Shown here piece by piece: positions 1-64,000 of a stretch of 64,000 bases of DNA. Numbering within the stretch: position 1 is the stretch's first letter; each line of letters starts with the position of its first letter. The notes under the pieces were generated by a model. That model did not search any database. It saw only the letters and a program-made list of their open reading frames with translations, and was not told the DNA's origin. The stretch spans positions 6,848 to 70,847 of the IMG/VR virus record IMGVR_UViG_3300034684_000292; one strand, 5' to 3'. This stretch comes from a virus. Position numbers and translations under genes: made by a program.

Positions 1-675
1 TTCCGACCTGTTTTTATCGTACAGAATAGCCATTTTATGAATTTGCATGTTTATATCCACATCGAGGTTATCCTCAAATATTTTGTTCAGAAGTTCTATG
101 TATCCCATTTTAGAACCCCAGAATAATCCGGCAGTTCTGTGAGAAACTTTGTTTTCCAGAGTTTTATAGAAATTCTTCATAAATTGATAGTCTTTTTCAT
201 CGTAAATTACAAACTTGAAGTAATCGTTCTTACCCATGAATTTGTAATTCTCAGATAGCATTCTGTGGTTTTCACCCGTACTCGGCCCTTTCACATCCAA
301 AATAATAAATACATTATCAAATTCCTTGTACTTCTCAATCTTCATTGAACCGTTTGTTTCGATAACTACATTTATTCCTTCATCCTTAAAAGAACCAAGT
401 AAATCTCCTACTTTTTGCAAAAGAGGTTCTCCACCTGTAAGACATACAAGTTTTACGTTGTATTTCTTTACTTCATTTACTATCTCCTCTTCGGACATAA
501 CCTTACCGCTCCCAATTTCGAGCGCTTCGGGAGTATCACAAAGAGTCCCAAATGTTTTCTTGTAACAACGTATGTTACAACCGGCCAATCTTACGAACAC
601 GCACTTGGCTCCCATCCCGAAGGGATTAACCTCTCCCATAAATGCGGGATAAATTGTATTAATTCTAAGCGACAT
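1..675 (-). CDS. queE: 7-carboxy-7-deazaguanine synthase (radical SAM), 3' end runs off the window; absent from ORF track
   Basis: Manual translation from ATG 675: MSLRINTIYPAFMGE...VFVRLAGCNIRCYKKTFGTLCDT...LTGGEPLLQ...ETNG...DVKGPS...NMQIHK, typical QueE motifs. Confidence 0.9.
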   Translation of the reverse strand, partial: MSLRINTIYPAFMGEVNPFGMGAKCVFVRLAGCNIRCYKKTFGTLCDTPEALEIGSGKVMSEEEIVNEVKKYNVKLVCLTGGEPLLQKVGDLLGSFKDEGINVVIETNGSMKIEKYKEFDNVFIILDVKGPSTGENHRMLSENYKFMGKNDYFKFVIYDEKDYQFMKNFYKTLENKVSHRTAGLFWGSKMGYIELLNKIFEDNLDVDINMQIHKMAILYDKNRSE

Positions 676-1117
676 AAATAAATTCCTCTTTAGTTAAATA
701 TGGTTTGAACTCCAATAATCTGTTTTTGTACACTCCTACAAAGTACCCAATAGCTATTACGATTACTTCTCTCAGATAATCCTGTTTTTTGTAAGTTTCC
801 AAAAAATTGAGTAGTCTTGTTTGTCTTTCATCAACCGACTGCTCAAGATACTTTTCAACATTTTCCCTGTTTCTCCGCAACTCTATATGAGAACGTATAG
901 AAAGCGCATAAGTTTGAAGCTCGTAAAAATTTACCATTTCTGCCAATGCAGCCGTTATAAGTGCCTTGTTATTGGTTGCATAAATTTTATCGAGCTCCAC
1001 AGTTATTTTTCTTTTCGATTGATTGAGTACTTTCTCGAATTGTTCCCTGTTTTCGGCTTTTTTCATATCGTTGTACTCAACTACTGCTCCGACTAAACTG
1101 TTATACAGTGTATCCAT
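665..1117 (-). CDS. hypothetical helical protein
   Basis: 150-aa ORF overlapping both neighbours in the operon. Confidence 0.7.
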   Translation of the reverse strand: MDTLYNSLVGAVVEYNDMKKAENREQFEKVLNQSKRKITVELDKIYATNNKALITAALAEMVNFYELQTYALSIRSHIELRRNRENVEKYLEQSVDERQTRLLNFLETYKKQDYLREVIVIAIGYFVGVYKNRLLEFKPYLTKEEFIYVA

Positions 1118-1463
1118 TTTTACTCTTCTTTTTTAGTATTCTGTTTATTTTCTTAATCCTTCGTGTCAATAGACCAAATTTTCTCGGAGGTAGTATGTCT
1201 CTTCCTTCAAGACCATCTTTTAAATCATTCTGCAATTTAAGTTTTTCTCTAATTAATCTCTCATGCGACCAACTTTCCTTAGGTGCATTTGGATAATCGT
1301 CATGTTTCCAAAAACCATCCACAAAAACTTGTTTCTTACCCTTATACACTCTGTGTGTTTTAGAGATATATTGAGTGTCTCCAATATTTCTGAGATGTTT
1401 TCTTATAACACTCTTTTTATTTTTTCCGCTTCGTAAGTGTTGTTTTACATTAGTTTGTTTCAT
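1101..1463 (-). CDS. very basic hypothetical protein with VKxHxR...IRxHxR N-terminal motif
   Basis: MKQTNVKQHLRSGKNKKSVIRKHLR; tightly packed in the operon. Confidence 0.7.
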   Translation of the reverse strand: MKQTNVKQHLRSGKNKKSVIRKHLRNIGDTQYISKTHRVYKGKKQVFVDGFWKHDDYPNAPKESWSHERLIREKLKLQNDLKDGLEGRDILPPRKFGLLTRRIKKINRILKKKSKNGYTV

Positions 1464-2211
1464 TTCGTTTGCTCTTTCGTGAAACTTTTACCTTTTCGGG
1501 TATTTCTTCAAAGTCGGTAACCTCACCAATATCCTTACGTGAATCTGCTACTTCCTCAATTTCTATTGGTTTAGATTCCTCAATTGCAGGTTTGGAACTT
1601 CCACCGAATATCTTGGCAAGTATTCCACCGCCTGTATCGGATGCTCTACCTGTTGCAGTTACGTTAAGTGAGAATTTTTCTCTTTCGGAATCGATTTTCA
1701 TTCCCACCAATCCCAACAATCGGTCAATTTCTGAGGATAACCCCACATCTGGAACTCCTCCGTCAAGTTTTTCATACAAAGATGCTCTCTGAACTCTTTC
1801 ATATTGCAATTTAGTCATAAAATCAATCATTCCCGTAGCATCCTTTGGTCTGTTTTCGCCCCAATCTATTACACATTCATGGTCTTTTCTGTACATCGGG
1901 CATTTATCGAATATGTAACAAGTATTACAATTTATTCCCATGCCCAAATCATTCATGGAAATTTTAGTATCTCTCTTTATTATAGCAACAATATCAAACT
2001 CCTCACTCCATATATCCATAGGGTGAGTTTTGATATTTTCCAGATAAACATCCTTGCATTCCTCAAGGTCTTCCATTGTTTGTTTGCAGGTAATGCAATC
2101 CGGAAAATTTCCTTTCTGAAAGAACGGACACAGATGTTTCTTTAAATCCTCTTCTGTATCCGCACTTTTTATCAATGCTATTCTGCTTGCTATACTATCA
2201 CTTATTTTCAT
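1450..2211 (-). CDS. Cys-rich metal-binding protein directly downstream of the DpdA-like gene
   Basis: CPFF-x7-CxxC-x9-C and CNTCYIFDKC-x8-C clusters; start overlaps the dpdA stop. Confidence 0.75.
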   Translation of the reverse strand: MKISDSIASRIALIKSADTEEDLKKHLCPFFQKGNFPDCITCKQTMEDLEECKDVYLENIKTHPMDIWSEEFDIVAIIKRDTKISMNDLGMGINCNTCYIFDKCPMYRKDHECVIDWGENRPKDATGMIDFMTKLQYERVQRASLYEKLDGGVPDVGLSSEIDRLLGLVGMKIDSEREKFSLNVTATGRASDTGGGILAKIFGGSSKPAIEESKPIEIEEVADSRKDIGEVTDFEEIPEKVKVSRKSKRNETN

Positions 2212-3163
2212 AGTAAGAAACTACCTTATTGGTAAGTTTTAAGTTTGCATATTTAAGTACCTCTTTACGGAATCCCATCCAACCGAGTAAATTCATTTTG
2301 TTTATGGAAGTTCTGTCCTCAGTTTTAGTTACTTTATCGATATCAACTCCGATTTGTTCATACGCATACCTGTTTGCTTTTCGCAAATATTTTCTTTTGT
2401 AATCTATGGTTCTAAAATTTTTTCCGTCATAATCATACGTTGTACCGAAACGTACCCCACCTAACCACGTTACAGAATCCGCAGAAAAGAATGGGTATCT
2501 TTTAAGTAAATCAAATTCAGTCCATGCAAATCCATGTATTCTCCTGTTATAATACTTGGCTAATTGGTATATTTTTGCTGCTTGTTCCTTATGAACCTGA
2601 TTAACTCCCACATACTCATATCTCTTCATGTAATATTTCAGTGAATCCAATATAGTAGAATAAACATTTCCTTCATGCGCAACATATACAATTTGTATCC
2701 CATCTTTCTCCAACGGTTCAAAGTATTTTTGGTTCCACTTATGTACAACTTCCTGACCTACAATAGAATCAATATCCAAATTAGCTGCACAAAAAATATA
2801 CTTTTTATGCTCCCTAATCCAAGCAATATACTCCTCCAAATAAGGAATCCAGAACTTTTCATGCCTTGCTTCTTCATATTCGGGAGTACCTTCTCCAAAT
2901 TTGGAAGCAAAAGAAAATGCTCCTGAATCCGTCATAAATAAACCCCCTTGTTCTTTTATCAAAGGTAACATTTTATCGTAATATTCGAGACTTTTCTTCA
3001 AATAAAAATACGAAACAAGCATCTCCCGTATTCCAAAATCGTAAAGCTGTTGAAAATCTCCTGTTGATGAAGCCGAGAAAAACAATACAGATTTATTTTT
3101 GTGTTTTGAATAAGCGGTGAGCTCTTTTGATTTCCTCGTAGTATAACCTCGAATACTGCTCAT
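2198..3163 (-). CDS. dpdA: DpdA/TGT-like 7-deazaguanine DNA transglycosylase
   Basis: TGT-fold motifs MTDSGAFSF, ANLDID, RIHGFA, FFSADSVTWL; lies between queC and queE; ATG 3163 (TTG 3169). Confidence 0.8.
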   Translation of the reverse strand: MSSIRGYTTRKSKELTAYSKHKNKSVLFFSASSTGDFQQLYDFGIREMLVSYFYLKKSLEYYDKMLPLIKEQGGLFMTDSGAFSFASKFGEGTPEYEEARHEKFWIPYLEEYIAWIREHKKYIFCAANLDIDSIVGQEVVHKWNQKYFEPLEKDGIQIVYVAHEGNVYSTILDSLKYYMKRYEYVGVNQVHKEQAAKIYQLAKYYNRRIHGFAWTEFDLLKRYPFFSADSVTWLGGVRFGTTYDYDGKNFRTIDYKRKYLRKANRYAYEQIGVDIDKVTKTEDRTSINKMNLLGWMGFRKEVLKYANLKLTNKVVSYYENK

Positions 3164-3812
3164 CTTCAATTAATTTATAAGTGTATATAAAATCGTCTTC
3201 GGTTATGGGACTATCAAATAGTCGATGTTCATAGATTCCGTTATTGATTAAAGCTACTGCCCGATTAAAACAAACTCTGCATCTTCCACAACCTTTATCG
3301 GATACTCCGGAATAACAAGAACGAGCTTCCTGTATAAGTTTTACAGGCATTCCTTTTTCAATGGCAAGTGCAACCATCTCGGTTTTTGTCTTATCCTGAA
3401 ATGGTGCATAAAATCCATAATTCTCATTTTTCCATCCCATATCCATGATACAGTTCTTATTTAGATGTTCAAACATCTTGTTTATATCTCTGATAAACTT
3501 TTTATCCTTATCGGGAGCATCATCATGTTTATTAAATCCAAAATAAACATGTTGTCCATACTGCATACCAATAGTTCCGAGCAATAAATTCCTGTAAGGA
3601 AGATAACTGTTTGCTCTTTCATATTCCCCTATCGGAAGTTCCTTTATAATAAGTCTGTTTTGATACCTTTTAGGTAGTGTATGTAAATGTTCAATCTCTT
3701 TTTGTGAATATACAGTTTTCATATCCACATACAACAATACATTAGGTCTTATAAGCCATTCCTGTAATAAGGAATCGAAGCCTCCCGAAAATAATAAAAC
3801 TTTCTTTTCCAT
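3093..3812 (-). CDS. queC: 7-cyano-7-deazaguanine synthase (QueC-like)
   Basis: PP-loop VLLFSGGFDS, YLPYRNLL, Zn site SCY...CGRCRVC. Confidence 0.85.
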   Translation of the reverse strand: MEKKVLLFSGGFDSLLQEWLIRPNVLLYVDMKTVYSQKEIEHLHTLPKRYQNRLIIKELPIGEYERANSYLPYRNLLLGTIGMQYGQHVYFGFNKHDDAPDKDKKFIRDINKMFEHLNKNCIMDMGWKNENYGFYAPFQDKTKTEMVALAIEKGMPVKLIQEARSCYSGVSDKGCGRCRVCFNRAVALINNGIYEHRLFDSPITEDDFIYTYKLIEDEQYSRLYYEEIKRAHRLFKTQK

Positions 3813-3849
3813 AAAATAATAACTTTATCTTAGTAAAATCATAGATAAC

Positions 3850-3878
3850 AAAAAGGAACTCTATAAAAGAGTTCCTTT
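3850..3878 (-). terminator. intrinsic terminator after the histone-like peptide gene
   Basis: 11-bp perfect stem AAAGGAACTCT/AGAGTTCCTTT running into a T tract on the minus strand. Confidence 0.8.
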
Positions 3879-3887
3879 AAATTCACC

Positions 3888-4016
3888 TTACTTCGGTGAT
3901 TTTGAAGCCGTTTTAGCTCCACCTCTACCGGTAGCTCTTCCGCCAGCTTTACGACGAGTAGCTCGTTTTGCAGCAGGTTTAGCAGCAGGTTTGGTTGCCG
4001 TTCTTGTTCGTGCCAT
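3888..4016 (-). CDS. 42-aa K/R/A/G-rich histone-tail-like peptide (below ORF-track cutoff)
   Basis: MARTRTATKPAAKPAAKRATRRKAGGRATGRGGAKTASKSPK; own promoter, A-rich initiation region and terminator. Confidence 0.8.
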   Translation of the reverse strand: MARTRTATKPAAKPAAKRATRRKAGGRATGRGGAKTASKSPK

Positions 4017-4086
4017 AATTGTAATTATTAAAGCGCACAGCAGTATTATTTTATATAAAGCGATTAGCCGTTATAACCGCTCGGTG

Positions 4087-4117
4087 CAAATATACGAAGT
4101 ATATTCCAATTGTCAAA
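4087..4117 (-). promoter_or_regulatory. Bacteroidota housekeeping-sigma promoter (-33 TTTG / -7 TAnnTTTG)
   Basis: minus strand TTTG-acaattggaatatacttcg(19 nt)-TATATTTG. Confidence 0.75.
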
Positions 4118-4134
4118 TTATTTCCATAGAATTT

Positions 4135-4407
4135 TTATACTCTGTGATAAATAATTCTCAGGTCTATTGCAGTAACACCGTCTTCGGAAGTTTGAAATGA
4201 TGGTTGTATTCCCAACACAATTCCTGTTTTAATAAAAAATTTATTTGCAAGAATAACTCCTTTTACCGCCTGATTTAGTGCTCCAGCTCCTATAACCCTT
4301 ATGACAATAGGGGTTGTGGGGTCTTTTTTCCACAGCCCATGAATACTCCCCGATAGTCTTTTTGCATCCGTTGATGTTTTACATCTAAGTTCGTACCTTT
4401 CATCCAT
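4135..4407 (-). CDS. spoVS: SpoVS-family (Alba-like fold) nucleic-acid-binding protein
   Basis: Signature IGAGALNQAVK plus PSF...TAI, matches SpoVS. Confidence 0.85.
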   Translation of the reverse strand: MDERYELRCKTSTDAKRLSGSIHGLWKKDPTTPIVIRVIGAGALNQAVKGVILANKFFIKTGIVLGIQPSFQTSEDGVTAIDLRIIYHRV

Positions 4408-4448
4408 AATAAATTCCTAATTATCGGTTTGTGCCGCAAATCTAATAA

Positions 4449-4853
4449 TTATTCATCAACTTTGGAAATATACTTGGCTATTTTTTCAATATCCTCAGGT
4501 CGAACCAATAATAAATACCCTTTTTCGCCTTTTTGTTTTATGGCCACAATGGGAACTTTCTTCTCAACTTTAGCTTTTGACTCAGTATCTTTAAATAAAC
4601 TCCACAGCGAAAACTTATTTCTGAGTTTGCATTCTATGTACAACTCTTCATGTAATGAATCGCTATTTGTATTATGCCTGCTATTACTACCCGATAACGG
4701 AACTCTTTCCGTACCGAAAAATTTAGCAACAGTTCTTTCAAATCCTTTCCAGCTTGTTTTGGAAGTAGGATGTTTTACAACTACTCCGTTTTTTCTGACT
4801 TGGTCTTTTTTGACTTTGCCTCTTTTTAATATGTTTCCTTTTCTAACAGGCAT
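4449..4853 (-). CDS. Holliday junction resolvase-like PD-(D/E)XK nuclease
   Basis: WKGFERTVA...PLSG...SD...IECK. Confidence 0.7.
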   Translation of the reverse strand: MPVRKGNILKRGKVKKDQVRKNGVVVKHPTSKTSWKGFERTVAKFFGTERVPLSGSNSRHNTNSDSLHEELYIECKLRNKFSLWSLFKDTESKAKVEKKVPIVAIKQKGEKGYLLLVRPEDIEKIAKYISKVDE

Positions 4854-5070
4854 TTGACAAAGATAGTAAAATTCCTATACTTATTGTTCCCTCCAAAATA
4901 AAAAATTTATTGTTGGAAGGATTCCATTCGGAATAAATACCAAATAATGTATCTTTCAATATACACGTACTACCTCCGTTTTTAAATTTTTCGATTCTGT
5001 AAAGAATTCCGTTATGATAATTCCTAACATAATCTCCAACTTTATATGCGTCCAAATTATTAATTTCCAT
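4843..5070 (-). CDS. hypothetical protein (SH3/KOW-like start YKVGDYV)
   Basis: ORF packed between neighbours. Confidence 0.55.
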   Translation of the reverse strand: MEINNLDAYKVGDYVRNYHNGILYRIEKFKNGGSTCILKDTLFGIYSEWNPSNNKFFILEGTISIGILLSLSNAC

Positions 5071-5072
5071 AA

Positions 5073-5507
5073 CTACACTCTGCTATCAACTCCCCTTCTC
5101 GTAAGTTCTCTACTTAACATTGTGAGTACATTGGTAAACGATTCCAATTTACCCGCAAGTAAATCCTTATACATTTCAGCCTCTTCAAGGTCTTTAAGTA
5201 ATTCCTCAGAAGAAACTTTTGCATCGTACCTCTTGTCGGTTATTTTATTAAACTTGGAAGCCACAATCTGTTTTGTATATTCCATATCGTATTTTGATTT
5301 GCATTCCGCAAATACTGCACATGCTTCAATGTGTCTGTCCTCAGTATATTCCCTCCAAGCGGTGTATCTCGAAATCAAGTTGCCCAATTCATCCGAAGTT
5401 AAATCGGATACTCTTGTTGGCATTGTTGGAAGTCCTCCTTTTGGAGGAGGTACTTCATCAAAAATTTCCCTAAATTTCTTTAGCGGGTTCTTTCTTATTG
5501 TTGGCAT
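5073..5507 (-). CDS. coiled-coil protein, possibly UvsY-like recombination mediator
   Basis: 144 aa, helical, ends LSRELTRR; recombination gene context. Confidence 0.5.
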   Translation of the reverse strand: MPTIRKNPLKKFREIFDEVPPPKGGLPTMPTRVSDLTSDELGNLISRYTAWREYTEDRHIEACAVFAECKSKYDMEYTKQIVASKFNKITDKRYDAKVSSEELLKDLEEAEMYKDLLAGKLESFTNVLTMLSRELTRRGVDSRV

Positions 5508-5796
5508 GGTAAATTTCGTTTATGTTTAAATACACAACTCCTATAAAAGATTTACTCCAATGTGCCTGATAGCGAATATAAAATTCTTCATTCTTACCAT
5601 GAATCGGTTTGAAGTTATCGAACCTCACAAAATTTTCATCAAATTCTTTTAGAAGTTCCGAAATCTCATTTATCTGAGTTTTGTATTTCTCTTTAATATC
5701 CGGACTAAGATATTCAAATCCGTTATTGTCAAAAGTAAGTTCCGGGTACTTCTTCTGAAATTTAATAAGTCTGCGCTTTATTTCTTTTGCGTCCAT
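5470..5796 (-). CDS. hypothetical protein
   Basis: 108-aa ORF in operon. Confidence 0.6.
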   Translation of the reverse strand: MDAKEIKRRLIKFQKKYPELTFDNNGFEYLSPDIKEKYKTQINEISELLKEFDENFVRFDNFKPIHGKNEEFYIRYQAHWSKSFIGVVYLNINEIYHANNKKEPAKEI

Positions 5797-5798
5797 AG

Positions 5799-6650
5799 TT
5801 ATTCTTTAAAACAATGTGAAACAAACGGACAATTCATAGCTCTTTCACAAAATCTGTCAGGACATACTCTATCAGGTACTTCCTTAGTCTGTACACTTTT
5901 AATAATCTTGTCCATTTTCTTGTCGGCTATTTCGAGTTGTTCCTCGTTAATTGGAAGCCAATGTTCAAGCATTTCCGATGTATCCTTATTTATATACAGA
6001 TACAGTATGTATTTTGCCGATAACTCCCTTCCATATAAGGAAGCCTGAAACTCATGTTTCTTAAACGGTTTGAAAGATACTTTTTTGAAGTTCCACGAAT
6101 TTGTAGTTTTTATTTCCAAAACCGTTCTCTCAGGAAACACTCCGTCTTTAAATATACCGTCGGCTTTACCGTTTATGTAGCGGGCTTCATTTATAACGGG
6201 AACTTCTGCCTGTTCAAGAAGTCCCAATTGATAGAGTATGTTCTGAACATAAACATGGTTCCATGTACCTGAATCAAAAATCCTTTGCAATTGCCCCGAT
6301 ATAGTGGAAACTTTCGGGTCTGTAATCGGAGTTTTGCTCAAATCGTAATACAGCATTCTTGGACAATCATCCAATAAAGAACTCGGATGAAATACATTCT
6401 TAGCTCTTAAATCGGGAGCCATTACAAGGGAGTACAATTTCTGAAACTCAGTAAAAAACACTTCCCTATTGAAGTCTTCCATTGCATCGAGCAATACTTT
6501 AAGTTGTCTTTTTATTCCCGTAACAGAGAATGCTCCGGCAGAAGTAATTCCTGCGGAGCACGCTTTGTCAATCTCCAATACTATTGAAGGTTTTTCACTT
6601 TCAACGGCTTTGGAAATCCTACCAATCATTTCTCCTATACCTCTTTTCAT
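5799..6650 (-). CDS. Cas4-like/RecB-family PD-(D/E)XK exonuclease with Fe-S cysteines
   Basis: HPSS..DCPR, GKADG, LEIKT, QASLY, C-terminal C..C..CPF...C. Confidence 0.8.
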   Translation of the reverse strand: MKRGIGEMIGRISKAVESEKPSIVLEIDKACSAGITSAGAFSVTGIKRQLKVLLDAMEDFNREVFFTEFQKLYSLVMAPDLRAKNVFHPSSLLDDCPRMLYYDLSKTPITDPKVSTISGQLQRIFDSGTWNHVYVQNILYQLGLLEQAEVPVINEARYINGKADGIFKDGVFPERTVLEIKTTNSWNFKKVSFKPFKKHEFQASLYGRELSAKYILYLYINKDTSEMLEHWLPINEEQLEIADKKMDKIIKSVQTKEVPDRVCPDRFCERAMNCPFVSHCFKE

Positions 6651-6820
6651 AACTTTATGATTTTAGCTTGTATGACTTTTACCTCAGACTCTATCTCTTC
6701 CTCAGTAGGTTGGTAAGATTTGTGTTTCCTCGCCTTTATATGCTCTACGGCATTATTCCTGATAGCCCTTTTGAAATTTTCTGCCCTGTAATCAGTATTA
6801 TAATCCATGCTGCAATCCAT
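6647..6820 (-). CDS. 57-aa hypothetical protein (not in ORF track)
   Basis: MDCSMDYNTDYRAENFKRAIRNNAVEHIKARKHKSYQPTEEEIESEVKVIQAKIIKL; follows promoter motif, ATGA overlap with the next gene. Confidence 0.65.
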   Translation of the reverse strand: MDCSMDYNTDYRAENFKRAIRNNAVEHIKARKHKSYQPTEEEIESEVKVIQAKIIKL

Positions 6821-6836
6821 GTTGTAATTAATTGAA

Positions 6837-6868
6837 TGAATATACAGATAACTAAAATAAGTTCCAAA
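6837..6868 (-). promoter_or_regulatory. repeated phage promoter motif, copy 1
   Basis: TTTGGAACTTATTTTAGTTATCTGTATATTCA. Confidence 0.65.
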
Positions 6869-6879
6869 TTTTCCGGCAA

Positions 6880-7377
6880 TTATTTTACTGTATGATAATT
6901 TATAATTGCCGTTGAAAAATATGGAGTCTCATGTATATCCAATATTTGCATTCCAAATTTACCCAACTTAAAATTTATTCTGCGCAAATTTCCGTACTCA
7001 TCTTTATATAACTTGGAATTTACTTTTGCATTATACCCTTTAAGGTTACTGAAATTAATCCAATACGCCAAATAGTGAGGAGTTCCAAATTGTACAGAAA
7101 TAAGTTTTCCGTCAGATTCCCTGTAACCGCATCTTATAGCGGTTACCTCCTTATCGTAAACATTGTTCACAACATACACAAGAAATCCTGTTTCTTCTCC
7201 AACGGGAGTACCTACAACTTTTTCAAATTCTTCCCGATTTACTTTTCCCACATACTTTTGCATATTATCCGCTCGCAAATCGAATTGAACTTCCTGTGTT
7301 TTTACTTCTTCCGTAAAATTCTGTGCGCCGAGTAACTGTGTTAGCAACAACGCTAAAATAATCATTACATTTTTCAT
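6880..7377 (-). CDS. secreted/periplasmic protein with signal peptide
   Basis: MKNVMIILALLLTQLLGA|Q, predicted cleavage before Gln as is common in Bacteroidota. Confidence 0.7.
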   Translation of the reverse strand: MKNVMIILALLLTQLLGAQNFTEEVKTQEVQFDLRADNMQKYVGKVNREEFEKVVGTPVGEETGFLVYVVNNVYDKEVTAIRCGYRESDGKLISVQFGTPHYLAYWINFSNLKGYNAKVNSKLYKDEYGNLRRINFKLGKFGMQILDIHETPYFSTAIINYHTVK

Positions 7378-7521
7378 ACTGTTTCCATTTTAATTGTTTA
7401 AAAATTTAGTTTTAAAATAACCGCCTCAAGTACGACTGCTCCTACGATTTTACGTCCGTGTCGTTTCTAACCTATCCCATGACTTTTACTTGGGCTGCAA
7501 GACGGAAAAGCCCCACAGCTT

Positions 7522-9552
7522 TTATACTATATAATTCTTTGCGTTTTGCAGGGTAGCTTTCTTTATTACTTTTCCCAAATCAAAAGCAAGACTACTCATA
7601 TCCGAAAGTATTACGTAGTGAGTAAACATTGTCTTGGGGTCATACGAAGGGTTAATACATACCTGAACAACCGAAAATCCTTTCTTTTCAACTTTTTGAA
7701 CACTCACTTTTGTATGCTCAACCGCCGAAAGTCCCCCATAACCATCTGCACATGGAGCTCCATCGGAAAGGATAAAAAACAATGCAGGTAAATTTGTTTG
7801 TTTTCTAACTCTTGCAGCAACTTCCATAATTGCAGTTCCGTCTCTGTTTTGAGAATATGCGGCTACAGAACCGAGTGCATATTTGGGGTGGTAACCTTTT
7901 TCTCTGTAAACACTCAACTCTGTTGCACCCGAATATCGTATATCTCCTGTATGTCCATAGATGTATAACTCTACATTCGATATTTTACCTACCGCTTCAT
8001 TAATTAAAACCGCAGTATCCCTTGCAGCAACAATCCTACTTCCATCCATTGAACCACTCTCATCGATTAAAACAACGATTGCAACTTTATCCGTTTTTAC
8101 TTCTCCTTCCCGTATATAAACATTTGGAACTCCTTGATATGCTTCCGCAAGTTTGTTAGTATCGAGTAGTCCGTGTCGCATACCTCTGTGTATGTATTTA
8201 TACTCCCGATTGTTTCCTTTCAATACCTTAGAAATTGCAGGAACAAATCTCCGAACCCTACTTAAAGAATCCATGTATTTTTCCTTGTTATCCTTTCGTT
8301 TTGAAAAGAAACTGTCTTTTGAAGAACCTCTGTCGAGTGTACCTTCCAACTCTTCCGCAAATGTTGCTCCTTCTCTTGTTTTAAGTTCATCACTTACTTC
8401 ATGAGATTTTGCACCAACATCCGCATCATCAGTAATCTTATCGAGCTTGGGAATTATTTTCCGAGAATCACCCAACAATTTATCGAGCGCTTTTTCGGAA
8501 ATTTCTTCGGGAGACATAGTTTTTACCTCACTACTTCCACTTCCCTTACCACCTTTACTACTTTCTCCTTCACCCTCACTTTCATCACTACCATCACTTT
8601 TGGAATCACTCGAACTTTTTCCACTTTCACTTCCTTCATCACTTCCACTTTCAGCATCCTCACCTTCACTACCCTCTTCACCAGAACCTTCGGAAGACAT
8701 TTTTTTCTCCTCTTCCTCACGTAATTTTTCTACATAGAACTCCTTAAAAATTTCGTAAACACCTACTGCCGTATCAACAACATCTTCCGTATCCGTAGGA
8801 TAAGGTAAAACTAAATCCTTAACTGTGGCCAAATGATAGCCGAAGAAAGTTATATTCTCTCTTTTAAGATACTTCGGATACCTTATAATATATAGGAAAG
8901 TGTTTATCAGTTTCTCAAGGTCAGTCATCTCCGATTCTCTCGGAACTACAAAATCCAAATAGTATTGGTCGAAATAAAAGTACTTACTCTTTTCCAAGAA
9001 ACGTGTCAATCCGGGTTTATCTTCCCCCAATAATTGTTCAATTCTCTCATCCTCTATAATATTTGCAAGGACTTTTATTATCTGTTTCTCATCATCGGAA
9101 TAAGATTTGTAATCGAGTACCCTTGATAAACCTCCAAACTGTGTGTACCTCAAATGGCATCCTTCGTGTATGGTAGTACCCAAGAATGTATCGATTCTTT
9201 CTCCTACGGAAAGTTCCTCATCATCAAACATCTTTGTTGATAGAGTAACCGTTTTCCCATCGGTAAACGAATCTTCACCTTTTGAAATTTTGATGTTAAC
9301 CTTCATAGGAGGGTCAACTACCGCCATCATATCCTTTGCAAGGTCATAAGCAAGTCTTATAGCTTCTTTCTTGGTTGGCTCTTTTACAAAAAATGAGGAA
9401 TAACTGTCATCCTCACCTAATGTTTTTTCCCAACCTAACCGATGTTTATCGGTGGCTCTAACGTATGTTTCTCCATCACGTTCAAACCAATCCTTCATCA
9501 AATCGTTTATATCCTCATCGGTTAACGTGTACGATTTATCTATTACTGACAT
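7522..9552 (-). CDS. CobT-like VWA-domain protein with N-terminal HExxH region
   Basis: HEGCH, NIIEDERIE, acidic S/G/E linker, MIDAS DESGSM, LSDGAP. Confidence 0.85.
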   Translation of the reverse strand: MSVIDKSYTLTDEDINDLMKDWFERDGETYVRATDKHRLGWEKTLGEDDSYSSFFVKEPTKKEAIRLAYDLAKDMMAVVDPPMKVNIKISKGEDSFTDGKTVTLSTKMFDDEELSVGERIDTFLGTTIHEGCHLRYTQFGGLSRVLDYKSYSDDEKQIIKVLANIIEDERIEQLLGEDKPGLTRFLEKSKYFYFDQYYLDFVVPRESEMTDLEKLINTFLYIIRYPKYLKRENITFFGYHLATVKDLVLPYPTDTEDVVDTAVGVYEIFKEFYVEKLREEEEKKMSSEGSGEEGSEGEDAESGSDEGSESGKSSSDSKSDGSDESEGEGESSKGGKGSGSSEVKTMSPEEISEKALDKLLGDSRKIIPKLDKITDDADVGAKSHEVSDELKTREGATFAEELEGTLDRGSSKDSFFSKRKDNKEKYMDSLSRVRRFVPAISKVLKGNNREYKYIHRGMRHGLLDTNKLAEAYQGVPNVYIREGEVKTDKVAIVVLIDESGSMDGSRIVAARDTAVLINEAVGKISNVELYIYGHTGDIRYSGATELSVYREKGYHPKYALGSVAAYSQNRDGTAIMEVAARVRKQTNLPALFFILSDGAPCADGYGGLSAVEHTKVSVQKVEKKGFSVVQVCINPSYDPKTMFTHYVILSDMSSLAFDLGKVIKKATLQNAKNYIV

Positions 9553-9553
9553 A

Positions 9554-10756
9554 TTATCTCGCCGTTAATGCTTTATACACTGTACTTCTTTCACCTTCCA
9601 ATTTTGTTCCTTCAAACAATGGAAGTATAACCAATTCCAACGATTTAATGAGTGGCCATCCATCAGACAGCAACTCTGCAACCATTAGAGTTTCCCTTGT
9701 CGAAATAGACGAACTCACTTCCTGTTTGGCATACATATTACGGATATTCTCCGCAATTCTTACCACATTGAGTGCATCACCTTTTCCAATACCCGTTCGT
9801 ATTTGTAAGATTTGTTGCTCCTGGTCGGGTTTCAGATAGTCCAATTCAATCGGAAAAAACCTGTTCACAAGTGCCTTATCCATACTCATTGTACCCGTAT
9901 ATTCAGCTCCTATATTTGCAGTAGCAACAAAACAACAATCTTCATGAACAGGAATTTGTCTTTTATCGGATGCACCTGCAATCTCGACAGGCAAACTTCT
10001 TCTGTCGTCCAAACACGGAAACAGAATATTGTTTGTAGTTACGGGAGCTCTCGATAATTCGTCCAATAACAGAACTCCCTCTTCCTGTACATCCTGTGTA
10101 AACTTTGCGTAATCAAATACGGAAACACCTCCCTCAGCCAATCGGTGAACTCCGAGTAATCCTGCGACAGGGTCATACATAGAACCCATGTCATATACTC
10201 GGAAAGCCTTTCCAATTTTTGCGGCAGCAATTCTTACAAGGGATGTTTTACCAGAACCCGTAGGCCCGATTATCATTGTATTGATACCGTTTACGATATT
10301 TCTTATTAAAAGATACCAAATATCCCTGTCCACATAAAATCCTTCTTTAATATCGGGAGGTGAAAGTGCCTCATTTCCGATAAGTTTTTCAAGATACGAA
10401 CCTCTGCGTGCAGGTGGAGTGTCCGATGTATGTGCAGGTTCCGGTGCAGATACGGTTGCACCTATGAATTTTGCATACGCTTCCAACATTTCCATAGGTG
10501 GTACATGTGAAGGTTCTCTGTATGCAGTTGTATCCGGCAAACACGGATAAATTTTTCCCGCAACATAAAATCCAGAACCTGCTTCCAAACTTTCTGTACC
10601 AAATACCGTTCCGACAGGATACATTGCTCTTATCGGTTTGTCGGCCTGCACATTTAAGTTTTCGTTTATTGGCAAACCGTCTAATGTCTGACCTGCAATA
10701 GGTCTTAACCGTATGCGTGATTTCTCCGTAACGGTCTTCATAAAATAATACTTCAT
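9554..10756 (-). CDS. MoxR/CobS-like AAA+ ATPase
   Basis: Walker A GPTGSGKT, Walker B LLLDE, ATAN, DKALVNRF, STR; adjacent VWA partner. Confidence 0.85.
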   Translation of the reverse strand: MKYYFMKTVTEKSRIRLRPIAGQTLDGLPINENLNVQADKPIRAMYPVGTVFGTESLEAGSGFYVAGKIYPCLPDTTAYREPSHVPPMEMLEAYAKFIGATVSAPEPAHTSDTPPARRGSYLEKLIGNEALSPPDIKEGFYVDRDIWYLLIRNIVNGINTMIIGPTGSGKTSLVRIAAAKIGKAFRVYDMGSMYDPVAGLLGVHRLAEGGVSVFDYAKFTQDVQEEGVLLLDELSRAPVTTNNILFPCLDDRRSLPVEIAGASDKRQIPVHEDCCFVATANIGAEYTGTMSMDKALVNRFFPIELDYLKPDQEQQILQIRTGIGKGDALNVVRIAENIRNMYAKQEVSSSISTRETLMVAELLSDGWPLIKSLELVILPLFEGTKLEGERSTVYKALTAR

Positions 10757-10769
10757 AATTCTGTGGGGT

Positions 10770-10979
10770 TTAAAATTTATTGTTTCGCTCTAATCTATAA
10801 ATAATATCTTCTGCGTCTGTCTCCGTTAAATCTTTATGTATGGTGGACTTTTTAATACGTGAGTTGTCCGATAACTTCATATATTTAATTACCTTATATC
10901 CGCCATGAAGTTGTTTGTGTTTCTCATATCCCAACAGTTCCCAAGTAACCGTTTTATAAGATTTATTTTTGTGTTTCAT
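10770..10979 (-). CDS. hypothetical protein
   Basis: Start moved to ATG 10979 because the promoter motif occupies the upstream part of the track ORF. Confidence 0.55.
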   Translation of the reverse strand: MKHKNKSYKTVTWELLGYEKHKQLHGGYKVIKYMKLSDNSRIKKSTIHKDLTETDAEDIIYRLERNNKF

Positions 10980-10984
10980 TGTTA

Positions 10985-11016
10985 TAAATATAGCAATAAC
11001 TAAATTAATTTCCAAA
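10985..11016 (-). promoter_or_regulatory. repeated phage promoter motif, copy 2
   Basis: TTTGGAAATTAATTTAGTTATTGCTATATTTA. Confidence 0.7.
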
Positions 11017-11367
11017 CTACTTCCTGTTTGCCATTTCAATTAAAAACTGCAAGTCATCGTAATCTATAACGGCTAAACTTTTCTTTTCAGTTTCAAAAGT
11101 TACAATAAATACAGGTATTTTTCCTGCTCTACATCGTTTCAACATTTTAAACCACTCCTTCAAAGTAATACTGTAAGATTTATTTGCCGTTGTTTTGGCC
11201 TCAACTTCACAATAATCCGTAACCACATCATTCTGTGATAATGTGGCTCCGGAATTTATTGTAGTTTTACCCCTTAGTACTTTGGCAATATTTGATTCCT
11301 GTCTTTTGGAACGTTTCCGTGTAGTTTCACCATCAATCAATTCCTCAAGATACTTGTACTTTGCCAT
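11017..11367 (-). CDS. second Holliday junction resolvase-like PD-(D/E)XK nuclease
   Basis: SKRQE..IA...NSGA...ND...VEAKTT; follows recA. Confidence 0.65.
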   Translation of the reverse strand: MAKYKYLEELIDGETTRKRSKRQESNIAKVLRGKTTINSGATLSQNDVVTDYCEVEAKTTANKSYSITLKEWFKMLKRCRAGKIPVFIVTFETEKKSLAVIDYDDLQFLIEMANRK

Positions 11368-11368
11368 A

Positions 11369-12502
11369 CTATTTTTGTTTCAGAATCTCATCCTCAATTT
11401 CCTTTATCAAACCCGAAGTTTCGAGTTCTACTGCAAGATTGTCCATACCCTGTACTCTAAGGTCTCCGTAGCTATACCAAGAACCCTTTCTTTCAACAAT
11501 ACCATAACGCAAACCCAACTCTACAATTTGTTCATTGGTATTTGTTTTATGTGCAGGCACAGCTCCATAATCCACATACGCATAAAACAGTGTACCCGAC
11601 CTACCGTTTGTACCGAGTTTATTCTTCTTACATGTTAAAGATATATTCCTACCGACAATCAAATCTCCTTCCGTACCCTCACCCTGTATTTCTTTTAATG
11701 GTTTACAAAATACGGAAAGCGATTTTGCACGTTTTAATTGTCCACCGTTTTTAACCTGCGAAGGGTCTCCAAACACCAACCCCACTTTTGTGTACTCGGA
11801 ATTTACAACTCCAAGAGTAGCTTGTCCATGAGGGTTGGAATTAATTGCAGATTGAAATTTTCTGAAAGCTTTATTCCAGAAACGGGCATTTGATGCCATT
11901 TGTTGGTCTTCCATAGATTTATCCGTTTCATCATCGGGCCCGATAGCCGATAAAGAATCTATAATTACCAAACTTATTGTAGGGTCTGATAATAATGCCT
12001 GAGTAATATCCACCGCCTGAGACAACATAACAGGGTTAACTATAATCAACCCTTCATTATCGATTCCGAAATTTTCGCCCCACTCCTGAGTGTAAGTGCC
12101 TTCAATATCCACAAGTGCAACTCTTCTGTGTTCAGGTTCACGTTCAGGTTTGTAACCTCTCCGCAATTTGTAACTCAATAATTCCTTTACAACTCCTTCC
12201 TTAGCATACTCGAATTTTACAAAAGCATTAGGCTCGTTATTTGCCCAATCGAATCTTTGAAATTGTCCTATTGCATCATAAAACAGATAACTTTTCAGAG
12301 AACCGTTCTCACCGTAATGCTCTATAATTCTTCCGACAGGAAATCCACCATCGGTTACATAGTTGTACATCGGAATCGTACTTCTTATTTTTAGACACTC
12401 CGGCATATCCGATGCCGTATGGACTATGCCCTCACCCATTGTAGTATTGAATTTACCCAATATGGAATTTAACGAACTTGTTGTAGTTGTCTTTCTGCTC
12501 AT
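11369..12502 (-). CDS. recA: RecA/UvsX-like recombinase
   Basis: GGFPVGRIIEHYG, VDIEGT, IIDSLSA, GGQLK, C-terminal GSWYSY. Confidence 0.9.
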   Translation of the reverse strand: MSRKTTTTSSLNSILGKFNTTMGEGIVHTASDMPECLKIRSTIPMYNYVTDGGFPVGRIIEHYGENGSLKSYLFYDAIGQFQRFDWANNEPNAFVKFEYAKEGVVKELLSYKLRRGYKPEREPEHRRVALVDIEGTYTQEWGENFGIDNEGLIIVNPVMLSQAVDITQALLSDPTISLVIIDSLSAIGPDDETDKSMEDQQMASNARFWNKAFRKFQSAINSNPHGQATLGVVNSEYTKVGLVFGDPSQVKNGGQLKRAKSLSVFCKPLKEIQGEGTEGDLIVGRNISLTCKKNKLGTNGRSGTLFYAYVDYGAVPAHKTNTNEQIVELGLRYGIVERKGSWYSYGDLRVQGMDNLAVELETSGLIKEIEDEILKQK

Positions 12503-14388
12503 ACTAATGAAGTAATTAATGAATAATCAAATCTTTTTTCGTAACTCGGAATAAAATCATCTTTCATTTCACTCCAATCTTTTATAATTTTACCCTCAAC
12601 CAGCAAAGGTATATCCAATTTAACCGTGTTTTCCATACAGTCAATAAGAATGTCCCTCGCTTCAATCATGTCCGATATTTTAGGTTCAAACAATACCTCA
12701 TCATGAACCTGCAATATAAACGGACAATCCATTCCGATTTTTTTGAACGCTTCAACCGCTTTGATTGTGGACAATTTTACTATCTCTGCACCCGTACCCT
12801 GAATAATGGTATTAACTCCTTGTCGCAATGCAGCAAAATATGCACCGTTGTCTCCACCATACGTTGTTCCTTTCTTTGCATCTGGTAACCTTCTTATTCT
12901 GCCATGAAGTGTTTTAACGTAACCATTCTTAACGGCAAATTTTTCGACACCCTCTTTCCACTTTGCAAAACCGTAATAAACTCTATGATATTCATCAATG
13001 ATACGTTTGGCTTCGGTTATGTTTATTCCCAAGAAATCTGCAAGTTTACCCGGCCCCATTCCGTACAAAATACCGAAGTTTACAATCTTAGCACTTTTTC
13101 TCTTAATGTGCAACCTGTTTGAAACATCCGTATGTGCATCTCCACCGTTAAGATACAAATCGATAAGAATGGGGTCTTTACTCATGTGAGCCATAACCCG
13201 CAATTCAAGTTGTGAATAATCGTAATTTAAAAAAACCCTTCCCTCACGTGGAATGAATGCTTTTCTTATCGGAAATTTATCGTTGTTTGGTTGATTCTGT
13301 AAATTGGGGTTACTACTTGCAAAACGTCCTGTTACAGTACCCAACGAATTTAAATCTCCCCTCAAAATATCATTCTCATCAAGCAATTCCGGGATACTTT
13401 TGATATAACCACTGTCCAATTTATTTAATTCCGAATATTCATCCAGAAGTTCACCGACTTTTATACCCGATGAAGCCCATGCAGAAAAAGTTTTTGAATC
13501 CGTACTCAGTGCTCCTGTTCTTGTTTTACCGATTACAGGAAGTCTCATTTTATCGAAAAATACTTCCTGTTTCTGTTTGGGAGAATTTAGATTAAATACA
13601 CATCCGCATTCCTTGTAAATCTCATTAAGTAACTTGTCGATTTCAATTCCAATTTGCACTTGCATTTCTTCAAGTAAACTTCTGTCAATTTTTACACCTC
13701 TTATTTTGGCATCTTTCAGAATGGGAACAAGGGGTAACTCCATCCTATCATGAACACGTTTTGCATCCATATCCATCAACTTGTAATATCTGTAAAATAC
13801 TTGTGTAGTCCAATAAGCATCTTCACCAGAATAAGTAGCAAGCGATTCCAGAAACTTTTCTCCTTCAACTGCCCAATCGATACGGCTCCATTTTTTACCA
13901 CACCATTCCTCGAATGTTTGTTTATCGACAGAAAAATCCGTTCGTACAAGTTTTTCAAGATTCTTCTCTTTATCCGGGTCATACAAATGAACCATGATAA
14001 GAGTATCTGCGAGCAAATTATAACCCGTAATTCCATTCATCTCGAAAACCATCGTATCAAACTTTGCATTGTGGGCTACAAGTCCCTCCAATCTACCGCT
14101 CATAAGTGAGCATCCTTCACCACCAAACAACGGGAAATACTTATTGCATACCTCTGCAATATCCTTAATCGGTATTCCTTTGCCGAAAAAATAATCCGTA
14201 GGTATGAATATCGGGTCTTTCAAATCCTGATGTAACGATAATCCCAACGGAGTTGCATTGTAATCCAACGATACTGTTTCCCAATCGAAAACGACAGGTA
14301 TCTTCCTGTCCAATTTTTTAAAGTATTGTTCAATATCGTCTTTTGTTTCCGCAAGTAATACGTTTACATATCCTTTTAATACTCTCAT
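12499..14388 (-). CDS. polA: family A DNA polymerase (3'-5' exo plus polymerase)
   Basis: FDWET, HNAKFD, TGRFASSNPNLQN, DYSQLELR, AKIVNFGILYG, QVHDE. Confidence 0.95.
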   Translation of the reverse strand: MRVLKGYVNVLLAETKDDIEQYFKKLDRKIPVVFDWETVSLDYNATPLGLSLHQDLKDPIFIPTDYFFGKGIPIKDIAEVCNKYFPLFGGEGCSLMSGRLEGLVAHNAKFDTMVFEMNGITGYNLLADTLIMVHLYDPDKEKNLEKLVRTDFSVDKQTFEEWCGKKWSRIDWAVEGEKFLESLATYSGEDAYWTTQVFYRYYKLMDMDAKRVHDRMELPLVPILKDAKIRGVKIDRSLLEEMQVQIGIEIDKLLNEIYKECGCVFNLNSPKQKQEVFFDKMRLPVIGKTRTGALSTDSKTFSAWASSGIKVGELLDEYSELNKLDSGYIKSIPELLDENDILRGDLNSLGTVTGRFASSNPNLQNQPNNDKFPIRKAFIPREGRVFLNYDYSQLELRVMAHMSKDPILIDLYLNGGDAHTDVSNRLHIKRKSAKIVNFGILYGMGPGKLADFLGINITEAKRIIDEYHRVYYGFAKWKEGVEKFAVKNGYVKTLHGRIRRLPDAKKGTTYGGDNGAYFAALRQGVNTIIQGTGAEIVKLSTIKAVEAFKKIGMDCPFILQVHDEVLFEPKISDMIEARDILIDCMENTVKLDIPLLVEGKIIKDWSEMKDDFIPSYEKRFDYSLITSLV

Positions 14389-14402
14389 ACTTCAATAACA
14401 AT

Positions 14403-14436
14403 AAAATTGGCACACCCTCATAATAAGAGTGTGCCC
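14403..14436 (-). terminator. intrinsic terminator after SSB
   Basis: GGCACACTCTTA-TTA-TGAGGGTGTGCC stem followed by AATTTTATT. Confidence 0.7.
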
Positions 14437-14455
14437 TCAGTAAAATTAATTCCAA

Positions 14456-15157
14456 TCAATCCTCAGAATCATCATAAACATAACCCTTCTCATCGATTTC
14501 GTCCGAAGTAGGTGGTTGACAAAGTTCCTCCGCAGTAGGATAATCGTCATCCCATTTAATGGGCTTAACTCTTCTATCCTCATCATCAAAAGCAATCTCG
14601 AAATTGTACGATGTATTTTTTCCACCACCGCTTCGTGTAACTTCGAGAACCATTTCGTCCAATTCCTTACCCTTTTTATCGACAAGTTGTTTCAATTGTT
14701 GTGCAACGGTCGAATTTACTTTCCAAATTTTGAGAATGGGCTTATCATGATTGAATCTTGATTTCTCCTTGTTCCATGTTCCACGTGAATCGAGAACCAT
14801 AAATGCAGCTCTCCAAACTTGTTTGATTCCAGATGAACACATTACACAATGTTTTCCCGTGTTTAACTGACAAGGGACTAATTTCCAATTTCCTTTTGAA
14901 TCTTTTACAGAATGAGCATCGTAGCAATACGGCTCTGCCTGCAAAAACTGAATTTGTGCACTTTCACCATCTTTCAACCAGAAGTCTCTTACAGAAGATT
15001 CAGCTTCCTCACGTCTTTCAGCGACTTCCTTTTGTCTTCGTGCAACTGCACCCCATCCTTGTACAGACTTGTCAGTCTTACTTGGTGCACTCTCATGTTT
15101 TCTACCCTCTAAACGACTTGACCGTCTCGGTAGTTCTTCTCTTTTTGTTGTTGGCAT
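14456..15157 (-). CDS. gp32-like single-stranded DNA-binding protein
   Basis: FWLKDGES, Zn ligands H...C...CVMC, VTRSG..KNTSY, acidic tail YDDSED; start MPTTK downstream of the promoter motif. Confidence 0.75.
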   Translation of the reverse strand: MPTTKREELPRRSSRLEGRKHESAPSKTDKSVQGWGAVARRQKEVAERREEAESSVRDFWLKDGESAQIQFLQAEPYCYDAHSVKDSKGNWKLVPCQLNTGKHCVMCSSGIKQVWRAAFMVLDSRGTWNKEKSRFNHDKPILKIWKVNSTVAQQLKQLVDKKGKELDEMVLEVTRSGGGKNTSYNFEIAFDDEDRRVKPIKWDDDYPTAEELCQPPTSDEIDEKGYVYDDSED

Positions 15158-15195
15158 AATCTTAAAAATTTTTGTTGTTAATTGCATTGACTTTA

Positions 15196-15227
15196 TAAAT
15201 ATACTAAAATGTAAATTACATTCCAAA
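15196..15227 (-). promoter_or_regulatory. repeated phage promoter motif, copy 3
   Basis: TTTGGAATGTAATTTACATTTTAGTATATTTA. Confidence 0.7.
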
Positions 15228-15231
15228 CACG

Positions 15232-15828
15232 TCAAGTTATCCTTACCTTTATGGTTACTTCCATTGCTTCATCGGAAGTCTCGTAATTAATCAGGGTTAC
15301 TTTATGCCGTGTAACAAGTTCAAGTGCATGGTTCTTTAAATCAATGTCCCTGTCGACACTACCTACACACCTTGCTTTTATACTGCACGTATCTCCAATA
15401 TAAGATGAAGCCGTAGCAATAGTAATGTCATCAGAAACGGTTGTGAATGAAGTACCCTTAGGTTTTACCTCATCATCAGGTGCCGGCACCCACCCGTTAG
15501 TTTCTCCAATACTTTCCTCATATAGTGGGTCTGAATCTTCATCATACTGAGGAAACGCCTCTATAACCCACCTAATCAAATATTTGTTATTGGTATATCC
15601 GGCACCCGAAATTACATTGTGTATCTTATTGCGTTTTACTTCCAACCTATCATCACCTATTCTTTCATTAACATACCAAATAAGTACCCGTGTAGGATTC
15701 TCCACAACAAATTTCTTAAACATGCTCTCGTATTCTTCATTCCACTTATCCGTTCTAACAATTGTCATGAGAGGTGGAATATTAAATCTTTCGTCATCCT
15801 TATTCAAGGAGCCCATCAATACTTCCAT
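15232..15828 (-). CDS. hypothetical protein
   Basis: 198-aa ORF in replication operon. Confidence 0.65.
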   Translation of the reverse strand: MEVLMGSLNKDDERFNIPPLMTIVRTDKWNEEYESMFKKFVVENPTRVLIWYVNERIGDDRLEVKRNKIHNVISGAGYTNNKYLIRWVIEAFPQYDEDSDPLYEESIGETNGWVPAPDDEVKPKGTSFTTVSDDITIATASSYIGDTCSIKARCVGSVDRDIDLKNHALELVTRHKVTLINYETSDEAMEVTIKVRIT

Positions 15829-15830
15829 AT

Positions 15831-16730
15831 TTATTTGAGTTTTAATTTTTCCCGCATTTCAAGATAACCATCCCATTCCATAGTCATTTGATAGGAATAG
15901 GTAAAATAATCCGTTGCATTATCAAATGCTTTTTTCCATACTTTCGGACTTATACATTCCGCAGGGTCTTTCTGTGTATATGGTATCAATAAAATCTCCA
16001 CATGTTTATGCAATTTATGGTAGTCCTTTTCGATTGCAATTCTACCCGGCAAATCATTGTCTCTTGCAAGATATACTTTCTTAAATCCATATAGCATTTC
16101 CGCTTGTTCATCACTCAAAGATGTTCCCAAAGTTGCACAGGCATTATATCCGTGTTGATACAGTCTGAACACATCCGAATATCCTTCAACAAGTATTACG
16201 TAGTCAAATGATGTGTCCAGATTGTACAAGTAATGTTTCTTATCGAAAAAAGATGAGTTGCTTACAAATCTCCTGACACCATCCTTGCGTTTCTGATAAC
16301 CGAGCAATTTTCTCGGAGTTACGAAACTGTCATAAAACGGTATTACGGAATATCCATCGTCCGTAGTTCCCAATCTGAAATGCTCCAATACTTCCCTTTT
16401 AAAACCACGCTTTAAAAATGTCTCAGGTAATTCGAGATTCCAATAAATATCGAGTTCAAAATCCTTTTTCTTTGGAGTGTAATCCGTTAATCTTACATAT
16501 TCAACCGCATCAAAATATCCTACCCCCATTCGTGTAGTGAGTAATTTTATGAGAGACCCTTTGGCTTCACAGCTAAAACAATGATAAGCATTAATATCCG
16601 GACTTAAAAAGAAACTTTGCCGACCACTACCATCTGTGTGATTTTCCCTGAAAGGGCATTCCATTCGTATCTGTCCATTACTCATTACACGTGGGTTGTA
16701 TTTTTCCAATACTTCCAGCAACGGTTTCAT
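15831..16730 (-). CDS. DnaG-type DNA primase
   Basis: Zn finger CPF..NH...CFSC, TOPRIM VEGYSD and DND. Confidence 0.9.
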   Translation of the reverse strand: MKPLLEVLEKYNPRVMSNGQIRMECPFRENHTDGSGRQSFFLSPDINAYHCFSCEAKGSLIKLLTTRMGVGYFDAVEYVRLTDYTPKKKDFELDIYWNLELPETFLKRGFKREVLEHFRLGTTDDGYSVIPFYDSFVTPRKLLGYQKRKDGVRRFVSNSSFFDKKHYLYNLDTSFDYVILVEGYSDVFRLYQHGYNACATLGTSLSDEQAEMLYGFKKVYLARDNDLPGRIAIEKDYHKLHKHVEILLIPYTQKDPAECISPKVWKKAFDNATDYFTYSYQMTMEWDGYLEMREKLKLK

Positions 16731-17119
16731 TTTGTATCTTTTCTTATTTTACATGCGCTTTCCATTTTACTTATCAGCTCGGTTAAAGATTCTATCGAAT
16801 CGTTTAACGACCTTGTACTTTCTGTACTTTTGGAAACTTTGTTACCGAGTGTTCCTATGTGTGCTCTAAGAGTTATAATATCATTACCCAGCGGCCTTAA
16901 AATTTCTCTCAGTTTTACCAAAAATCTTGTATTTCCTACAATAGCATTGTACAGCCTGAGTATTCCGAAAGCAATAACTCCCAATAACAATATTCCTACT
17001 CTCAAGTAAAATTCGATTCCTCCACCGTTTATTAGTGGACTTACTACCCAATAAATAACTCCCAAAATAATTAAAATTATAACTCCTATCAGAGACCAAT
17101 AAATAATTCTGTTTCCCAT
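16727..17119 (-). CDS. two-TM membrane protein with coiled coil
   Basis: two hydrophobic segments then heptad-like tail. Confidence 0.65.
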   Translation of the reverse strand: MGNRIIYWSLIGVIILIILGVIYWVVSPLINGGGIEFYLRVGILLLGVIAFGILRLYNAIVGNTRFLVKLREILRPLGNDIITLRAHIGTLGNKVSKSTESTRSLNDSIESLTELISKMESACKIRKDTK

Positions 17120-17499
17120 AACTCCAAATAATTTATTTTTTGTTTGAACGTTTGAATAATTTGTGGCATACTTTTGCCACTATCCTTCTCCATTTTCATC
17201 CACTTTTTTATGTATGGCTCAATTTCAGTTGGTTTATTTGGCAACTCCCTATTGGAAACTGCAAAAGCTCCTGTCTCGGACTCCAAAATACCAATATCTC
17301 CATTGTCGGTTTTACCGAAGTAGTACAAAGAATTCTTGTACCTGATTTCGTGCGTGTACTTTATTGTACGAAACACATCCCATACATTATACCCAAATCC
17401 GTGATACAGATAAAGAGGGTATTTGTAAACTCCTTTTCGTTTAATTATTTCCATGTCGATTATTTCCATGTCAATTGCATCCATATCGATTATATCCAT
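17089..17499 (-). CDS. hypothetical protein with N-terminal pentapeptide repeat
   Basis: MDIID-MDAID-MEIID-MEIIK. Confidence 0.6.
   Translation of the reverse strand: MDIIDMDAIDMEIIDMEIIKRKGVYKYPLYLYHGFGYNVWDVFRTIKYTHEIRYKNSLYYFGKTDNGDIGILESETGAFAVSNRELPNKPTEIEPYIKKWMKMEKDSGKSMPQIIQTFKQKINYLELWETELFIGL
17440..17499 (-). repeat. 4 x 15-bp imperfect tandem repeat
   Basis: ATGGATATAATCGAT ATGGATGCAATTGAC ATGGAAATAATCGAC ATGGAAATAATTAAA. Confidence 0.8.
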
Positions 17500-17858
17500 A
17501 ATGTAAGTATTCCAATTTGTGAATCCGTTATATTGTTGAGTAATAAATTTTGTCCAACTTCCACTAACAGGTTCTTTGTTGAAGTGAAGAAGTAATATCT
17601 CTTTTCTTCGATGGTTTGTAATCCGTCACGTAAAACTTCTTTAATATCGTCATAACAATATTCTCTAAGAATATTTGTGCCCGTACTTGCCTCAGTGAGT
17701 ACATAGTAACCGTTCATTCCGGGAACTTCCGTAATTAAAAACCACCAATGATATTTCTTGAAGTACCCGATACATCTTGTTTCTACAATATCCCCACTGT
17801 CCAACCGTATATATGCAAGTTTATCGCACCTGTTTATGTACGTACCTTTAAAAATCAT
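17490..17858 (-). CDS. hypothetical protein
   Basis: ORF coupled to the helicase stop; ATG 17858 chosen. Confidence 0.6.
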   Translation of the reverse strand: MIFKGTYINRCDKLAYIRLDSGDIVETRCIGYFKKYHWWFLITEVPGMNGYYVLTEASTGTNILREYCYDDIKEVLRDGLQTIEEKRYYFFTSTKNLLVEVGQNLLLNNITDSQIGILTLWI

Positions 17859-19101
17859 CTTTAATTTCAGGTTTTGCCTCAACGGGCAGCGTTAATGAAT
17901 GAACCATTCTCGTTAAATCGTTCTGAAACATCAATACTGTTTCCGGAGTAACTCTCCTGCCTTTTACAACTTCCAATCCTATTAAATCGTGATATTTCAT
18001 ATCCGCATCCTGATACATTCGGAATGCAATATCCGAATCTTGCGTATAAGAACTCGAATAGGCAAAATCGTCCTGTCCATCGAAACCTTTTGACACTCCC
18101 TTACCAGAACCACGCTTTAATTGAGTGGAATTAATTATCGGAGATTTCCTACTTTTGGTAATCCGTTTTAATCCACGTGTTACATACGTTATCTTTTCCC
18201 ATCCTTCACCAAGTTTTGGCTCCATTAAATATGAACCGTCCACAAATGTTGCCGCAGGTTGATACAAATCGATATACATTTCCAATTCTTCGAGTGTCAT
18301 GCAACTGTACACAATTCTTATATGTGAACGTTTCATTTTACGAAGTCCGTCAAAATACTTTTTCTTTTGACTTCTTGTAAGTGTCCCACTCAAAAAATCT
18401 CTGTAAGGTAGTGAGAATTTGATACAGTCCAATCGTTCTTTGATTTCGTCTTCTCCCATTTCGTTGGTTACAAACAATATTTCCTTAAACTCACCCGTTT
18501 CCTTGTATATTTTCTGCAACTCTTTTTCCAGAAGATGCGTAAGATATACCATTAACCAAGTTTTTCCTGCACCTCCACGACCTCCTATGGTTATAACGTC
18601 CGTTCGTCTGTAACCGTAAAACAGTTTGTCCATATCGGGTGCACCCATACTCAAATAGGTAACACCACCTGTCCGTGCACGTTCAAGGTATTCTTCAATA
18701 CGCAATGCCGAATCCTCAGAATACAAAGTGTCCTTTGTTTCGGTAGCAGTATTGGCCAATGATGAAACCAACTCCTGCAATTCGGAAAAACTGTCCAATG
18801 GGTCTTTGGAAAAATCCTTCAATATAACAGGGACTTTATCCGTTAAAGTTGCATACAGGTATCTGTTTTTCAATTCTCCCAAATAGTAAGAAGGTGTGGA
18901 ATCCACTTCCGATGCAGATAATTTGTATTTATCGCAGAAAGTTTTTACTCCCATCATTTCGCCCGATTCCTTAACGTAATCGAGTGCCTCCTTATATTTT
19001 ACTACTTCGGTGGAATCAAGCCACTTCCTGTTAACGGAAACAAGTGTTCTTTGGTCTTTGCGTTGCAAACACGCAATTATCAATTTCTCTCCTACTGTCA
19101 T
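17848..19101 (-). CDS. DnaB-like (SF4) replicative helicase
   Basis: GGRGGAGKT, FVTNEM, FVDGSYLM, STQLKR, QDSD. Confidence 0.9.
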   Translation of the reverse strand: MTVGEKLIIACLQRKDQRTLVSVNRKWLDSTEVVKYKEALDYVKESGEMMGVKTFCDKYKLSASEVDSTPSYYLGELKNRYLYATLTDKVPVILKDFSKDPLDSFSELQELVSSLANTATETKDTLYSEDSALRIEEYLERARTGGVTYLSMGAPDMDKLFYGYRRTDVITIGGRGGAGKTWLMVYLTHLLEKELQKIYKETGEFKEILFVTNEMGEDEIKERLDCIKFSLPYRDFLSGTLTRSQKKKYFDGLRKMKRSHIRIVYSCMTLEELEMYIDLYQPAATFVDGSYLMEPKLGEGWEKITYVTRGLKRITKSRKSPIINSTQLKRGSGKGVSKGFDGQDDFAYSSSYTQDSDIAFRMYQDADMKYHDLIGLEVVKGRRVTPETVLMFQNDLTRMVHSLTLPVEAKPEIKDDF

Positions 19102-19715
19102 ACCAACTTATCTTTCAACTGTTTTTGAATTATTTTACGATAATCCTTTCCTCTGACACATACACCAACTACGGCTTCATTAAGTAGTGAACCAATATCC
19201 TCAGAGAAAACATCTCTTACATATTTTGGGTCTGTATTGGAGGCAATCCACAATGGTTTTCCCATTTGAACTCTGTATCGTATAACAGATTCTACAACTC
19301 TTTTTACCAAATCGGGAAGTGGTACAGGCTTCCCCGTCTTATCGACATTCTTACCGAACTCGTCTATTGCGAGAAAATCTATGTTCCTTAGAACATTATT
19401 CAAATCACGCCTTTCTTCATCAGAATACCAGCCGGCAGTAAATTTATCGACAATTTCATCCATCGAAAACATTCTTACCTTGTAGCCACGATTCAATAAC
19501 TCCTTCATGGAACATGCCAACAAGTGAGTTTTGCCTGTACCGTTACTTCCATACAAATACAAACCGAGACCCTCAACTCCATCAGGATACCTGTCCAAAT
19601 AATTTTTGACAATCCCCAACGCCTCATCATCATTTGTAAAATCGTCAAATGTTTTATTGTGCCATAGAGATTTTATTCCACAATACAGATAGTAGTCTTT
19701 TGTCTTTTTGTCCAT
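19098..19715 (-). CDS. DnaC/IstB-like helicase loader ATPase
   Basis: GLYLYGSNGTGKTHL, LAIDEFG, ASN, GKDYR. Confidence 0.85.
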   Translation of the reverse strand: MDKKTKDYYLYCGIKSLWHNKTFDDFTNDDEALGIVKNYLDRYPDGVEGLGLYLYGSNGTGKTHLLACSMKELLNRGYKVRMFSMDEIVDKFTAGWYSDEERRDLNNVLRNIDFLAIDEFGKNVDKTGKPVPLPDLVKRVVESVIRYRVQMGKPLWIASNTDPKYVRDVFSEDIGSLLNEAVVGVCVRGKDYRKIIQKQLKDKLV

Positions 19716-19717
19716 AA

Positions 19718-20467
19718 CTAAAATGTTCCGTCATCATCAATAGCAGAATCCTTAACTCTCATATAATCCTTACCGTGTGAAATTCCTTTGGTAAGTGCCC
19801 CGAATATTTCATCTTTCATAACAGCAACCAACGTTAAAGTGGGAACTCCCTTCTTTTTGTAAGCATCAAAATTCAATGTTCCCTCTACAATTATTGCAAA
19901 CGTAGTATGTCTGTCATAAACTTTAAGTATGTTGCTTGTTTGATAAAATTCCACTTTGTTTCTAATATTGTACACTTCTCCTCCGGTGTAAACTTCATAT
20001 AAGAGTCCGTGCAATTCCGTAAAGTCTCCGGGTGTAAGTTTTTGTACTCTTTCCACCATGTTGTTTATTTCCTTCCGCACATACTTGGCTCTCGATTTGT
20101 TTCTTGCGCTTTTTGTATATGCAGATAACTTTTCGGATAAAAATTCCTTACTTAAATCGAATATCGAACTCTTAACTTCAAACGGAAAAAACCTTCTTCC
20201 TCTGAACTCTCCGAGAAGTATTTTACCCTCATAAAATTCAATAAGTCCCTCGTTTCCCAACTCATTGAGTGCCTCATATATTTTGTCCGAATCCCATTCG
20301 GAAAAATAATCATAAACGTCCTCTTCCGAGAGTACAGAAAAAGCAAATCTCTCATCATCCAAAACTCCTGATGTAATATTAGACAACAAAGCCATATAGA
20401 TAATATGCTTCAAACCGACTAACTCGGTTATTGGCATACCCTTTCGTATCCGCAAAAGTCCGTTCAT
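19718..20467 (-). CDS. putative replication initiator (winged-helix-like N-terminus)
   Basis: position upstream of the loader and helicase; KIYEALNELGNEGLI. Confidence 0.5.
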   Translation of the reverse strand: MNGLLRIRKGMPITELVGLKHIIYMALLSNITSGVLDDERFAFSVLSEEDVYDYFSEWDSDKIYEALNELGNEGLIEFYEGKILLGEFRGRRFFPFEVKSSIFDLSKEFLSEKLSAYTKSARNKSRAKYVRKEINNMVERVQKLTPGDFTELHGLLYEVYTGGEVYNIRNKVEFYQTSNILKVYDRHTTFAIIVEGTLNFDAYKKKGVPTLTLVAVMKDEIFGALTKGISHGKDYMRVKDSAIDDDGTF

Positions 20468-20468
20468 T

Positions 20469-20726
20469 TCAACTCTTACTTATCACATCCTTAACTTGTA
20501 CTTCCAACTCGGCCGTAATCAATTCATCGGCTATTTCAAATGTTTTTTGAATTTTCGCCAACATTTTCTCGTCGGGTTCTATCGGAAGTGTAACACCAAT
20601 GGTAATCTTTGCACTCTCATAGTTTCCGAGATTTTTTGTCAACGACTTTTCGTAATAAACATAACCGTCTTCGGTTCTTGTTATATCCGGCTCTTTGATT
20701 GTTTTTGGTTTCTTACTGATTGGCAT
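20469..20726 (-). CDS. hypothetical protein
   Basis: 85 aa with TKNLGNYES motif common in phage proteins. Confidence 0.6.
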   Translation of the reverse strand: MPISKKPKTIKEPDITRTEDGYVYYEKSLTKNLGNYESAKITIGVTLPIEPDEKMLAKIQKTFEIADELITAELEVQVKDVISKS

Positions 20727-21024
20727 ATCTTTCCCTTTCTTCTTTAAATATTAGATGTATCTTGGTTATATCCTCAGGGTCTGGCTCTTTATACTGCGGA
20801 AAATTGAGTATAATCGGCTTAACTCTTTCGACAAGAGTCTTAGGATAATACCTTATAGAATTATACCTGATAGGTGCATCGGGAATTACTCCCTCCTTTT
20901 CATACCTTCTTATGGTATGGGAAGTTCTGTCAACTTCCCTTGCAAATCCCGTAATCGTAAGACATGAAACAAGTTTACCGTTAATCTTGAATGTCTTACT
21001 GTTATCCCTTACTTTCCTACTCAT
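20713..21024 (-). CDS. MerR-like HTH DNA-binding protein
   Basis: LTITGFAREVDRTSHTIRRYEKEGVIP...RYY. Confidence 0.7.
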   Translation of the reverse strand: MSRKVRDNSKTFKINGKLVSCLTITGFAREVDRTSHTIRRYEKEGVIPDAPIRYNSIRYYPKTLVERVKPIILNFPQYKEPDPEDITKIHLIFKEERERYANQ

Positions 21025-21556
21025 CGAAATCTGAACCTCCTTTATCACCCGAAACAACTGAAAAAGCATAAGTACGAGTAGGCTCGTACAGTCTCAAAGC
21101 ATCCTCATTTGAAATTTCTCCTGAGGAAATCATTCGTGCAAGTTCATCCTCATCCACATATTCCTTAACTTTGATAACACTGTCCGCAATACCCAATTCA
21201 CGTATTACATTCATTGCATCACTTCTTAATGAGGCAGAATTTCTTGCAGTTCTCTTCATGATAATCTCGGTATCGAGATACGGAAGTCTGCATTCCTTAC
21301 TACCCGTAGGAAGTTCAACTTCATTGGCATCCATATATGTTTCCAAAGTAGGACGTATCTTATTGCAATCCTTAGTCAATAAGGATATTGCCTTTTTCTT
21401 GTTCATATACTCGAACGCTTGTAATGCAATTTCGTCCTGTTTATGTGTTACCGATTTTGGAATAGGTGTTTTCTCGGTCGATTTAGTCCCCTTAGTTGGC
21501 TCCATACCAACTCTCTCGGAACGTTTTTCTATTTTTTCTACTTTTCTGACAGGCAT
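21017..21556 (-). CDS. hypothetical protein
   Basis: 179-aa ORF with A-rich initiation region. Confidence 0.65.
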   Translation of the reverse strand: MPVRKVEKIEKRSERVGMEPTKGTKSTEKTPIPKSVTHKQDEIALQAFEYMNKKKAISLLTKDCNKIRPTLETYMDANEVELPTGSKECRLPYLDTEIIMKRTARNSASLRSDAMNVIRELGIADSVIKVKEYVDEDELARMISSGEISNEDALRLYEPTRTYAFSVVSGDKGGSDFDE

Positions 21557-21576
21557 AATTTTTTTCGCTTTAAATT

Positions 21577-21614
21577 AAAAAATAAAATCGAGATAGATTT
21601 CTCTACCTCGATTT
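21577..21614 (-). terminator. intrinsic terminator
   Basis: AAATCGAGGTAGA/TCTATCTCGATTT stem followed by a T tract. Confidence 0.75.
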
Positions 21615-21638
21615 CTCACTAAACACGAGGCCGATTTA

Positions 21639-22526
21639 TTAACCAATCCTTTTAATTTTGGTATGTACCTCAGGGTCGATTACATCTTCCGTGTCGTCTT
21701 CGTATGCGACCGTAACAGCAAGACCCTTCCTCGTTTTCTTGATTGATTTTACTTCTCCGTTGTACCATTCGTCAAAGTCGTCTCCTGCCCAATATACGGA
21801 AACTTTGTCTCCTTCTTCGAGGTCTTCCAATTCAACCAATTCCTCTTTCGGTTTTTTGGTCGATTTTTCTTTGCCCTTCGATTTTGGTTTTTCGACAACT
21901 TTTTTCTTTGTTTCTCCAGAAATAACTGCCGCAAGTTGTTCTGCAACATCATCAATTTCGATTGATTCGTCGCCCTCGAAATTGTCAATGATTCCTGCAA
22001 CCGCATCCTCATCAACTTCATCTCCAAGTGCAACAAGTTTGGAAATGGTTTTCTTTTTGTTCAGTGTCCCACTGTCAAAATCTTCGAGAATTTTTACGAC
22101 CGTTTCAACAACGGTTTCGTCAACAGCCGTTTCTTCTTCGTCCTCAACATCTTCGGCAGAATCATCCTCAGGTTCTTCTCCACCTTCCATTGCATCGAGG
22201 ATAAGTTCACGCAATTTTTTGTTTGTGTTCTTCCCTTCGTAATCCGCAGGGTCAATACCAAATTCGTCTTTCAGAATTTTGGTAAGTTCCTTCACAGATT
22301 TTTCCATCAGTTCATCCTCAGTATAGGAAGGAACTTCCTTTTCTTCGGGTGCAGCCTCAGGTGCAGATTTTGCAGTTGTAGTTTTAGGCTCATTTGATTC
22401 CGCAAAATCACCCATACTCATTACAGGTAAAAATACTTTACCCTCATGTTGAATAGCTTCAACTTCTAATCCGGCAGGAAATTGGGCCACAACGGTAGCC
22501 GTCGGTTTAACTTTTCCGAGTTTCAT
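21639..22526 (-). CDS. very acidic multidomain protein: HeH/Rho-N-like motif plus C-terminal Tudor/Agenet-like domain
   Basis: YTEDELMEKSVKELTKIL...NKKLRELIL; GDKVSVYWAGDDFDEWYNGEVKSI...VAYEDDTED; monocistronic. Confidence 0.7.
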   Translation of the reverse strand: MKLGKVKPTATVVAQFPAGLEVEAIQHEGKVFLPVMSMGDFAESNEPKTTTAKSAPEAAPEEKEVPSYTEDELMEKSVKELTKILKDEFGIDPADYEGKNTNKKLRELILDAMEGGEEPEDDSAEDVEDEEETAVDETVVETVVKILEDFDSGTLNKKKTISKLVALGDEVDEDAVAGIIDNFEGDESIEIDDVAEQLAAVISGETKKKVVEKPKSKGKEKSTKKPKEELVELEDLEEGDKVSVYWAGDDFDEWYNGEVKSIKKTRKGLAVTVAYEDDTEDVIDPEVHTKIKRIG

Positions 22527-22584
22527 AAATTTAATTTTTTAATGATTAATAAAAAGCTTTGTGTTTTCGTTTTTGAAAGCAATG

Positions 22585-22616
22585 TAAATATACGGATAAC
22601 TAAATTTAGTTCCAAA
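22585..22616 (-). promoter_or_regulatory. repeated phage promoter motif, copy 4
   Basis: TTTGGAACTAAATTTAGTTATCCGTATATTTA. Confidence 0.7.
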
Positions 22617-22622
22617 TCATGC

Positions 22623-22856
22623 TTAAATTTCCTCGTTAACTGTTATAATCAAATGATTGCAACCGTACATAACAAACAGTGGAGTTCCTGCGTTTATGGG
22701 AAATACCTCAAACCTCTTTCCGGCAGGAACGTTATCCGTAATTCTCCTTAAAACAGTTTCATAATCTCCCACAATTTCGATTATACCCCCGACAGGCATT
22801 GCATAAAGCTCCGCATATTGTTCGGGAGTATTGTCTTCTCTGATAACAATGCTCAT
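22623..22856 (-). CDS. hypothetical protein
   Basis: ATGA-coupled small ORF. Confidence 0.6.
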   Translation of the reverse strand: MSIVIREDNTPEQYAELYAMPVGGIIEIVGDYETVLRRITDNVPAGKRFEVFPINAGTPLFVMYGCNHLIITVNEEI

Positions 22857-23110
22857 ACTCTTATACAGTTTTGCAAATACAAATCCATACTTATTTCGGG
22901 ATAAGTTTCCGCAAGCGAGAAAAATTTATCCAACTTGCAGAGTTGTCCACCAATACTTATTACGGTTCCGTGTGCAGAACTGTAAACAACTGCCACGTTT
23001 TTATTCCACGTAATGTGTTTTTGTGCATCCTTTTCGATTTCCTTACATGCGGCTTTGAAAGCCTCTTCTGCGGAAATTACTTTTTTGATTTTATCTTCAA
23101 TTGTTGCCAT
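22853..23110 (-). CDS. hypothetical protein
   Basis: small ORF in operon. Confidence 0.6.
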   Translation of the reverse strand: MATIEDKIKKVISAEEAFKAACKEIEKDAQKHITWNKNVAVVYSSAHGTVISIGGQLCKLDKFFSLAETYPEISMDLYLQNCIRV

Positions 23111-23136
23111 TTTAATACTATTTTTATGTTACTTAA

Positions 23137-23343
23137 TTACTGTTTATCGTTTAGTAAATCGCCGATTGTTACCATTCCGTTGTCATCCTTAGGTTTCCAT
23201 TGAGGAAGGTTAATATTCCAAACAGGAAGTAATTTGAAATTTCTGATTTGAGGGTAACCCTTAATCAATGTTTCAAATTCCTCAACACGAATTTCTTCCA
23301 AAAGTCTGATTGTTTTTTCTTTTGTGTCAACTTCCATTCTCAT
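23137..23343 (-). CDS. hypothetical protein
   Basis: small ORF in operon. Confidence 0.55.
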   Translation of the reverse strand: MRMEVDTKEKTIRLLEEIRVEEFETLIKGYPQIRNFKLLPVWNINLPQWKPKDDNGMVTIGDLLNDKQ

Positions 23344-23347
23344 AAGC

Positions 23348-23530
23348 TTAGTTTTTAGTGTTTATAAATTTTTCGTACAAATCATCCGCCGCTTTTTGCG
23401 ATAACTCCAATACTTTCTGTTCACTGTTACTCTGTTTGACAGCACCGAGTACTTCCACAGATAACGACAAAATGCGTTGCACTATCCAATTTTTTAATTG
23501 CGCTTGTTGTATAACATCCAAATCTTTCAT
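23348..23530 (-). CDS. hypothetical protein
   Basis: small helical ORF. Confidence 0.55.
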   Translation of the reverse strand: MKDLDVIQQAQLKNWIVQRILSLSVEVLGAVKQSNSEQKVLELSQKAADDLYEKFINTKN

Positions 23531-23810
23531 ACTTTAAAATTTTATAGACTATTATTTTAATTTCTTCGATTCCGGCTTTGGTTAATCTGTCGAAACGACT
23601 TTCATTCATATACGGAGTAATTAGTCTCCATTGTCCATTAACAACTTTACCGACTACCTCAGGTTCTCCAATATCCGAATAGAACATGTTGCAGTACTCT
23701 TCCTTTGCTTCAATATCGGTTTCTCTGTCAACTCTGAGATACGGCCCCGTGAATAAGCACCTTTTAGGTCTCGAACTCACGGAAATTAATGTCCCTACCA
23801 AAAATTTCAT
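23427..23810 (-). CDS. hypothetical protein
   Basis: 127-aa ORF; 3' end overlaps the next gene. Confidence 0.55.
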   Translation of the reverse strand: MKFLVGTLISVSSRPKRCLFTGPYLRVDRETDIEAKEEYCNMFYSDIGEPEVVGKVVNGQWRLITPYMNESRFDRLTKAGIEEIKIIVYKILKYERFGCYTTSAIKKLDSATHFVVICGSTRCCQTE

Positions 23811-23820
23811 CTCGTGTACT

Positions 23821-24405
23821 CTATCTTGTGTACTTCTTGTAATTTAAAAATCGGAAATTGTGAAATGCTTTTCTGTACAACAGGTAATCCCAATCACTTG
23901 CAAATCTTTCGGACTCCAATTCAAAACAAGTCCGTCTTCTTATTTCACTGTACGGAACTTTTTTACCTATTGTAAGTACAATTCCGATAACATTCAGCCA
24001 ATAAAAAATTGTGGGAACAAACGGTAACAGAACAATCCACTCCCATGTACTTGTAAACATTAATACGAGTATTACAGGCAATGCCGCAGTTATCAGTTCC
24101 CGCTGTTGATGAATATGTATTCTTTCATGATTTAAAATATCCACAGGTTTTTCAACCGCCAAATCTTTGCGGATAAAAAAGAACGGATAAAATGCCCATG
24201 CAGGATACCTCAATTTGGAAACAATTACAGGAAATCCGCTTCTTAAACCTCCGCCGACAAAATTAAGGAAACTGACTACTTTTGCAAGCCACTTGTAGTC
24301 ATACCCCTGACCTTTGTTATCGATGTAGTCGATTATTTCCCTACTTTTTTGACCGTGTCTTTTAATGTTTCTGACTTCACTCTGTCCCTTTTTCATCTTC
24401 ATCAT
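23821..24405 (-). CDS. membrane-associated HExxH zinc-peptidase-like protein
   Basis: LNHERIHIHQQRE, TM segments, CFELES. Confidence 0.6.
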   Translation of the reverse strand: MMKMKKGQSEVRNIKRHGQKSREIIDYIDNKGQGYDYKWLAKVVSFLNFVGGGLRSGFPVIVSKLRYPAWAFYPFFFIRKDLAVEKPVDILNHERIHIHQQRELITAALPVILVLMFTSTWEWIVLLPFVPTIFYWLNVIGIVLTIGKKVPYSEIRRRTCFELESERFASDWDYLLYRKAFHNFRFLNYKKYTR

Positions 24406-24610
24406 CGATTAAATCGTTATTACCCTCAACATCCGTTTGGTTCATTGTCTCATAATGTCCAAACAATAGCATTGCAAGAAATGTAAACGGAACATAAAGC
24501 CAGAACACTTTTGCATTTCCTGTCTGTAAATACACATACATAGGCCCCAATATCATCATTCCAATGATTAGAGCCTTTACCAATTCCCTGAAAAATCTTA
24601 CTACATTCAT
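24377..24610 (-). CDS. small two-TM protein (holin-like architecture)
   Basis: two hydrophobic helices and an acidic C-tail. Confidence 0.55.
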   Translation of the reverse strand: MNVVRFFRELVKALIIGMMILGPMYVYLQTGNAKVFWLYVPFTFLAMLLFGHYETMNQTDVEGNNDLIDDEDEKGTE

Positions 24611-24612
24611 TT

Positions 24613-26154
24613 TTATAAAATATTATTGATGCTTTTTATTCCACTCAAATAAACATTACCCTCGTAAGTAGCATTTATCTTTATAAACTTCTTTGCATTA
24701 TTAAAAACCGCATAAGACAAAGGACATTCATCCAACGGATAGATACATATCGGTTCTTTCTTATCCGGATGTTGTCTAAGTATCCTACCGATAGCCTGTT
24801 CGGTATCCTTTAACGGCAAATCCAATATCAATGTATCCAATCTGTCAATATCGAGACCCTCTTTTGCCAATTGCATAACACCCAATATGAGTTTGCAGTC
24901 GTTTTGCAAAAACTTTCTGTCGGTTTCGTTCATTTTGTTTGTTTCAGAAATAACAAGTATCGGCTTATACTTGCCGAATATTTTATACATGGCTTTGAGT
25001 GTATCCTTTCGTTTAGACAGAAACAGTACGGTTCTTCCTTTATCAAGACTTTCCTTAACCACTTTGGTTAGAACTTTTCTCCTTTTGGAATTCTCAGTTA
25101 AATAACTTTCCACAGTCGTGTACTGTAATTTCTCTGCCTTACTTAGTGCTCTGCGTATCTCAAAATACACCGACTTTGTAATAACCCTATCATTAAGGTC
25201 TTTAATCAAATCGTCCTCATAATTCTTTGGAGGTTTAAATTCGCAAAAACTTTCAGTAAAGTTAACGGAAACATTTTTAAATTCCAAATAGTCCAAAACT
25301 TTCTGAGTAACAAACTTCCTGTTTACTGCACCTCTTACTTCAATGCCCGTAGGTATCGTATAAACTTTAGCCGGTGGAAATCTGCTATCCATTTTCATGT
25401 AATGGCCGAAATGATACTTTAAAATTTTATGAACTCCGTCAGCCCTGCGAAATGTAGCCGTAAGTGCAGTTCTGAATTTTGCAGGTATTTCGTTTAGTAT
25501 TGGTAAATAAGTTTCTGCACCGACTCTGTGTGCTTCATCCAATATTACGTGTCCTATATTTTTGATTAACTCCTTAGGTAATATTCTCACCGAAAAAGTA
25601 TCCATTACGATAATGGTAAAATCGTTATCCGTTTGTATTTCCTTATCCGTTGAGGTAACAACAACCGAAGTACAATCCGTAAATTCTTCAATTCGTTCTT
25701 TCCATTGATTTGCCAAATAATAAGTGGGAACTAAAATCATGGTCTTAACTCCCCTCATCAATGCAATATATAAAGCTATCACGGTTTTACCTGAACCGCA
25801 GCTTGCCTCAATAAGAATGCCTGTACTTCTATTTATATCATCCAAATTGTCATTGATAAATGTTTCCTGATAGTCCCTCAGTTTTTTGTTGAATCTAACG
25901 GTGGAAAGTTTCTCACCTGTCCAACTTAGTTTATCGGGCTCACCAAAATAATATCTCGGCAAAACATATTTGTCTTCTTCCTTAGTTAAGTAACAAATAT
26001 ACTTCTCGATTTTTTTGTAAAACCTACCATGTCCAAATCTGACAAAATTCTCATACTCCGGATTAGGTAAAGTCAAATCGGTTATTACTTCATCCAACGT
26101 GGTTCCACGTGAGACTATTTCCTTTTCGGTTAAATAGAGATTACTTTCTTTCAT
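24613..26154 (-). CDS. SF2 (UvsW/SSL2-like) DEAH helicase
   Basis: ASCGSGKT, ILDEAH, LTAT, KEGLDI, QAIGRILR. Confidence 0.9.
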   Translation of the reverse strand: MKESNLYLTEKEIVSRGTTLDEVITDLTLPNPEYENFVRFGHGRFYKKIEKYICYLTKEEDKYVLPRYYFGEPDKLSWTGEKLSTVRFNKKLRDYQETFINDNLDDINRSTGILIEASCGSGKTVIALYIALMRGVKTMILVPTYYLANQWKERIEEFTDCTSVVVTSTDKEIQTDNDFTIIVMDTFSVRILPKELIKNIGHVILDEAHRVGAETYLPILNEIPAKFRTALTATFRRADGVHKILKYHFGHYMKMDSRFPPAKVYTIPTGIEVRGAVNRKFVTQKVLDYLEFKNVSVNFTESFCEFKPPKNYEDDLIKDLNDRVITKSVYFEIRRALSKAEKLQYTTVESYLTENSKRRKVLTKVVKESLDKGRTVLFLSKRKDTLKAMYKIFGKYKPILVISETNKMNETDRKFLQNDCKLILGVMQLAKEGLDIDRLDTLILDLPLKDTEQAIGRILRQHPDKKEPICIYPLDECPLSYAVFNNAKKFIKINATYEGNVYLSGIKSINNIL

Positions 26155-26335
26155 ATTCCAAAATTGTCCAACCTTGTTGCTGCACCAATCAGTTTTATAT
26201 TACTTTTAAAGATTAAATTCTTATATAATATAAATATATAATACTTATAGGTCTGCACCTTAGTCCATTCTTTTATGAATTTTAGCGCCTTTAAAACTCT
26301 CATTTTTGCATAAAATTTTCGGGTTGAAAGGAATA

Positions 26336-26367
26336 TAAATATACATAAAACTATTTATACTTCCAAA
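26336..26367 (-). promoter_or_regulatory. repeated phage promoter motif, copy 5
   Basis: TTTGGAAGTATAAATAGTTTTATGTATATTTA at the structural/replication module boundary. Confidence 0.7.
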
Positions 26368-26403
26368 CAACCCGAAGATTATTTTTAAGTGTATGAAAAT
26401 GAG

Positions 26404-27609
26404 TTATTTAAGATAAAATTCGATAATACTTGCCGGTATCTGTATTAGTGTATCTGTACCAAGTTTGCCCATATTTGTATATGCCGAAGTTTTATTTTCG
26501 CCCACAAACCACGTATCTGTTTGTCCAGACCAAGTTATTGCTAAACCAATAAAAGGCTCTCCATTATTCAGGAAAATTCCATATACAGGAGTAACAACTC
26601 CCGTTCCATATATTACTAAATTGACATTGTTTAGAAGAGCTGTTATCTGTGCTCCAACTGAATAGGCACTAAAAGTTCTTGCAGTGGGTGAAGTAACAAG
26701 TGTCCCACCCGTGTATGCATTCTGTGGAACAGCTATCTTATTGTAAGGAATAATGAAAGATGTTTGTGCATCCGAAAGACTAATAACGTACATATAAAGA
26801 TGCCTCGTATTTCCATCCGTAGTTATATTTATAGTTGGAATATCCAAAAATAGTCTTCCTCTTTTATGAATTAATTTTGCCCCATTAATTTCAGGAAGTG
26901 AAGAATCCGATTTTAATGTAACATAAGCTTCCGATATAGCAGGGTCTTCATATTCAATTCTGTTGGAAACAACACTTAATGCTTCATCATAAGACATTCC
27001 ATTGTTGATTTTTGAAGGAACGGAAGTATTGTATTTAAATTTTCCTCCTTGAAATAACAGTGAACTTCCTCTCGGAATTCCATTAACAGTAACAGAAAAA
27101 TTGAGTCCGATTCTTTCAATTTTTGCAACAATTCCAATCAGATTGTTCAGAGTATTAGGGGTTTCCGTAAGAACGTATGTCTCATTAGAGTACACCTCAT
27201 GGTCGGCAGCTGCCTTAGATGTTCCATCCGTGAAAAAAGCGCCGGATATTTTCCTACCGGCATCACCTGCATAATCGACAATACTCTTAGTAGCCGTAAG
27301 ACACATAAAAACAGGTACTGTTCCGTAAGGAGCAACAAGTGGAGTTGAAGCCGGTGGAGTAAATGCCACACCTTCAATTTCCATATAGGTACATGTAGGA
27401 GTAACCGTAATATTTCCGTTTGAATAAGAAACAGTAACATCCAAATCGGTAATAAATCCCACTCTTCGGTCAAGAGCCTTACCCTGTTCGGTAAGTTGAG
27501 TAATCTGTCTGTTCAAATCGGGAGCCGTAATTAAATTTGGAGCCCCCTTAAAGATTGTTTTTGCAATCTTTTTAGCCTTGTCAAAAGGTTTGTCTAATAT
27601 TGCACTCAT
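26404..27609 (-). CDS. putative tail fibre/receptor-binding protein
   Basis: last gene of the baseplate module, T/G/S-rich beta composition. Confidence 0.55.
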   Translation of the reverse strand: MSAILDKPFDKAKKIAKTIFKGAPNLITAPDLNRQITQLTEQGKALDRRVGFITDLDVTVSYSNGNITVTPTCTYMEIEGVAFTPPASTPLVAPYGTVPVFMCLTATKSIVDYAGDAGRKISGAFFTDGTSKAAADHEVYSNETYVLTETPNTLNNLIGIVAKIERIGLNFSVTVNGIPRGSSLLFQGGKFKYNTSVPSKINNGMSYDEALSVVSNRIEYEDPAISEAYVTLKSDSSLPEINGAKLIHKRGRLFLDIPTINITTDGNTRHLYMYVISLSDAQTSFIIPYNKIAVPQNAYTGGTLVTSPTARTFSAYSVGAQITALLNNVNLVIYGTGVVTPVYGIFLNNGEPFIGLAITWSGQTDTWFVGENKTSAYTNMGKLGTDTLIQIPASIIEFYLK

Positions 27610-28250
27610 ATATAGTAACTGTTTAAAAGTTTATGGAAATAAAAATCTGTACCCGCTTGGAAAGTGAAGTTTATGGTTACCTGTTGACCAAAGCCGAGTT
27701 GTTCCTTAATATTTGAACGTATATAATCCTCAATAACTATTCTTTCATCTTCATGAGCCCCATCAAAATACAAAGATTTGATGGTAAAACTTATCGATAC
27801 GGGGCTTGTTAAGTCTTCCGTATCACCCACAAGAAAATAACCTATATCCTCAGAATCATTAAACAAAGTTCCCTGTGTTTTTGAATCCAATAAAAGAAAA
27901 GTAGGATAACTCCAATAATCCGAATCATCAACTGTAACCTCACCCAGAGTAAGTACACTTAACCACAATTCGAGTCCGATTTTACTTCCACGAAGTCCCG
28001 TTATTGTACCCACATTAAGTAAATATTGCTGAATAATCTGTACCGGCATACTCGCAGGAATATAAACTCCATAATCCGCAAGTTGCATGGTCATCCATTT
28101 TCTGTTTAGAAACAAAACAGGGTTATGAAGTTTAACCGCCCTTGATATTTCCGAGAATTTGTAGTCATACAGAGCATCCAACACATCTATAAAATCCGAT
28201 GTATTTACACCCTGTATGGCTGCCTCAGGTATTCTTTTCCTAAATTGCAT
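27606..28250 (-). CDS. baseplate wedge protein (P2 gpI-like)
   Basis: follows the J-like gene; LRGSKIGLE motif. Confidence 0.6.
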   Translation of the reverse strand: MQFRKRIPEAAIQGVNTSDFIDVLDALYDYKFSEISRAVKLHNPVLFLNRKWMTMQLADYGVYIPASMPVQIIQQYLLNVGTITGLRGSKIGLELWLSVLTLGEVTVDDSDYWSYPTFLLLDSKTQGTLFNDSEDIGYFLVGDTEDLTSPVSISFTIKSLYFDGAHEDERIVIEDYIRSNIKEQLGFGQQVTINFTFQAGTDFYFHKLLNSYYI

Positions 28251-29748
28251 TTACTCTGACTGTTATTGCCTCCGAAGGAGTTGTTCTGAATATTTCCGTT
28301 TCACTCAAATAAACATCGGGAAGAATCTTTTCAGTACCATCGAAGTACTTAAAAGCCACACTTTGTATTCCTGTCAAAGAAGTTCTTATAGCCATCTCCA
28401 CATTTGCCTTAATGAAATTTCCACCATACTTGGCATTGATTCGGGGGTTGGTAAAATCCTGTATAACCCTTGTAACTCCTTCGGTAACGGTGCTCATATT
28501 GGTTCCATAAGCAACTATAACCTCAACAACTACCTTAGTCGCCGTAAGAGAAATTTTTTCCAGAAGGTTTACATAGTTATTGTCAACATACCTGCCTACA
28601 TATCCCGCCATAAGTGTGGGATGAAAATCTTCCGCAAGTATGGCAATTTCCGAAACGGTAAGATTATCCGAAACTCCCTTAGGAATTACATAATAAATAA
28701 CTTCCCTTCCGCTTAAAACTACTTTGGCTTGATGTACAAACGAAAAACCTTTCAATATTTGTTCGGCTACTTTTTCGTTTATTGCTGCACGTTTTGTACC
28801 AAAATACAACGGTGCTTTTTCTTTTATTGCCGATAATGGTTCGGGGTCTGCACCGTTTAATGCAGGTGTAACCATTAACGCCGAAAGAATAGGTCTCTCA
28901 GGTAAACTGTCATGTACTACTGCCACATTTGTATCCATGTTACCCTTACTACCGATAGTTGTTCTGTAACCGACCCTTATAAGTTTTCCCGTTGCAGGAG
29001 TTAACCCGTATCCATCACTTCCGAAGTAAATAGTAACTTCACCGTTTTCCTCAGGTAGTGCGATGTAATGAGGGCTATCCGAAGAAGACCTTCCGAAGTT
29101 ATTAACTCTCGTGTATCTTATATTGTCGATAATTACGTAAATACTGTCAATATCTATATTCTTTTTGCTCAAAAATATGTTGTGCCCGTTATAAGTAACA
29201 TCTTCGGCAATATGTGTACCTTCTTTTAGAATTACTTGTTTTGACAGTTCCGCAGAAGAAATTTCCACAGTAAAAGCCTCATCATTCGTAAATTCGATAC
29301 CTCCGACCGCAATAGTTACATCTCCTCGTTCGTATGTAACTTCCTCCCCCGCAACAAATTGAAGTGAAAAAGTTGCCGAAGCACCCTTACATGTTGTGGG
29401 AATGTATCCCATAGAAGAAGCCCGTGAAAAAGCATTACTGTAAGACCTCATCTTGCGTAAAATGCTCTCATTTGCAAAAGCATTGATGTACCAGAAATCC
29501 TTTTCGGAAAATAATGCCATAAGCTCAACCAAAAACATCCCAAAATCAGACTTGCTCCTGTCAGTCCATTGAGGAAACAATGAATCCGCAAGCGAATTTG
29601 CCTTATCGACCATCTGTATCATTGTTACATTAGTCAATAAGTCCTCTTCCGGTATAATCAAAAATTGAGAATATCTCTGCAATTTCTGTAATGTCGATAA
29701 ATCCAGAGAATTGAAATATTCTATAAGTTGTTCCTTAGTCTGAGCCAT
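28240..29748 (-). CDS. baseplate wedge protein (J/gp6-like)
   Basis: WTD...DFG, YFGSDGYG..P, NGADPEPLSAIK. Confidence 0.8.
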   Translation of the reverse strand: MAQTKEQLIEYFNSLDLSTLQKLQRYSQFLIIPEEDLLTNVTMIQMVDKANSLADSLFPQWTDRSKSDFGMFLVELMALFSEKDFWYINAFANESILRKMRSYSNAFSRASSMGYIPTTCKGASATFSLQFVAGEEVTYERGDVTIAVGGIEFTNDEAFTVEISSAELSKQVILKEGTHIAEDVTYNGHNIFLSKKNIDIDSIYVIIDNIRYTRVNNFGRSSSDSPHYIALPEENGEVTIYFGSDGYGLTPATGKLIRVGYRTTIGSKGNMDTNVAVVHDSLPERPILSALMVTPALNGADPEPLSAIKEKAPLYFGTKRAAINEKVAEQILKGFSFVHQAKVVLSGREVIYYVIPKGVSDNLTVSEIAILAEDFHPTLMAGYVGRYVDNNYVNLLEKISLTATKVVVEVIVAYGTNMSTVTEGVTRVIQDFTNPRINAKYGGNFIKANVEMAIRTSLTGIQSVAFKYFDGTEKILPDVYLSETEIFRTTPSEAITVRVNAI

Positions 29749-29749
29749 G

Positions 29750-30112
29750 TCATATAAATATTACATCATTAATTTTAGTCTTGTCATCAAGTATGACCTC
29801 ATAATTGAGTAAAAGATGGTACTCCGTTCTGTTGGAAACATCATAACCAATATCCATACCCTTAACTTTAATGTTCGGAACGTACTGTTCAAGTCCTTTT
29901 TGGAGCTTACCGAGAATCAAAGTTCTGTTAAGCTGCAAAGTTGACAGAGGTTTCTGCACCAAAGATAAGAAATCTGCTCCATAATCGGAAAGATAAACCC
30001 TAAATTTATCGAAGGTACAGTAAAACCATAAAGAATCTTTTACTTTTATGTTTCCTTCGGTAAGCTGAAACCTTCCGTTCTGTAATTGAAATCTGCAAGT
30101 TAGTCCTCTCAT
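29750..30112 (-). CDS. gp25/GPW-like baseplate protein
   Basis: RVYLSDYG, LEQYVPNI; position. Confidence 0.65.
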   Translation of the reverse strand: MRGLTCRFQLQNGRFQLTEGNIKVKDSLWFYCTFDKFRVYLSDYGADFLSLVQKPLSTLQLNRTLILGKLQKGLEQYVPNIKVKGMDIGYDVSNRTEYHLLLNYEVILDDKTKINDVIFI

Positions 30113-30113
30113 G

Positions 30114-30386
30114 TTAATTAATTTTTGCCGGTTTTATAGATGTAACAGTAGCCGGCCCGGATGCCGTAGTTACACTTATATGCGTATTATTCACAACTAT
30201 GTCTCCACTCTGAACGTATGAATGTACAGATTTGGCCACTACTTCCGCAATTTTTCCTACAACTGTATCAATAATGGCCTCAGGACTTTCATCCTCATTA
30301 CCGTTTTGAGCATTTAGTGATTGTTCAATGAGTGCATCCTTAATGCCCTCAAACAAATCCTTTTTTAGTTTACTTACATCAAGCAT
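30114..30386 (-). CDS. small baseplate-associated protein
   Basis: position between spike and gp25. Confidence 0.5.
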   Translation of the reverse strand: MLDVSKLKKDLFEGIKDALIEQSLNAQNGNEDESPEAIIDTVVGKIAEVVAKSVHSYVQSGDIVVNNTHISVTTASGPATVTSIKPAKIN

Positions 30387-30804
30387 CTTTTAATGGTTTA
30401 ATAAGATTCTCAATTTCCTCCAAATCGGTCTTTATTTCGGTGAGTTTCTGAATCGTATTCGGCATAAAAGGCATTGGCCCGATAGCCGTATTTGTCTTAG
30501 CCTTTAACAGCAACTCCACTAATTCCATATTTATACTTAGAAGCCGTTCAAACAGATTATAATTTTCCGAATTTGCACCCTTTACAGGATAAAATCCAAT
30601 AATAAAACTGTTATCGGTTTTACCCTCATACGTAAGAAGCGCCAGAAAAGAATCCTTGTTTTCATCAATCCATTTTTGGGAAGGAATAGGAACATCCATA
30701 CCCGTAACGGCAATGGGAGCATAAAAATGTTCACCCGTTCTGCGCTTTACTTGGTATAAGTTACCCTTAGTTTTACCCGTAATTTTAGCAAATTCAATCA
30801 TCAT
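30379..30804 (-). CDS. putative baseplate spike (OB-fold)
   Basis: position after the hub; NTAIGP motif. Confidence 0.5.
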   Translation of the reverse strand: MMIEFAKITGKTKGNLYQVKRRTGEHFYAPIAVTGMDVPIPSQKWIDENKDSFLALLTYEGKTDNSFIIGFYPVKGANSENYNLFERLLSINMELVELLLKAKTNTAIGPMPFMPNTIQKLTEIKTDLEEIENLIKPLKDA

Positions 30805-32171
30805 TTCCTAAATTCTAATTCGGTAATTGGCCCCTGACTACCCCATATATGTTTCAATCCCATAAGTAAATATTTGCCCTCAGAAGTTTTTGAAGTGTAT
30901 CTTAGTATTCCTCGAACATTGTACACTTGTTGGGAACGTATCCGTAAATCCTGTGCACAAGTTGCAGTTACAGTAATTCCCATAAGTGCCCTGTCAAAAA
31001 CAGCCATTTCCTCATCATATACCTCCTTAATTCGATAATAATACCTCGCGAAATTTGGACTTTCATCCTCAGGATTCTTAACTCCACTCGACCACTCCAA
31101 AGAAGTAGGGTCAGAGTTTCTTATTTTCTCAGCAATATCGGGTCTATTCTCATGAATATATTGAATGCGTGATTCATCCAATTCATAAAATCTTACAACA
31201 CGTTTACCGTCCTGTTCTGTAATTTCGGCAATAGCTTCAGTATACTCACCCGTTTCCTTGTTAAAGTACATGGCAGACCTCGAAACAGAAGCCGCCATAG
31301 ATATGTCCTCATCAATAGTAACATCCCATATTAATCTTGGTCGATTATACTCTAAATATCTTTGGCTGTGCATCTCTTCATCCCGAATATCCTTTACTCC
31401 ATAAGTACCTTGAAGAGGATAAAGAAAGTTTATTTCCTCATTATAAGAACGAGAAGCCTTTTCGGTATCTATAAAATAAAGTTTTTCAACACCATCTTCG
31501 TATGAAATCCATAATGTACACCCATGTTGTGTAGCCAATTCATTTAAGAATGCCCAATCGGTAACTCCTTTTTGATGTTTGGCCGATTCGAGAGTAAACG
31601 ATTTATTTGCAACTTTCTTAGGAAGAATAATAGCACCAATTTCCACACCATCCTCTTTTGAGATTCCCTCAATAACTTCCCGTAACTGAATACTGTCTTT
31701 TCCTTTTAAGAAATTTCTTGAACTGTCCGGGTCAGGATACGTAATGTACTTTGGCTCTTTCCCCATTTGAGTATATCCGTAACTGTATGCAGTAACAGTG
31801 AATTTTGCCCTTCCGTTGTTTGGCAATTCGGTTCTTATGCGTACAATGGTTCCGGAAAATACTTTTCGCAATGAACTACCTTCATCCGTATAGAATCCAC
31901 CATACAATACAACCCATTGACCCCAAATCATTCTTTGAATAAGAACATCCGCATCTTTATCAATTGTAAATGTGAGTACGTTCAGTAAACTTGCTTGTTC
32001 CTCGTAAATTACATCTCCACCAACAAATGATTCCACATCGATATACTCTCCATTATTGTCGAGTAGTTTTTTCTCGCCTCTCGATATAAAGTTATCATCC
32101 GATGCAGGTTTAGAGCCCGGAGAATATACTCTTATTTTAAATTCGTTCTGTGTAGGTCTATACAGTCCCAT
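30801..32171 (-). CDS. baseplate hub (gpD/gp27-like)
   Basis: VFSGTI, QKGVTDWAFLNELA, GKYLL..LKH. Confidence 0.75.
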   Translation of the reverse strand: MGLYRPTQNEFKIRVYSPGSKPASDDNFISRGEKKLLDNNGEYIDVESFVGGDVIYEEQASLLNVLTFTIDKDADVLIQRMIWGQWVVLYGGFYTDEGSSLRKVFSGTIVRIRTELPNNGRAKFTVTAYSYGYTQMGKEPKYITYPDPDSSRNFLKGKDSIQLREVIEGISKEDGVEIGAIILPKKVANKSFTLESAKHQKGVTDWAFLNELATQHGCTLWISYEDGVEKLYFIDTEKASRSYNEEINFLYPLQGTYGVKDIRDEEMHSQRYLEYNRPRLIWDVTIDEDISMAASVSRSAMYFNKETGEYTEAIAEITEQDGKRVVRFYELDESRIQYIHENRPDIAEKIRNSDPTSLEWSSGVKNPEDESPNFARYYYRIKEVYDEEMAVFDRALMGITVTATCAQDLRIRSQQVYNVRGILRYTSKTSEGKYLLMGLKHIWGSQGPITELEFRK

Positions 32172-32469
32172 AGATTACTTTGTTTGTATCGGAATCCCTG
32201 ATTATAACCTTAGGAAGTTTCAAAACATCTCCAAGTTTCCAATCATCAGGCATTCTTGGAGGGTTATTATCCGCAATATATGTCCACATATAAGATAAAC
32301 CTCTGCCAAAAATTCTTTCGGCAATTACATACAGGTCTTCATTCGCTTTTACAATATATTCGTACCATTCCACAGTTACGGAAGGGTCTTTTATCGGATA
32401 ATGTGCAACCTTACCTCCCAATAACTGAAAAACAAGTCTTTTTTTGGTATAAAAATTGGAATTTATCAT
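32158..32469 (-). CDS. LysM-like tail protein (gpX-like)
   Basis: YIVKANEDLYVIAE...WTYIADNN...GDVLKLP. Confidence 0.75.
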   Translation of the reverse strand: MINSNFYTKKRLVFQLLGGKVAHYPIKDPSVTVEWYEYIVKANEDLYVIAERIFGRGLSYMWTYIADNNPPRMPDDWKLGDVLKLPKVIIRDSDTNKVIYGTV

Positions 32470-33251
32470 TGTATTTTACCCTCCCAATCAATTTGCCTGT
32501 TTATATTTGCATATTCCGTAACCGCAAATTCTATATCTACGGTTGCCCTTATAGGAGTTAAGTCCTTATCAAACAATGTGTAAGTTACAGGAGCACTTTT
32601 TACGAAACCTTCCAGATAAATTGGGCCGAGTGCCAATACTACAACATCAGGTGGTCTAAACTGTACAGAAGTAACTACTCCACCTTCCGCAAATTTAGGT
32701 GTGGGTTTATTATCCAATTTTGCAGGGTACAGAAACGACTGTAATCTTTCAACCTCAGGAAGTACTCCTCTCTCATGTACCCTTGTTATTGAATAAGCAC
32801 TTCCCACATAATCGAAATTTCCCGTTTCATCCCTTCCCTCAGGTGATATACTGTTAGCCTCAGTCGAGTTATACGCAGTAGGTCTGAAAAAAGAAGTCTT
32901 GCTTTGCGGTGTATTGTCCAGAAATAATTGAAAAGTTATTATTCTTTCACCACCACCGTTCCATATATAGTCGTTATACGCCAAACCCCCATAAGGTCTT
33001 ACTTCATACAGAGTTTCCTTAACATCGGAAATTTCCGCAGGGTTAAATTGGAAATAATAAGCCTCAGAAAAATCAATTTCTCTTTTGCGCAAAGATTCTC
33101 TCGGAATCATTATTCCCCTTGTATTTGTGTATCCACGAGGGTATCTTGAAGGGTTATCCGAAATACTTCCCGAAATTCGTTGAAATATGGAGCGAAATGC
33201 TCCCATTCCAACTACTGCTCCTGTACTTATTAAGTCTTTTCGTGTTGCCAT
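32466..33251 (-). CDS. tail tube initiator / CIS-tube-like protein
   Basis: FQFNPAEI, RPP..V, FDKDLTPIRATVDIEF; follows TMP. Confidence 0.7.
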   Translation of the reverse strand: MATRKDLISTGAVVGMGAFRSIFQRISGSISDNPSRYPRGYTNTRGIMIPRESLRKREIDFSEAYYFQFNPAEISDVKETLYEVRPYGGLAYNDYIWNGGGERIITFQLFLDNTPQSKTSFFRPTAYNSTEANSISPEGRDETGNFDYVGSAYSITRVHERGVLPEVERLQSFLYPAKLDNKPTPKFAEGGVVTSVQFRPPDVVVLALGPIYLEGFVKSAPVTYTLFDKDLTPIRATVDIEFAVTEYANINRQIDWEGKIQ

Positions 33252-33252
33252 A

Positions 33253-35292
33253 TCATCCTCCTGTTCTCACTTTATTTTGACGTTGCATATCTTCAAGTAT
33301 TTTCTTAACTTGTGCAGCAAGTAAATATTCATCAATACCCCCACCCTTATGTACAATAATTTGAACCGCTCCATTGCTGAGGTTAAACGTTGAGGGTTGC
33401 TCATTAGTTGCAGGTGTAGTCTTCGGTGCAGAAGGTGCTTGAATAATCGGGTTGACATTTACAGCTCCTGCCGAAGAACTTTCCCTCGACATATCCACAG
33501 AAGGTGTTGCCGGAACTTTATTGTCTCCCGTAATAAATGGAACACTGTATCCCCGTGCATTTGCAATATCCTGTGCCGACATGGTTACATCCTCATTTGC
33601 ACCACGCAGCCAATTAGTAACACCTGAAATACCCTTACCAACAATATTTTTTAATTTAGTCCACAATCCCGTAAGTGCATCGATAACTCCTTTTATAGGT
33701 TGAACAATCCATTTGTCTATCCACTTTCCGACAGTTGTATCCTTAAATTTTGTCCACATATTTGTAATCCATTCTCCAATATTGGAAAAAAATTCACCGA
33801 TAGGCTTAAATATTTTGGTTTTTACCCATTTCCAAGCATCTTCAAGTTTTGCTCTAACATTTACATACACCCACATTAAGGAATTCCATACAAGTTTCAA
33901 TGCTTCCTTAATCATTGTAAAGGTGTTATTCACAAAATTACGAAACTGCTCAGATTTTTTGTACAGTAAAACAAGCCCGGAAATAGCAAGTGCAATCCAA
34001 CCAATAGGGTTACTTGCAGTAAATAACCTAAGTATTGCTTTTGTTCCGGCAAGTAATATCTTAGGTAAATTAATTATTATCCCTTTAATGAGCCTGAAAC
34101 CTTTTACTGCACCCTGAACAATAGACAATAACCTTCCCGCCATTGGGAATACTATCTTAAAAGCCTTAGTTACAGGAGCAAATAACCCGCCCGTGAATAT
34201 AGCTTTTATCATCCTGTTAAAGGTTTTCATTCTTCCTATTCCGACAAGGAGTAAAGTGTTCATGGCTCTGACAGATGCAAGTGCAGCCTCACTAATAACA
34301 AACACTTTTTTCAACCCCCAAAATACGAGAAGTACCTTAGCAATACCCTTTATTAATCCGCCATATTCATCAAAGAAGTCCTTTACACGTAATTTCCAGA
34401 ATTCCAACCAAACTACAAGCGACCTCATGCGCTCTGCAAAAGTCTCACTTGAACCGAGCATCATGTTGGTTGCATTTTTAGCTTGTCTTCCTAACCATAA
34501 GATAACTTTTCCCACTTGTTTTACAGTCCAACCAAGTATGATACCGATTCCCTCTCCATATTGTTTTATCATTTGAAAGTTTCTTGCAAATGCTTCCGCA
34601 ATTCCTTTCAGTGCGGAGTTGGTCATACCCGTTAAACTGCTTGGGTCATTAGGCCTACCGACAATTGCTTGCATGAATCCTGCCCAAGTACCCTTTAACC
34701 TTGTCATTTGGTCTTGAATAGTTTCAAAGTCCTCCTTGATTAATTGTTGCAAACCCTTGTGTTGCTTAACGAAGTTAAGTATAGCCTGTTGCCTCATTAG
34801 GGTATTAGCCGGGTACATTTCAAAATACCTTGCAGCTCTTTGTGTGAGCAATCCCATATCGACAAGTGCTCCCATACTGCCAGAAATTCCGCTGGAAATT
34901 GCTTGAGCAAATTCGGAGAATGAACGTCCTGTGGCATGTGCAGCCTTATTAATCCATTCGAGATTTTCCCCTACTTTAACGCCGGCAGACATGAGTTCAT
35001 TCATTCCACGTAGTTGGTCATCCACTGTAAAATAAGATTGACCTTTTATCAAACGTTCCTGTGCCTGTTCCATTGCTCTCATAGTGGAAATCATTCCACC
35101 GAATCGCAAAGCATTTTCCCGCAAAGTATTGTTGAATTCCGTAGCCGTTCTATTCAGTGAATAAAAAGCAGAGGCTAACGTAAGAGATGCCCCCGCTAAC
35201 CTCGTAATTCTCGCAACTGTTTGTTGTGCAATGTTTATTCCAAAATCGTATGTAAATTGGGAGCCATTCCCTGTTACTTTTCCATTAGCCAT
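33253..35292 (-). CDS. tape measure protein
   Basis: 679 aa, helical, NPIGWIALAI and W-periodic repeats. Confidence 0.85.
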   Translation of the reverse strand: MANGKVTGNGSQFTYDFGINIAQQTVARITRLAGASLTLASAFYSLNRTATEFNNTLRENALRFGGMISTMRAMEQAQERLIKGQSYFTVDDQLRGMNELMSAGVKVGENLEWINKAAHATGRSFSEFAQAISSGISGSMGALVDMGLLTQRAARYFEMYPANTLMRQQAILNFVKQHKGLQQLIKEDFETIQDQMTRLKGTWAGFMQAIVGRPNDPSSLTGMTNSALKGIAEAFARNFQMIKQYGEGIGIILGWTVKQVGKVILWLGRQAKNATNMMLGSSETFAERMRSLVVWLEFWKLRVKDFFDEYGGLIKGIAKVLLVFWGLKKVFVISEAALASVRAMNTLLLVGIGRMKTFNRMIKAIFTGGLFAPVTKAFKIVFPMAGRLLSIVQGAVKGFRLIKGIIINLPKILLAGTKAILRLFTASNPIGWIALAISGLVLLYKKSEQFRNFVNNTFTMIKEALKLVWNSLMWVYVNVRAKLEDAWKWVKTKIFKPIGEFFSNIGEWITNMWTKFKDTTVGKWIDKWIVQPIKGVIDALTGLWTKLKNIVGKGISGVTNWLRGANEDVTMSAQDIANARGYSVPFITGDNKVPATPSVDMSRESSSAGAVNVNPIIQAPSAPKTTPATNEQPSTFNLSNGAVQIIVHKGGGIDEYLLAAQVKKILEDMQRQNKVRTGG

Positions 35293-35572
35293 TGAAGTTG
35301 TTTTTATTACGGTCTTCGGACTCCTTTTTTATGAGCTCCATTTCCATCTTAAATAACTTATCCCTTTCGTCGGCATCCATTTGAAGAATCGTATCGTACC
35401 CTTGTCCGAGACGTTTCATCAATATATACGCTTTTGACGTTAAGTCGTATTGTTCTCCTTCATCCTCCGCCAATTCTTTCGGTGGAAAAAGAATACCCTT
35501 GTTCGCCGACCATTGTGTAAACATAGGGTATTCTTTGTACCATAATTGAAAAACATCCGGGCAAAACGTCAT
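35285..35572 (-). CDS. tail assembly chaperone, C-terminal (T) frame
   Basis: -1 frame to the upstream gene; ILQMDADERD motif; directly before TMP. Confidence 0.7.
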   Translation of the reverse strand: MTFCPDVFQLWYKEYPMFTQWSANKGILFPPKELAEDEGEQYDLTSKAYILMKRLGQGYDTILQMDADERDKLFKMEMELIKKESEDRNKNNFNG

Positions 35573-36453
35573 TCCGAGAAAAAATTGGAAGCCTCCATAA
35601 CCATAGGAATCTCCCTCTGTTCATCACATCCGCAAGGCTCGTAATAAGCAAACGGAAGTGTAGGCAGATACTCTGTAAGTGCTTCTCGAACTTTACGTAA
35701 ATCCGAACCGTCCAAGTGCTCATTAAAAATTTTGAGCCCGTAGTAAGTATGAAATTCTTTTGGCAGAATATCTTGAACATTTCCATAATCGTCCAAACAC
35801 TGTATTTCCAATAAACAATCCATTGCGATACGCCTCCAGAATCCTATGCTATCAGAAATATATTTCTCGTTTCTGATTGCGTCTTCAAGCAACGGTGGTC
35901 TAAATACAAAACGTTTGAACTCCATTTCGGTGAGTCCTTGATATTCTTCCTTATCCGTAAGTTTTGAAATTTTAGGAGGTTTAAATCCATACTTCATATC
36001 CACAACAATATGCGAATAATCGGTAACAGATTCCATAGTTTCCTTAGTTTCGGGAAGAAAATCGATTTTATCCAAATCAATGTCCGCAATTAATTTTCTT
36101 CCGCAATACTTACAAATAACTTCCTGTTTAGGTATAAAACTAACCCATACTCTGCGATGAATCTCAACCAATAAAGTATTGATGTCCGCAAGAGTTAGCT
36201 TGTTTACAACCATAGGAATAGTTACAGACCCGTCTTTAAGGTATTTTTCCCTTACTTCCGAACCTATTTCATACTGTCCAATATTTTTTACAGCGGCCGA
36301 AACGACGTTTCCCTGCCATGTGTACGGTTTCTCAGAGAGTTTTTTCAGAAAAATTTTCTCCGCAACACCATTTGTTCTAAGTAATTCTACGTCCTTATGA
36401 ATTTCTCCGTTAAGATGTAATCCAACGGGTAATTCAAAAAATAATCCTTCCAT
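35569..36453 (-). CDS. tail assembly chaperone (G) with Zn-ribbon-like cysteines
   Basis: FELPVG, CKYCG, PCGC, C-terminal NFF; between tube and TMP. Confidence 0.7.
   Translation of the reverse strand: MEGLFFELPVGLHLNGEIHKDVELLRTNGVAEKIFLKKLSEKPYTWQGNVVSAAVKNIGQYEIGSEVREKYLKDGSVTIPMVVNKLTLADINTLLVEIHRRVWVSFIPKQEVICKYCGRKLIADIDLDKIDFLPETKETMESVTDYSHIVVDMKYGFKPPKISKLTDKEEYQGLTEMEFKRFVFRPPLLEDAIRNEKYISDSIGFWRRIAMDCLLEIQCLDDYGNVQDILPKEFHTYYGLKIFNEHLDGSDLRKVREALTEYLPTLPFAYYEPCGCDEQREIPMVMEASNFFSE
35578..35584 (-). other. candidate -1 ribosomal frameshift site T TTT TTC
   Basis: X XXY YYZ heptamer in frame; a -1 shift reads FFLGMTFCPD into the downstream ORF. Confidence 0.65.
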
Positions 36454-36486
36454 TTTTCTTCGTTTAGTGTTTGTTCAAAATTCTAA

Positions 36487-36948
36487 TTACGCTCCAACAG
36501 GTATGATATACCATCCATCACAAGTAGCCGTGTAGCTTACAGTATATTTGTCCTGCCCACCAACATCATAAGTAGGATGTTGCTCCGACATGAATCTGAA
36601 ATTTTCAAATACTATTGTAAATACCTCACGTCCATTGTGTAATTTTACTGCTCTGACAGGTAACTTTAATCCTGTTTCTATCATGGTAGTAACAAGTGCT
36701 TCCATTGCACGGTCTGCTTCATTACCCTGATAGGTTCTTGTTAAAGTCATTTCTCCATAGTCAATGAGTTGGTCGCTGAAGTTAAACTTCCTGTTTGTAC
36801 CACCATCAACAATTTGAACAGTTCCCGACTGTTTTTGTACTCCATCGAGAGTCTCAAATATTCCGTTGCTCAGTATTCCGGGTACGGGTATTTCCAAATA
36901 CCATCCGTTTACTACATAAGCATCTTGGGGTTTCTGCGGTTTAGCCAT
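36487..36948 (-). CDS. tail tube protein (gp19-like)
   Basis: 153 aa after sheath; YGEMTLTR. Confidence 0.8.
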   Translation of the reverse strand: MAKPQKPQDAYVVNGWYLEIPVPGILSNGIFETLDGVQKQSGTVQIVDGGTNRKFNFSDQLIDYGEMTLTRTYQGNEADRAMEALVTTMIETGLKLPVRAVKLHNGREVFTIVFENFRFMSEQHPTYDVGGQDKYTVSYTATCDGWYIIPVGA

Positions 36949-36949
36949 A

Positions 36950-38659
36950 TTATTGTGTTATTGAAGTTAATATCCCATCATTTCGTTGAAGTGAAATCTT
37001 AATGCTCTCCGTACATTCCGTAGGAACATACAGAACATCAATATTCAACACTTTCCTGTCCTGAGTTGGAGGGTTGTTTGATTTATCACATATTCCCATA
37101 TATGCCTTAGCAAAAGGAATACTTCTTTCCAAAGCTCCATTGTCATATTCGCCCTTGAAGAATGTTTCCAATTCAACAAGCGCTTCACGTCTCAATTCGG
37201 GAGTGTTAGGTTTTTGTTCGAGAAATCTCATACTTTCAAACAAGCTCCTCGAATAGTACGAAGTTTGCATTCTGATATGTATGCTTTGATACAGAGGGTC
37301 AGTCGAATAAGACCTTGAAGTTCCTACATAGAAACCTTTGTTTTCTACATACTGTATTACGTTACAGGTAAATTCCCGAACAACTCTGTTGATTACTGTT
37401 TGGGATAATCTTGCAGGAACAACATCCAAAACCGTATTAAATACGGAATCAACCCCTGCCGGTGGAATATGAATAAAATCACCCTGTATGTAAGGAGTTC
37501 TTATATATCCTGCACCCAATATAGCACCAATAGCCGGTATCAATACAATATTTCCGAGTTCATCAGGCACTTTAACCCATCCCATGTAACCGGCCATGTA
37601 ACTTGTACCAGCCGATTGCAATTCCATAGCATACAATTCAGCCGTACCTGCATCCGCATTTAAAGGAAGATTGATAACCCCAATCGGCCCTTTTCTGTTT
37701 TCGAGATATTGTTTGAATATTTTCTCCAAAGATAGTGTATGAAATTCCGTATGCGCCAATATTTGAACATCATATCCGTCAAAACATGCAAAACCCTTAG
37801 GCTCAATTGCACTTTCCACAGGGTAAAAATCACTTTCGGAAACGGTTCCATCAAGTCCACCTGTAAGTGTTGCCGTGTAAGAAACATCATCCCTCACTTT
37901 TATGGCCGCACCTGTAACTGCAACAAAAGCCCTGCTTGTAAGAAGTGCCGATGTATTTGATGTAATACTTTGTACAGTTCCGATGAGTTTTCCTGTGGAA
38001 TCATATAAAACGCTTCCAACCTTTAAAGCCGTAAGAAAAGATGTACCGACACCCGTAAGATTATTCGAGGATAAAGTAGTAGTTACAGTACCCACAACAT
38101 TTTTCATAACTATCTTGGGAATTTCATTCGTGAATTCCACGATAGCATACTTGCTGACCCTGTTTACAGAACTTTGAATTTCCGCCAGAGAAGCACCCTG
38201 ATATTGCTCAATGTCCTCACCATATTCAATAGTAAGTAGGAAAGCATCCTTAGCTCTATATCCGTAAGAATATAGAGTAACTTTTATGTTGTTTCCCCAA
38301 ACACCGGCATCCTTACTGCCCTTATATCCGGCAGTAACATTCATGGTAGCTTCCTCTCCTAACGGTGCAGTTCCTGTTGCAGCAACAGCATCCTCTCCAA
38401 CAACCCTTGCTACATAAAGGGTAACAGGGGCATTTCCAACCTCATCAAAGATGTTTTTTACGATTCTTGGGCCGAAAAAGTTAGGGTCTTGTCCTCCAAA
38501 AATAACATTAAGGTCTTCAATAGAAGACACTTTGTTAGGCTGGAATGCAGCACCCCGAACAAATTGACCCAAAATTCCAATATTCCTCTTTGAAGGCCCT
38601 TTGTAAGAAGTAGCCCCTTTGGCTACGTCTTCAATAATTGTTAATCCAATATCGTTCAT
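36950..38659 (-). CDS. contractile tail sheath protein
   Basis: GILGQFVRG, YVARV, PPAG, EQKPNT, CDKSNNP. Confidence 0.9.
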   Translation of the reverse strand: MNDIGLTIIEDVAKGATSYKGPSKRNIGILGQFVRGAAFQPNKVSSIEDLNVIFGGQDPNFFGPRIVKNIFDEVGNAPVTLYVARVVGEDAVAATGTAPLGEEATMNVTAGYKGSKDAGVWGNNIKVTLYSYGYRAKDAFLLTIEYGEDIEQYQGASLAEIQSSVNRVSKYAIVEFTNEIPKIVMKNVVGTVTTTLSSNNLTGVGTSFLTALKVGSVLYDSTGKLIGTVQSITSNTSALLTSRAFVAVTGAAIKVRDDVSYTATLTGGLDGTVSESDFYPVESAIEPKGFACFDGYDVQILAHTEFHTLSLEKIFKQYLENRKGPIGVINLPLNADAGTAELYAMELQSAGTSYMAGYMGWVKVPDELGNIVLIPAIGAILGAGYIRTPYIQGDFIHIPPAGVDSVFNTVLDVVPARLSQTVINRVVREFTCNVIQYVENKGFYVGTSRSYSTDPLYQSIHIRMQTSYYSRSLFESMRFLEQKPNTPELRREALVELETFFKGEYDNGALERSIPFAKAYMGICDKSNNPPTQDRKVLNIDVLYVPTECTESIKISLQRNDGILTSITQ

Positions 38660-38692
38660 ATTTAAAATTTTATTAGCTAATAAATGCCCCTT

Positions 38693-39115
38693 TTATTTTA
38701 TAAGTAGTCCTATAATTGCTCCCACAGATACACTTACTACTCCGACTCTAATCATATTTTTGTTATGCTTCCTTTTATTGTCCTTAATAGTTTGGTCGAG
38801 ATGTTCAATGTATCCCTTAGATTCCTCATATTGTTTCTTCGTTAAGTTAATAATAGAATCTTGTTGTTGTGAAACTTTACTCAACTCCTGATACATTTGA
38901 TTTGTATATTGGAGCTCCTTCTTTAAATACAGATTTACCTCTTTCAGATTATTATAGCCGTTAATTGTTCTGTTGATTATTATCATCTGAGGAACAGTAA
39001 TAGCTATAATAGTATCACCTTTCTGAGAAATCATTTTCGCCGGATAAGTAGTCTGACAAAAACCGTAAGTTTGCATCAGTACCAGCATAAACAAGCCAAT
39101 TATCCACTTTTTCAC
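38693..39115 (-). CDS. signal peptide + coiled coil + C-terminal TM protein (spanin-like)
   Basis: MKKWIIGLFMLVLMQTYGFC|Q; overlaps the upstream TM/coiled-coil gene. Confidence 0.5.
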   Translation of the reverse strand: MKKWIIGLFMLVLMQTYGFCQTTYPAKMISQKGDTIIAITVPQMIIINRTINGYNNLKEVNLYLKKELQYTNQMYQELSKVSQQQDSIINLTKKQYEESKGYIEHLDQTIKDNKRKHNKNMIRVGVVSVSVGAIIGLLIK

Positions 39116-39362
39116 CTTGCTTCTCGATATAAATTATAGTACCCTGTACTTTTGTAATTTCAACTTTCAGGCTATCGATGGTTTCCTTACCTGCCAAAAT
39201 TCTCCTGTTTAGAGAATTTATGGAATCTTGCAACATTTCGATTTTCTTTTCGTAAATGTCCTGTTCCGTAGGTTTAGATTTCCTTATAAATATTGCCCAT
39301 ACAAATATAAGAATAATAACTACCCCTACAAAAATAATCCAATATTTATTGTTTTTAATCAT
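39015..39362 (-). CDS. N-terminal TM + coiled coil protein (i-spanin-like)
   Basis: YWIIFVGVVIILIFVWAIFI then heptads. Confidence 0.5.
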   Translation of the reverse strand: MIKNNKYWIIFVGVVIILIFVWAIFIRKSKPTEQDIYEKKIEMLQDSINSLNRRILAGKETIDSLKVEITKVQGTIIYIEKQGEKVDNWLVYAGTDANLRFLSDYLSGENDFSER

Positions 39363-39816
39363 CCCATTCAGCCATGTCAATCCATTTTCCTTCATCATCC
39401 CAATAACCCGTTTCAAGAATCCATTTTACACCGTTCTCATCATATTCAGGAAACGTTCTTATAAGTCCCTGTCTTACGTATGGTAGTAATTGTTCAATTT
39501 CCTTTTGTGCCACATGCACATATTGTGTTGGAAGTAGTCTTATCGAACCCGCATTAAACGGAAGTTCCACCATAAAATTTACAATAGACGCCACTACATA
39601 TTTTCCGGGCTGAGGTTGTATGTACTCAAAATCGAAAGGAAGAGACCCTAATGGAGCCAGCCTCACATAAGGTGCATAAACATTTATGGGAAGTTTACCC
39701 GAATTGACTAAATTTTCCGCAATTACTCTGCTTTCAAGAATACATGTTTCCTTGATATAATCAATAGCCGCTTGTTTTGCGCCCTTTAAATCGGTTATGG
39801 TAAATCCTACTGTCAT
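39355..39816 (-). CDS. putative virion protein
   Basis: C-terminal WILETGYWDDEGKWID..WDD motif; structural context. Confidence 0.55.
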   Translation of the reverse strand: MTVGFTITDLKGAKQAAIDYIKETCILESRVIAENLVNSGKLPINVYAPYVRLAPLGSLPFDFEYIQPQPGKYVVASIVNFMVELPFNAGSIRLLPTQYVHVAQKEIEQLLPYVRQGLIRTFPEYDENGVKWILETGYWDDEGKWIDMAEWDD

Positions 39817-40040
39817 CTTTCAATAAGTCCTATATTTAATGGTATCACAAAATCCTCAGGTACTTCAATAGTTTGCTTGGGTGCAATAGATACAGCCTTA
39901 CCGTTTATATCAAGCTCGATTTTGTTGTTACTTATATTCCACACTTTCCTTGTTGCAGGTTTTTTTGGAGCACTTTTTGCTTTTGGAGTAGTTTTTTCGG
40001 TTACTACATCCGTTTTTTCGGTTGTTAGTTCTTTATCCAT
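39813..40040 (-). CDS. small hypothetical virion protein
   Basis: structural operon. Confidence 0.55.
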   Translation of the reverse strand: MDKELTTEKTDVVTEKTTPKAKSAPKKPATRKVWNISNNKIELDINGKAVSIAPKQTIEVPEDFVIPLNIGLIER

Positions 40041-40617
40041 TTTGTTTTGGTGTTACAGTTAATACAATATTCTTTACAAGTTCCACTTCCTTAGGTTCGG
40101 TTAAGTATATCCAAGCCGATAAATTAAATTCCATATTAGTTTCAAAAATTCCGTCGCTTCTCGGAATATCCGTCATTCTCATAGTGTAAGGAACAACATC
40201 TCCGATAATATCGCCGTCTATTATTTTTTGGTTGAATATAAAACCAACCTCAACATTAAATCTGCGTTGGAAATAATCCCTCAATAAAATAGATTCTTTG
40301 TATCCTTTTGATGCAAGTCCTACATCATATCTGAAATTCATCCATACAGGGTTCCTGTATATAAAAGCGGTTAAACCGTCCTCAGAAACTCCACTTATCC
40401 TTGTTTTCATATCGATAAACCATTCAGGCTTCATTTCAGGAGCATAATCCTGTATGGTAGTGCACGGATAAGTCTCAGGAGTATTTTCTACATAATTATA
40501 GCTGGACTTTTTAAAATATCTGCTCGGAACATGAATAAAATCATTTCCCACAGGAACATGTATCCCATGAAACAATTTAAAAAATTCCGTATTTACCTGA
40601 GTTATCGAAGTTAGCAT
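40033..40617 (-). CDS. putative tail terminator/completion protein
   Basis: YPCTTI, position between neck and sheath. Confidence 0.55.
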   Translation of the reverse strand: MLTSITQVNTEFFKLFHGIHVPVGNDFIHVPSRYFKKSSYNYVENTPETYPCTTIQDYAPEMKPEWFIDMKTRISGVSEDGLTAFIYRNPVWMNFRYDVGLASKGYKESILLRDYFQRRFNVEVGFIFNQKIIDGDIIGDVVPYTMRMTDIPRSDGIFETNMEFNLSAWIYLTEPKEVELVKNIVLTVTPKQNG

Positions 40618-41012
40618 TACAGCATCCGTTTATATTTCTGTTTAGTATATTTCTCTACAAATTTAGCGATTTTATCCTCAGCTCTATCGAACATGTCCCT
40701 TTGTTTTTCGTCAATTTCCAAGTATTTCGGCTCAGAAGTATTTACATGAGCAAACATATCGGATATTCTTTTACTCTCCTTTTTACGATATGCAGCATCC
40801 CATGCCTCAGCTTCACTTTTAGTAGTAGGAGGTTTGTAAATATCCTCCACAGGTGTCTGTGGTACTGTCGGCTTATTGGTTGGAACACTTTTTGGCTTAC
40901 CGATATTGCCAAAAATTCCCTTGAAACCAACACGTCTTTTGTACGGTTTGACTTCAAAGGTTTTACCATCCTCACTTCTACGATAGCCCTTAACGATTAT
41001 TTCCTTTGCCAT
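40617..41012 (-). CDS. basic protein with VKGYRR...GK...VKPYKR motif
   Basis: MAKEIIVKGYRRSEDGKTFEVKPYKRR; inside head-tail operon. Confidence 0.65.
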   Translation of the reverse strand: MAKEIIVKGYRRSEDGKTFEVKPYKRRVGFKGIFGNIGKPKSVPTNKPTVPQTPVEDIYKPPTTKSEAEAWDAAYRKKESKRISDMFAHVNTSEPKYLEIDEKQRDMFDRAEDKIAKFVEKYTKQKYKRML

Positions 41013-41448
41013 TGTTTTCAAAAAAATCTATGATTCGTTGTTCAGCCTCATCCTTAAAATCCCTATATGTAAATCTCCAAACAGGAAATCCGGGAACATG
41101 TTTATCCTTAGTTCCATATTCCAAAATCATGGCAAGTTGCAAGTTGGTTAAACCGTTTTTTCTTGGAGTATCCATTACAGATACAGAAGTTCCTTCTCTG
41201 TAAATGGACTCAATTAACTCACCCGTACTAATCATCGGAACATCACTTCCCTTTCTGTCAATTGTACTCTCAGCAAGTTCAAACCCGTAAGTATTGTTCT
41301 CAATATTTTCAATAATGGTATCCATAAAATCCTGAGCAATTTCCTCACCGAGCATTTGCATGTCGTTCTCAAAATCCGCAACTCTCGGTTTTTTAAAACC
41401 CGGTGGTGGTTTTAGTAGTGCCTTAGGCATTCTTGGAAACTTTCTCAT
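40990..41448 (-). CDS. neck/virion morphogenesis protein (HK97 gp10/Mu gpG-like)
   Basis: LAESTIDRKG..PMISTGELIESI, LEYGT, VPGFPVWR. Confidence 0.7.
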   Translation of the reverse strand: MRKFPRMPKALLKPPPGFKKPRVADFENDMQMLGEEIAQDFMDTIIENIENNTYGFELAESTIDRKGSDVPMISTGELIESIYREGTSVSVMDTPRKNGLTNLQLAMILEYGTKDKHVPGFPVWRFTYRDFKDEAEQRIIDFFENNGKGNNR

Positions 41449-41627
41449 AATTCCATGTCGTCTTTATACTCAACGGGTAATTTTCTTTCTTCATATTCAA
41501 TATCTGCACCGTACCTGTTTTCTCTGAAATTTACAGGAATTTTCTTTGCTCTCGGAATAATAGATTTGGGATTCTCAAGAGTAATTTTCTTTTCCTCAAT
41601 AGGTGCTCTAACCTCCTTTTGTAGCAT
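41445..41627 (-). CDS. small hypothetical protein
   Basis: fills gap, ATGA-coupled to the next gene. Confidence 0.5.
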   Translation of the reverse strand: MLQKEVRAPIEEKKITLENPKSIIPRAKKIPVNFRENRYGADIEYEERKLPVEYKDDMEL

Positions 41628-42045
41628 CTTTCAAAAATATTTGAATTGCAATACAACTTCCATACATCTCTTCAAGATAGTCGATTTTGTCGATAACCTG
41701 AACAGCTCCATTAAAATGAATAACGGTTTTGTCCTTATCAACTCTGTAAGTTCCTAATTTAGGTAATACCTGTAATGGAGATAAGTAAACTATTCCGTTT
41801 ACCAAATTGGTTATTCCGTACTTTTCCCTTGTTCTTGTGGAAATATCTTTTTCGTAAAGTGCATTAAACGTATATTCCACAGAATCCCGTTTACTGTCTC
41901 CTACAAACATATCCAAATCAAACTCACCGTCTGTGGGTGTCTCTACAACGGAAAAAATTTCCATAGTTAGTGTATGAGGTGTACTCATTATCTTATTGTG
42001 GAAATTCTTTTGATATACTTTGAAAGCCGATTCGTTTATCAACAT
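41608..42045 (-). CDS. putative head closure/stopper protein
   Basis: position and size. Confidence 0.5.
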   Translation of the reverse strand: MLINESAFKVYQKNFHNKIMSTPHTLTMEIFSVVETPTDGEFDLDMFVGDSKRDSVEYTFNALYEKDISTRTREKYGITNLVNGIVYLSPLQVLPKLGTYRVDKDKTVIHFNGAVQVIDKIDYLEEMYGSCIAIQIFLKDATKGG

Positions 42046-42050
42046 CCCAA

Positions 42051-42935
42051 TTATGATTGCTTAGATACGATTCCTCTCGATAACGGTGATAACGTAAACG
42101 GATAAGAATCGTAGTATGCTCTGAAATCCAAATCTCGTACAAGATTAAGTCTTCCACCCATAACAGTATCTTTCCGTAATGAGTAATCACCGAAATCTTC
42201 TTCAATAAGTCCTCTCAGATATAACATGAGTTTATACCAAAATGAGTATCTGTCTCCCCATGTATTATCGGAGCCAACTCTATTGAAATCCTCATAAAAA
42301 TACCCCTGAGTAACATCTTCGGTAATTGAAAATACAGAACCTATATTTACGGTTGTGCTCGAAGGTAATGTAACTCCACTTCCCGCAGTATAATTGCTAC
42401 CATCGGAAAAAGTCTCACCCACGTGTGTAACAGCATTCTCATAAAGTCTTCTTCGTTCAACCAACTTATAGGATACCCATATAGCCATGTGTTTTTCGGA
42501 AGGTCTTTTGAGTTTAGCCACTATTTCGTCTGTAACTTCAACATTAGGTAAATCCAATACTTTAAGATAGTAGTTCTTAATCTCATCGATTAAAGATGAA
42601 TCCGAAAAGAAATACCTTCTGTACAGAGTAACATTTTCCGTTAAATCGGTTTCTCTGGGCATCAATGAAGTGCTTGGCTCATCATTCTTAAAATAAGGAG
42701 TGAATGCAAGTACTACTCCGTCATCCAGCAATTTGTTTGTAAGCTCGTACAGAGTAGGATAATCCGTAAACTCATACAAGGTTTCCGAACCAGACTTAGT
42801 TATCCTAAGTAGGTCTTTATCTACTTTTACAGCTGCATCAGCCGACTGTTTTAAAGTAAATGCCGGAATTATGAAGCGGTCAAAGGTTAGCTCTCTGACC
42901 GACATCATAATCTCTTGTAGTGTTACCGAAGCCAT
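42051..42935 (-). CDS. putative head-tail adaptor
   Basis: position after capsid; YFFSD motif. Confidence 0.5.
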   Translation of the reverse strand: MASVTLQEIMMSVRELTFDRFIIPAFTLKQSADAAVKVDKDLLRITKSGSETLYEFTDYPTLYELTNKLLDDGVVLAFTPYFKNDEPSTSLMPRETDLTENVTLYRRYFFSDSSLIDEIKNYYLKVLDLPNVEVTDEIVAKLKRPSEKHMAIWVSYKLVERRRLYENAVTHVGETFSDGSNYTAGSGVTLPSSTTVNIGSVFSITEDVTQGYFYEDFNRVGSDNTWGDRYSFWYKLMLYLRGLIEEDFGDYSLRKDTVMGGRLNLVRDLDFRAYYDSYPFTLSPLSRGIVSKQS

Positions 42936-42937
42936 AC

Positions 42938-43204
42938 TTATTTTCTGTAAGCCTTACGAGAATTAGTAAGAATAGCTGCTACATCCACAGGAACTTTCTG
43001 GTCGGTGCCCTTACGGAATTTATACTTTGCTCCACCAATAGTGGCATCAACATCCTCAAGTGTATGTATCTCTACCAACTTTTTTGTATCCTTAGATACT
43101 TTCACTTCGATAGTCGGTGCTACCTCTACTTCTTCGTTAATTTCTACCTCGTTTACAGGTGTAATTTTAATCTCTTTTTCTTCAATATCTGCTTTCTTAG
43201 CCAT
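42938..43204 (-). CDS. small post-capsid protein
   Basis: YKFRKG..QKVPVDVA motif typical of genes following MCP. Confidence 0.6.
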   Translation of the reverse strand: MAKKADIEEKEIKITPVNEVEINEEVEVAPTIEVKVSKDTKKLVEIHTLEDVDATIGGAKYKFRKGTDQKVPVDVAAILTNSRKAYRK

Positions 43205-43226
43205 AATGTAAAGTATTTATAAATTT

Positions 43227-43242
43227 AAAAGGGCAAAGCCCT
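43227..43242 (-). terminator. short terminator after major capsid gene
   Basis: AGGGC-TTT-GCCCT followed by TTT. Confidence 0.55.
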
Positions 43243-43250
43243 CACTACTC

Positions 43251-44246
43251 TTATGCAGTGAGAGCTTTGACAATATTACGTTCTTCAAGAATTCCTGTTC
43301 CCCAAATACCATACCATCCGAGAGTATGTTTACGACCTAACTCTACAACTCCATCATCACGAAGTTCCACATCAAGTGCAACACCCCATGCGTAAGCATT
43401 ATCTCCAAAGAACACTGCCTCATAAGCATCCGTAACAGTTGCTCCTGCACCGTATTTTTCTGCAATACCGGCCGCATTTAGATGGGGCATTTGAGTTGAC
43501 TCTATAAAAATACATCCTTCGTACATACCAACTTCACCTACATACAATTGTCTTCGTCCCATATAAGTATTGGCATTAATCCAATCCTTATCATCTCGAA
43601 GCTGACGTAATTGATGAGGGTGTGCTATACATACGTAGTAATCTCCATTAATTCTTGGTGCATCATTGGTTGCCAATACTTCAACGGCATCCTTAACAGT
43701 CTTAGTTGTAAGTCCGTCGTTAGTAGCAAGGTCTGAAAGAGAAGTAGCATCTCCACCGTAAACAACGTTTGGAGTAAGTAATACGGCATCTCTAAATTGT
43801 CCGTCAAGAACAACCGCCATATTGTTAGCCAACAATCTACTTGCATCGCCTAATACATCAAGTAATGAAGTTCTAAGTAAGTATTCCGTAACTTGTATAG
43901 AGTTTGCTTGTTCCTTTACAGGTATTACAATCTCGGAAGTACTCATACCTTCCGGTGTAAGAACATCCGATTCATTTAGAGTTCCACCACCAGCCAAATT
44001 TCCATATTTTACGAACACAATAGCTTTTCCACGAACAGCCTGTAAATCTCGTTTGACTTTTGCAAATTGCAAAAAACGAAGTCTCGGCTGAGCCTGAAAC
44101 ATAACTTCTTGTGAGTAAAAATCACGTACTGCCTGAGGGATAGACGTATAACCGCCTTCATTTGCAGAAGCCGAAGTTGTTTCCCCAAACACAAAAATGC
44201 TCGAAATGGCCAAAATTCCGGCCATCATTAAAATAATAGTTACCAT
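43251..44246 (-). CDS. major capsid protein (N4 gp56-like, HK97 fold)
   Basis: FLQFA, LTPEG, YYVCIAHPHQ..QLRDD..W, GEVGMYEG, ELGR...GWY. Confidence 0.9.
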   Translation of the reverse strand: MVTIILMMAGILAISSIFVFGETTSASANEGGYTSIPQAVRDFYSQEVMFQAQPRLRFLQFAKVKRDLQAVRGKAIVFVKYGNLAGGGTLNESDVLTPEGMSTSEIVIPVKEQANSIQVTEYLLRTSLLDVLGDASRLLANNMAVVLDGQFRDAVLLTPNVVYGGDATSLSDLATNDGLTTKTVKDAVEVLATNDAPRINGDYYVCIAHPHQLRQLRDDKDWINANTYMGRRQLYVGEVGMYEGCIFIESTQMPHLNAAGIAEKYGAGATVTDAYEAVFFGDNAYAWGVALDVELRDDGVVELGRKHTLGWYGIWGTGILEERNIVKALTA

Positions 44247-44275
44247 GTCTTAAGTTTTTGTTTTTATTTTGTTAT

Positions 44276-45022
44276 TTACTGACCCTGTCCGTACATGCTG
44301 CTAAGCTGCTCCTGTAACGCCTTCCGATTTTTTGCAAATTCTTCGGGTGTCATTCGTTTAGGAAAAGCCGGTGCATTTACGTCTGGGGCTTGCCGACGTG
44401 GTATAGGTGAAATTTGGCTTTCAGTTACCATTGGTTCCACAACATGTTGTGTAGGAGCTTGTATCTGTTGTTCCAATGTCTGTTTCTGAATAAGTGGGTC
44501 AACAACTTTTCCTCCCGTAGGAGTAGGTGTGTTTGCACTTGGGTATGATGCTCGGATTCTAATGGATTCTTTCAATGAGCTTTCAAGTTCTTCTTTAGTG
44601 TTCCCTTTTACCAATTCCGGTATACACGTGGCTAAATTTTCTCGTATCAGTTTTTCCCTGTACTCGTTAAGTTCAATAGCTTTACGTTCGGCATCCGTAT
44701 CGATTATCGGTTTAACGGCTTCATTAATAGCCGCTCTGACTGTACTTTCAATATCCGCTTTGGTAACAAACGAGTTCTTCAAGGCCTCGATAAGTTTTTT
44801 CTCGTCAAAAGGGGCAGATGACGGTTCCACTTCTACGGTTCTCAAATCATCAATCTGTTTCCTCAAAGCATCAATCTGTGAGTACAATTTCGATTTCTCT
44901 ACTTTTGCCACTTCTGAAATTAAACTTTTAAGTTCTGGGGTTTCTGAAATTTTGTAAGTAACATCCGCAATCGTAATACTTTCCGGGATTCGTGCTTCTG
45001 GGTTTGTTTGTTCTTCTTTCAT
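44276..45022 (-). CDS. capsid scaffolding protein
   Basis: EKSKLY, IPELVKG.T.EE, MTPEEFAKNR; directly upstream of MCP. Confidence 0.75.
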   Translation of the reverse strand: MKEEQTNPEARIPESITIADVTYKISETPELKSLISEVAKVEKSKLYSQIDALRKQIDDLRTVEVEPSSAPFDEKKLIEALKNSFVTKADIESTVRAAINEAVKPIIDTDAERKAIELNEYREKLIRENLATCIPELVKGNTKEELESSLKESIRIRASYPSANTPTPTGGKVVDPLIQKQTLEQQIQAPTQHVVEPMVTESQISPIPRRQAPDVNAPAFPKRMTPEEFAKNRKALQEQLSSMYGQGQ

Positions 45023-45059
45023 CTTATTTCTTCATTAGAAAAGTTACTCCTGTTAGTAC

Positions 45060-45239
45060 TTACTTAATAATCCGTTTACGTAATTGTTCCGTCCCACCAT
45101 TCAATGTAGCTTGAGACATGTTTTCTCTCGATACAAGTGGTGCTTCGGGTGTACCCGGATTAACGAATTTGTCGGATACTGCCTTGCTGGTATCCTTTGC
45201 AACATCGTGCAAATCCTCTGCATTAATTTTGTTGTTCAT
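45060..45239 (-). CDS. 59-aa protein between portal and scaffold (not in ORF track)
   Basis: MNNKINAEDLHDVAKDTSKAVSDKFVNPGTPEAPLVSRENMSQATLNGGTEQLRKRIIK. Confidence 0.6.
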   Translation of the reverse strand: MNNKINAEDLHDVAKDTSKAVSDKFVNPGTPEAPLVSRENMSQATLNGGTEQLRKRIIK

Positions 45240-45328
45240 CTTTCTAAAAATTATTAATTAAACAATAAATCTGATAGCACCTCAAAATTATAACAAATAA
45301 ATTGAAATGCGAAATATATTTTAGATTT

Positions 45329-46912
45329 TTATTCTTTTTCCATTTGCTCAGTATCTTCCTGATTAGTATCCTCAGTATCCTCCGTATTATAAGAACCTTC
45401 ATTTTCGGTGGCTCCACTTCCCATTCCATTCATAGTTCCCGAACCAAGCATCTCCTGCAATTTTACTTGCAACATTGCTTGTTCAATCATATCCTCATCA
45501 ATTTCCTCAAGTAATTCGGGTACATTTTGTTTACCCATGCGTTCCATCCACTCTCTGCGTGAACCGATTTTGAGTTGGCTTTCAAGTTGTGCTCTTTGCA
45601 AATCCTCCATTTTGTCTCTTGGAAATCCGAAAGCGAAAACAGGTACAATCTGCATTTCCGTAAGAAAGTTTTTATTTTTGGAAAATACTCTTTTAAGTCT
45701 CTCATCATTTGGATTCTCAATATTGAGAATTCTCATAATCATTGAATTTATTCTGGTAATTCCTTCTCCGTACATTGTAGCCTTTAAATTGGCTTGTTGT
45801 ACCAGAGGTTGATATGTAATCTGCAATGCAGCCGCAGAAGTATTGCTTATTGCCTGTATTTTACCGAGTGCATTTTCAGGTACATCCGATAATTCGTGCA
45901 TAGCCAATTTCAGGTCTCTCGCAAAATTTGTGGCCGCAGAAATATCCACATCCAAACCAAGATTAAATACATTAGCTTCCGCAGGTAATCCCGACCATAT
46001 CTGACCGAGTCCTTTTTTCAGTGATTTTGCCGATGCACCCGTTATTACGGTTGTAGGTGTAACATGATAATCTATAACCGACTTTATTGTCTGCATCAAT
46101 TCATTGTACACCTTATTTATCTTCAATATATCGTTTGCATCCGACTTACCATAATACCCCGCCGAATTTGGCCTATTCTTAATATGTATAACAGGGATAA
46201 AACCGTATTTGTTCTTATCCTTTTTCTCCTCAAATTTCTGAACATTGTTAAGTTCAACACCTTTTTGATACCATTCGCTTATGTGAGTTTTACTTATTTC
46301 CCTAACCCACATTTTATATCCGCTTTTAGTGGTTTTTGGGTCGAGTGTCTGCCGTATCCGTATAGATTTTATATCGTTGAAATCTCCATTATTGAATTCC
46401 GGGAATGTTTGCCTACTGTCATAAACTTCAATTTTACAGAATTTTTCGGTATCATCCCAATTAATTCCAATCCAACAATCTCCCGTTATACTTCCCATTT
46501 GCAACATTTCGTAAGCAACCGTTTCTTTTCCCGATTTACCCCAATGATACATCATGAGTTGTTCAACATCCTTTTCAAGTTCCCTGTCTATTTGCTCCGA
46601 ATAAAAACTTTTTACCTGAAATGAGAATGCTTCCTCACCAAGTAAAAACATGATAACTTTATCTATGAAAGCCCTTATGTAATTGAATGAAAGCAATCCG
46701 TCATTGAAATCCTTGTAGTGTAACCCCTCATAAAATTTCCAAAACAGATAGTATTTTGTTACTCTGTCGAGTTCCCATTCACTGTCATTTACAATATTCT
46801 GAGATACAAAAGACCTCAATATTGTGGTGGCTTCTCCAAGTGGTTTAGCATCGGGATTCCAATGCTGGCTCATAGGATAACCACTGTAACTGTTATAATC
46901 TATACTGCTCAT
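45329..46912 (-). CDS. portal protein (SPP1 gp6-like)
   Basis: FYEGLH, NKYGFIPVIHIKN, GKSD, SNTSAAAL; follows terminase. Confidence 0.9.
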   Translation of the reverse strand: MSSIDYNSYSGYPMSQHWNPDAKPLGEATTILRSFVSQNIVNDSEWELDRVTKYYLFWKFYEGLHYKDFNDGLLSFNYIRAFIDKVIMFLLGEEAFSFQVKSFYSEQIDRELEKDVEQLMMYHWGKSGKETVAYEMLQMGSITGDCWIGINWDDTEKFCKIEVYDSRQTFPEFNNGDFNDIKSIRIRQTLDPKTTKSGYKMWVREISKTHISEWYQKGVELNNVQKFEEKKDKNKYGFIPVIHIKNRPNSAGYYGKSDANDILKINKVYNELMQTIKSVIDYHVTPTTVITGASAKSLKKGLGQIWSGLPAEANVFNLGLDVDISAATNFARDLKLAMHELSDVPENALGKIQAISNTSAAALQITYQPLVQQANLKATMYGEGITRINSMIMRILNIENPNDERLKRVFSKNKNFLTEMQIVPVFAFGFPRDKMEDLQRAQLESQLKIGSRREWMERMGKQNVPELLEEIDEDMIEQAMLQVKLQEMLGSGTMNGMGSGATENEGSYNTEDTEDTNQEDTEQMEKE

Positions 46913-46914
46913 AT

Positions 46915-48561
46915 TTAATAAGAATTTCTTTTAATTGCACCAACTACATCCTTTACTCCCTGATAAAGTGGGTTGTCCAAAACTTCCATTTCAAGAGTTT
47001 CCTCCTTTTCGTTATTTGCGGCTAAACATGCAAGTCCCAAACTATCCACATAATCATCGAAATAACCATCCGACTTTTCGCATACCATATAGGAGCCGTT
47101 AAAATATTTCTGACAGTTTTTAATCTGCTCCTCGAATTTTATATATTGTGAAGAACTTCTTACCGTCTTATTTGCCGGTATGATAATTCTTTTTGCAGCA
47201 ATATCCGAAGTAAGACTGTACCACATATCCGACTTGCTTTGTGAAGTAAACGGATAGGGTTCTATATTTACATACTCTCCGCAAGCATAAATAAGTCTGT
47301 CAACAACGGGCTTACCAACACCCGTATAGTCAACAAAGATAGTGGAAATATTGTATTCCACAATAGCATCCAATATTGCATGATGTTGTATCTCGTAGTC
47401 AAGCCCTCCCAAGTCAACCCAATTTAGAATTTCCTTAGTTGGAACTTCAAAAATATCCTCGTTTTCAACTACTCTGACTATCGTAAGAACCGTGCTTGCA
47501 GGACTTTTACCAATATCCAATCCCGCAACAATGTAATCCCCGTCTTTTGGAACTCCGAAACCCTTTTTACGGTTAATCAATTTATTGTAATCGTTATCCG
47601 TAATGAGCATTCCACTTTCCAAATCCCAAATAAGTGCATACGCAAGTTTAAATTCCTGAGAATCCTCACCCCAACGACTTCGTTTTCTAAGTACATCGGC
47701 TTCATAATTAAGGTGGAACCTCCTACCATCCTTTTCATACTGCAAACGTCTGTCATTTATAATTCGCTTGTATGCAAATTCCAAATGATTACGTATTCTT
47801 GGGTCGTCTAATTTTCTATCCCTGTTTCTATTGTATTGTATCTCATTCCAAAAATGATTCTTTTGTGTACCCGTTGTACCTACCTTTATAATAGTACCAC
47901 CTGTACTCGAAACCATAGGTTCTATACTTTTGGTAGCAATAAAATCGTCCACATCTTGTGCTTCCTCAATTATAATAAGGTCGTATGTCTTAGATTCAAT
48001 TTTTGATTGTTTACTTGCCGTTTGACCCATAAGATATGAGCCATTACTTAATTCAAGTCTTACTTCACTTTCCGCATAAATATCAATATCGGGGTCGGCC
48101 ATTATCATTTCCGCATTTGCAGAGTTCAACCTTAACATTGCCCTCGAATATGTAGTAGCAACTTGGTCTGATTGTGGAGCAAAAAGTCCAACCCTGAAAC
48201 CCGTGCTGAATTGGTCTAAATCGGGAATAATCTTTGCAAGTGCAGGCATAAGTACTGTAAGAGTATCTATAACAAATGCCATAACCTCAGATTTACCTGA
48301 CTGTCTCGATAACAGTACCGTCTTTACATCCCCTGAAAAAGTTATTACGGAATAAATAATCGAATATGCAATCTCATATTGATATTCATACAATGAAAGT
48401 CCTGTAAGTACTCTTCCGAATTCTATAATTTTACCCGTTATCTCATGTGCGTCGAAAGATACTGTTTTTCCTTTTAGGGAATCTGTTGAAATATCGTCAA
48501 ATTCCGTTCCCTCTGTTGCAAAAACATACCCCGAATCTCCTAATTTTGTTTTTCTACTCAT
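46915..48561 (-). CDS. terL: terminase large subunit
   Basis: SRQSGKS, IIIEEAQD, VGT, AGLDIGK, VDYTGVG, DDYVDSL. Confidence 0.92.
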   Translation of the reverse strand: MSRKTKLGDSGYVFATEGTEFDDISTDSLKGKTVSFDAHEITGKIIEFGRVLTGLSLYEYQYEIAYSIIYSVITFSGDVKTVLLSRQSGKSEVMAFVIDTLTVLMPALAKIIPDLDQFSTGFRVGLFAPQSDQVATTYSRAMLRLNSANAEMIMADPDIDIYAESEVRLELSNGSYLMGQTASKQSKIESKTYDLIIIEEAQDVDDFIATKSIEPMVSSTGGTIIKVGTTGTQKNHFWNEIQYNRNRDRKLDDPRIRNHLEFAYKRIINDRRLQYEKDGRRFHLNYEADVLRKRSRWGEDSQEFKLAYALIWDLESGMLITDNDYNKLINRKKGFGVPKDGDYIVAGLDIGKSPASTVLTIVRVVENEDIFEVPTKEILNWVDLGGLDYEIQHHAILDAIVEYNISTIFVDYTGVGKPVVDRLIYACGEYVNIEPYPFTSQSKSDMWYSLTSDIAAKRIIIPANKTVRSSSQYIKFEEQIKNCQKYFNGSYMVCEKSDGYFDDYVDSLGLACLAANNEKEETLEMEVLDNPLYQGVKDVVGAIKRNSY

Positions 48562-49091
48562 AGCACTCCTCTAATATCATATTCCATATCACCCATACTT
48601 AATCTGTACTCATTAAGTTCCTCATCAACTTTATTGGTAGCCGAGTAATGATAATCGTTACAATCAACCCAACAATTAGGTGTCTCGTACAGTCTTACTT
48701 TTTCAACCCATATACCGTGTTTTTCCTTATCGAAAAACTTATTGGTTATATAGAAAATTTCCGATGCAATATTTTCCGCAGAAGGATTTACATCTTCCCC
48801 AGAACCAAGTCCCATCAACCACAACTTCCAACCGTTATTGTTTACAACTCCGATTAATTCCTTATCCATCGGGTTTAACATAGCTGCATGGTCGAATCTG
48901 TCATCAATGAAAGAACCCAATACACGTTTCAACTCCTTAAAGTCTATTGCGTATCCAATAGCTCTCAATACATCATAGCCGAAAGTTACTTCGGCTTTAA
49001 ATCTGTGTCCGTGCAAATTGAAGCACTTAACACGCTCATTCATTACTCTGTGAGCCGTGTCAAATTCAAATGTTCTTGTTATCGTTTGCAT
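48558..49091 (-). CDS. queD: 6-carboxytetrahydropterin synthase
   Basis: FDTAHRV, KCFNLHGH, IDFKELK, FDH, PSAENIA, LYETP. Confidence 0.92.
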   Translation of the reverse strand: MQTITRTFEFDTAHRVMNERVKCFNLHGHRFKAEVTFGYDVLRAIGYAIDFKELKRVLGSFIDDRFDHAAMLNPMDKELIGVVNNNGWKLWLMGLGSGEDVNPSAENIASEIFYITNKFFDKEKHGIWVEKVRLYETPNCWVDCNDYHYSATNKVDEELNEYRLSMGDMEYDIRGVL

Positions 49092-49302
49092 AATTGTTTC
49101 TTATTGTATAGGAATAATTGTCCTTTATTCTGCTGGCAAAAAATTCTCCCTTACTTTCAGCCTTTACAAACTTAGTCCAAACTTGTGGATAAACATTTTT
49201 GTATATGTAAGTAAGTCTCGGCCTATTCAAAAAAACTATAAACAGCTCATGAGTATTTCTGGAATAGTCTATGCTTCTAATGTTTCTCGACTTAACGTTC
49301 AT
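49066..49302 (-). CDS. KTSC-domain protein
   Basis: VKSRNIRSIDY...YIYKNV...AESKGEFF...IK. Confidence 0.85.
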   Translation of the reverse strand: MNVKSRNIRSIDYSRNTHELFIVFLNRPRLTYIYKNVYPQVWTKFVKAESKGEFFASRIKDNYSYTIRNNYANDNKNI

Positions 49303-49321
49303 ATCCTTTCCGTTTGGATAC

Positions 49322-49352
49322 AAAAATAGGGAATATTTTTCAATATCCCCTA
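49322..49352 (-). terminator. intrinsic terminator
   Basis: TAGGGGATATT/AATATTCCCTA stem followed by TTTTT. Confidence 0.7.
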
Positions 49353-49438
49353 ATTTAATTACTTATTTCAATTCCTGCCATAGTAAGAAATAAATTAATC
49401 ATACCATGCAGGTTTCACAATTCCACCTTCCCATTTTT

Positions 49439-49915
49439 TCATCTTACTATGAAATATATACCATTAACCCTACTAACAGTTCTATTTTTAGGGTTAGTAA
49501 TAATATATTCCTTATACTTATTATCATCTGTACTTTCGCCAATTAACTTTTCGGCCATACTTTCATAACTTCTTTTATGCCCATTTTTAGTCCAAGTATT
49601 ATTAGCCTCCTTATGGAATTTGTTATACTCTTTTTTGCCCAGAGCCTTTATAAGGGTATTCTCAACTTTAAGAGCCGTTTCATTCTCAGGGTCATTATCT
49701 TTATTCCAATTATACCACACTTTAAAATCACCTAAGCTAACAGGAATTTTCGACAACTCTTTACGTGTTTTAAGTTCTTCACCGGAACCCACTTTTTTGA
49801 GTGCCTCCTTAGCCATACTTGCAGCATCATATTTAGCCGTGTGTTGTTTAACCTGTGTAACTTTTCCCGATTTAGTTTTACGTGTGTGAGCTCTTACAAT
49901 TTTTTCCTTCTTCAT
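49439..49915 (-). CDS. basic protein, paralog A
   Basis: MKKEKIVRAHTRKTKSGKVTQVKQHTAKYDAASMAKEALK. Confidence 0.7.
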   Translation of the reverse strand: MKKEKIVRAHTRKTKSGKVTQVKQHTAKYDAASMAKEALKKVGSGEELKTRKELSKIPVSLGDFKVWYNWNKDNDPENETALKVENTLIKALGKKEYNKFHKEANNTWTKNGHKRSYESMAEKLIGESTDDNKYKEYIITNPKNRTVSRVNGIYFIVR

Positions 49916-49992
49916 AGCAATTAATTTTTTAATTATAAAAGTCTTCTCCACTTCTAAGAGTATTGAAGACTTTTACCCGTTATGAACATTTC

Positions 49993-50442
49993 CTACTTAG
50001 ACCCTTTGGGGTTAAATACAGCTTTACCTCCCTTCTTGAAGGTAACATAGTCCGTGATGTTATTCTCAAGATAATCTCCAGCACCTTTTCCATACTTGGC
50101 ATCCAATTTTTTCTTTTGCCTGTTAAGACTATTTTCAGCCTTTTTATACCCTTTAAAAGGTTTACCTGTTTCTTGTTCATTGTAAAGACCACTGTCCATA
50201 GCATCCCAAGCCTTAAACAACTCGACAGCTGCCGGGTCTTTAAGCATGTTGTCAAGGTGAAGGTCTTTGTTAAAAACTCCACCTTTTTTACTTGCAATCT
50301 CCATACCTGCACCCTTCTTATTTTTAAGGGCTTCTTTTGCCATATCAGAAGCATCGTATTTAGCTACGTGCTGCCTTACCTGAACGGTTTTACCCGACTT
50401 AGTTTTGCGGGTATGCGCTTTCACTACTTTTTCTTTTTTCAT
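49993..50442 (-). CDS. basic protein, paralog B
   Basis: MKKEKVVKAHTRKTKSGKTVQVRQHVAKYDASDMAKEALK. Confidence 0.75.
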   Translation of the reverse strand: MKKEKVVKAHTRKTKSGKTVQVRQHVAKYDASDMAKEALKNKKGAGMEIASKKGGVFNKDLHLDNMLKDPAAVELFKAWDAMDSGLYNEQETGKPFKGYKKAENSLNRQKKKLDAKYGKGAGDYLENNITDYVTFKKGGKAVFNPKGSK

Positions 50443-50494
50443 AAATTTCTAATCTTTGAATGTTTAATGTTTGTTATTTATTGCTCCTACACAA

Positions 50495-50779
50495 TCATTT
50501 TTCTAATCTGTATTTTACAGTCCGAACGATGTAAGTTTTTTTACTTAATCGTCCAATACCAAAATACTCACATAACTTTCTTAGCACTTCAAAACTAACT
50601 GCACCCTTATCGTAAAGATAAGGTCGAATAGCTTGCCCTCCCATTTTCTCACCAATATCGGTTTTAAGGAAATTGGCAACTCCACCATAATTCTTTTCAA
50701 TGTGGCTCCTTATCCTTTGTTTTATTTCCTCTATTTCGATAAGTTCACCATTTTCTGTGTTTACTTTTCTTCTTGCCAT
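50495..50779 (-). CDS. XRE-like HTH protein
   Basis: VSFEVLRKLCEYFGI. Confidence 0.55.
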   Translation of the reverse strand: MARRKVNTENGELIEIEEIKQRIRSHIEKNYGGVANFLKTDIGEKMGGQAIRPYLYDKGAVSFEVLRKLCEYFGIGRLSKKTYIVRTVKYRLEK

Positions 50780-51084
50780 AGTAATTTAATTTTTGTGGTT
50801 GGTTCTAATTTCCCTTCATAAGAAACCAATCCTAATTTTTCACCCATTAAAATTAGCATTTTAATTATTTGAAGATAAGGAGTCCATTGTTCTCCATCCT
50901 TACGAACATGTCCCAAAGATAATATAAATTCTCCATTCTTTTCACTAATTTGTGAAAGCATTGATTTAATATTTTCTTTTTGTTCCCAGAATGTTTTTCT
51001 TACACCGATAACTCCATCAATCTCCACTATTACATGCTCAAACCATATATTCTCAACATTATAAGTTCTTAGTTCCATTTTCAA
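50761..51084 (-). CDS. hypothetical protein
   Basis: RKDGEQWT...LMGEKLG. Confidence 0.6.
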   Translation of the reverse strand: MKMELRTYNVENIWFEHVIVEIDGVIGVRKTFWEQKENIKSMLSQISEKNGEFILSLGHVRKDGEQWTPYLQIIKMLILMGEKLGLVSYEGKLEPTTKIKLLWQEEK

Positions 51085-51107
51085 TATTCAATTATAAAAG
51101 CACTATA

Positions 51108-51235
51108 TTTTTGCACTTCATAGCAACCGTTTTATATGCACTTCATACGGTGGTTTTATAGGTACTTTATAGGGACGTTTTAGACTGTTTTAAGTAGTTT
51201 CAAGCGTTCAAATAATTCGTACACTCATAGCAACA
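51108..51235. repeat. intergenic direct repeats with ~24-25 bp period
   Basis: GCACTTCATA at 51113 and 51138, GTACTTTATA at 51162, degenerate copy near 51219. Confidence 0.6.
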
Positions 51236-51330
51236 AAAGCACCACCACAACAAAGAGAAGGAATTTCCAAAACTTCTTTTTTGTCAATAGGTACAGTACT
51301 AAAAAAGTAATTACGAAAGTTAGTAACATA

Positions 51331-51564
51331 TCAAAATCTGTTTAGATTATTAATTAATTCCTCTTCCGTGTAACCACGTGCATCCAACATACCCTTAAAA
51401 TTGTCAACTACATATTGGCTGCTCTTAAAGTATGTCATCACCCAAATAATTTTATCGTGCCAAGTAACGTAATACTTGCCCTCACTCTTCACTACTTTAA
51501 AAGTTTGACCCAAATACTCAAACTCTTTAAGTACTCTTTGATTACTGTTTAATAAGTCTCTCAT
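51331..51564 (-). CDS. hypothetical protein
   Basis: 77-aa ORF. Confidence 0.6.
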   Translation of the reverse strand: MRDLLNSNQRVLKEFEYLGQTFKVVKSEGKYYVTWHDKIIWVMTYFKSSQYVVDNFKGMLDARGYTEEELINNLNRF

Positions 51565-51584
51565 AATCTTTGCAATGTTAGTAA

Positions 51585-52850
51585 TTATTTTTTATTTTCC
51601 AAAATCTTGTACCATTTATCAAACTTCATTATTCCTATTCCTTTACCATAGCAAATTCCGAAGTCCGTATTGGTTATGGTTCTTACTTTAAATTCGCCAT
51701 CCTCAAATATTTTGATTTTGTCTCCAACTTTTAACTCGTCCGTAAACAGAATATCCTGCGGTGCATATAAACCAACAACGACGCACAAACAGGATAAAAT
51801 GTTTGCATTCTCAACCGTGTTCTTTAGTAACTTACTATTGTAAGAAACATCATTATCCTTCACAATTGGATTCTCAAGTAACTCCTCGAACGTAATTTCT
51901 CCACTTGCAAACTTCATAAGTTGCGGCATAACCTTCGGCTCATAATGCAGAATATATTTTTCTATAAACGGAACCGCCGGAATAAATTTTCCATCAACTT
52001 CAATTTTATCTCCTTTTAAAATACCCACCTCTTTACATTCCGGTAAAGATGTACCGACAAAATCCGTTCGTATTGCCTTTTTAGGTTTGTCCGAGAACGT
52101 TGTATCATCCTTAACCAATTCTTCCAGCATTGTTAGCATTTTTGCATATCTTATTTTTCGTTCTTTCCATTTCTTAATAATTTTACCAGCATTAACTCTC
52201 CACTTCCTATTCGGAATCATTTGTTGAAAATCCAGAGGGTCAAATTTTGTTTCAACTCCTTTTCTTATTGCTTCAATTTTATTGATGACTTTTTCTCTTA
52301 AATCATCAATAGATACTTTTGCCTCTCTGACTTGTGGAGTTACCAACTTTTCTCCGTTCTCTTTTGCCTTTTGCATATCCTCAGGACTTGTTTCTTTAAT
52401 AGGTTTATCAAACCAATCACCCAATTCTCTCGGAGTAGGTATTCCTTCAAATGGAGTATCCACAATCGAGTAGTTATCCCGAATGTCCTCAACAATAAAT
52501 CCTTTTTCATTATCGAACTTCATCCGATAATCACGGAAATAAAGTTTTCCTTTTTTGATAGGACAATCCTCATTGAACCTATCTTTAAGATAGCGTTGGT
52601 AGGTTATGAAACTTGCCTCTCCTACTTCAATATCGTCCACCGTTAAATCGGAAAACGATTTTAATTTCTTCACCGTCTTTTTTACAGGGTCTGTAACTAC
52701 GTATTTGCATCCGTCTTTACCGTTAACAATATCTCCCTTGTTCAACGGTGCAACTTCCTGTTTTTTGTTCCTCTTGGAAGTTTTCTTTTCAACTTTACTT
52801 TTTCTTTTTGTTACTATTGCCGATAGAGCGACTTTTGAAATCTTTTTCAT
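51585..52850 (-). CDS. hypothetical protein
   Basis: 421-aa ORF with basic N-terminus. Confidence 0.75.
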   Translation of the reverse strand: MKKISKVALSAIVTKRKSKVEKKTSKRNKKQEVAPLNKGDIVNGKDGCKYVVTDPVKKTVKKLKSFSDLTVDDIEVGEASFITYQRYLKDRFNEDCPIKKGKLYFRDYRMKFDNEKGFIVEDIRDNYSIVDTPFEGIPTPRELGDWFDKPIKETSPEDMQKAKENGEKLVTPQVREAKVSIDDLREKVINKIEAIRKGVETKFDPLDFQQMIPNRKWRVNAGKIIKKWKERKIRYAKMLTMLEELVKDDTTFSDKPKKAIRTDFVGTSLPECKEVGILKGDKIEVDGKFIPAVPFIEKYILHYEPKVMPQLMKFASGEITFEELLENPIVKDNDVSYNSKLLKNTVENANILSCLCVVVGLYAPQDILFTDELKVGDKIKIFEDGEFKVRTITNTDFGICYGKGIGIMKFDKWYKILENKK

Positions 52851-52861
52851 ACGTTTATATT

Positions 52862-53548
52862 TTAGAAGTTTTTCATTGCCTCAATTGCTTTCTCCATATT
52901 CTTTTCAACGAATAGTGTTTGGTACAGCCACGTGGTAAGTACTCTGTAATCTTTTTTCTTTTCAAAGCGACTGTACTCTTCAAAGAACCTGTCCACTAAT
53001 TTTTCATCCTCAGTTATATCGAAACTGATGAAAGCATTTACACCATCCCATATATCCTCATCCTCTTTTGAAATGGTATCATCCTCAGGGTCGAGTTCCA
53101 CCCACTTATAAAAATCGTCCAATGTAAATTCCTTCTTGGTCAACTTTTTTACTACCTCCTTATGAACTTGCGTTCCACTTCTCAGGTAGTTAAACGAACA
53201 CATAATTCTCTTACCTTCCAAGTCCTCCAAACTCACAGAATATTTAGTCCTACGTGTCGAGTACTCCACAACTTTATAAACCTCACCGTTAACTTCCCAA
53301 TAACTTCCTAAGAAGTTACCCGTAAATGAAAGGTAACGATGCGCAGCCTCATTCGCAATGAAATTCTCCATTTCCGAGAACTCCATCTCACCACTTTCGG
53401 AAGTTTCTCTCATTGTAAATGTAGCTGTTGCCTGTTTATCACCTATTCTTATTTTTTCAATTTTAAATGACATACTATATTTTCCTTCAATGGACTTTAA
53501 GAAGTCCTCCAATTCTTTGGAAAACTTTTTTATTTTATCTCTTTCCAT
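52862..53548 (-). CDS. hypothetical protein
   Basis: 228-aa ORF overlapping the topoisomerase stop. Confidence 0.7.
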   Translation of the reverse strand: MERDKIKKFSKELEDFLKSIEGKYSMSFKIEKIRIGDKQATATFTMRETSESGEMEFSEMENFIANEAAHRYLSFTGNFLGSYWEVNGEVYKVVEYSTRRTKYSVSLEDLEGKRIMCSFNYLRSGTQVHKEVVKKLTKKEFTLDDFYKWVELDPEDDTISKEDEDIWDGVNAFISFDITEDEKLVDRFFEEYSRFEKKKDYRVLTTWLYQTLFVEKNMEKAIEAMKNF

Positions 53549-54290
53549 TTTTAATTACAGGTCTAATTTGTTCAACATAATCCCACAACTTCGGGTCTAT
53601 ATAACTTGCCTTGCATACACCCGGAGTGTTGTTTAAATGTTCCGATACCTTAACTGCAATTTCCTTAATCTCGGAATTGAATTCTCTTTTAGATTTTGGA
53701 AATTCTCTTTTCTCAATTTCACTTAGTGTTTCATACGCTACCATATTAGCCCTCATAGTTCTGAAATCTTTCGGACTAAAATTCTTACCGACATACGTCT
53801 TAATAAACTTGGTAAGCTCGTATGCACTTATTCCGAACAAGGTATCCTCGCACATCTCAACAAGCACTCTTACTTGTTTTGCCAGCTTTCCTTTAAGAAA
53901 GAAACTGTTTTCCACCTGTTTCTTACCTATAAAGTTTAGGCAAGTCTTGTGAGGTGCTACAATAATGTGCTCCGCTTTAAGAGTTGTTAGTCCGTATGTT
54001 TTTACGAACTCAGGCTTTTTCTTACTATTAGGATGAGGTTTTGTCATGTACCCTTCTGCAGAGTCTTCGTTTCCAACTCTTATACCCGTGTACATCATCA
54101 GCCTACACGCAAGTGCCAACCTTGCATTTTTTGTTATCCCATTTCCTTTTTCAATCATACGGTTGAATTTCTCGTCAAGTTCTTCGAACCGCATTGCCAA
54201 CTTAGTAGCTCTATTGAATTTACATTCATAACTACCCGCTGCGGGTCTCATGAACTTATATTCCTTTCCATTTATCACTATTGTTTCCAT
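53535..54290 (-). CDS. type IB DNA topoisomerase (catalytic core)
   Basis: GIRVGN, YGLTTL, FIGKK, PKDFRT, LNNTPGVCKASYIDP: R-K-R-N-Y catalytic pentad. Confidence 0.88.
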   Translation of the reverse strand: METIVINGKEYKFMRPAAGSYECKFNRATKLAMRFEELDEKFNRMIEKGNGITKNARLALACRLMMYTGIRVGNEDSAEGYMTKPHPNSKKKPEFVKTYGLTTLKAEHIIVAPHKTCLNFIGKKQVENSFFLKGKLAKQVRVLVEMCEDTLFGISAYELTKFIKTYVGKNFSPKDFRTMRANMVAYETLSEIEKREFPKSKREFNSEIKEIAVKVSEHLNNTPGVCKASYIDPKLWDYVEQIRPVIKNGKR

Positions 54291-54291
54291 T

Positions 54292-54408
54292 TTATTTTCC
54301 GTAATAAATGATACACTCCACTATAAATGCTATCACTCTTATTGCGAGATAACCACCTCCAATTATTATTGTGGCCATGACTGCTCTTTTATAAGTTTTC
54401 TCTTTCAT
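54292..54408 (-). CDS. 38-aa single-TM peptide (not in ORF track)
   Basis: MKEKTYKRAVMATIIIGGGYLAIRVIAFIVECIIYYGK; ATGA overlap with the upstream gene. Confidence 0.55.
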   Translation of the reverse strand: MKEKTYKRAVMATIIIGGGYLAIRVIAFIVECIIYYGK

Positions 54409-54632
54409 TTTAATTTCCTCCTAATCACTTTATATTGGCCTCTAATTTTAGTAGCATAGTAGCTACCTTTTGAAACCGCCCTTTTAAACATTGCTACTCT
54501 TTGTGAGGTTACTCCATAGTAACAATATATCATCTCACCTATTTGTATGTCAAGTCTCTTTTTATCCTTGTGGTAAGTAGCCGACTTGATAAAGCTACTT
54601 CTTAATTTGATTACAGTTTCCATATTACTCAT
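54405..54632 (-). CDS. KTSC-domain protein (second copy)
   Basis: SSFIKSATY...YCYYGV...AVSKGSYY..KIRGQY. Confidence 0.8.
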   Translation of the reverse strand: MSNMETVIKLRSSFIKSATYHKDKKRLDIQIGEMIYCYYGVTSQRVAMFKRAVSKGSYYATKIRGQYKVIRRKLK

Positions 54633-55068
54633 TTATAGTATTGTTAATCCATTCTGAAACATATTCGATAAACTCTCCTATGGAAGTAGTCCAATACACT
54701 TCCTTTTCTTCGGTTGCGAAAGTGTAGTATTGTCCATCAACATATAAGTATCTTACTTGCGGATATTCCTTGTCAGGTTCTTGAGCTTCAATAACGAACT
54801 CTTCACCCTCCCAAGTAAATTTAATCCTATTTTTTATTAGTGCCTTGTACAAACGGTCAATCCTTTTAAAGTAAACTTCCTCATCCTTCTTCACGGTTAC
54901 TGAATAGTCCACCGAACTTGCTTCCAGATATGCGGGGTCATAAGGCTCTGCAATTGTAATCTCAGGAGTCCATTCTTTTTCCAAATTTACTACTCTTCCC
55001 TTACTGTCATAGTCCCTCCTATCTTCGGGAAGGACTATTGCATTTTGAAATCTATTATTCGTTTTCAT
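54625..55068 (-). CDS. hypothetical protein
   Basis: ORF, likely ATG 55068. Confidence 0.65.
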   Translation of the reverse strand: MKTNNRFQNAIVLPEDRRDYDSKGRVVNLEKEWTPEITIAEPYDPAYLEASSVDYSVTVKKDEEVYFKRIDRLYKALIKNRIKFTWEGEEFVIEAQEPDKEYPQVRYLYVDGQYYTFATEEKEVYWTTSIGEFIEYVSEWINNTINE

Positions 55069-55081
55069 TACTGTTCCTTTC

Positions 55082-55423
55082 TTACCCAATGTATTCTTCA
55101 AACTGTTCCAGATAACTATCAAATATCCGAACAGCCTTTTCTATATACTGTTCCGTATAAGTAATGGCAGGAGCATCCAACTCCTCTTCAAATAATCCGT
55201 ATGTGAACTCTCCCATAACAGGAGCCACAACGGCAATATTGTACCTCTTCCCAGAGGTGTAACTAAATTTACCATAAGTATCCTCATCCACCGCTTTTTT
55301 ATACACGGCGATTAAATACTCCACGTATTCTCCGTCTTCAAAGTGTGTAAGGTAGAGTAGGTTTCTATTCATAGTTAAACTACCTTCACTAAAAATCTTT
55401 TTTACATCATCTAAAGTTTTCAT
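55082..55423 (-). CDS. hypothetical protein, first gene after the non-coding region
   Basis: ORF, likely ATG 55423. Confidence 0.65.
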   Translation of the reverse strand: MKTLDDVKKIFSEGSLTMNRNLLYLTHFEDGEYVEYLIAVYKKAVDEDTYGKFSYTSGKRYNIAVVAPVMGEFTYGLFEEELDAPAITYTEQYIEKAVRIFDSYLEQFEEYIG

Positions 55424-55503
55424 AATTCTGAATTTAATTTTATAGCCTACTCTTTTCTTTGGTTTTTCGGCATCCACCATTTTTGTTTGAATTTCAATGT
55501 TTA

Positions 55504-55511
55504 CAAAGGTA
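55504..55511 (-). promoter_or_regulatory. -7 promoter element TACCTTTG
   Basis: matches TAnnTTTG at the edge of the non-coding region; no clear -33 element. Confidence 0.45.
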
Positions 55512-56229
55512 GTTATTTCTTATGTACTAACATACTGTTTTTTGTTAATAAATTGTAAGTTTTAAAGCAATAACAGTAATCATATATAAAATAACGTTAA
55601 AACAGAGCATTTTTGTTAACATTGCTGATTTTCAGAGGGTTACAATTTGTTAGTACCCTAAAAATACATACTTCTTTATCGATAACACAAGGTAAATAAC
55701 ACAGGTAACCGTATGAATAACCATATAAACTACCATATAAACACCCTTACAAGTAACTACAAACATGCAGCACTAACATATAAATTAATTCCTACCGTAA
55801 AATTTTTACGTAAAAAGTACTCGTATAAACTACCCGAATATACATATATAAGATTCCCACCGTTTTAGTTATTGTTTAAATAATTATGCGCCGGAAAATA
55901 TATTGCCGGAAACATATCATTCGATAATATAAATAATGTAATCCAAATATTACTTACCAGCATGTTATATATCCGTGTAGTATTATTCGTAGTATCTCAT
56001 TCGTGTAATATAAATACATAAACTATCCACACATTACTACCCGCATGTTATTTGTCATGCACTAACTTTTGTCTCAATCTTGAAAAAATTCATTCTGTTT
56101 TATGTCGTGTAGCCCATCCAACCCGGAGTAAGAATCCCATTTAAGGGGTGGGGGCTGTCTTTTGAGCACAGGTATTTAATATATTCTATTCTACCCTTGT
56201 CTTATCTGTCTATATTCTTATAATTATTA

Positions 56230-57050
56230 TTCTTATTCCGTCCATAAATAATTTATATTTCCGCATTATTTATATTCTTATTTACTCTTATATATTTCCG
56301 CAATTAGTTTATCCCGCAATTTTATGTTTTATATTCCCATATATCTATATCTCCGATAACAATAATATAGTTTATAATTATTCCCGCATTATCTAATCTG
56401 TCTTATTACTCTGTTTATGGTTATTAATTTATTATTTATCCCCGCCAATCTAATCTTTTCCTATATTTCCGTTATTTAATATTCGTGATTACTTATTCTC
56501 ATGGTTATATCTATGTAATATTACTTGTAATATTCTCTCATATATTAATCTCCGCAAATATATTCTTATATGTATTCTTATATGTATATATCTCCGTAGT
56601 TATATTCTTATATAGTGCGCCTTATTATAATAACTATTTCCGCAATTAATTATTCTATGTATATATATATATATATATTCCCGCATTTAATTAATTCCCC
56701 GCAGTTATATTTCCGTAATTAAATATTTCCGCAAATATTTCCATAGTTATATGCGCCCATATAGTAATATTCTTATTAAATTACTTAATTGCGCTTATTA
56801 GTTATTCTTATTAGTTATTCTATATAAATCTGAGCAATTATAATTCTAATTCTGTGTAATTCTAATTATAATTTTGCGCAATTAATTCCGTAAAATAATT
56901 CCGTAATTAGATAATTCTGTAATTAAATTCCGTGTAATAAATTCTGTATATATAACTATATAAATCCGTGTAATTAATATTCCAATTAAATGCGCAATTA
57001 ATATCCTAACTAATTCCGCACAATAATATTCTATGTAATTAAATGCGCCA
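56230..57050. repeat. oriented degenerate array of T(C)2-4G(C/T) cores in very AT-rich spacers
   Basis: about 20 TTCCGY/TCCCGC cores and six TGCGC by eye; (TA)9 run at 56660-56678. Confidence 0.7.
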
Positions 57051-57656
57051 AAATAACTAAATTCTTATTTAAACAATAAATAAAATAATCTGTAAATTCG
57101 CCGGTAAATTAGTTATTCCATTAAATATAACACATCTATAAGCCGCATGTATAGTAGATTCCATAACAGTATAGATATAGCCGTTATCCTAACTGTATCT
57201 GTAATTATTCTATCTATTCTTACCTATCTATTTATTCTTATCTATCCGGCTTAGGTAAGTCTGAGGATGTACAAGTCTTATTGGTGAATATGTATATTAG
57301 TCTTTATATAGTATGTTAGTTATATTAGTACTTACTACTATATTAATATTAATATATTACTCCCACGAATTGTTTCTATTTATACTTCCGCATGTATTTC
57401 CCGCAATTGTTACCTCTTTTTATTTACTTGTTTACTTATTCTCATACAACCGCCTGTTTTATTATTGTTGAATAGGTTGTACAAGTAAACCTATATACTC
57501 CGTATTACTGTTTATTCCTTTACTATAAATGCTTTTCCCGCAATTTGGGATATTACTCCCGCTTTTAGTGTGTTTTTGGCTCTCAAAATAATCAATTTTA
57601 TAGGTTTCTATTACATTCCCACAATATTCCCGTAATATTATTACCCGTTTTGGCAC

Positions 57657-57693
57657 AAAAATAGGGAGAACCTCTTCACAGAGACCCTCCCCC
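57657..57693 (-). terminator. intrinsic terminator closing the right-hand gene block
   Basis: GGGAGGGTCTCT-GTGA-AGAGGTTCTCCC, GNRA loop, then TATTTTT. Confidence 0.8.
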
Positions 57694-57746
57694 ACTCTTT
57701 TAATATTCACTCTTGTGTAACCTGCGTAAGGTATCGCAGATTTTCC

Positions 57747-58253
57747 TTAATATACTTGCGTATTTATTCTTAATAATTCGTTTTCTGGCACTATTGTGGC
57801 CACTTTATTTCCCTCAAAATATACATAACACATCTTTTCCGAAAAAGAAGATACTTTCTTACTGTTTACGTATCTTATAAACCTACCGTCTTTGTATGAA
57901 ACTCTGTTAGATGATGTAAGTTTTACTATTCTCCTTACTTTATCTCCCATTTTTAGTGGCTCCATAACAGGAATCATTCCGTTTTTCTTGTTCTTTTCGT
58001 TTATGAGTGTTTGCATGTTCAATGTATCACAGTCCAAACCATACAATACGGAAATTTGAGTAAGTATGCTTTGAAATTCCGAAAGCGCATTTACAAGTTC
58101 CTTCTTTGTACTTACGGTTTTTCTGTTTGAATATTCCGCATACGCACTTCTGAACATTTTATGTTTTTCGTTCAGTGCCGCTACCATTTTATCCATATCA
58201 TCTCCATAGGATATGGTAAGATATTCCGAGATTAATCTTTCTACGTTTGTCAT
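57747..58253 (-). CDS. hypothetical protein
   Basis: 168-aa ORF. Confidence 0.65.
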   Translation of the reverse strand: MTNVERLISEYLTISYGDDMDKMVAALNEKHKMFRSAYAEYSNRKTVSTKKELVNALSEFQSILTQISVLYGLDCDTLNMQTLINEKNKKNGMIPVMEPLKMGDKVRRIVKLTSSNRVSYKDGRFIRYVNSKKVSSFSEKMCYVYFEGNKVATIVPENELLRINTQVY

Positions 58254-58255
58254 AC

Positions 58256-58816
58256 TTATTTATATTTCAATGTAAGCAAATCCTCATAGAAACCTTCCCA
58301 AGTATTGTAAATGTCTTCGGACATCGATACAAGTACCCGCTTATACTTTACGAAACCCTCATCAACTTCCTCAATAACCAAAAATGGGTATTTACTTCCT
58401 TTCTGAAACAGATACCTTATGTTGTTTTTGAGTATTGCACTCCTAAGTTTCTTTAATGAAGTCGCCTTCACTACAATTTCCTTGTTATTCTCATAGGAAG
58501 TAATTCCATAGAATTCACCTCCTTTCTTATGCCGTTTGGAATAGTCTTCCGAGTTTACTTCAAAAGTCAAACGGTCATAGAATAATTCTTCCTCAGATTT
58601 TCCCATATCCTTTATCATTCTTTTAGCGATGTATGTATTAATTCCGTAATAGTCTATGTGTACTTCATAGGGAATTCTTTTAAGGAGCTTCTTGGTATTA
58701 TCCCTGTTTATTTCGATAAGAACAAAGCTCCTGTATTTCCCCGTAAGAATATCAAATACTATACTCCATTTGAGTTTGAAAAGTTCCTTGTTCATTTCTT
58801 TTTTATTAAAGCCCAC
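58256..58816 (-). CDS. hypothetical protein
   Basis: 186-aa ORF. Confidence 0.6.
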   Translation of the reverse strand: MGFNKKEMNKELFKLKWSIVFDILTGKYRSFVLIEINRDNTKKLLKRIPYEVHIDYYGINTYIAKRMIKDMGKSEEELFYDRLTFEVNSEDYSKRHKKGGEFYGITSYENNKEIVVKATSLKKLRSAILKNNIRYLFQKGSKYPFLVIEEVDEGFVKYKRVLVSMSEDIYNTWEGFYEDLLTLKYK

Positions 58817-59049
58817 TTATAGTAAAGCGATAAATTTCCTGCGTCCAATATTTGTGAGGGTTTCAAATTCCCGATAGCTTGTAATTCAAATTCGGGCTTA
58901 TATACCCTCATGATAACATCACCCTTAACATAATCCGTATAAAATTCGCTCTCGGTGGTTTTTATCTTCCTGAATTTATACAGTATCAATATAAACACTC
59001 CCAAATTTAGTAACAAATTTGCAATTATAAGAACAATATCCGTTGTCAT
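58792..59049 (-). CDS. small membrane protein
   Basis: N-terminal TM. Confidence 0.6.
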   Translation of the reverse strand: MTTDIVLIIANLLLNLGVFILILYKFRKIKTTESEFYTDYVKGDVIMRVYKPEFELQAIGNLKPSQILDAGNLSLYYKWALIKKK

Positions 59050-59061
59050 TTTCCAAAAATT

Positions 59062-59322
59062 TTATACGTTCTCGATAAATACATGCCAAACATAATCTCC
59101 ATCCTGTACAGTTCCTACATACTGTAAGTTGTCCTCATGTATTGTAATTCCTGTACCATATATGTGAATATTCCTTTTTACTTTTGGCAATTCCTCATTT
59201 ACCATCGCCCACAAGCAAAGATTTCCACCCTGCATTTGAACAGATAGAATTTCCGAATCGATAGATAACTCTAAGCTCTGTTCTCTGTTAACGTCCAGAA
59301 TGTACTTATAAATTACTTTCAT
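59062..59322 (-). CDS. conserved small phage protein
   Basis: MKVIYKY...ILSVQ.Q...LWA...GTG...YVGTVQ...VWHVF pattern. Confidence 0.7.
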   Translation of the reverse strand: MKVIYKYILDVNREQSLELSIDSEILSVQMQGGNLCLWAMVNEELPKVKRNIHIYGTGITIHEDNLQYVGTVQDGDYVWHVFIENV

Positions 59323-59333
59323 ATTCCTAATAT

Positions 59334-59621
59334 TTAGATGGTTTTAAATTCCTCATATTTTTTCAATTCACTTTCAGTGGGATACCTAACCCTATCCGGG
59401 TCAAAATAAGCAACTTGTGATGGTGTTCCATCAATACTTACTGCCGAACCTACCATTGCAATGGCCATTCCTGTAAGCATGAGTATAACCTGAAACAATG
59501 TAACATCTCCATTGTCATCCTCAAATGCGAGAATGGTTCCATACTCAACATTCTTTGATACTAATGGAAACGCTTTTTTACCCCTACCTCTTTTACGTGT
59601 AATTGGTTGTTCCTCTTTCAT
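59334..59621 (-). CDS. hypothetical protein with AT-hook-like KRGRG
   Basis: ATGA-coupled ORF. Confidence 0.6.
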   Translation of the reverse strand: MKEEQPITRKRGRGKKAFPLVSKNVEYGTILAFEDDNGDVTLFQVILMLTGMAIAMVGSAVSIDGTPSQVAYFDPDRVRYPTESELKKYEEFKTI

Positions 59622-59881
59622 AGTGTTTCAATGTATTTATTCCACAATTCAAATAATTGTTTCCCTATATTTGCCGGCAATTGCAATATGTACTTCATTA
59701 CATTTGCCTTAGTCTCCTCAAAAGATTCTTCTTTGTTGTAGCCCCAATGAAAACTATCCGCTCCGCAATAAAAATGTGTTTTACTGTCAAATCGTATATT
59801 AAGATAATAAAAACTATTTTTAAAAACAAATTCCCTATTTGTTGCCAAATAAGGAATAAGCCACAAATCAATAAGATTCAT
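59618..59881 (-). CDS. hypothetical protein
   Basis: 87-aa ORF. Confidence 0.55.
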   Translation of the reverse strand: MNLIDLWLIPYLATNREFVFKNSFYYLNIRFDSKTHFYCGADSFHWGYNKEESFEETKANVMKYILQLPANIGKQLFELWNKYIETL

Positions 59882-59883
59882 AT

Positions 59884-60432
59884 TTACCTCAAATTCTTTT
59901 TAAGTTCAAGGTAAAAAGATAAACCAAATTCCCTAATCAAACTATCCTTAGAAAAATCCACAAGGAATATGTTTTCCTTTTTACCCTTTATGCGTGCAGG
60001 CTCACAAATCTCACCATAAAAATCTTCAACTTTCAATACAGGTCTTTTACCGCTTTCATCCAGAAACAAAGGATACAATCCGCAATGTCTCGGATAAGGA
60101 ACATCTGTTTGCATTTTCAGTACACAACCTCCCTTTTCCAAATGACAGTATATACATTTGCCCTTAGGTGTAATCGATATGTAATTTGTCTCAGGCTCAT
60201 TCTCATAATGATATACAGGCTCCACAGCATCATCTTTTGCATCATCTTCAACGAGTTCCCTCAGTTTATCCTTAAATTCGATAATACTGTCTGCTTCATC
60301 ATCCGTAACAAGTGCTCCTTCATACTCACCCGCCTTACCTCCATGACAACACCAACCTTTACACGCTAAATAATCACATGCAAATTTGGTAGTAAATACT
60401 TCTTCGGATATTTCTATACCCTGAATAATCAT
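59884..60432 (-). CDS. DUF3109/YkgJ-like Cys-cluster protein, candidate DpdM-like methyltransferase
   Basis: FACDYLACKGWCC, CIYC, GCVL, PRHCGLYP, ICEPA; ATGA-coupled to folE. Confidence 0.75.
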   Translation of the reverse strand: MIIQGIEISEEVFTTKFACDYLACKGWCCHGGKAGEYEGALVTDDEADSIIEFKDKLRELVEDDAKDDAVEPVYHYENEPETNYISITPKGKCIYCHLEKGGCVLKMQTDVPYPRHCGLYPLFLDESGKRPVLKVEDFYGEICEPARIKGKKENIFLVDFSKDSLIREFGLSFYLELKKNLR

Positions 60433-61094
60433 AACTTAATAAGTTGATAAAATTCGTTTCTTAAAGCACCCTCAAAGAATGCCCCACCGAGTTTAGACGT
60501 TATAGTATCGGAGTTCTCATCTTCAATACCTCTTGTCTTAACGCAAAAGTGGTCAGCTCTAATCATAACCGCCAAGTTTTCGGTGTCCAATATGTAGGAT
60601 AAAGCGCACCAAATTTGTTCGGACAGTCTTTCCTGTACTTGCGGTCTTCGAGAGAAATACTCCACAACTCTGTTTAATTTGGATAATCCAACAACCTTTC
60701 CGTTCGGTATATATGCAACGACCGCTTCTCCTACAATAGGTACAAAATGATGTTCACAAACAGAATGTACTTTAATCCCACGCTCGATAAGGAAGTTATC
60801 GTACTCCATCTTATTCTCGATAGTCATAATCTTTGGGAAGTTATTGTAATTTAACCCCCAGAATATTTCCTGAGTGTACATTTTGGCAATCCGTCTCGGA
60901 GTATGCGAAAGACTGTCATCGGATATGTCCATGTTAAGAGCTTCGAGTATTGACCTGAAACTGTTTTCTATGATTTCAAATGCACTTTCGTTAACTTCGG
61001 AAACTTTCATGGGAGTTTCCAATCCCCTTTCAACAAGTAATTCATGAATTTTTTGTCCAAGAACAGGGTCTGTCTTCGATTTGTCCAATGCCAT
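60429..61094 (-). CDS. folE: GTP cyclohydrolase I
   Basis: TPRRIAKMY, SVCEHHF, GLSKLNR, RRPQVQERL, HFCVKTRG. Confidence 0.96.
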   Translation of the reverse strand: MALDKSKTDPVLGQKIHELLVERGLETPMKVSEVNESAFEIIENSFRSILEALNMDISDDSLSHTPRRIAKMYTQEIFWGLNYNNFPKIMTIENKMEYDNFLIERGIKVHSVCEHHFVPIVGEAVVAYIPNGKVVGLSKLNRVVEYFSRRPQVQERLSEQIWCALSYILDTENLAVMIRADHFCVKTRGIEDENSDTITSKLGGAFFEGALRNEFYQLIKL

Positions 61095-61095
61095 A

Positions 61096-61398
61096 TTAAA
61101 GTGATTTTGTAATTTCCAGAAAACGGTTATAGTCTTCCTTAGACTTAAACATATCTGAACATTCCATAAGCACTTCGAGTAAATCCTTTTGACTAATATC
61201 TCTATCGGTCATTTGCTGACTTACAGAGAATAAATCCTTGCACGTCATACATATATCTCTGTCAATTCCTATCGAGTGGGTCTTGGTAGTATCGTAAAAA
61301 TACACAATTCTCTTACGCAATACTCCTACTGAACCTCTCGGAATCAGGTAATCTCCACCTGCACCTATGTAAATGTTCTCTTTTAACCGTATTTCCAT
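61096..61398 (-). CDS. hypothetical protein heading the folE operon
   Basis: 100-aa ORF. Confidence 0.65.
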   Translation of the reverse strand: MEIRLKENIYIGAGGDYLIPRGSVGVLRKRIVYFYDTTKTHSIGIDRDICMTCKDLFSVSQQMTDRDISQKDLLEVLMECSDMFKSKEDYNRFLEITKSL

Positions 61399-61402
61399 AC
61401 CA

Positions 61403-61410
61403 CAAATATA
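61403..61410 (-). promoter_or_regulatory. -7 element TATATTTG 4 nt before ATG (possible leaderless mRNA)
   Basis: TATATTTG-TGGT-ATG. Confidence 0.5.
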
Positions 61411-61448
61411 GCAATTATTCCATAAATACTAATTAAAAACGGAATATC

Positions 61449-61673
61449 TTAATCCAAATCACCCTCATTTTCCTCAGCATATTCATTGTTTACGATTAAA
61501 ACGGCATTCTCGAAGGTTAAACCCATATTCATAAGATTTCGCCTTCGTTGCCGTTTGTAAATGACACGTTTGGCAGCCATACTTCGTAACCCCAAATTCA
61601 TATCGGCTATGGTAACAAGTCTCCTTGTACTGTCAACTCCGAGTGTCTCTATGTACTCATTTAAGTCTCCCAT
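61449..61673 (-). CDS. hypothetical protein
   Basis: small ORF in operon. Confidence 0.55.
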   Translation of the reverse strand: MGDLNEYIETLGVDSTRRLVTIADMNLGLRSMAAKRVIYKRQRRRNLMNMGLTFENAVLIVNNEYAEENEGDLD

Positions 61674-61676
61674 AAC

Positions 61677-61880
61677 TCAATTAATAACAGGTTTTATGGT
61701 AACATCTCCCTCTTGCAGCATCATTCTTAAACGAATTTGTGATGCCATGTCCAATTTTGTACAATCAATATTGAACTCATCAATCCGACCTATAATTGTC
61801 ATAATTCTTTCGGTTGCAGATTCACAAGATTCCCTTCCTGTTTGTACGCCCAATAAGATTTCAAAGATACTTTCCTTCAT
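61677..61880 (-). CDS. hypothetical protein
   Basis: ATGA-coupled. Confidence 0.55.
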   Translation of the reverse strand: MKESIFEILLGVQTGRESCESATERIMTIIGRIDEFNIDCTKLDMASQIRLRMMLQEGDVTIKPVIN

Positions 61881-62185
61881 AGCTCATTATTTTTAAGAAC
61901 AATCATCTTCTTAGGTACATAGCAAAATTCAAAATGTTTGCATTGTCCTTTCCTATTTGACGATTCAAACAATCTACATCCTTCGCAATCTTCATACTTA
62001 TCTGTCTTTAAACAGAACTCCTTAGTGGCTCTACAAAAGAAATACTCGGACTTCAAATCCTTTTCAACCGTCCAAATAATAAGTTCTTTCAGTTTCTCCT
62101 TCCGCATTTTTGAAACGAAATAAGACTTCGGATATAGTATGGGGTCGTCTAAGTTATCGCTTGCATAAAGATTTTCTGTTTTCAT
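61877..62185 (-). CDS. Cys-rich hypothetical protein
   Basis: six Cys in the C-terminal half. Confidence 0.6.
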   Translation of the reverse strand: MKTENLYASDNLDDPILYPKSYFVSKMRKEKLKELIIWTVEKDLKSEYFFCRATKEFCLKTDKYEDCEGCRLFESSNRKGQCKHFEFCYVPKKMIVLKNNEL

Positions 62186-62189
62186 AGTC

Positions 62190-62450
62190 TTATTCTTTAC
62201 CTTCTATTTCAGGTAACTCCGGAATTTCAGCCCAATAATCGAAAGCATAATTATCATCAATATGACAATTAGCCATTATTTTACCCCTTCTTACATAAGG
62301 CTTGTCGTAGGCTACTGCCCACATCCAACCATCATAAATTAGCTCCCTAATTCCAAGACAGATAGTGTTATTCCTGGAGTTATACAACCAAACAAGTTGT
62401 CCTATCTCAGGGAGTCTCTCTTTTGTAGCAACGAAATTTTTCATAATCAT
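62190..62450 (-). CDS. DUF551-like protein
   Basis: ERLPE...V...YWAEIPELP. Confidence 0.65.
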   Translation of the reverse strand: MIMKNFVATKERLPEIGQLVWLYNSRNNTICLGIRELIYDGWMWAVAYDKPYVRRGKIMANCHIDDNYAFDYWAEIPELPEIEGKE

Positions 62451-62477
62451 AAAATTTTTAATTTGTTATTAATTAGT

Positions 62478-62690
62478 TTATTCTCCTCCGTTTGGACTGT
62501 AAGAAACCACATCCTGAACGGTTTTCTTTTTGCAGTTTGAACATTCAAAAGCTCTCGGATATTGAATGTAATCCTCCATTGCATCAACAAATTCCAAATA
62601 AGAAAATCTGTTTGCAGGTGAGAAATGCCATTTTGTTAAAGTGCCACATCTTCTGCACTTTGTTTCGTAATTGTAATTTTTGTCTTCCAT
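62478..62690 (-). CDS. zinc-ribbon protein
   Basis: CRRC...CSNC. Confidence 0.65.
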   Translation of the reverse strand: MEDKNYNYETKCRRCGTLTKWHFSPANRFSYLEFVDAMEDYIQYPRAFECSNCKKKTVQDVVSYSPNGGE

Positions 62691-62692
62691 AA

Positions 62693-62902
62693 CTACTTAC
62701 CTCCATGAGTATCCAAATATTTTTCGATTATTTTCTCGATAAGAGATTCGGTTTTTTCCAACACTTCCAAGCGTCCCATTCTTCTACCCGCCTCAGGTAC
62801 TGTACATTCTTCCTTGCATAAATCTCTTGCAATATTTACCCCATAAGCAGCTCTTCCTCTTAATTCAAATAGGTAATTGATAAATTCCTGATTAGATTCC
62901 AT
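62693..62902 (-). CDS. hypothetical protein
   Basis: small ORF. Confidence 0.55.
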   Translation of the reverse strand: MESNQEFINYLFELRGRAAYGVNIARDLCKEECTVPEAGRRMGRLEVLEKTESLIEKIIEKYLDTHGGK

Positions 62903-63151
62903 AGTTGTTATTCTTTAAATTGTTTTAATCCCTGAATCGTTTTTTACCATGATTGTTCCATCCTGATGCAATCATTAAAACGGCCCAAATAAACATGGCT
63001 ACTAAAAGTACAATTTTCCACTGTTTCCATAGTTGATAATGTTTTAATTTAACCTCATAGGGAGATTTTTTAAGTCTTTCCTCCTAACTTTTTACAGGTG
63101 TGGTCAACTCACCCGACTTGTTTCTCAGACAAGTACCTATAAGGTTAATAC

Positions 63152-63451
63152 CTACAATACTTTTACCTCAAAATAACGGAAACGAAATACGTCCGGAAGT
63201 TTGGTAGCTCCTTCCGGCAGACGTCCTCCTGTCAATTGAGCAACATACAACGTATCACCTTTGTTTAATGATACATTAATCCTGTTATACTGAACTCCTA
63301 ATAATAAAGCCGTATCGGAATGTCCTACGGCAGATATTACTTCCGGGTCAGTTACTAATTCCTCAAACTCATTTCCTGTAATCTCTCTTACAGAGACCAC
63401 TGAATCCCCATTCAACATTTGAAGGGAAAACGAATTGCTAATAATTTTCAT
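63152..63451 (-). CDS. STIV B116-like (DUF1874) protein
   Basis: NSFSLQML, SAVGHSDTA, NRINVSL, GRLPEG. Confidence 0.75.
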   Translation of the reverse strand: MKIISNSFSLQMLNGDSVVSVREITGNEFEELVTDPEVISAVGHSDTALLLGVQYNRINVSLNKGDTLYVAQLTGGRLPEGATKLPDVFRFRYFEVKVL

Positions 63452-63462
63452 TGTTTTCTGTT

Positions 63463-63765
63463 TTATTTGTTAACTTTGTCCAAAATATCTTTTGCTATTT
63501 TCTTTGCGATATCGACGAAAATAAATGCTTCATCAACAGAACTTGGATATGCTCCTTCATAGATATCTTGGAACGCTTTAATCATTTCTTTGCTTATATC
63601 AGCATTATTTCCTATTTCTTCATAGTAAATGATACCAATGAAGCCTTGTTGGAATAAAGCGTTTGGCTCCATCCCCTTCACATCTATCTGAAGGATATTT
63701 ATATCACTCCTATTCACGATTTCCTCAAACATTTGAGGTGTGTAAGCAATTTCTACTCTTTTCAT
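63463..63765 (-). CDS. hypothetical protein
   Basis: 100-aa ORF. Confidence 0.6.
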   Translation of the reverse strand: MKRVEIAYTPQMFEEIVNRSDINILQIDVKGMEPNALFQQGFIGIIYYEEIGNNADISKEMIKAFQDIYEGAYPSSVDEAFIFVDIAKKIAKDILDKVNK

Positions 63766-63933
63766 AATTGTTTATCTCTATTTAATTTATTATACAGAAA
63801 ATAGAACCCTCTCGTAAAACCCTGTTTGTAAGCCGTTAAAATTGAATTGTCGATTTTAGAATGATATCTGTTCTTCGCTTGCTGAGCCAGAAAAAGATTC
63901 AATAATTTTATTCTTTAACTCGGTAAGTTCCAT
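63762..63933 (-). pseudogene. small gene apparently split by a 1-nt frameshift in a T run
   Basis: ATG 63933 frame stops at 63856; the +1 frame continues to a TGA overlapping the next ATG. Confidence 0.4.
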
Positions 63934-64000
63934 CGCTTGTTTTGATTATTTGTAAATAGTTTAAGTAATCGGTTTCTGTAAATTCCTGATTGAATGAAAA

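What the first reader, a model, noticed from the sequence alone, without database searches (positions are those of the whole stretch)
3850..4117. Monocistronic 42-aa histone-tail-like peptide gene
Seen: an ORF missed by the track encodes MARTRTATKPAAKPAAKRATRRKAGGRATGRGGAKTASKSPK. It has 14 K/R, no acidic or aromatic residues, a consensus Bacteroidota promoter, a 5' hairpin (4059-4081) and a strong terminator, so it looks like a dedicated abundant transcript. Known: the H3 tail begins ARTKQTARKSTGGKA, H1 tails carry PAAK and SPK(K) motifs, and GRGG is an Arg-methylation context. Inference: a phage DNA-condensing or protamine-like peptide, or a mimic that is post-translationally modified. The H3 resemblance could be compositional convergence.
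Basis: partly seen in the sequence, partly recalled or inferred. Interest (0 to 1): 0.78.

Follow-up and report, generated by a model that had tools for sequence, protein, structure and literature searches.

The report
Riboswitch-led basic peptide gene in phage
A Bacteroides-type phage carries a real, conserved gene for a tiny, strongly positively charged peptide, and its leader RNA is the same knotted element that sits in front of 7-deazaguanine (queC) genes in many other phages.

Summary
Window 3888-4016 (-) is a 42-aa ORF with 14 K/R and no acidic or aromatic residue. It has a Bacteroidota-type promoter, a 5' hairpin and a strong terminator.

It is a real gene family. The same small basic ORF lies between a SpoVS-like and a QueC-like gene in 36 of 38 related IMG/VR loci and in two GenBank phages. 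G+C is high at codon positions 1-2 and low at position 3. Repeat-number variants stay in frame.

The histone H3 reading is not supported. There is no PDB, Pfam or NCBIfam match, the ART start is not conserved, and some members are K-rich and others R-rich. Charge and composition are conserved; sequence is not.

The main new result concerns the 5' hairpin. It is stem P1 of a conserved H-type pseudoknot, with covariation in both stems. The same element sits at the same distance upstream of canonical queC in many unrelated phage contigs. No Rfam 15 model detects it.

The peptide is therefore the first cistron, behind a candidate 7-deazapurine riboswitch, of the phage's queC-dpdA DNA-modification operon.

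Best reading: an abundant nucleic-acid-binding polycation whose synthesis is tied to the supply of 7-deazaguanine precursor. Main rival: a purely regulatory leader ORF.

The parts
4114..4117 (-). -33 element TTTG of the promoter
   Evidence: Read. It lies inside the TTGACA hexamer reported. TTTG-type -33 and TAnnTTTG -7 boxes are seen at the same relative place in relatives.
4087..4094 (-). -7 element TATATTTG of the promoter, 19 nt downstream of the -33 TTTG
   Evidence: The predicted start of the RNA, a few nt downstream (about 4083-4085), is inferred and not measured.
4033..4085 (-). Leader RNA element, an H-type pseudoknot. P1 is 4081-4075 paired with 4065-4059. P2 is 4071-4067 paired with 4041-4037. 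The A-rich L3, ending AAUAC(U), is 4058-4042. Candidate 7-deazapurine (preQ-type) riboswitch aptamer.
   Evidence: CM R1 hit at 4009-4085, 57.2 bits, E 1.2e-9, and the only good hit in the window. P2 has at least 4 bp in 47 of 47 distinct leaders, with 10 pair types. The P1 closing pair forms in 47 of 47, with all four Watson-Crick types. P1 covariation on queC-derived loci. The same element lies upstream of QueC in 52 of 115 pattern hits and in 43 of 75 QueC loci.
3888..4016 (-). ORF of 42 codons plus stop: a polycationic peptide (net +14) with a central (R/K)GG(R/K)G core and an ...SKS-type C-terminus
   Evidence: Syntenic homologues. G+C by codon position 0.55/0.81/0.19. The ATG lies 25-29 nt after AAUAC in 38 of 38 peptide loci, as for the queC ATG.
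3852..3878 (-). Intrinsic terminator: 11-bp stem, 5-nt loop, T run
   Evidence: A comparable hairpin plus U run follows the stop in 15 of 15 representatives of the family.
3093..3812 (-). QueC-like PP-loop ATPase, the next cistron. Its ATG lies about 40 nt after the terminator.
   Evidence: Pfam QueC 4.3e-18. phrog_1550 9.8e-25. Position conserved.
2198..3169 (-). DpdA/TGT-like guanine transglycosylase. It is followed by conserved genes at 1450-2211, 1101-1463 and 665-1117, and by a radical-SAM (QueE-like) gene at 1-675.
   Evidence: phrog_887 4.8e-31. Radical_SAM 9.9e-11. Synteny.
4135..4407 (-). SpoVS-like (Alba-superfamily) gene directly upstream of the promoter. It is a conserved neighbour. 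A functional link to the peptide is not shown.
   Evidence: Pfam SpoVS 8.3e-11. Neighbour in every peptide locus examined. SpoVS placed in the Alba superfamily: PMC11621453, passages read.

Best explanation
Window 3888-4016 (-) is a genuine phage gene for a 42-aa, intrinsically disordered polycation. It belongs to a family of 31-58 aa peptides rich in G, A, R, K and T.

It is transcribed from a strong Bacteroidota-type promoter as a short RNA that ends at an intrinsic terminator. Some read-through into the queC-like, dpdA-like and radical-SAM genes downstream is likely.

The first ~50 nt of this RNA fold into a conserved H-type pseudoknot. In other Bacteroidota-type phages the same pseudoknot sits at the same distance in front of queC. 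I read it as a riboswitch aptamer for a 7-deazapurine (preQ0 or preQ1 most likely) that gates translation of the first ORF behind it.

The peptide would thus be made in step with, and most likely inversely to, the supply of 7-deazaguanine precursor. It would act through its charge, by coating or condensing nucleic acid (phage DNA most likely), not through a specific histone-like sequence.

Shown: the gene is real and conserved; the pseudoknot exists and is linked to queC; the operon context.

Inferred: the ligand, the sign of regulation, nucleic-acid binding, and the target.
For: (1) Conservation by position. A basic ORF of 31-58 aa lies about 100-120 nt downstream of the SpoVS homologue in 36 of 38 IMG/VR loci (L008-L045). 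The two without it are cut short. It is also present in BS162P1 and MT835482.

(2) Coding signature. In 29 distinct peptides G+C is 0.53-0.98 at codon position 2, but only 0.14-0.29 at position 3 in most (0.40-0.49 in the six most G+C-rich, 0.60 in L076). Net charge is +7 to +16. Composition is G 27, A 22.5, R 20.8, T 12, K 7.2%. There is no D, F, W, Y, C, H or Q.

(3) Frame kept. Repeat-number variants of 42-58 aa keep the same C-terminus. The C-terminal SKS is written with different codons: TCA AAA TCA, TCG AAG TCG, TCT AAA TCG, TCA AAA AGC.

(4) Charge, not sequence. R-rich and K-rich members occupy the same slot.

(5) Leader pseudoknot. P2 has at least 4 bp in 47 of 47 distinct leaders and 10 pair types; its mean length is 5.23, against 4.01 +/- 0.13 when loops and tails are permuted. 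The P1 closing pair is UA 24, GC 12, CG 6, AU 4, UG 1. On loci fetched through QueC alone, P1 is 92.3% paired against 80.7 +/- 1.5, with 0 of 500 shuffles as high, and its third pair is GU 27, CG 7, UA 2, GC 1.

(6) Gene association. Of 115 pattern hits, 52 precede QueC, 38 precede the peptide and 25 precede neither. The AAUAC-to-ATG distance is 24-27 nt in 50 of 52 QueC cases and 25-29 nt in 38 of 38 peptide cases. Of 75 QueC loci, 43 carry the element just before the ATG. The L052 operon behind it is QueC, unknown, QueF, formyltransferase, AAA, GTP cyclohydrolase I.

(7) Operon context. The order SpoVS, [leader + peptide + terminator], QueC-like, DpdA-like... is conserved.

(8) One copy per phage.
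Against: - No expression, peptide or binding data exist. No RNA run on record holds the locus.
- Residue-level constraint is weak. In close same-length pairs I counted 2 synonymous against 5 non-synonymous distinct codon changes, and repeat numbers drift. That is also what a spacer-like leader ORF would show.
- No Rfam model supports a riboswitch assignment.
- The element was not found in the bacterial genomes searched, so its ligand rests on gene association alone.
- The pattern that found most leaders fixed several P1 bases. P1 covariation for those positions therefore comes only from the smaller QueC-derived set, whose alignment was fitted to the model.
- A terminator between the peptide and queC is an odd design if both need the same control.
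Confidence: 0.55

Rival explanations
1. Regulatory leader ORF. The small ORF exists only so that riboswitch-gated translation can be turned into control of transcription into queC-dpdA, through polarity or read-through of the terminator that follows. The peptide itself has no job.
For: - The ORF sits exactly where queC's start codon sits in other phages.
- A terminator follows it in 15 of 15 representatives, and the queC-like ATG comes 65-86 nt after the stop, which leaves little room for a promoter of its own.
- Residue-level constraint is weak and repeat number varies.
Against: - Composition is kept across clades that share almost no sequence. All 29 peptides carry net +7 to +16, R and K swap for each other, and acidic and aromatic residues are absent. 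The G+C-rich first and second codon positions are held against an A+T-rich background.
- A central (R/K)GG(R/K)G core and an SKS end recur, with synonymous codon differences.
- The gap from stop codon to terminator stem is about 9-28 nt (read). In most members that is too far for a terminating ribosome to mask the stem.
- queC-linked phages manage with the pseudoknot alone.
Confidence: 0.25
2. Partner of the SpoVS-like protein. This would be a split version of the Alba-domain plus RGG-tail design, forming a phage nucleoid- or RNA-binding pair independent of DNA modification.
For: - The SpoVS gene is the upstream neighbour in every peptide locus seen.
- SpoVS belongs to the Alba superfamily, and RGG motifs commonly accompany Alba domains (PMC11621453, passages).
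Against: - The whole block from the 283-aa gene to the radical-SAM gene is syntenic, so adjacency carries little weight.
- The peptide has its own promoter, and its leader ties it to queC, not to SpoVS.
- Several members have no RGG, only K, A and P.
- Five more distant SpoVS-bearing phage loci have no such peptide.
Confidence: 0.1
3. Histone H3/H1 tail mimic that is read or modified like a eukaryotic histone tail.
For: The window peptide starts ART, and contains PAAK, GRGG and SPK strings. An ESM Atlas neighbour cluster at score 0.84 has the HC2 family on 42% of its members, which is a lead only.
Against: - 0 PDB matches at E<=10.
- 0 of 29 members hit any Pfam family at E<=1.
- 1 of 29 hits an NCBIfam family, at E 0.46.
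- Only 3 of 29 start MART, and the motifs are not conserved among relatives.
- The host is a bacterium with no known histone-tail readers. The suggested Tudor-like protein at 21639-22526 has no Pfam match at E<=0.01.
Confidence: 0.04
4. Not a gene: a chance ORF in a G+C-rich patch, or an RNA-only element.
For: No homologue was found by two protein-database searches. The composition is low-complexity.
Against: - Position-specific G+C.
- The frame is kept across indels.
- The ATG lies at a fixed distance from the leader.
- The ORF is present in 36 of 38 loci and in all clades.
Confidence: 0.03

Closest known systems
preQ1-I riboswitch (Rfam RF00522; types I-III as reviewed in PMC11625349, section 4 read)
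   Same: - A small H-type pseudoknot: P1, a loop that donates the P2 5' strand, an A-rich L3, and a P2 3' strand just before the regulated start codon.
- An invariant UU at the top of the P1 5' strand.
- Sits in front of queC and preQ-pathway genes.
   Different: - RF00522 and every other Rfam 15 model fail to detect it.
- P1 (7 bp) and P2 (4-7 bp) are longer than I recall for preQ1-I.
- The P1 3' strand starts with an invariant AA that appears to pair with the invariant UU of the 5' strand (UA in 37 of 37 at both pairs). The loop base before it is U in most, not the UC or AC specificity motif described in the review.
- L3 ends in an invariant AAUAC.
- A short-L3 subtype exists.
- There is no Shine-Dalgarno sequence to hide.
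- So far it is seen only in phage contigs.
- The ligand is untested.
Protamine-like and H1-tail-like polycations of bacteria (Hc2 family PF07382, AlgP-type KPAA repeats; names recalled, not from a call, except PF07382)
   Same: Lys/Arg/Ala/Pro/Gly low-complexity composition, strong positive charge and predicted disorder. The K-rich members (L028, L045) look like H1 C-terminal tails.
   Different: - Ten-fold smaller.
- No Pfam or NCBIfam match.
- Phage-encoded.
- Expressed behind a metabolite-type RNA element, at the head of a DNA-modification operon.
Histone H3 N-terminal tail
   Same: ART start, and K/R/T/A/G richness, in the window's copy only.
   Different: No detectable similarity. The motif is not conserved in the family.
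Alba-domain proteins with RGG tails (PMC11621453, passages)
   Same: An Alba-superfamily protein (SpoVS-like) lies next to an RGG-rich sequence.
   Different: The two are separate genes with separate promoters. RGG is absent from several members. No interaction is shown.
Leader peptides of attenuators and upstream ORFs coupled to riboswitches (general knowledge, recalled)
   Same: A short ORF lies between a regulatory RNA and an operon, with a terminator before the structural genes.
   Different: The composition is conserved and highly charged. There are no diagnostic codon runs for a sensed amino acid. The stop codon is mostly too far from the terminator.

Membership tests
Histone H3 tail mimic | Detectable sequence similarity to H3 N-terminal tails | tested here: not met
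   phmmer against 177,635 distinct PDB chain sequences gives 0 hits at E<=10.
Histone H3 tail mimic | ART(K) start and tail motifs conserved among relatives | tested here: not met
   3 of 29 distinct peptides begin MART and none has ARTK. Other N-termini are MAK, MGTT, MPR, MPK and MSR.
Histone H3 tail mimic | Lys/Arg methylation or acetylation at defined positions | not testable with these tools
   Needs mass spectrometry.
Bacterial H1-like nucleoproteins (Hc1/Hc2 Pfam families) | Match to the family profile | tested here: not met
   0 of 29 members match any Pfam-A family at E<=1. The only link is an ESM Atlas neighbour cluster at 0.84 with HC2 on 42% of members, which is a lead only.
Protamine-like DNA-condensing polycation (functional class) | Very high net positive charge, no acidic residues, low complexity | tested here: met
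   Net +7 to +16 in 29 of 29. One E in all sequences pooled.
Protamine-like DNA-condensing polycation (functional class) | Binds and compacts DNA; present with the packaged genome | not testable with these tools
   Needs EMSA or compaction assays and virion proteomics without trypsin.
preQ1-I riboswitch (RF00522) | Score over the Rfam gathering threshold (39 bits) | tested here: not met
   No hit at E<=10 on the window leader or on a queC-linked leader. The only hit in the whole virus record is 9.4 bits, elsewhere.
preQ1-I riboswitch (RF00522) | H-type pseudoknot with an A-rich L3 between P1 and the P2 3' strand | tested here: met
   The short-L3 variants keep only AAUAC.
preQ1-I riboswitch (RF00522) | Specificity cytosine (UC or AC) directly 5' of the P1 3' strand (feature taken from PMC11625349, section 4) | tested here: not met
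   The P1 3' strand begins with an invariant AA that appears to pair with the invariant UU of the 5' strand (UA 37 of 37 at both pairs). The unpaired loop base before it is U in most leaders.
preQ1-I riboswitch (RF00522) | Association with queuosine or 7-deazaguanine genes | tested here: met
   52 of 115 pattern hits lie directly before QueC, as do 43 of 75 QueC loci. The remaining family members precede peptide plus QueC-like genes.
preQ1-I riboswitch (RF00522) | Binds preQ1 or preQ0 and changes expression | not testable with these tools
   Needs in-line probing or ITC, and reporters.
Attenuator leader peptide | Short ORF followed by a terminator ahead of the operon | tested here: met
   15 of 15 representatives.
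Attenuator leader peptide | A ribosome at the end of the ORF can mask the terminator or anti-terminator | tested here: inconclusive
   The stop-to-stem gap is about 9 nt in the window but about 12-28 nt in the others (read).

The most novel reading that the evidence does not exclude
A new class or subtype of 7-deazapurine-sensing riboswitch, confined so far to phages of Bacteroidota, has been put to a second use. It switches a protamine-like polycation on when the precursor for 7-deazaguanine DNA modification is scarce. Newly made phage DNA would then be shielded by charge coating, from restriction or other DNA-targeting defence, until base modification can take over. This would be a metabolite-gated 'phage chromatin' that backs up DNA hypermodification.
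Probability: 0.15. Interest if true: 0.88.

Novelty: new variant of a known kind. Interest (0 to 1): 0.72.

Why it matters
Two things follow if this holds.

First, a small RNA pseudoknot that no Rfam model recognises precedes queC or 7-deazaguanine operons in many phage contigs. It is found in 43 of the 75 QueC loci that were searched, out of at least 600 QueC stretches in IMG/VR. It has the hallmarks of a riboswitch. It works in phages whose genes here show no Shine-Dalgarno sequence, and such mRNAs are named as an open challenge in a recent preQ1 review (PMC11625349, abstract). [quoted passage not shown]

Second, in one clade of gut Bacteroides-type phages the same switch drives a gene for a tiny polycation instead of an enzyme. 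A riboswitch controlling a charge-only peptide at the head of a DNA-hypermodification operon has, as far as my searches show, not been described. It would link base modification with physical coating of phage DNA. BS162P1 and its host strain exist in culture, so this can be tested.

Tried and rejected
- S15-Flavobacteria ribosomal leader (RF03161). It scored 21.5 bits against a 46.5 cut-off on the window leader. The match rests on the promoter box and the A-rich stretch, and it is absent in L001 and L002. Rejected.

- Protein homology searches. The single peptide gave no candidates. The alignment of 29 peptides gave none at E<=1e-3 among 8000 scored. PHROGs and PADLOC gave nothing. Lengths 'longer' and 'shorter' were not searched, so fused forms are not excluded.

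- Extra copies of the leader. The 14-mer with 3 mismatches is at chance level, 5 found against 4.66 expected. The CM gives one good hit, plus a 17.9-bit hit at E 0.8 at 23515-23603 that I did not follow.

- Bacterial genomes.
None of the 120 had the A-rich L3 and a queC or peptide ORF, and only 2 had a chance P2 match.
  - By my rough estimate, chance alone would give hundreds of hits in that collection.
  - CM R1 gave 0 of 3 and 0 of 151 genomes.
  - RF00522 gave 0 of 121 genomes of the same phylum sample, with B. subtilis as the only control that rang.
  - These are samples with strict filters, so the result is 'not found in those searched', not 'absent'.

- RNA evidence. No RNA holder is listed. 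I laid 4 runs, all of them contigs. One run is labelled RNA-Seq cDNA but flagged 'probably DNA'. It has a single 181-nt contig that covers 3897-4073 only, which is leader plus ORF. Contigs cannot show ends, strand or level, so this is not evidence.

- Complex prediction of SpoVS-like protein with the peptide: no verdict, score 0.00. It is not evidence either way.

- Residue-level selection. Only 9 close same-length pairs were available, giving 2 synonymous against 5 non-synonymous distinct codon changes. That is too few to test.

- A3, a trimmed leader alignment, was misaligned by one column in P1 and was not used.

- CM R1 does not detect the short-L3 variants (L045; immuto phage). Those were read by eye.

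- Literature.
  - Searches found no paper describing a riboswitch in front of phage queC, or a fourth preQ1 class.
  - PMC10516641 contains no occurrence of the word 'riboswitch'.
  - Only the held library was searched, and supplements are closed. The supplementary gene tables of the 7-deazaguanine papers might name the small ORF or the intergenic element.

- Rows dropped.
  - 25 of the 115 pattern hits were left out of the leader alignment because no QueC or basic ORF followed. At least two of them (L082, cut by the contig end, and L138) are true elements by CM.
  - 5 of the 80 QueC loci were not given to the CM search. At least 4 of them duplicate loci that were searched, by the contigs listed and the sequences.
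Full report
**What is in the sequence**

It has 7 Arg and 7 Lys, and no acidic or aromatic residue.

Among 323 ATG-started ORFs of at least 30 aa in all six frames of the window, it is the only one with at least 25% K+R and no D, E, F, W or Y.

It forms a local G+C peak: 0.50 over 3900-4019 against about 0.3 around it, with a window mean of 0.364.

Upstream lies TTGACA-16-TATATT at 4116..4089. Read, this is TTTG (4117-4114), 19 nt, TATATTTG (4094-4087). That is the Bacteroides-type promoter form as I recall it.

Downstream lies an 11-bp hairpin with a T run at 3878..3852.

**Setting**

The window is part of a 70,847-nt IMG/VR virus record, with completeness estimated at 82%. All long ORFs lie on the minus strand, and no tRNA was found.

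Around the peptide gene, in the direction of transcription, lie:
- a RusA-like resolvase, 4449-4853 (PHROG);
- a SpoVS-like protein, 4135-4407 (Pfam 8.3e-11);
- the peptide gene;
- a QueC-like protein, 3093-3812 (Pfam 4.3e-18);
- a DpdA/TGT-like transglycosylase, 2198-3169 (phrog_887, 4.8e-31);
- three conserved unknown genes;
- a radical-SAM, QueE-like protein, 1-675.

This is a phage 7-deazaguanine DNA-modification cluster of the kind described in PMC6884629 (abstract seen in the listing) and PMC10516641 (passages).

**Is it a gene?**

The nearest named relative is Bacteroides phage BS162P1, at 66.7% nucleotide identity over 53% of a 3.6-kb query. It has an annotated 36-aa hypothetical CDS in the same slot. 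The unannotated record MT835482 has a 43-aa ORF there.

I fetched 43 IMG/VR loci through the SpoVS homologue.
- 36 of the 38 closer loci (L008-L045) have a basic ORF of 31-58 aa about 100-120 nt downstream of SpoVS.
- The other two loci end before that point.
- None of the five distant SpoVS loci has one.

Together with the loci found later, there are 29 distinct peptides.
- Their net charge is +7 to +16.
- Pooled composition is G 27%, A 22.5%, R 20.8%, T 12%, K 7.2%, S 4.9%, P 3.4%.
- They have a single Glu in all, and no D, F, W, Y, C, H or Q.

G+C is confined to codon positions 1 and 2. In the window it is 0.55/0.81/0.19. Position 2 reaches 0.98 in others. Position 3 is 0.14-0.29 in most, 0.40-0.49 in the six most G+C-rich members and 0.60 in L076. 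This pattern is expected if the amino acids are selected, and not if the RNA or DNA composition is selected.

In the MGTT... clade a 10-residue repeat varies in copy number, giving peptides of 42 to 58 aa, yet all members end in the same ...GGRRR. The indels therefore keep the frame.

The C-terminal SKS shared by several clades is written with different codons, including a TCN/AGC serine switch.

I conclude that the ORF is translated.

**What is conserved in the peptide**

Very little sequence is conserved. There is a Met-Ala-(Arg/Lys) start in many members, a central (R/K)GG(R/K)G core, and an Ala-rich stretch ending in (T/G)(A/S)SKS in many.

Some members are Arg/Gly-rich, and others contain only Lys, Ala and Pro (L028, L045, L076). 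Within close same-length pairs I counted 2 synonymous and 5 non-synonymous distinct codon changes. That is too few for a test, but it gives no sign of tight residue-level constraint.

The conserved property is therefore charge and disorder.

**The histone reading**

- phmmer of the peptide against all PDB chains finds nothing at E<=10. The PDB holds many histone chains; that is my recall, not a tool result.
- None of the 29 peptides matches any Pfam family at E<=1.
- One of the 29 matches an NCBIfam family, at E 0.46.
- Two searches of the 5.8-billion-protein collection find nothing.
- The ESM Atlas returns unnamed small-protein clusters at 0.90 and 0.89. It also returns a cluster at 0.84 in which 42% of members carry the HC2 family. 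These are leads only.
- Only 3 of 29 peptides begin MART.

The 'H1-tail or protamine-like' description is a fair label for the composition, but not a family assignment.

**The leader**

When I aligned the region between promoter and ATG in ten relatives, it was more conserved than the ORF. RNAalifold recovered the hairpin, with compensatory changes in two pairs.

- 38 precede a basic peptide ORF.
- 52 precede a canonical QueC ORF.
- 25 precede neither, and these are mostly chance matches. L082 and L138 among them are true elements by CM.

The distance from the conserved AAUAC to the ATG is 24-27 nt in 50 of 52 QueC cases and 25-29 nt in 38 of 38 peptide cases.

In 47 distinct leaders (alignment A2), the four bases at the 3' end of the hairpin loop pair with the four bases that follow AAUAC.
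- This P2 pairing holds in 47 of 47.
- It shows ten different pair combinations: GAGC/GCUC 25, CAGC/GCUG 7, AAGC/GCUU 4, CGGC/GCCG 4, and others.
- Mean helix length is 5.23, against 4.01 +/- 0.13 when loops and tails are permuted (maximum 4.45 in 2000 permutations).

The closing pair of P1 is UA 24, GC 12, CG 6, AU 4, UG 1.

My pattern had fixed part of P1. I therefore fetched 80 loci through the QueC protein alone; at least 600 stretches in IMG/VR encode it. I then searched 75 of these loci with a covariance model built from A2. 43 of them carry the element directly before the QueC ATG.

On that alignment, which was fitted to the model:
- P1 is 92.3% paired against 80.7 +/- 1.5 in shuffles (0 of 500 as high);
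- the covariation score is 0.311 against 0.090;
- the third pair is GU 27, CG 7, UA 2, GC 1.

Variants also show a change of the P2 GC pair to AC/GU (L300). There is also a subtype with a short L3 that keeps only (A/U)AAUAC (L299, L330, L339, L365). The leader of the most divergent peptide locus, L045, looks like this subtype.

The element is thus an H-type pseudoknot with invariant bases at the helix junction: GGUU, (C/G)U, AA and AAUAC.

In the window:
- P1 is 4081-4075 paired with 4065-4059;
- P2 is 4071-4067 paired with 4041-4037;
- L3 is 4058-4042;
- the ATG follows 20 nt after P2.

The promoter places the RNA start a few bases before P1. This start is inferred.

**What the element is**

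In L052 the genes behind the element are QueC (8.1e-35), an unknown, QueF, a PF00551 formyltransferase, an AAA protein and GTP cyclohydrolase I. That is a preQ1-type pathway.

[quoted passage not shown] Its DNA is reported to contain formyl-preQ1, with a PF00551 enzyme proposed as the formyltransferase (PMC10516641, passages). By eye, the immuto queC leader carries the short-L3 variant, although my model does not score it.

The QueC proteins of the two phage groups are too different to find each other by tblastn at 1e-3, yet the RNA element is nearly the same. That pattern is typical of riboswitch aptamers.

The architecture resembles preQ1-I: an H-type pseudoknot, an A-rich L3, and UU on top of the P1 5' strand (features taken from PMC11625349, section 4). 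However:
- no Rfam 15 model, PreQ1 included, matches at E<=10 on the window leader or on a queC-linked leader;
- none matches at E<=1 on nine queC-linked loci;
- RF00522 finds only a 9.4-bit hit elsewhere in the whole virus record;
- the UC/AC specificity motif before the P1 3' strand is not present.

I did not find the element in the bacterial genomes searched. I found no paper that describes it.

I therefore call it a candidate riboswitch for a 7-deazapurine, either a new class or a distant subtype of the preQ1 family. The ligand is inferred from gene association only.

**How the locus is built**

In 15 of 15 representatives, the peptide stop is followed by a 10-14-bp hairpin with a U run. 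The QueC-like ATG then comes 65-86 nt after the stop.

In the MGTT clade the gene after the terminator is also QueC-like (Pfam 2.8e-16). The order SpoVS, [promoter, pseudoknot, peptide, terminator], QueC-like, DpdA-like is general.

There is one copy of the element per phage. A stricter form of the pattern returns 38 IMG/VR stretches in all. By their contigs, 37 of these lie in the peptide-type context, and L160 is the exception.

**Interpretation**

The peptide's start codon occupies the place that queC's start codon holds in the Flavobacterium-type phages. Whatever the element senses, it therefore controls the peptide first. The enzymes downstream can be reached only by reading through the terminator, or from a weak promoter-like site at 3867..3838.

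Two readings fit.

The first, which I prefer at 0.55, is that the peptide is the wanted product. It would be an abundant polycation that binds nucleic acid by charge. The terminator would set a high peptide-to-enzyme ratio, and synthesis would be tied to the 7-deazaguanine precursor pool. This reading is favoured by three points: composition is conserved across clades with almost no shared sequence, Arg and Lys swap for each other, and the stop-to-terminator gap is mostly too long for ribosome masking.

The second, at 0.25, is that the ORF is only a regulatory leader that converts translational control into control of transcription. It is favoured by the weak residue-level constraint and by the terminator.

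A link to the SpoVS-like neighbour, as a split Alba-plus-RGG design (PMC11621453), is possible. It rests on adjacency within a block that is syntenic as a whole.

The boldest reading not excluded is that the polycation shields unmodified phage DNA when precursor is short.

**Limits**

- Nothing here shows expression, translation, ligand binding or nucleic-acid binding.
- The leaders were first found with a pattern of my own, which biases what was seen. The QueC-based retrieval corrects this only in part.
- Supplementary tables of the 7-deazaguanine papers could not be read.

Noticed in passing
L002:1260-3458 (MT835482.1): The DpdA homologue is one 732-aa ORF. Its N- and C-terminal DpdA halves (tblastn hits at 3461-2802 and 1589-1263) are separated by an insert of about 400 aa that ends in ...VVHN followed by T. 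It looks like an intein inside DpdA.
   Followed up: no
L001:5228-6220 (BS162P1, CDS annotated 'DNA endonuclease I-HmuI'): The RusA-like resolvase matches both ends of this CDS (5587-5240 and 6223-6119). The HNH endonuclease may therefore be an insertion into the resolvase gene, or a fusion with it.
   Followed up: no
L022-L041 (MGTT... clade), about 2868-3044: A 30-nt (10-aa) repeat inside the peptide gene varies in copy number among otherwise near-identical phage contigs, giving peptides of 33 to 58 aa. It behaves as a slippage-prone hypervariable tract.
   Followed up: partly
[quoted passage not shown]: By eye, this is a short-L3 variant of the pseudoknot: an ACGU/ACGU stem, a loop UCGCCUAU, then AUUAAUAC C UGGCA. 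The same subtype occurs in L299, L330, L339 and L365. My covariance model does not detect it, so the family is wider than the model.
   Followed up: partly
window 23515-23603 (-): A weak match to the leader model (17.9 bits, E 0.8). It is probably noise.
   Followed up: no
It has no Pfam match at E<=0.01, so I see no support for a methyl-Arg/Lys reader from that test alone.
   Followed up: partly
window 1450-2211 (-): The 253-aa gene directly after dpdA is conserved in the same place in all relatives checked, at 46-52% identity. It has no Pfam or PADLOC match. It is a conserved unknown member of the modification cluster.
   Followed up: partly
L138:6618-6694: A true copy of the leader element (59.6 bits). 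The first long ORF after it starts 92 nt downstream and is Cys/Lys-rich, and is neither QueC nor a basic peptide. It may be a third kind of regulated gene.
   Followed up: no
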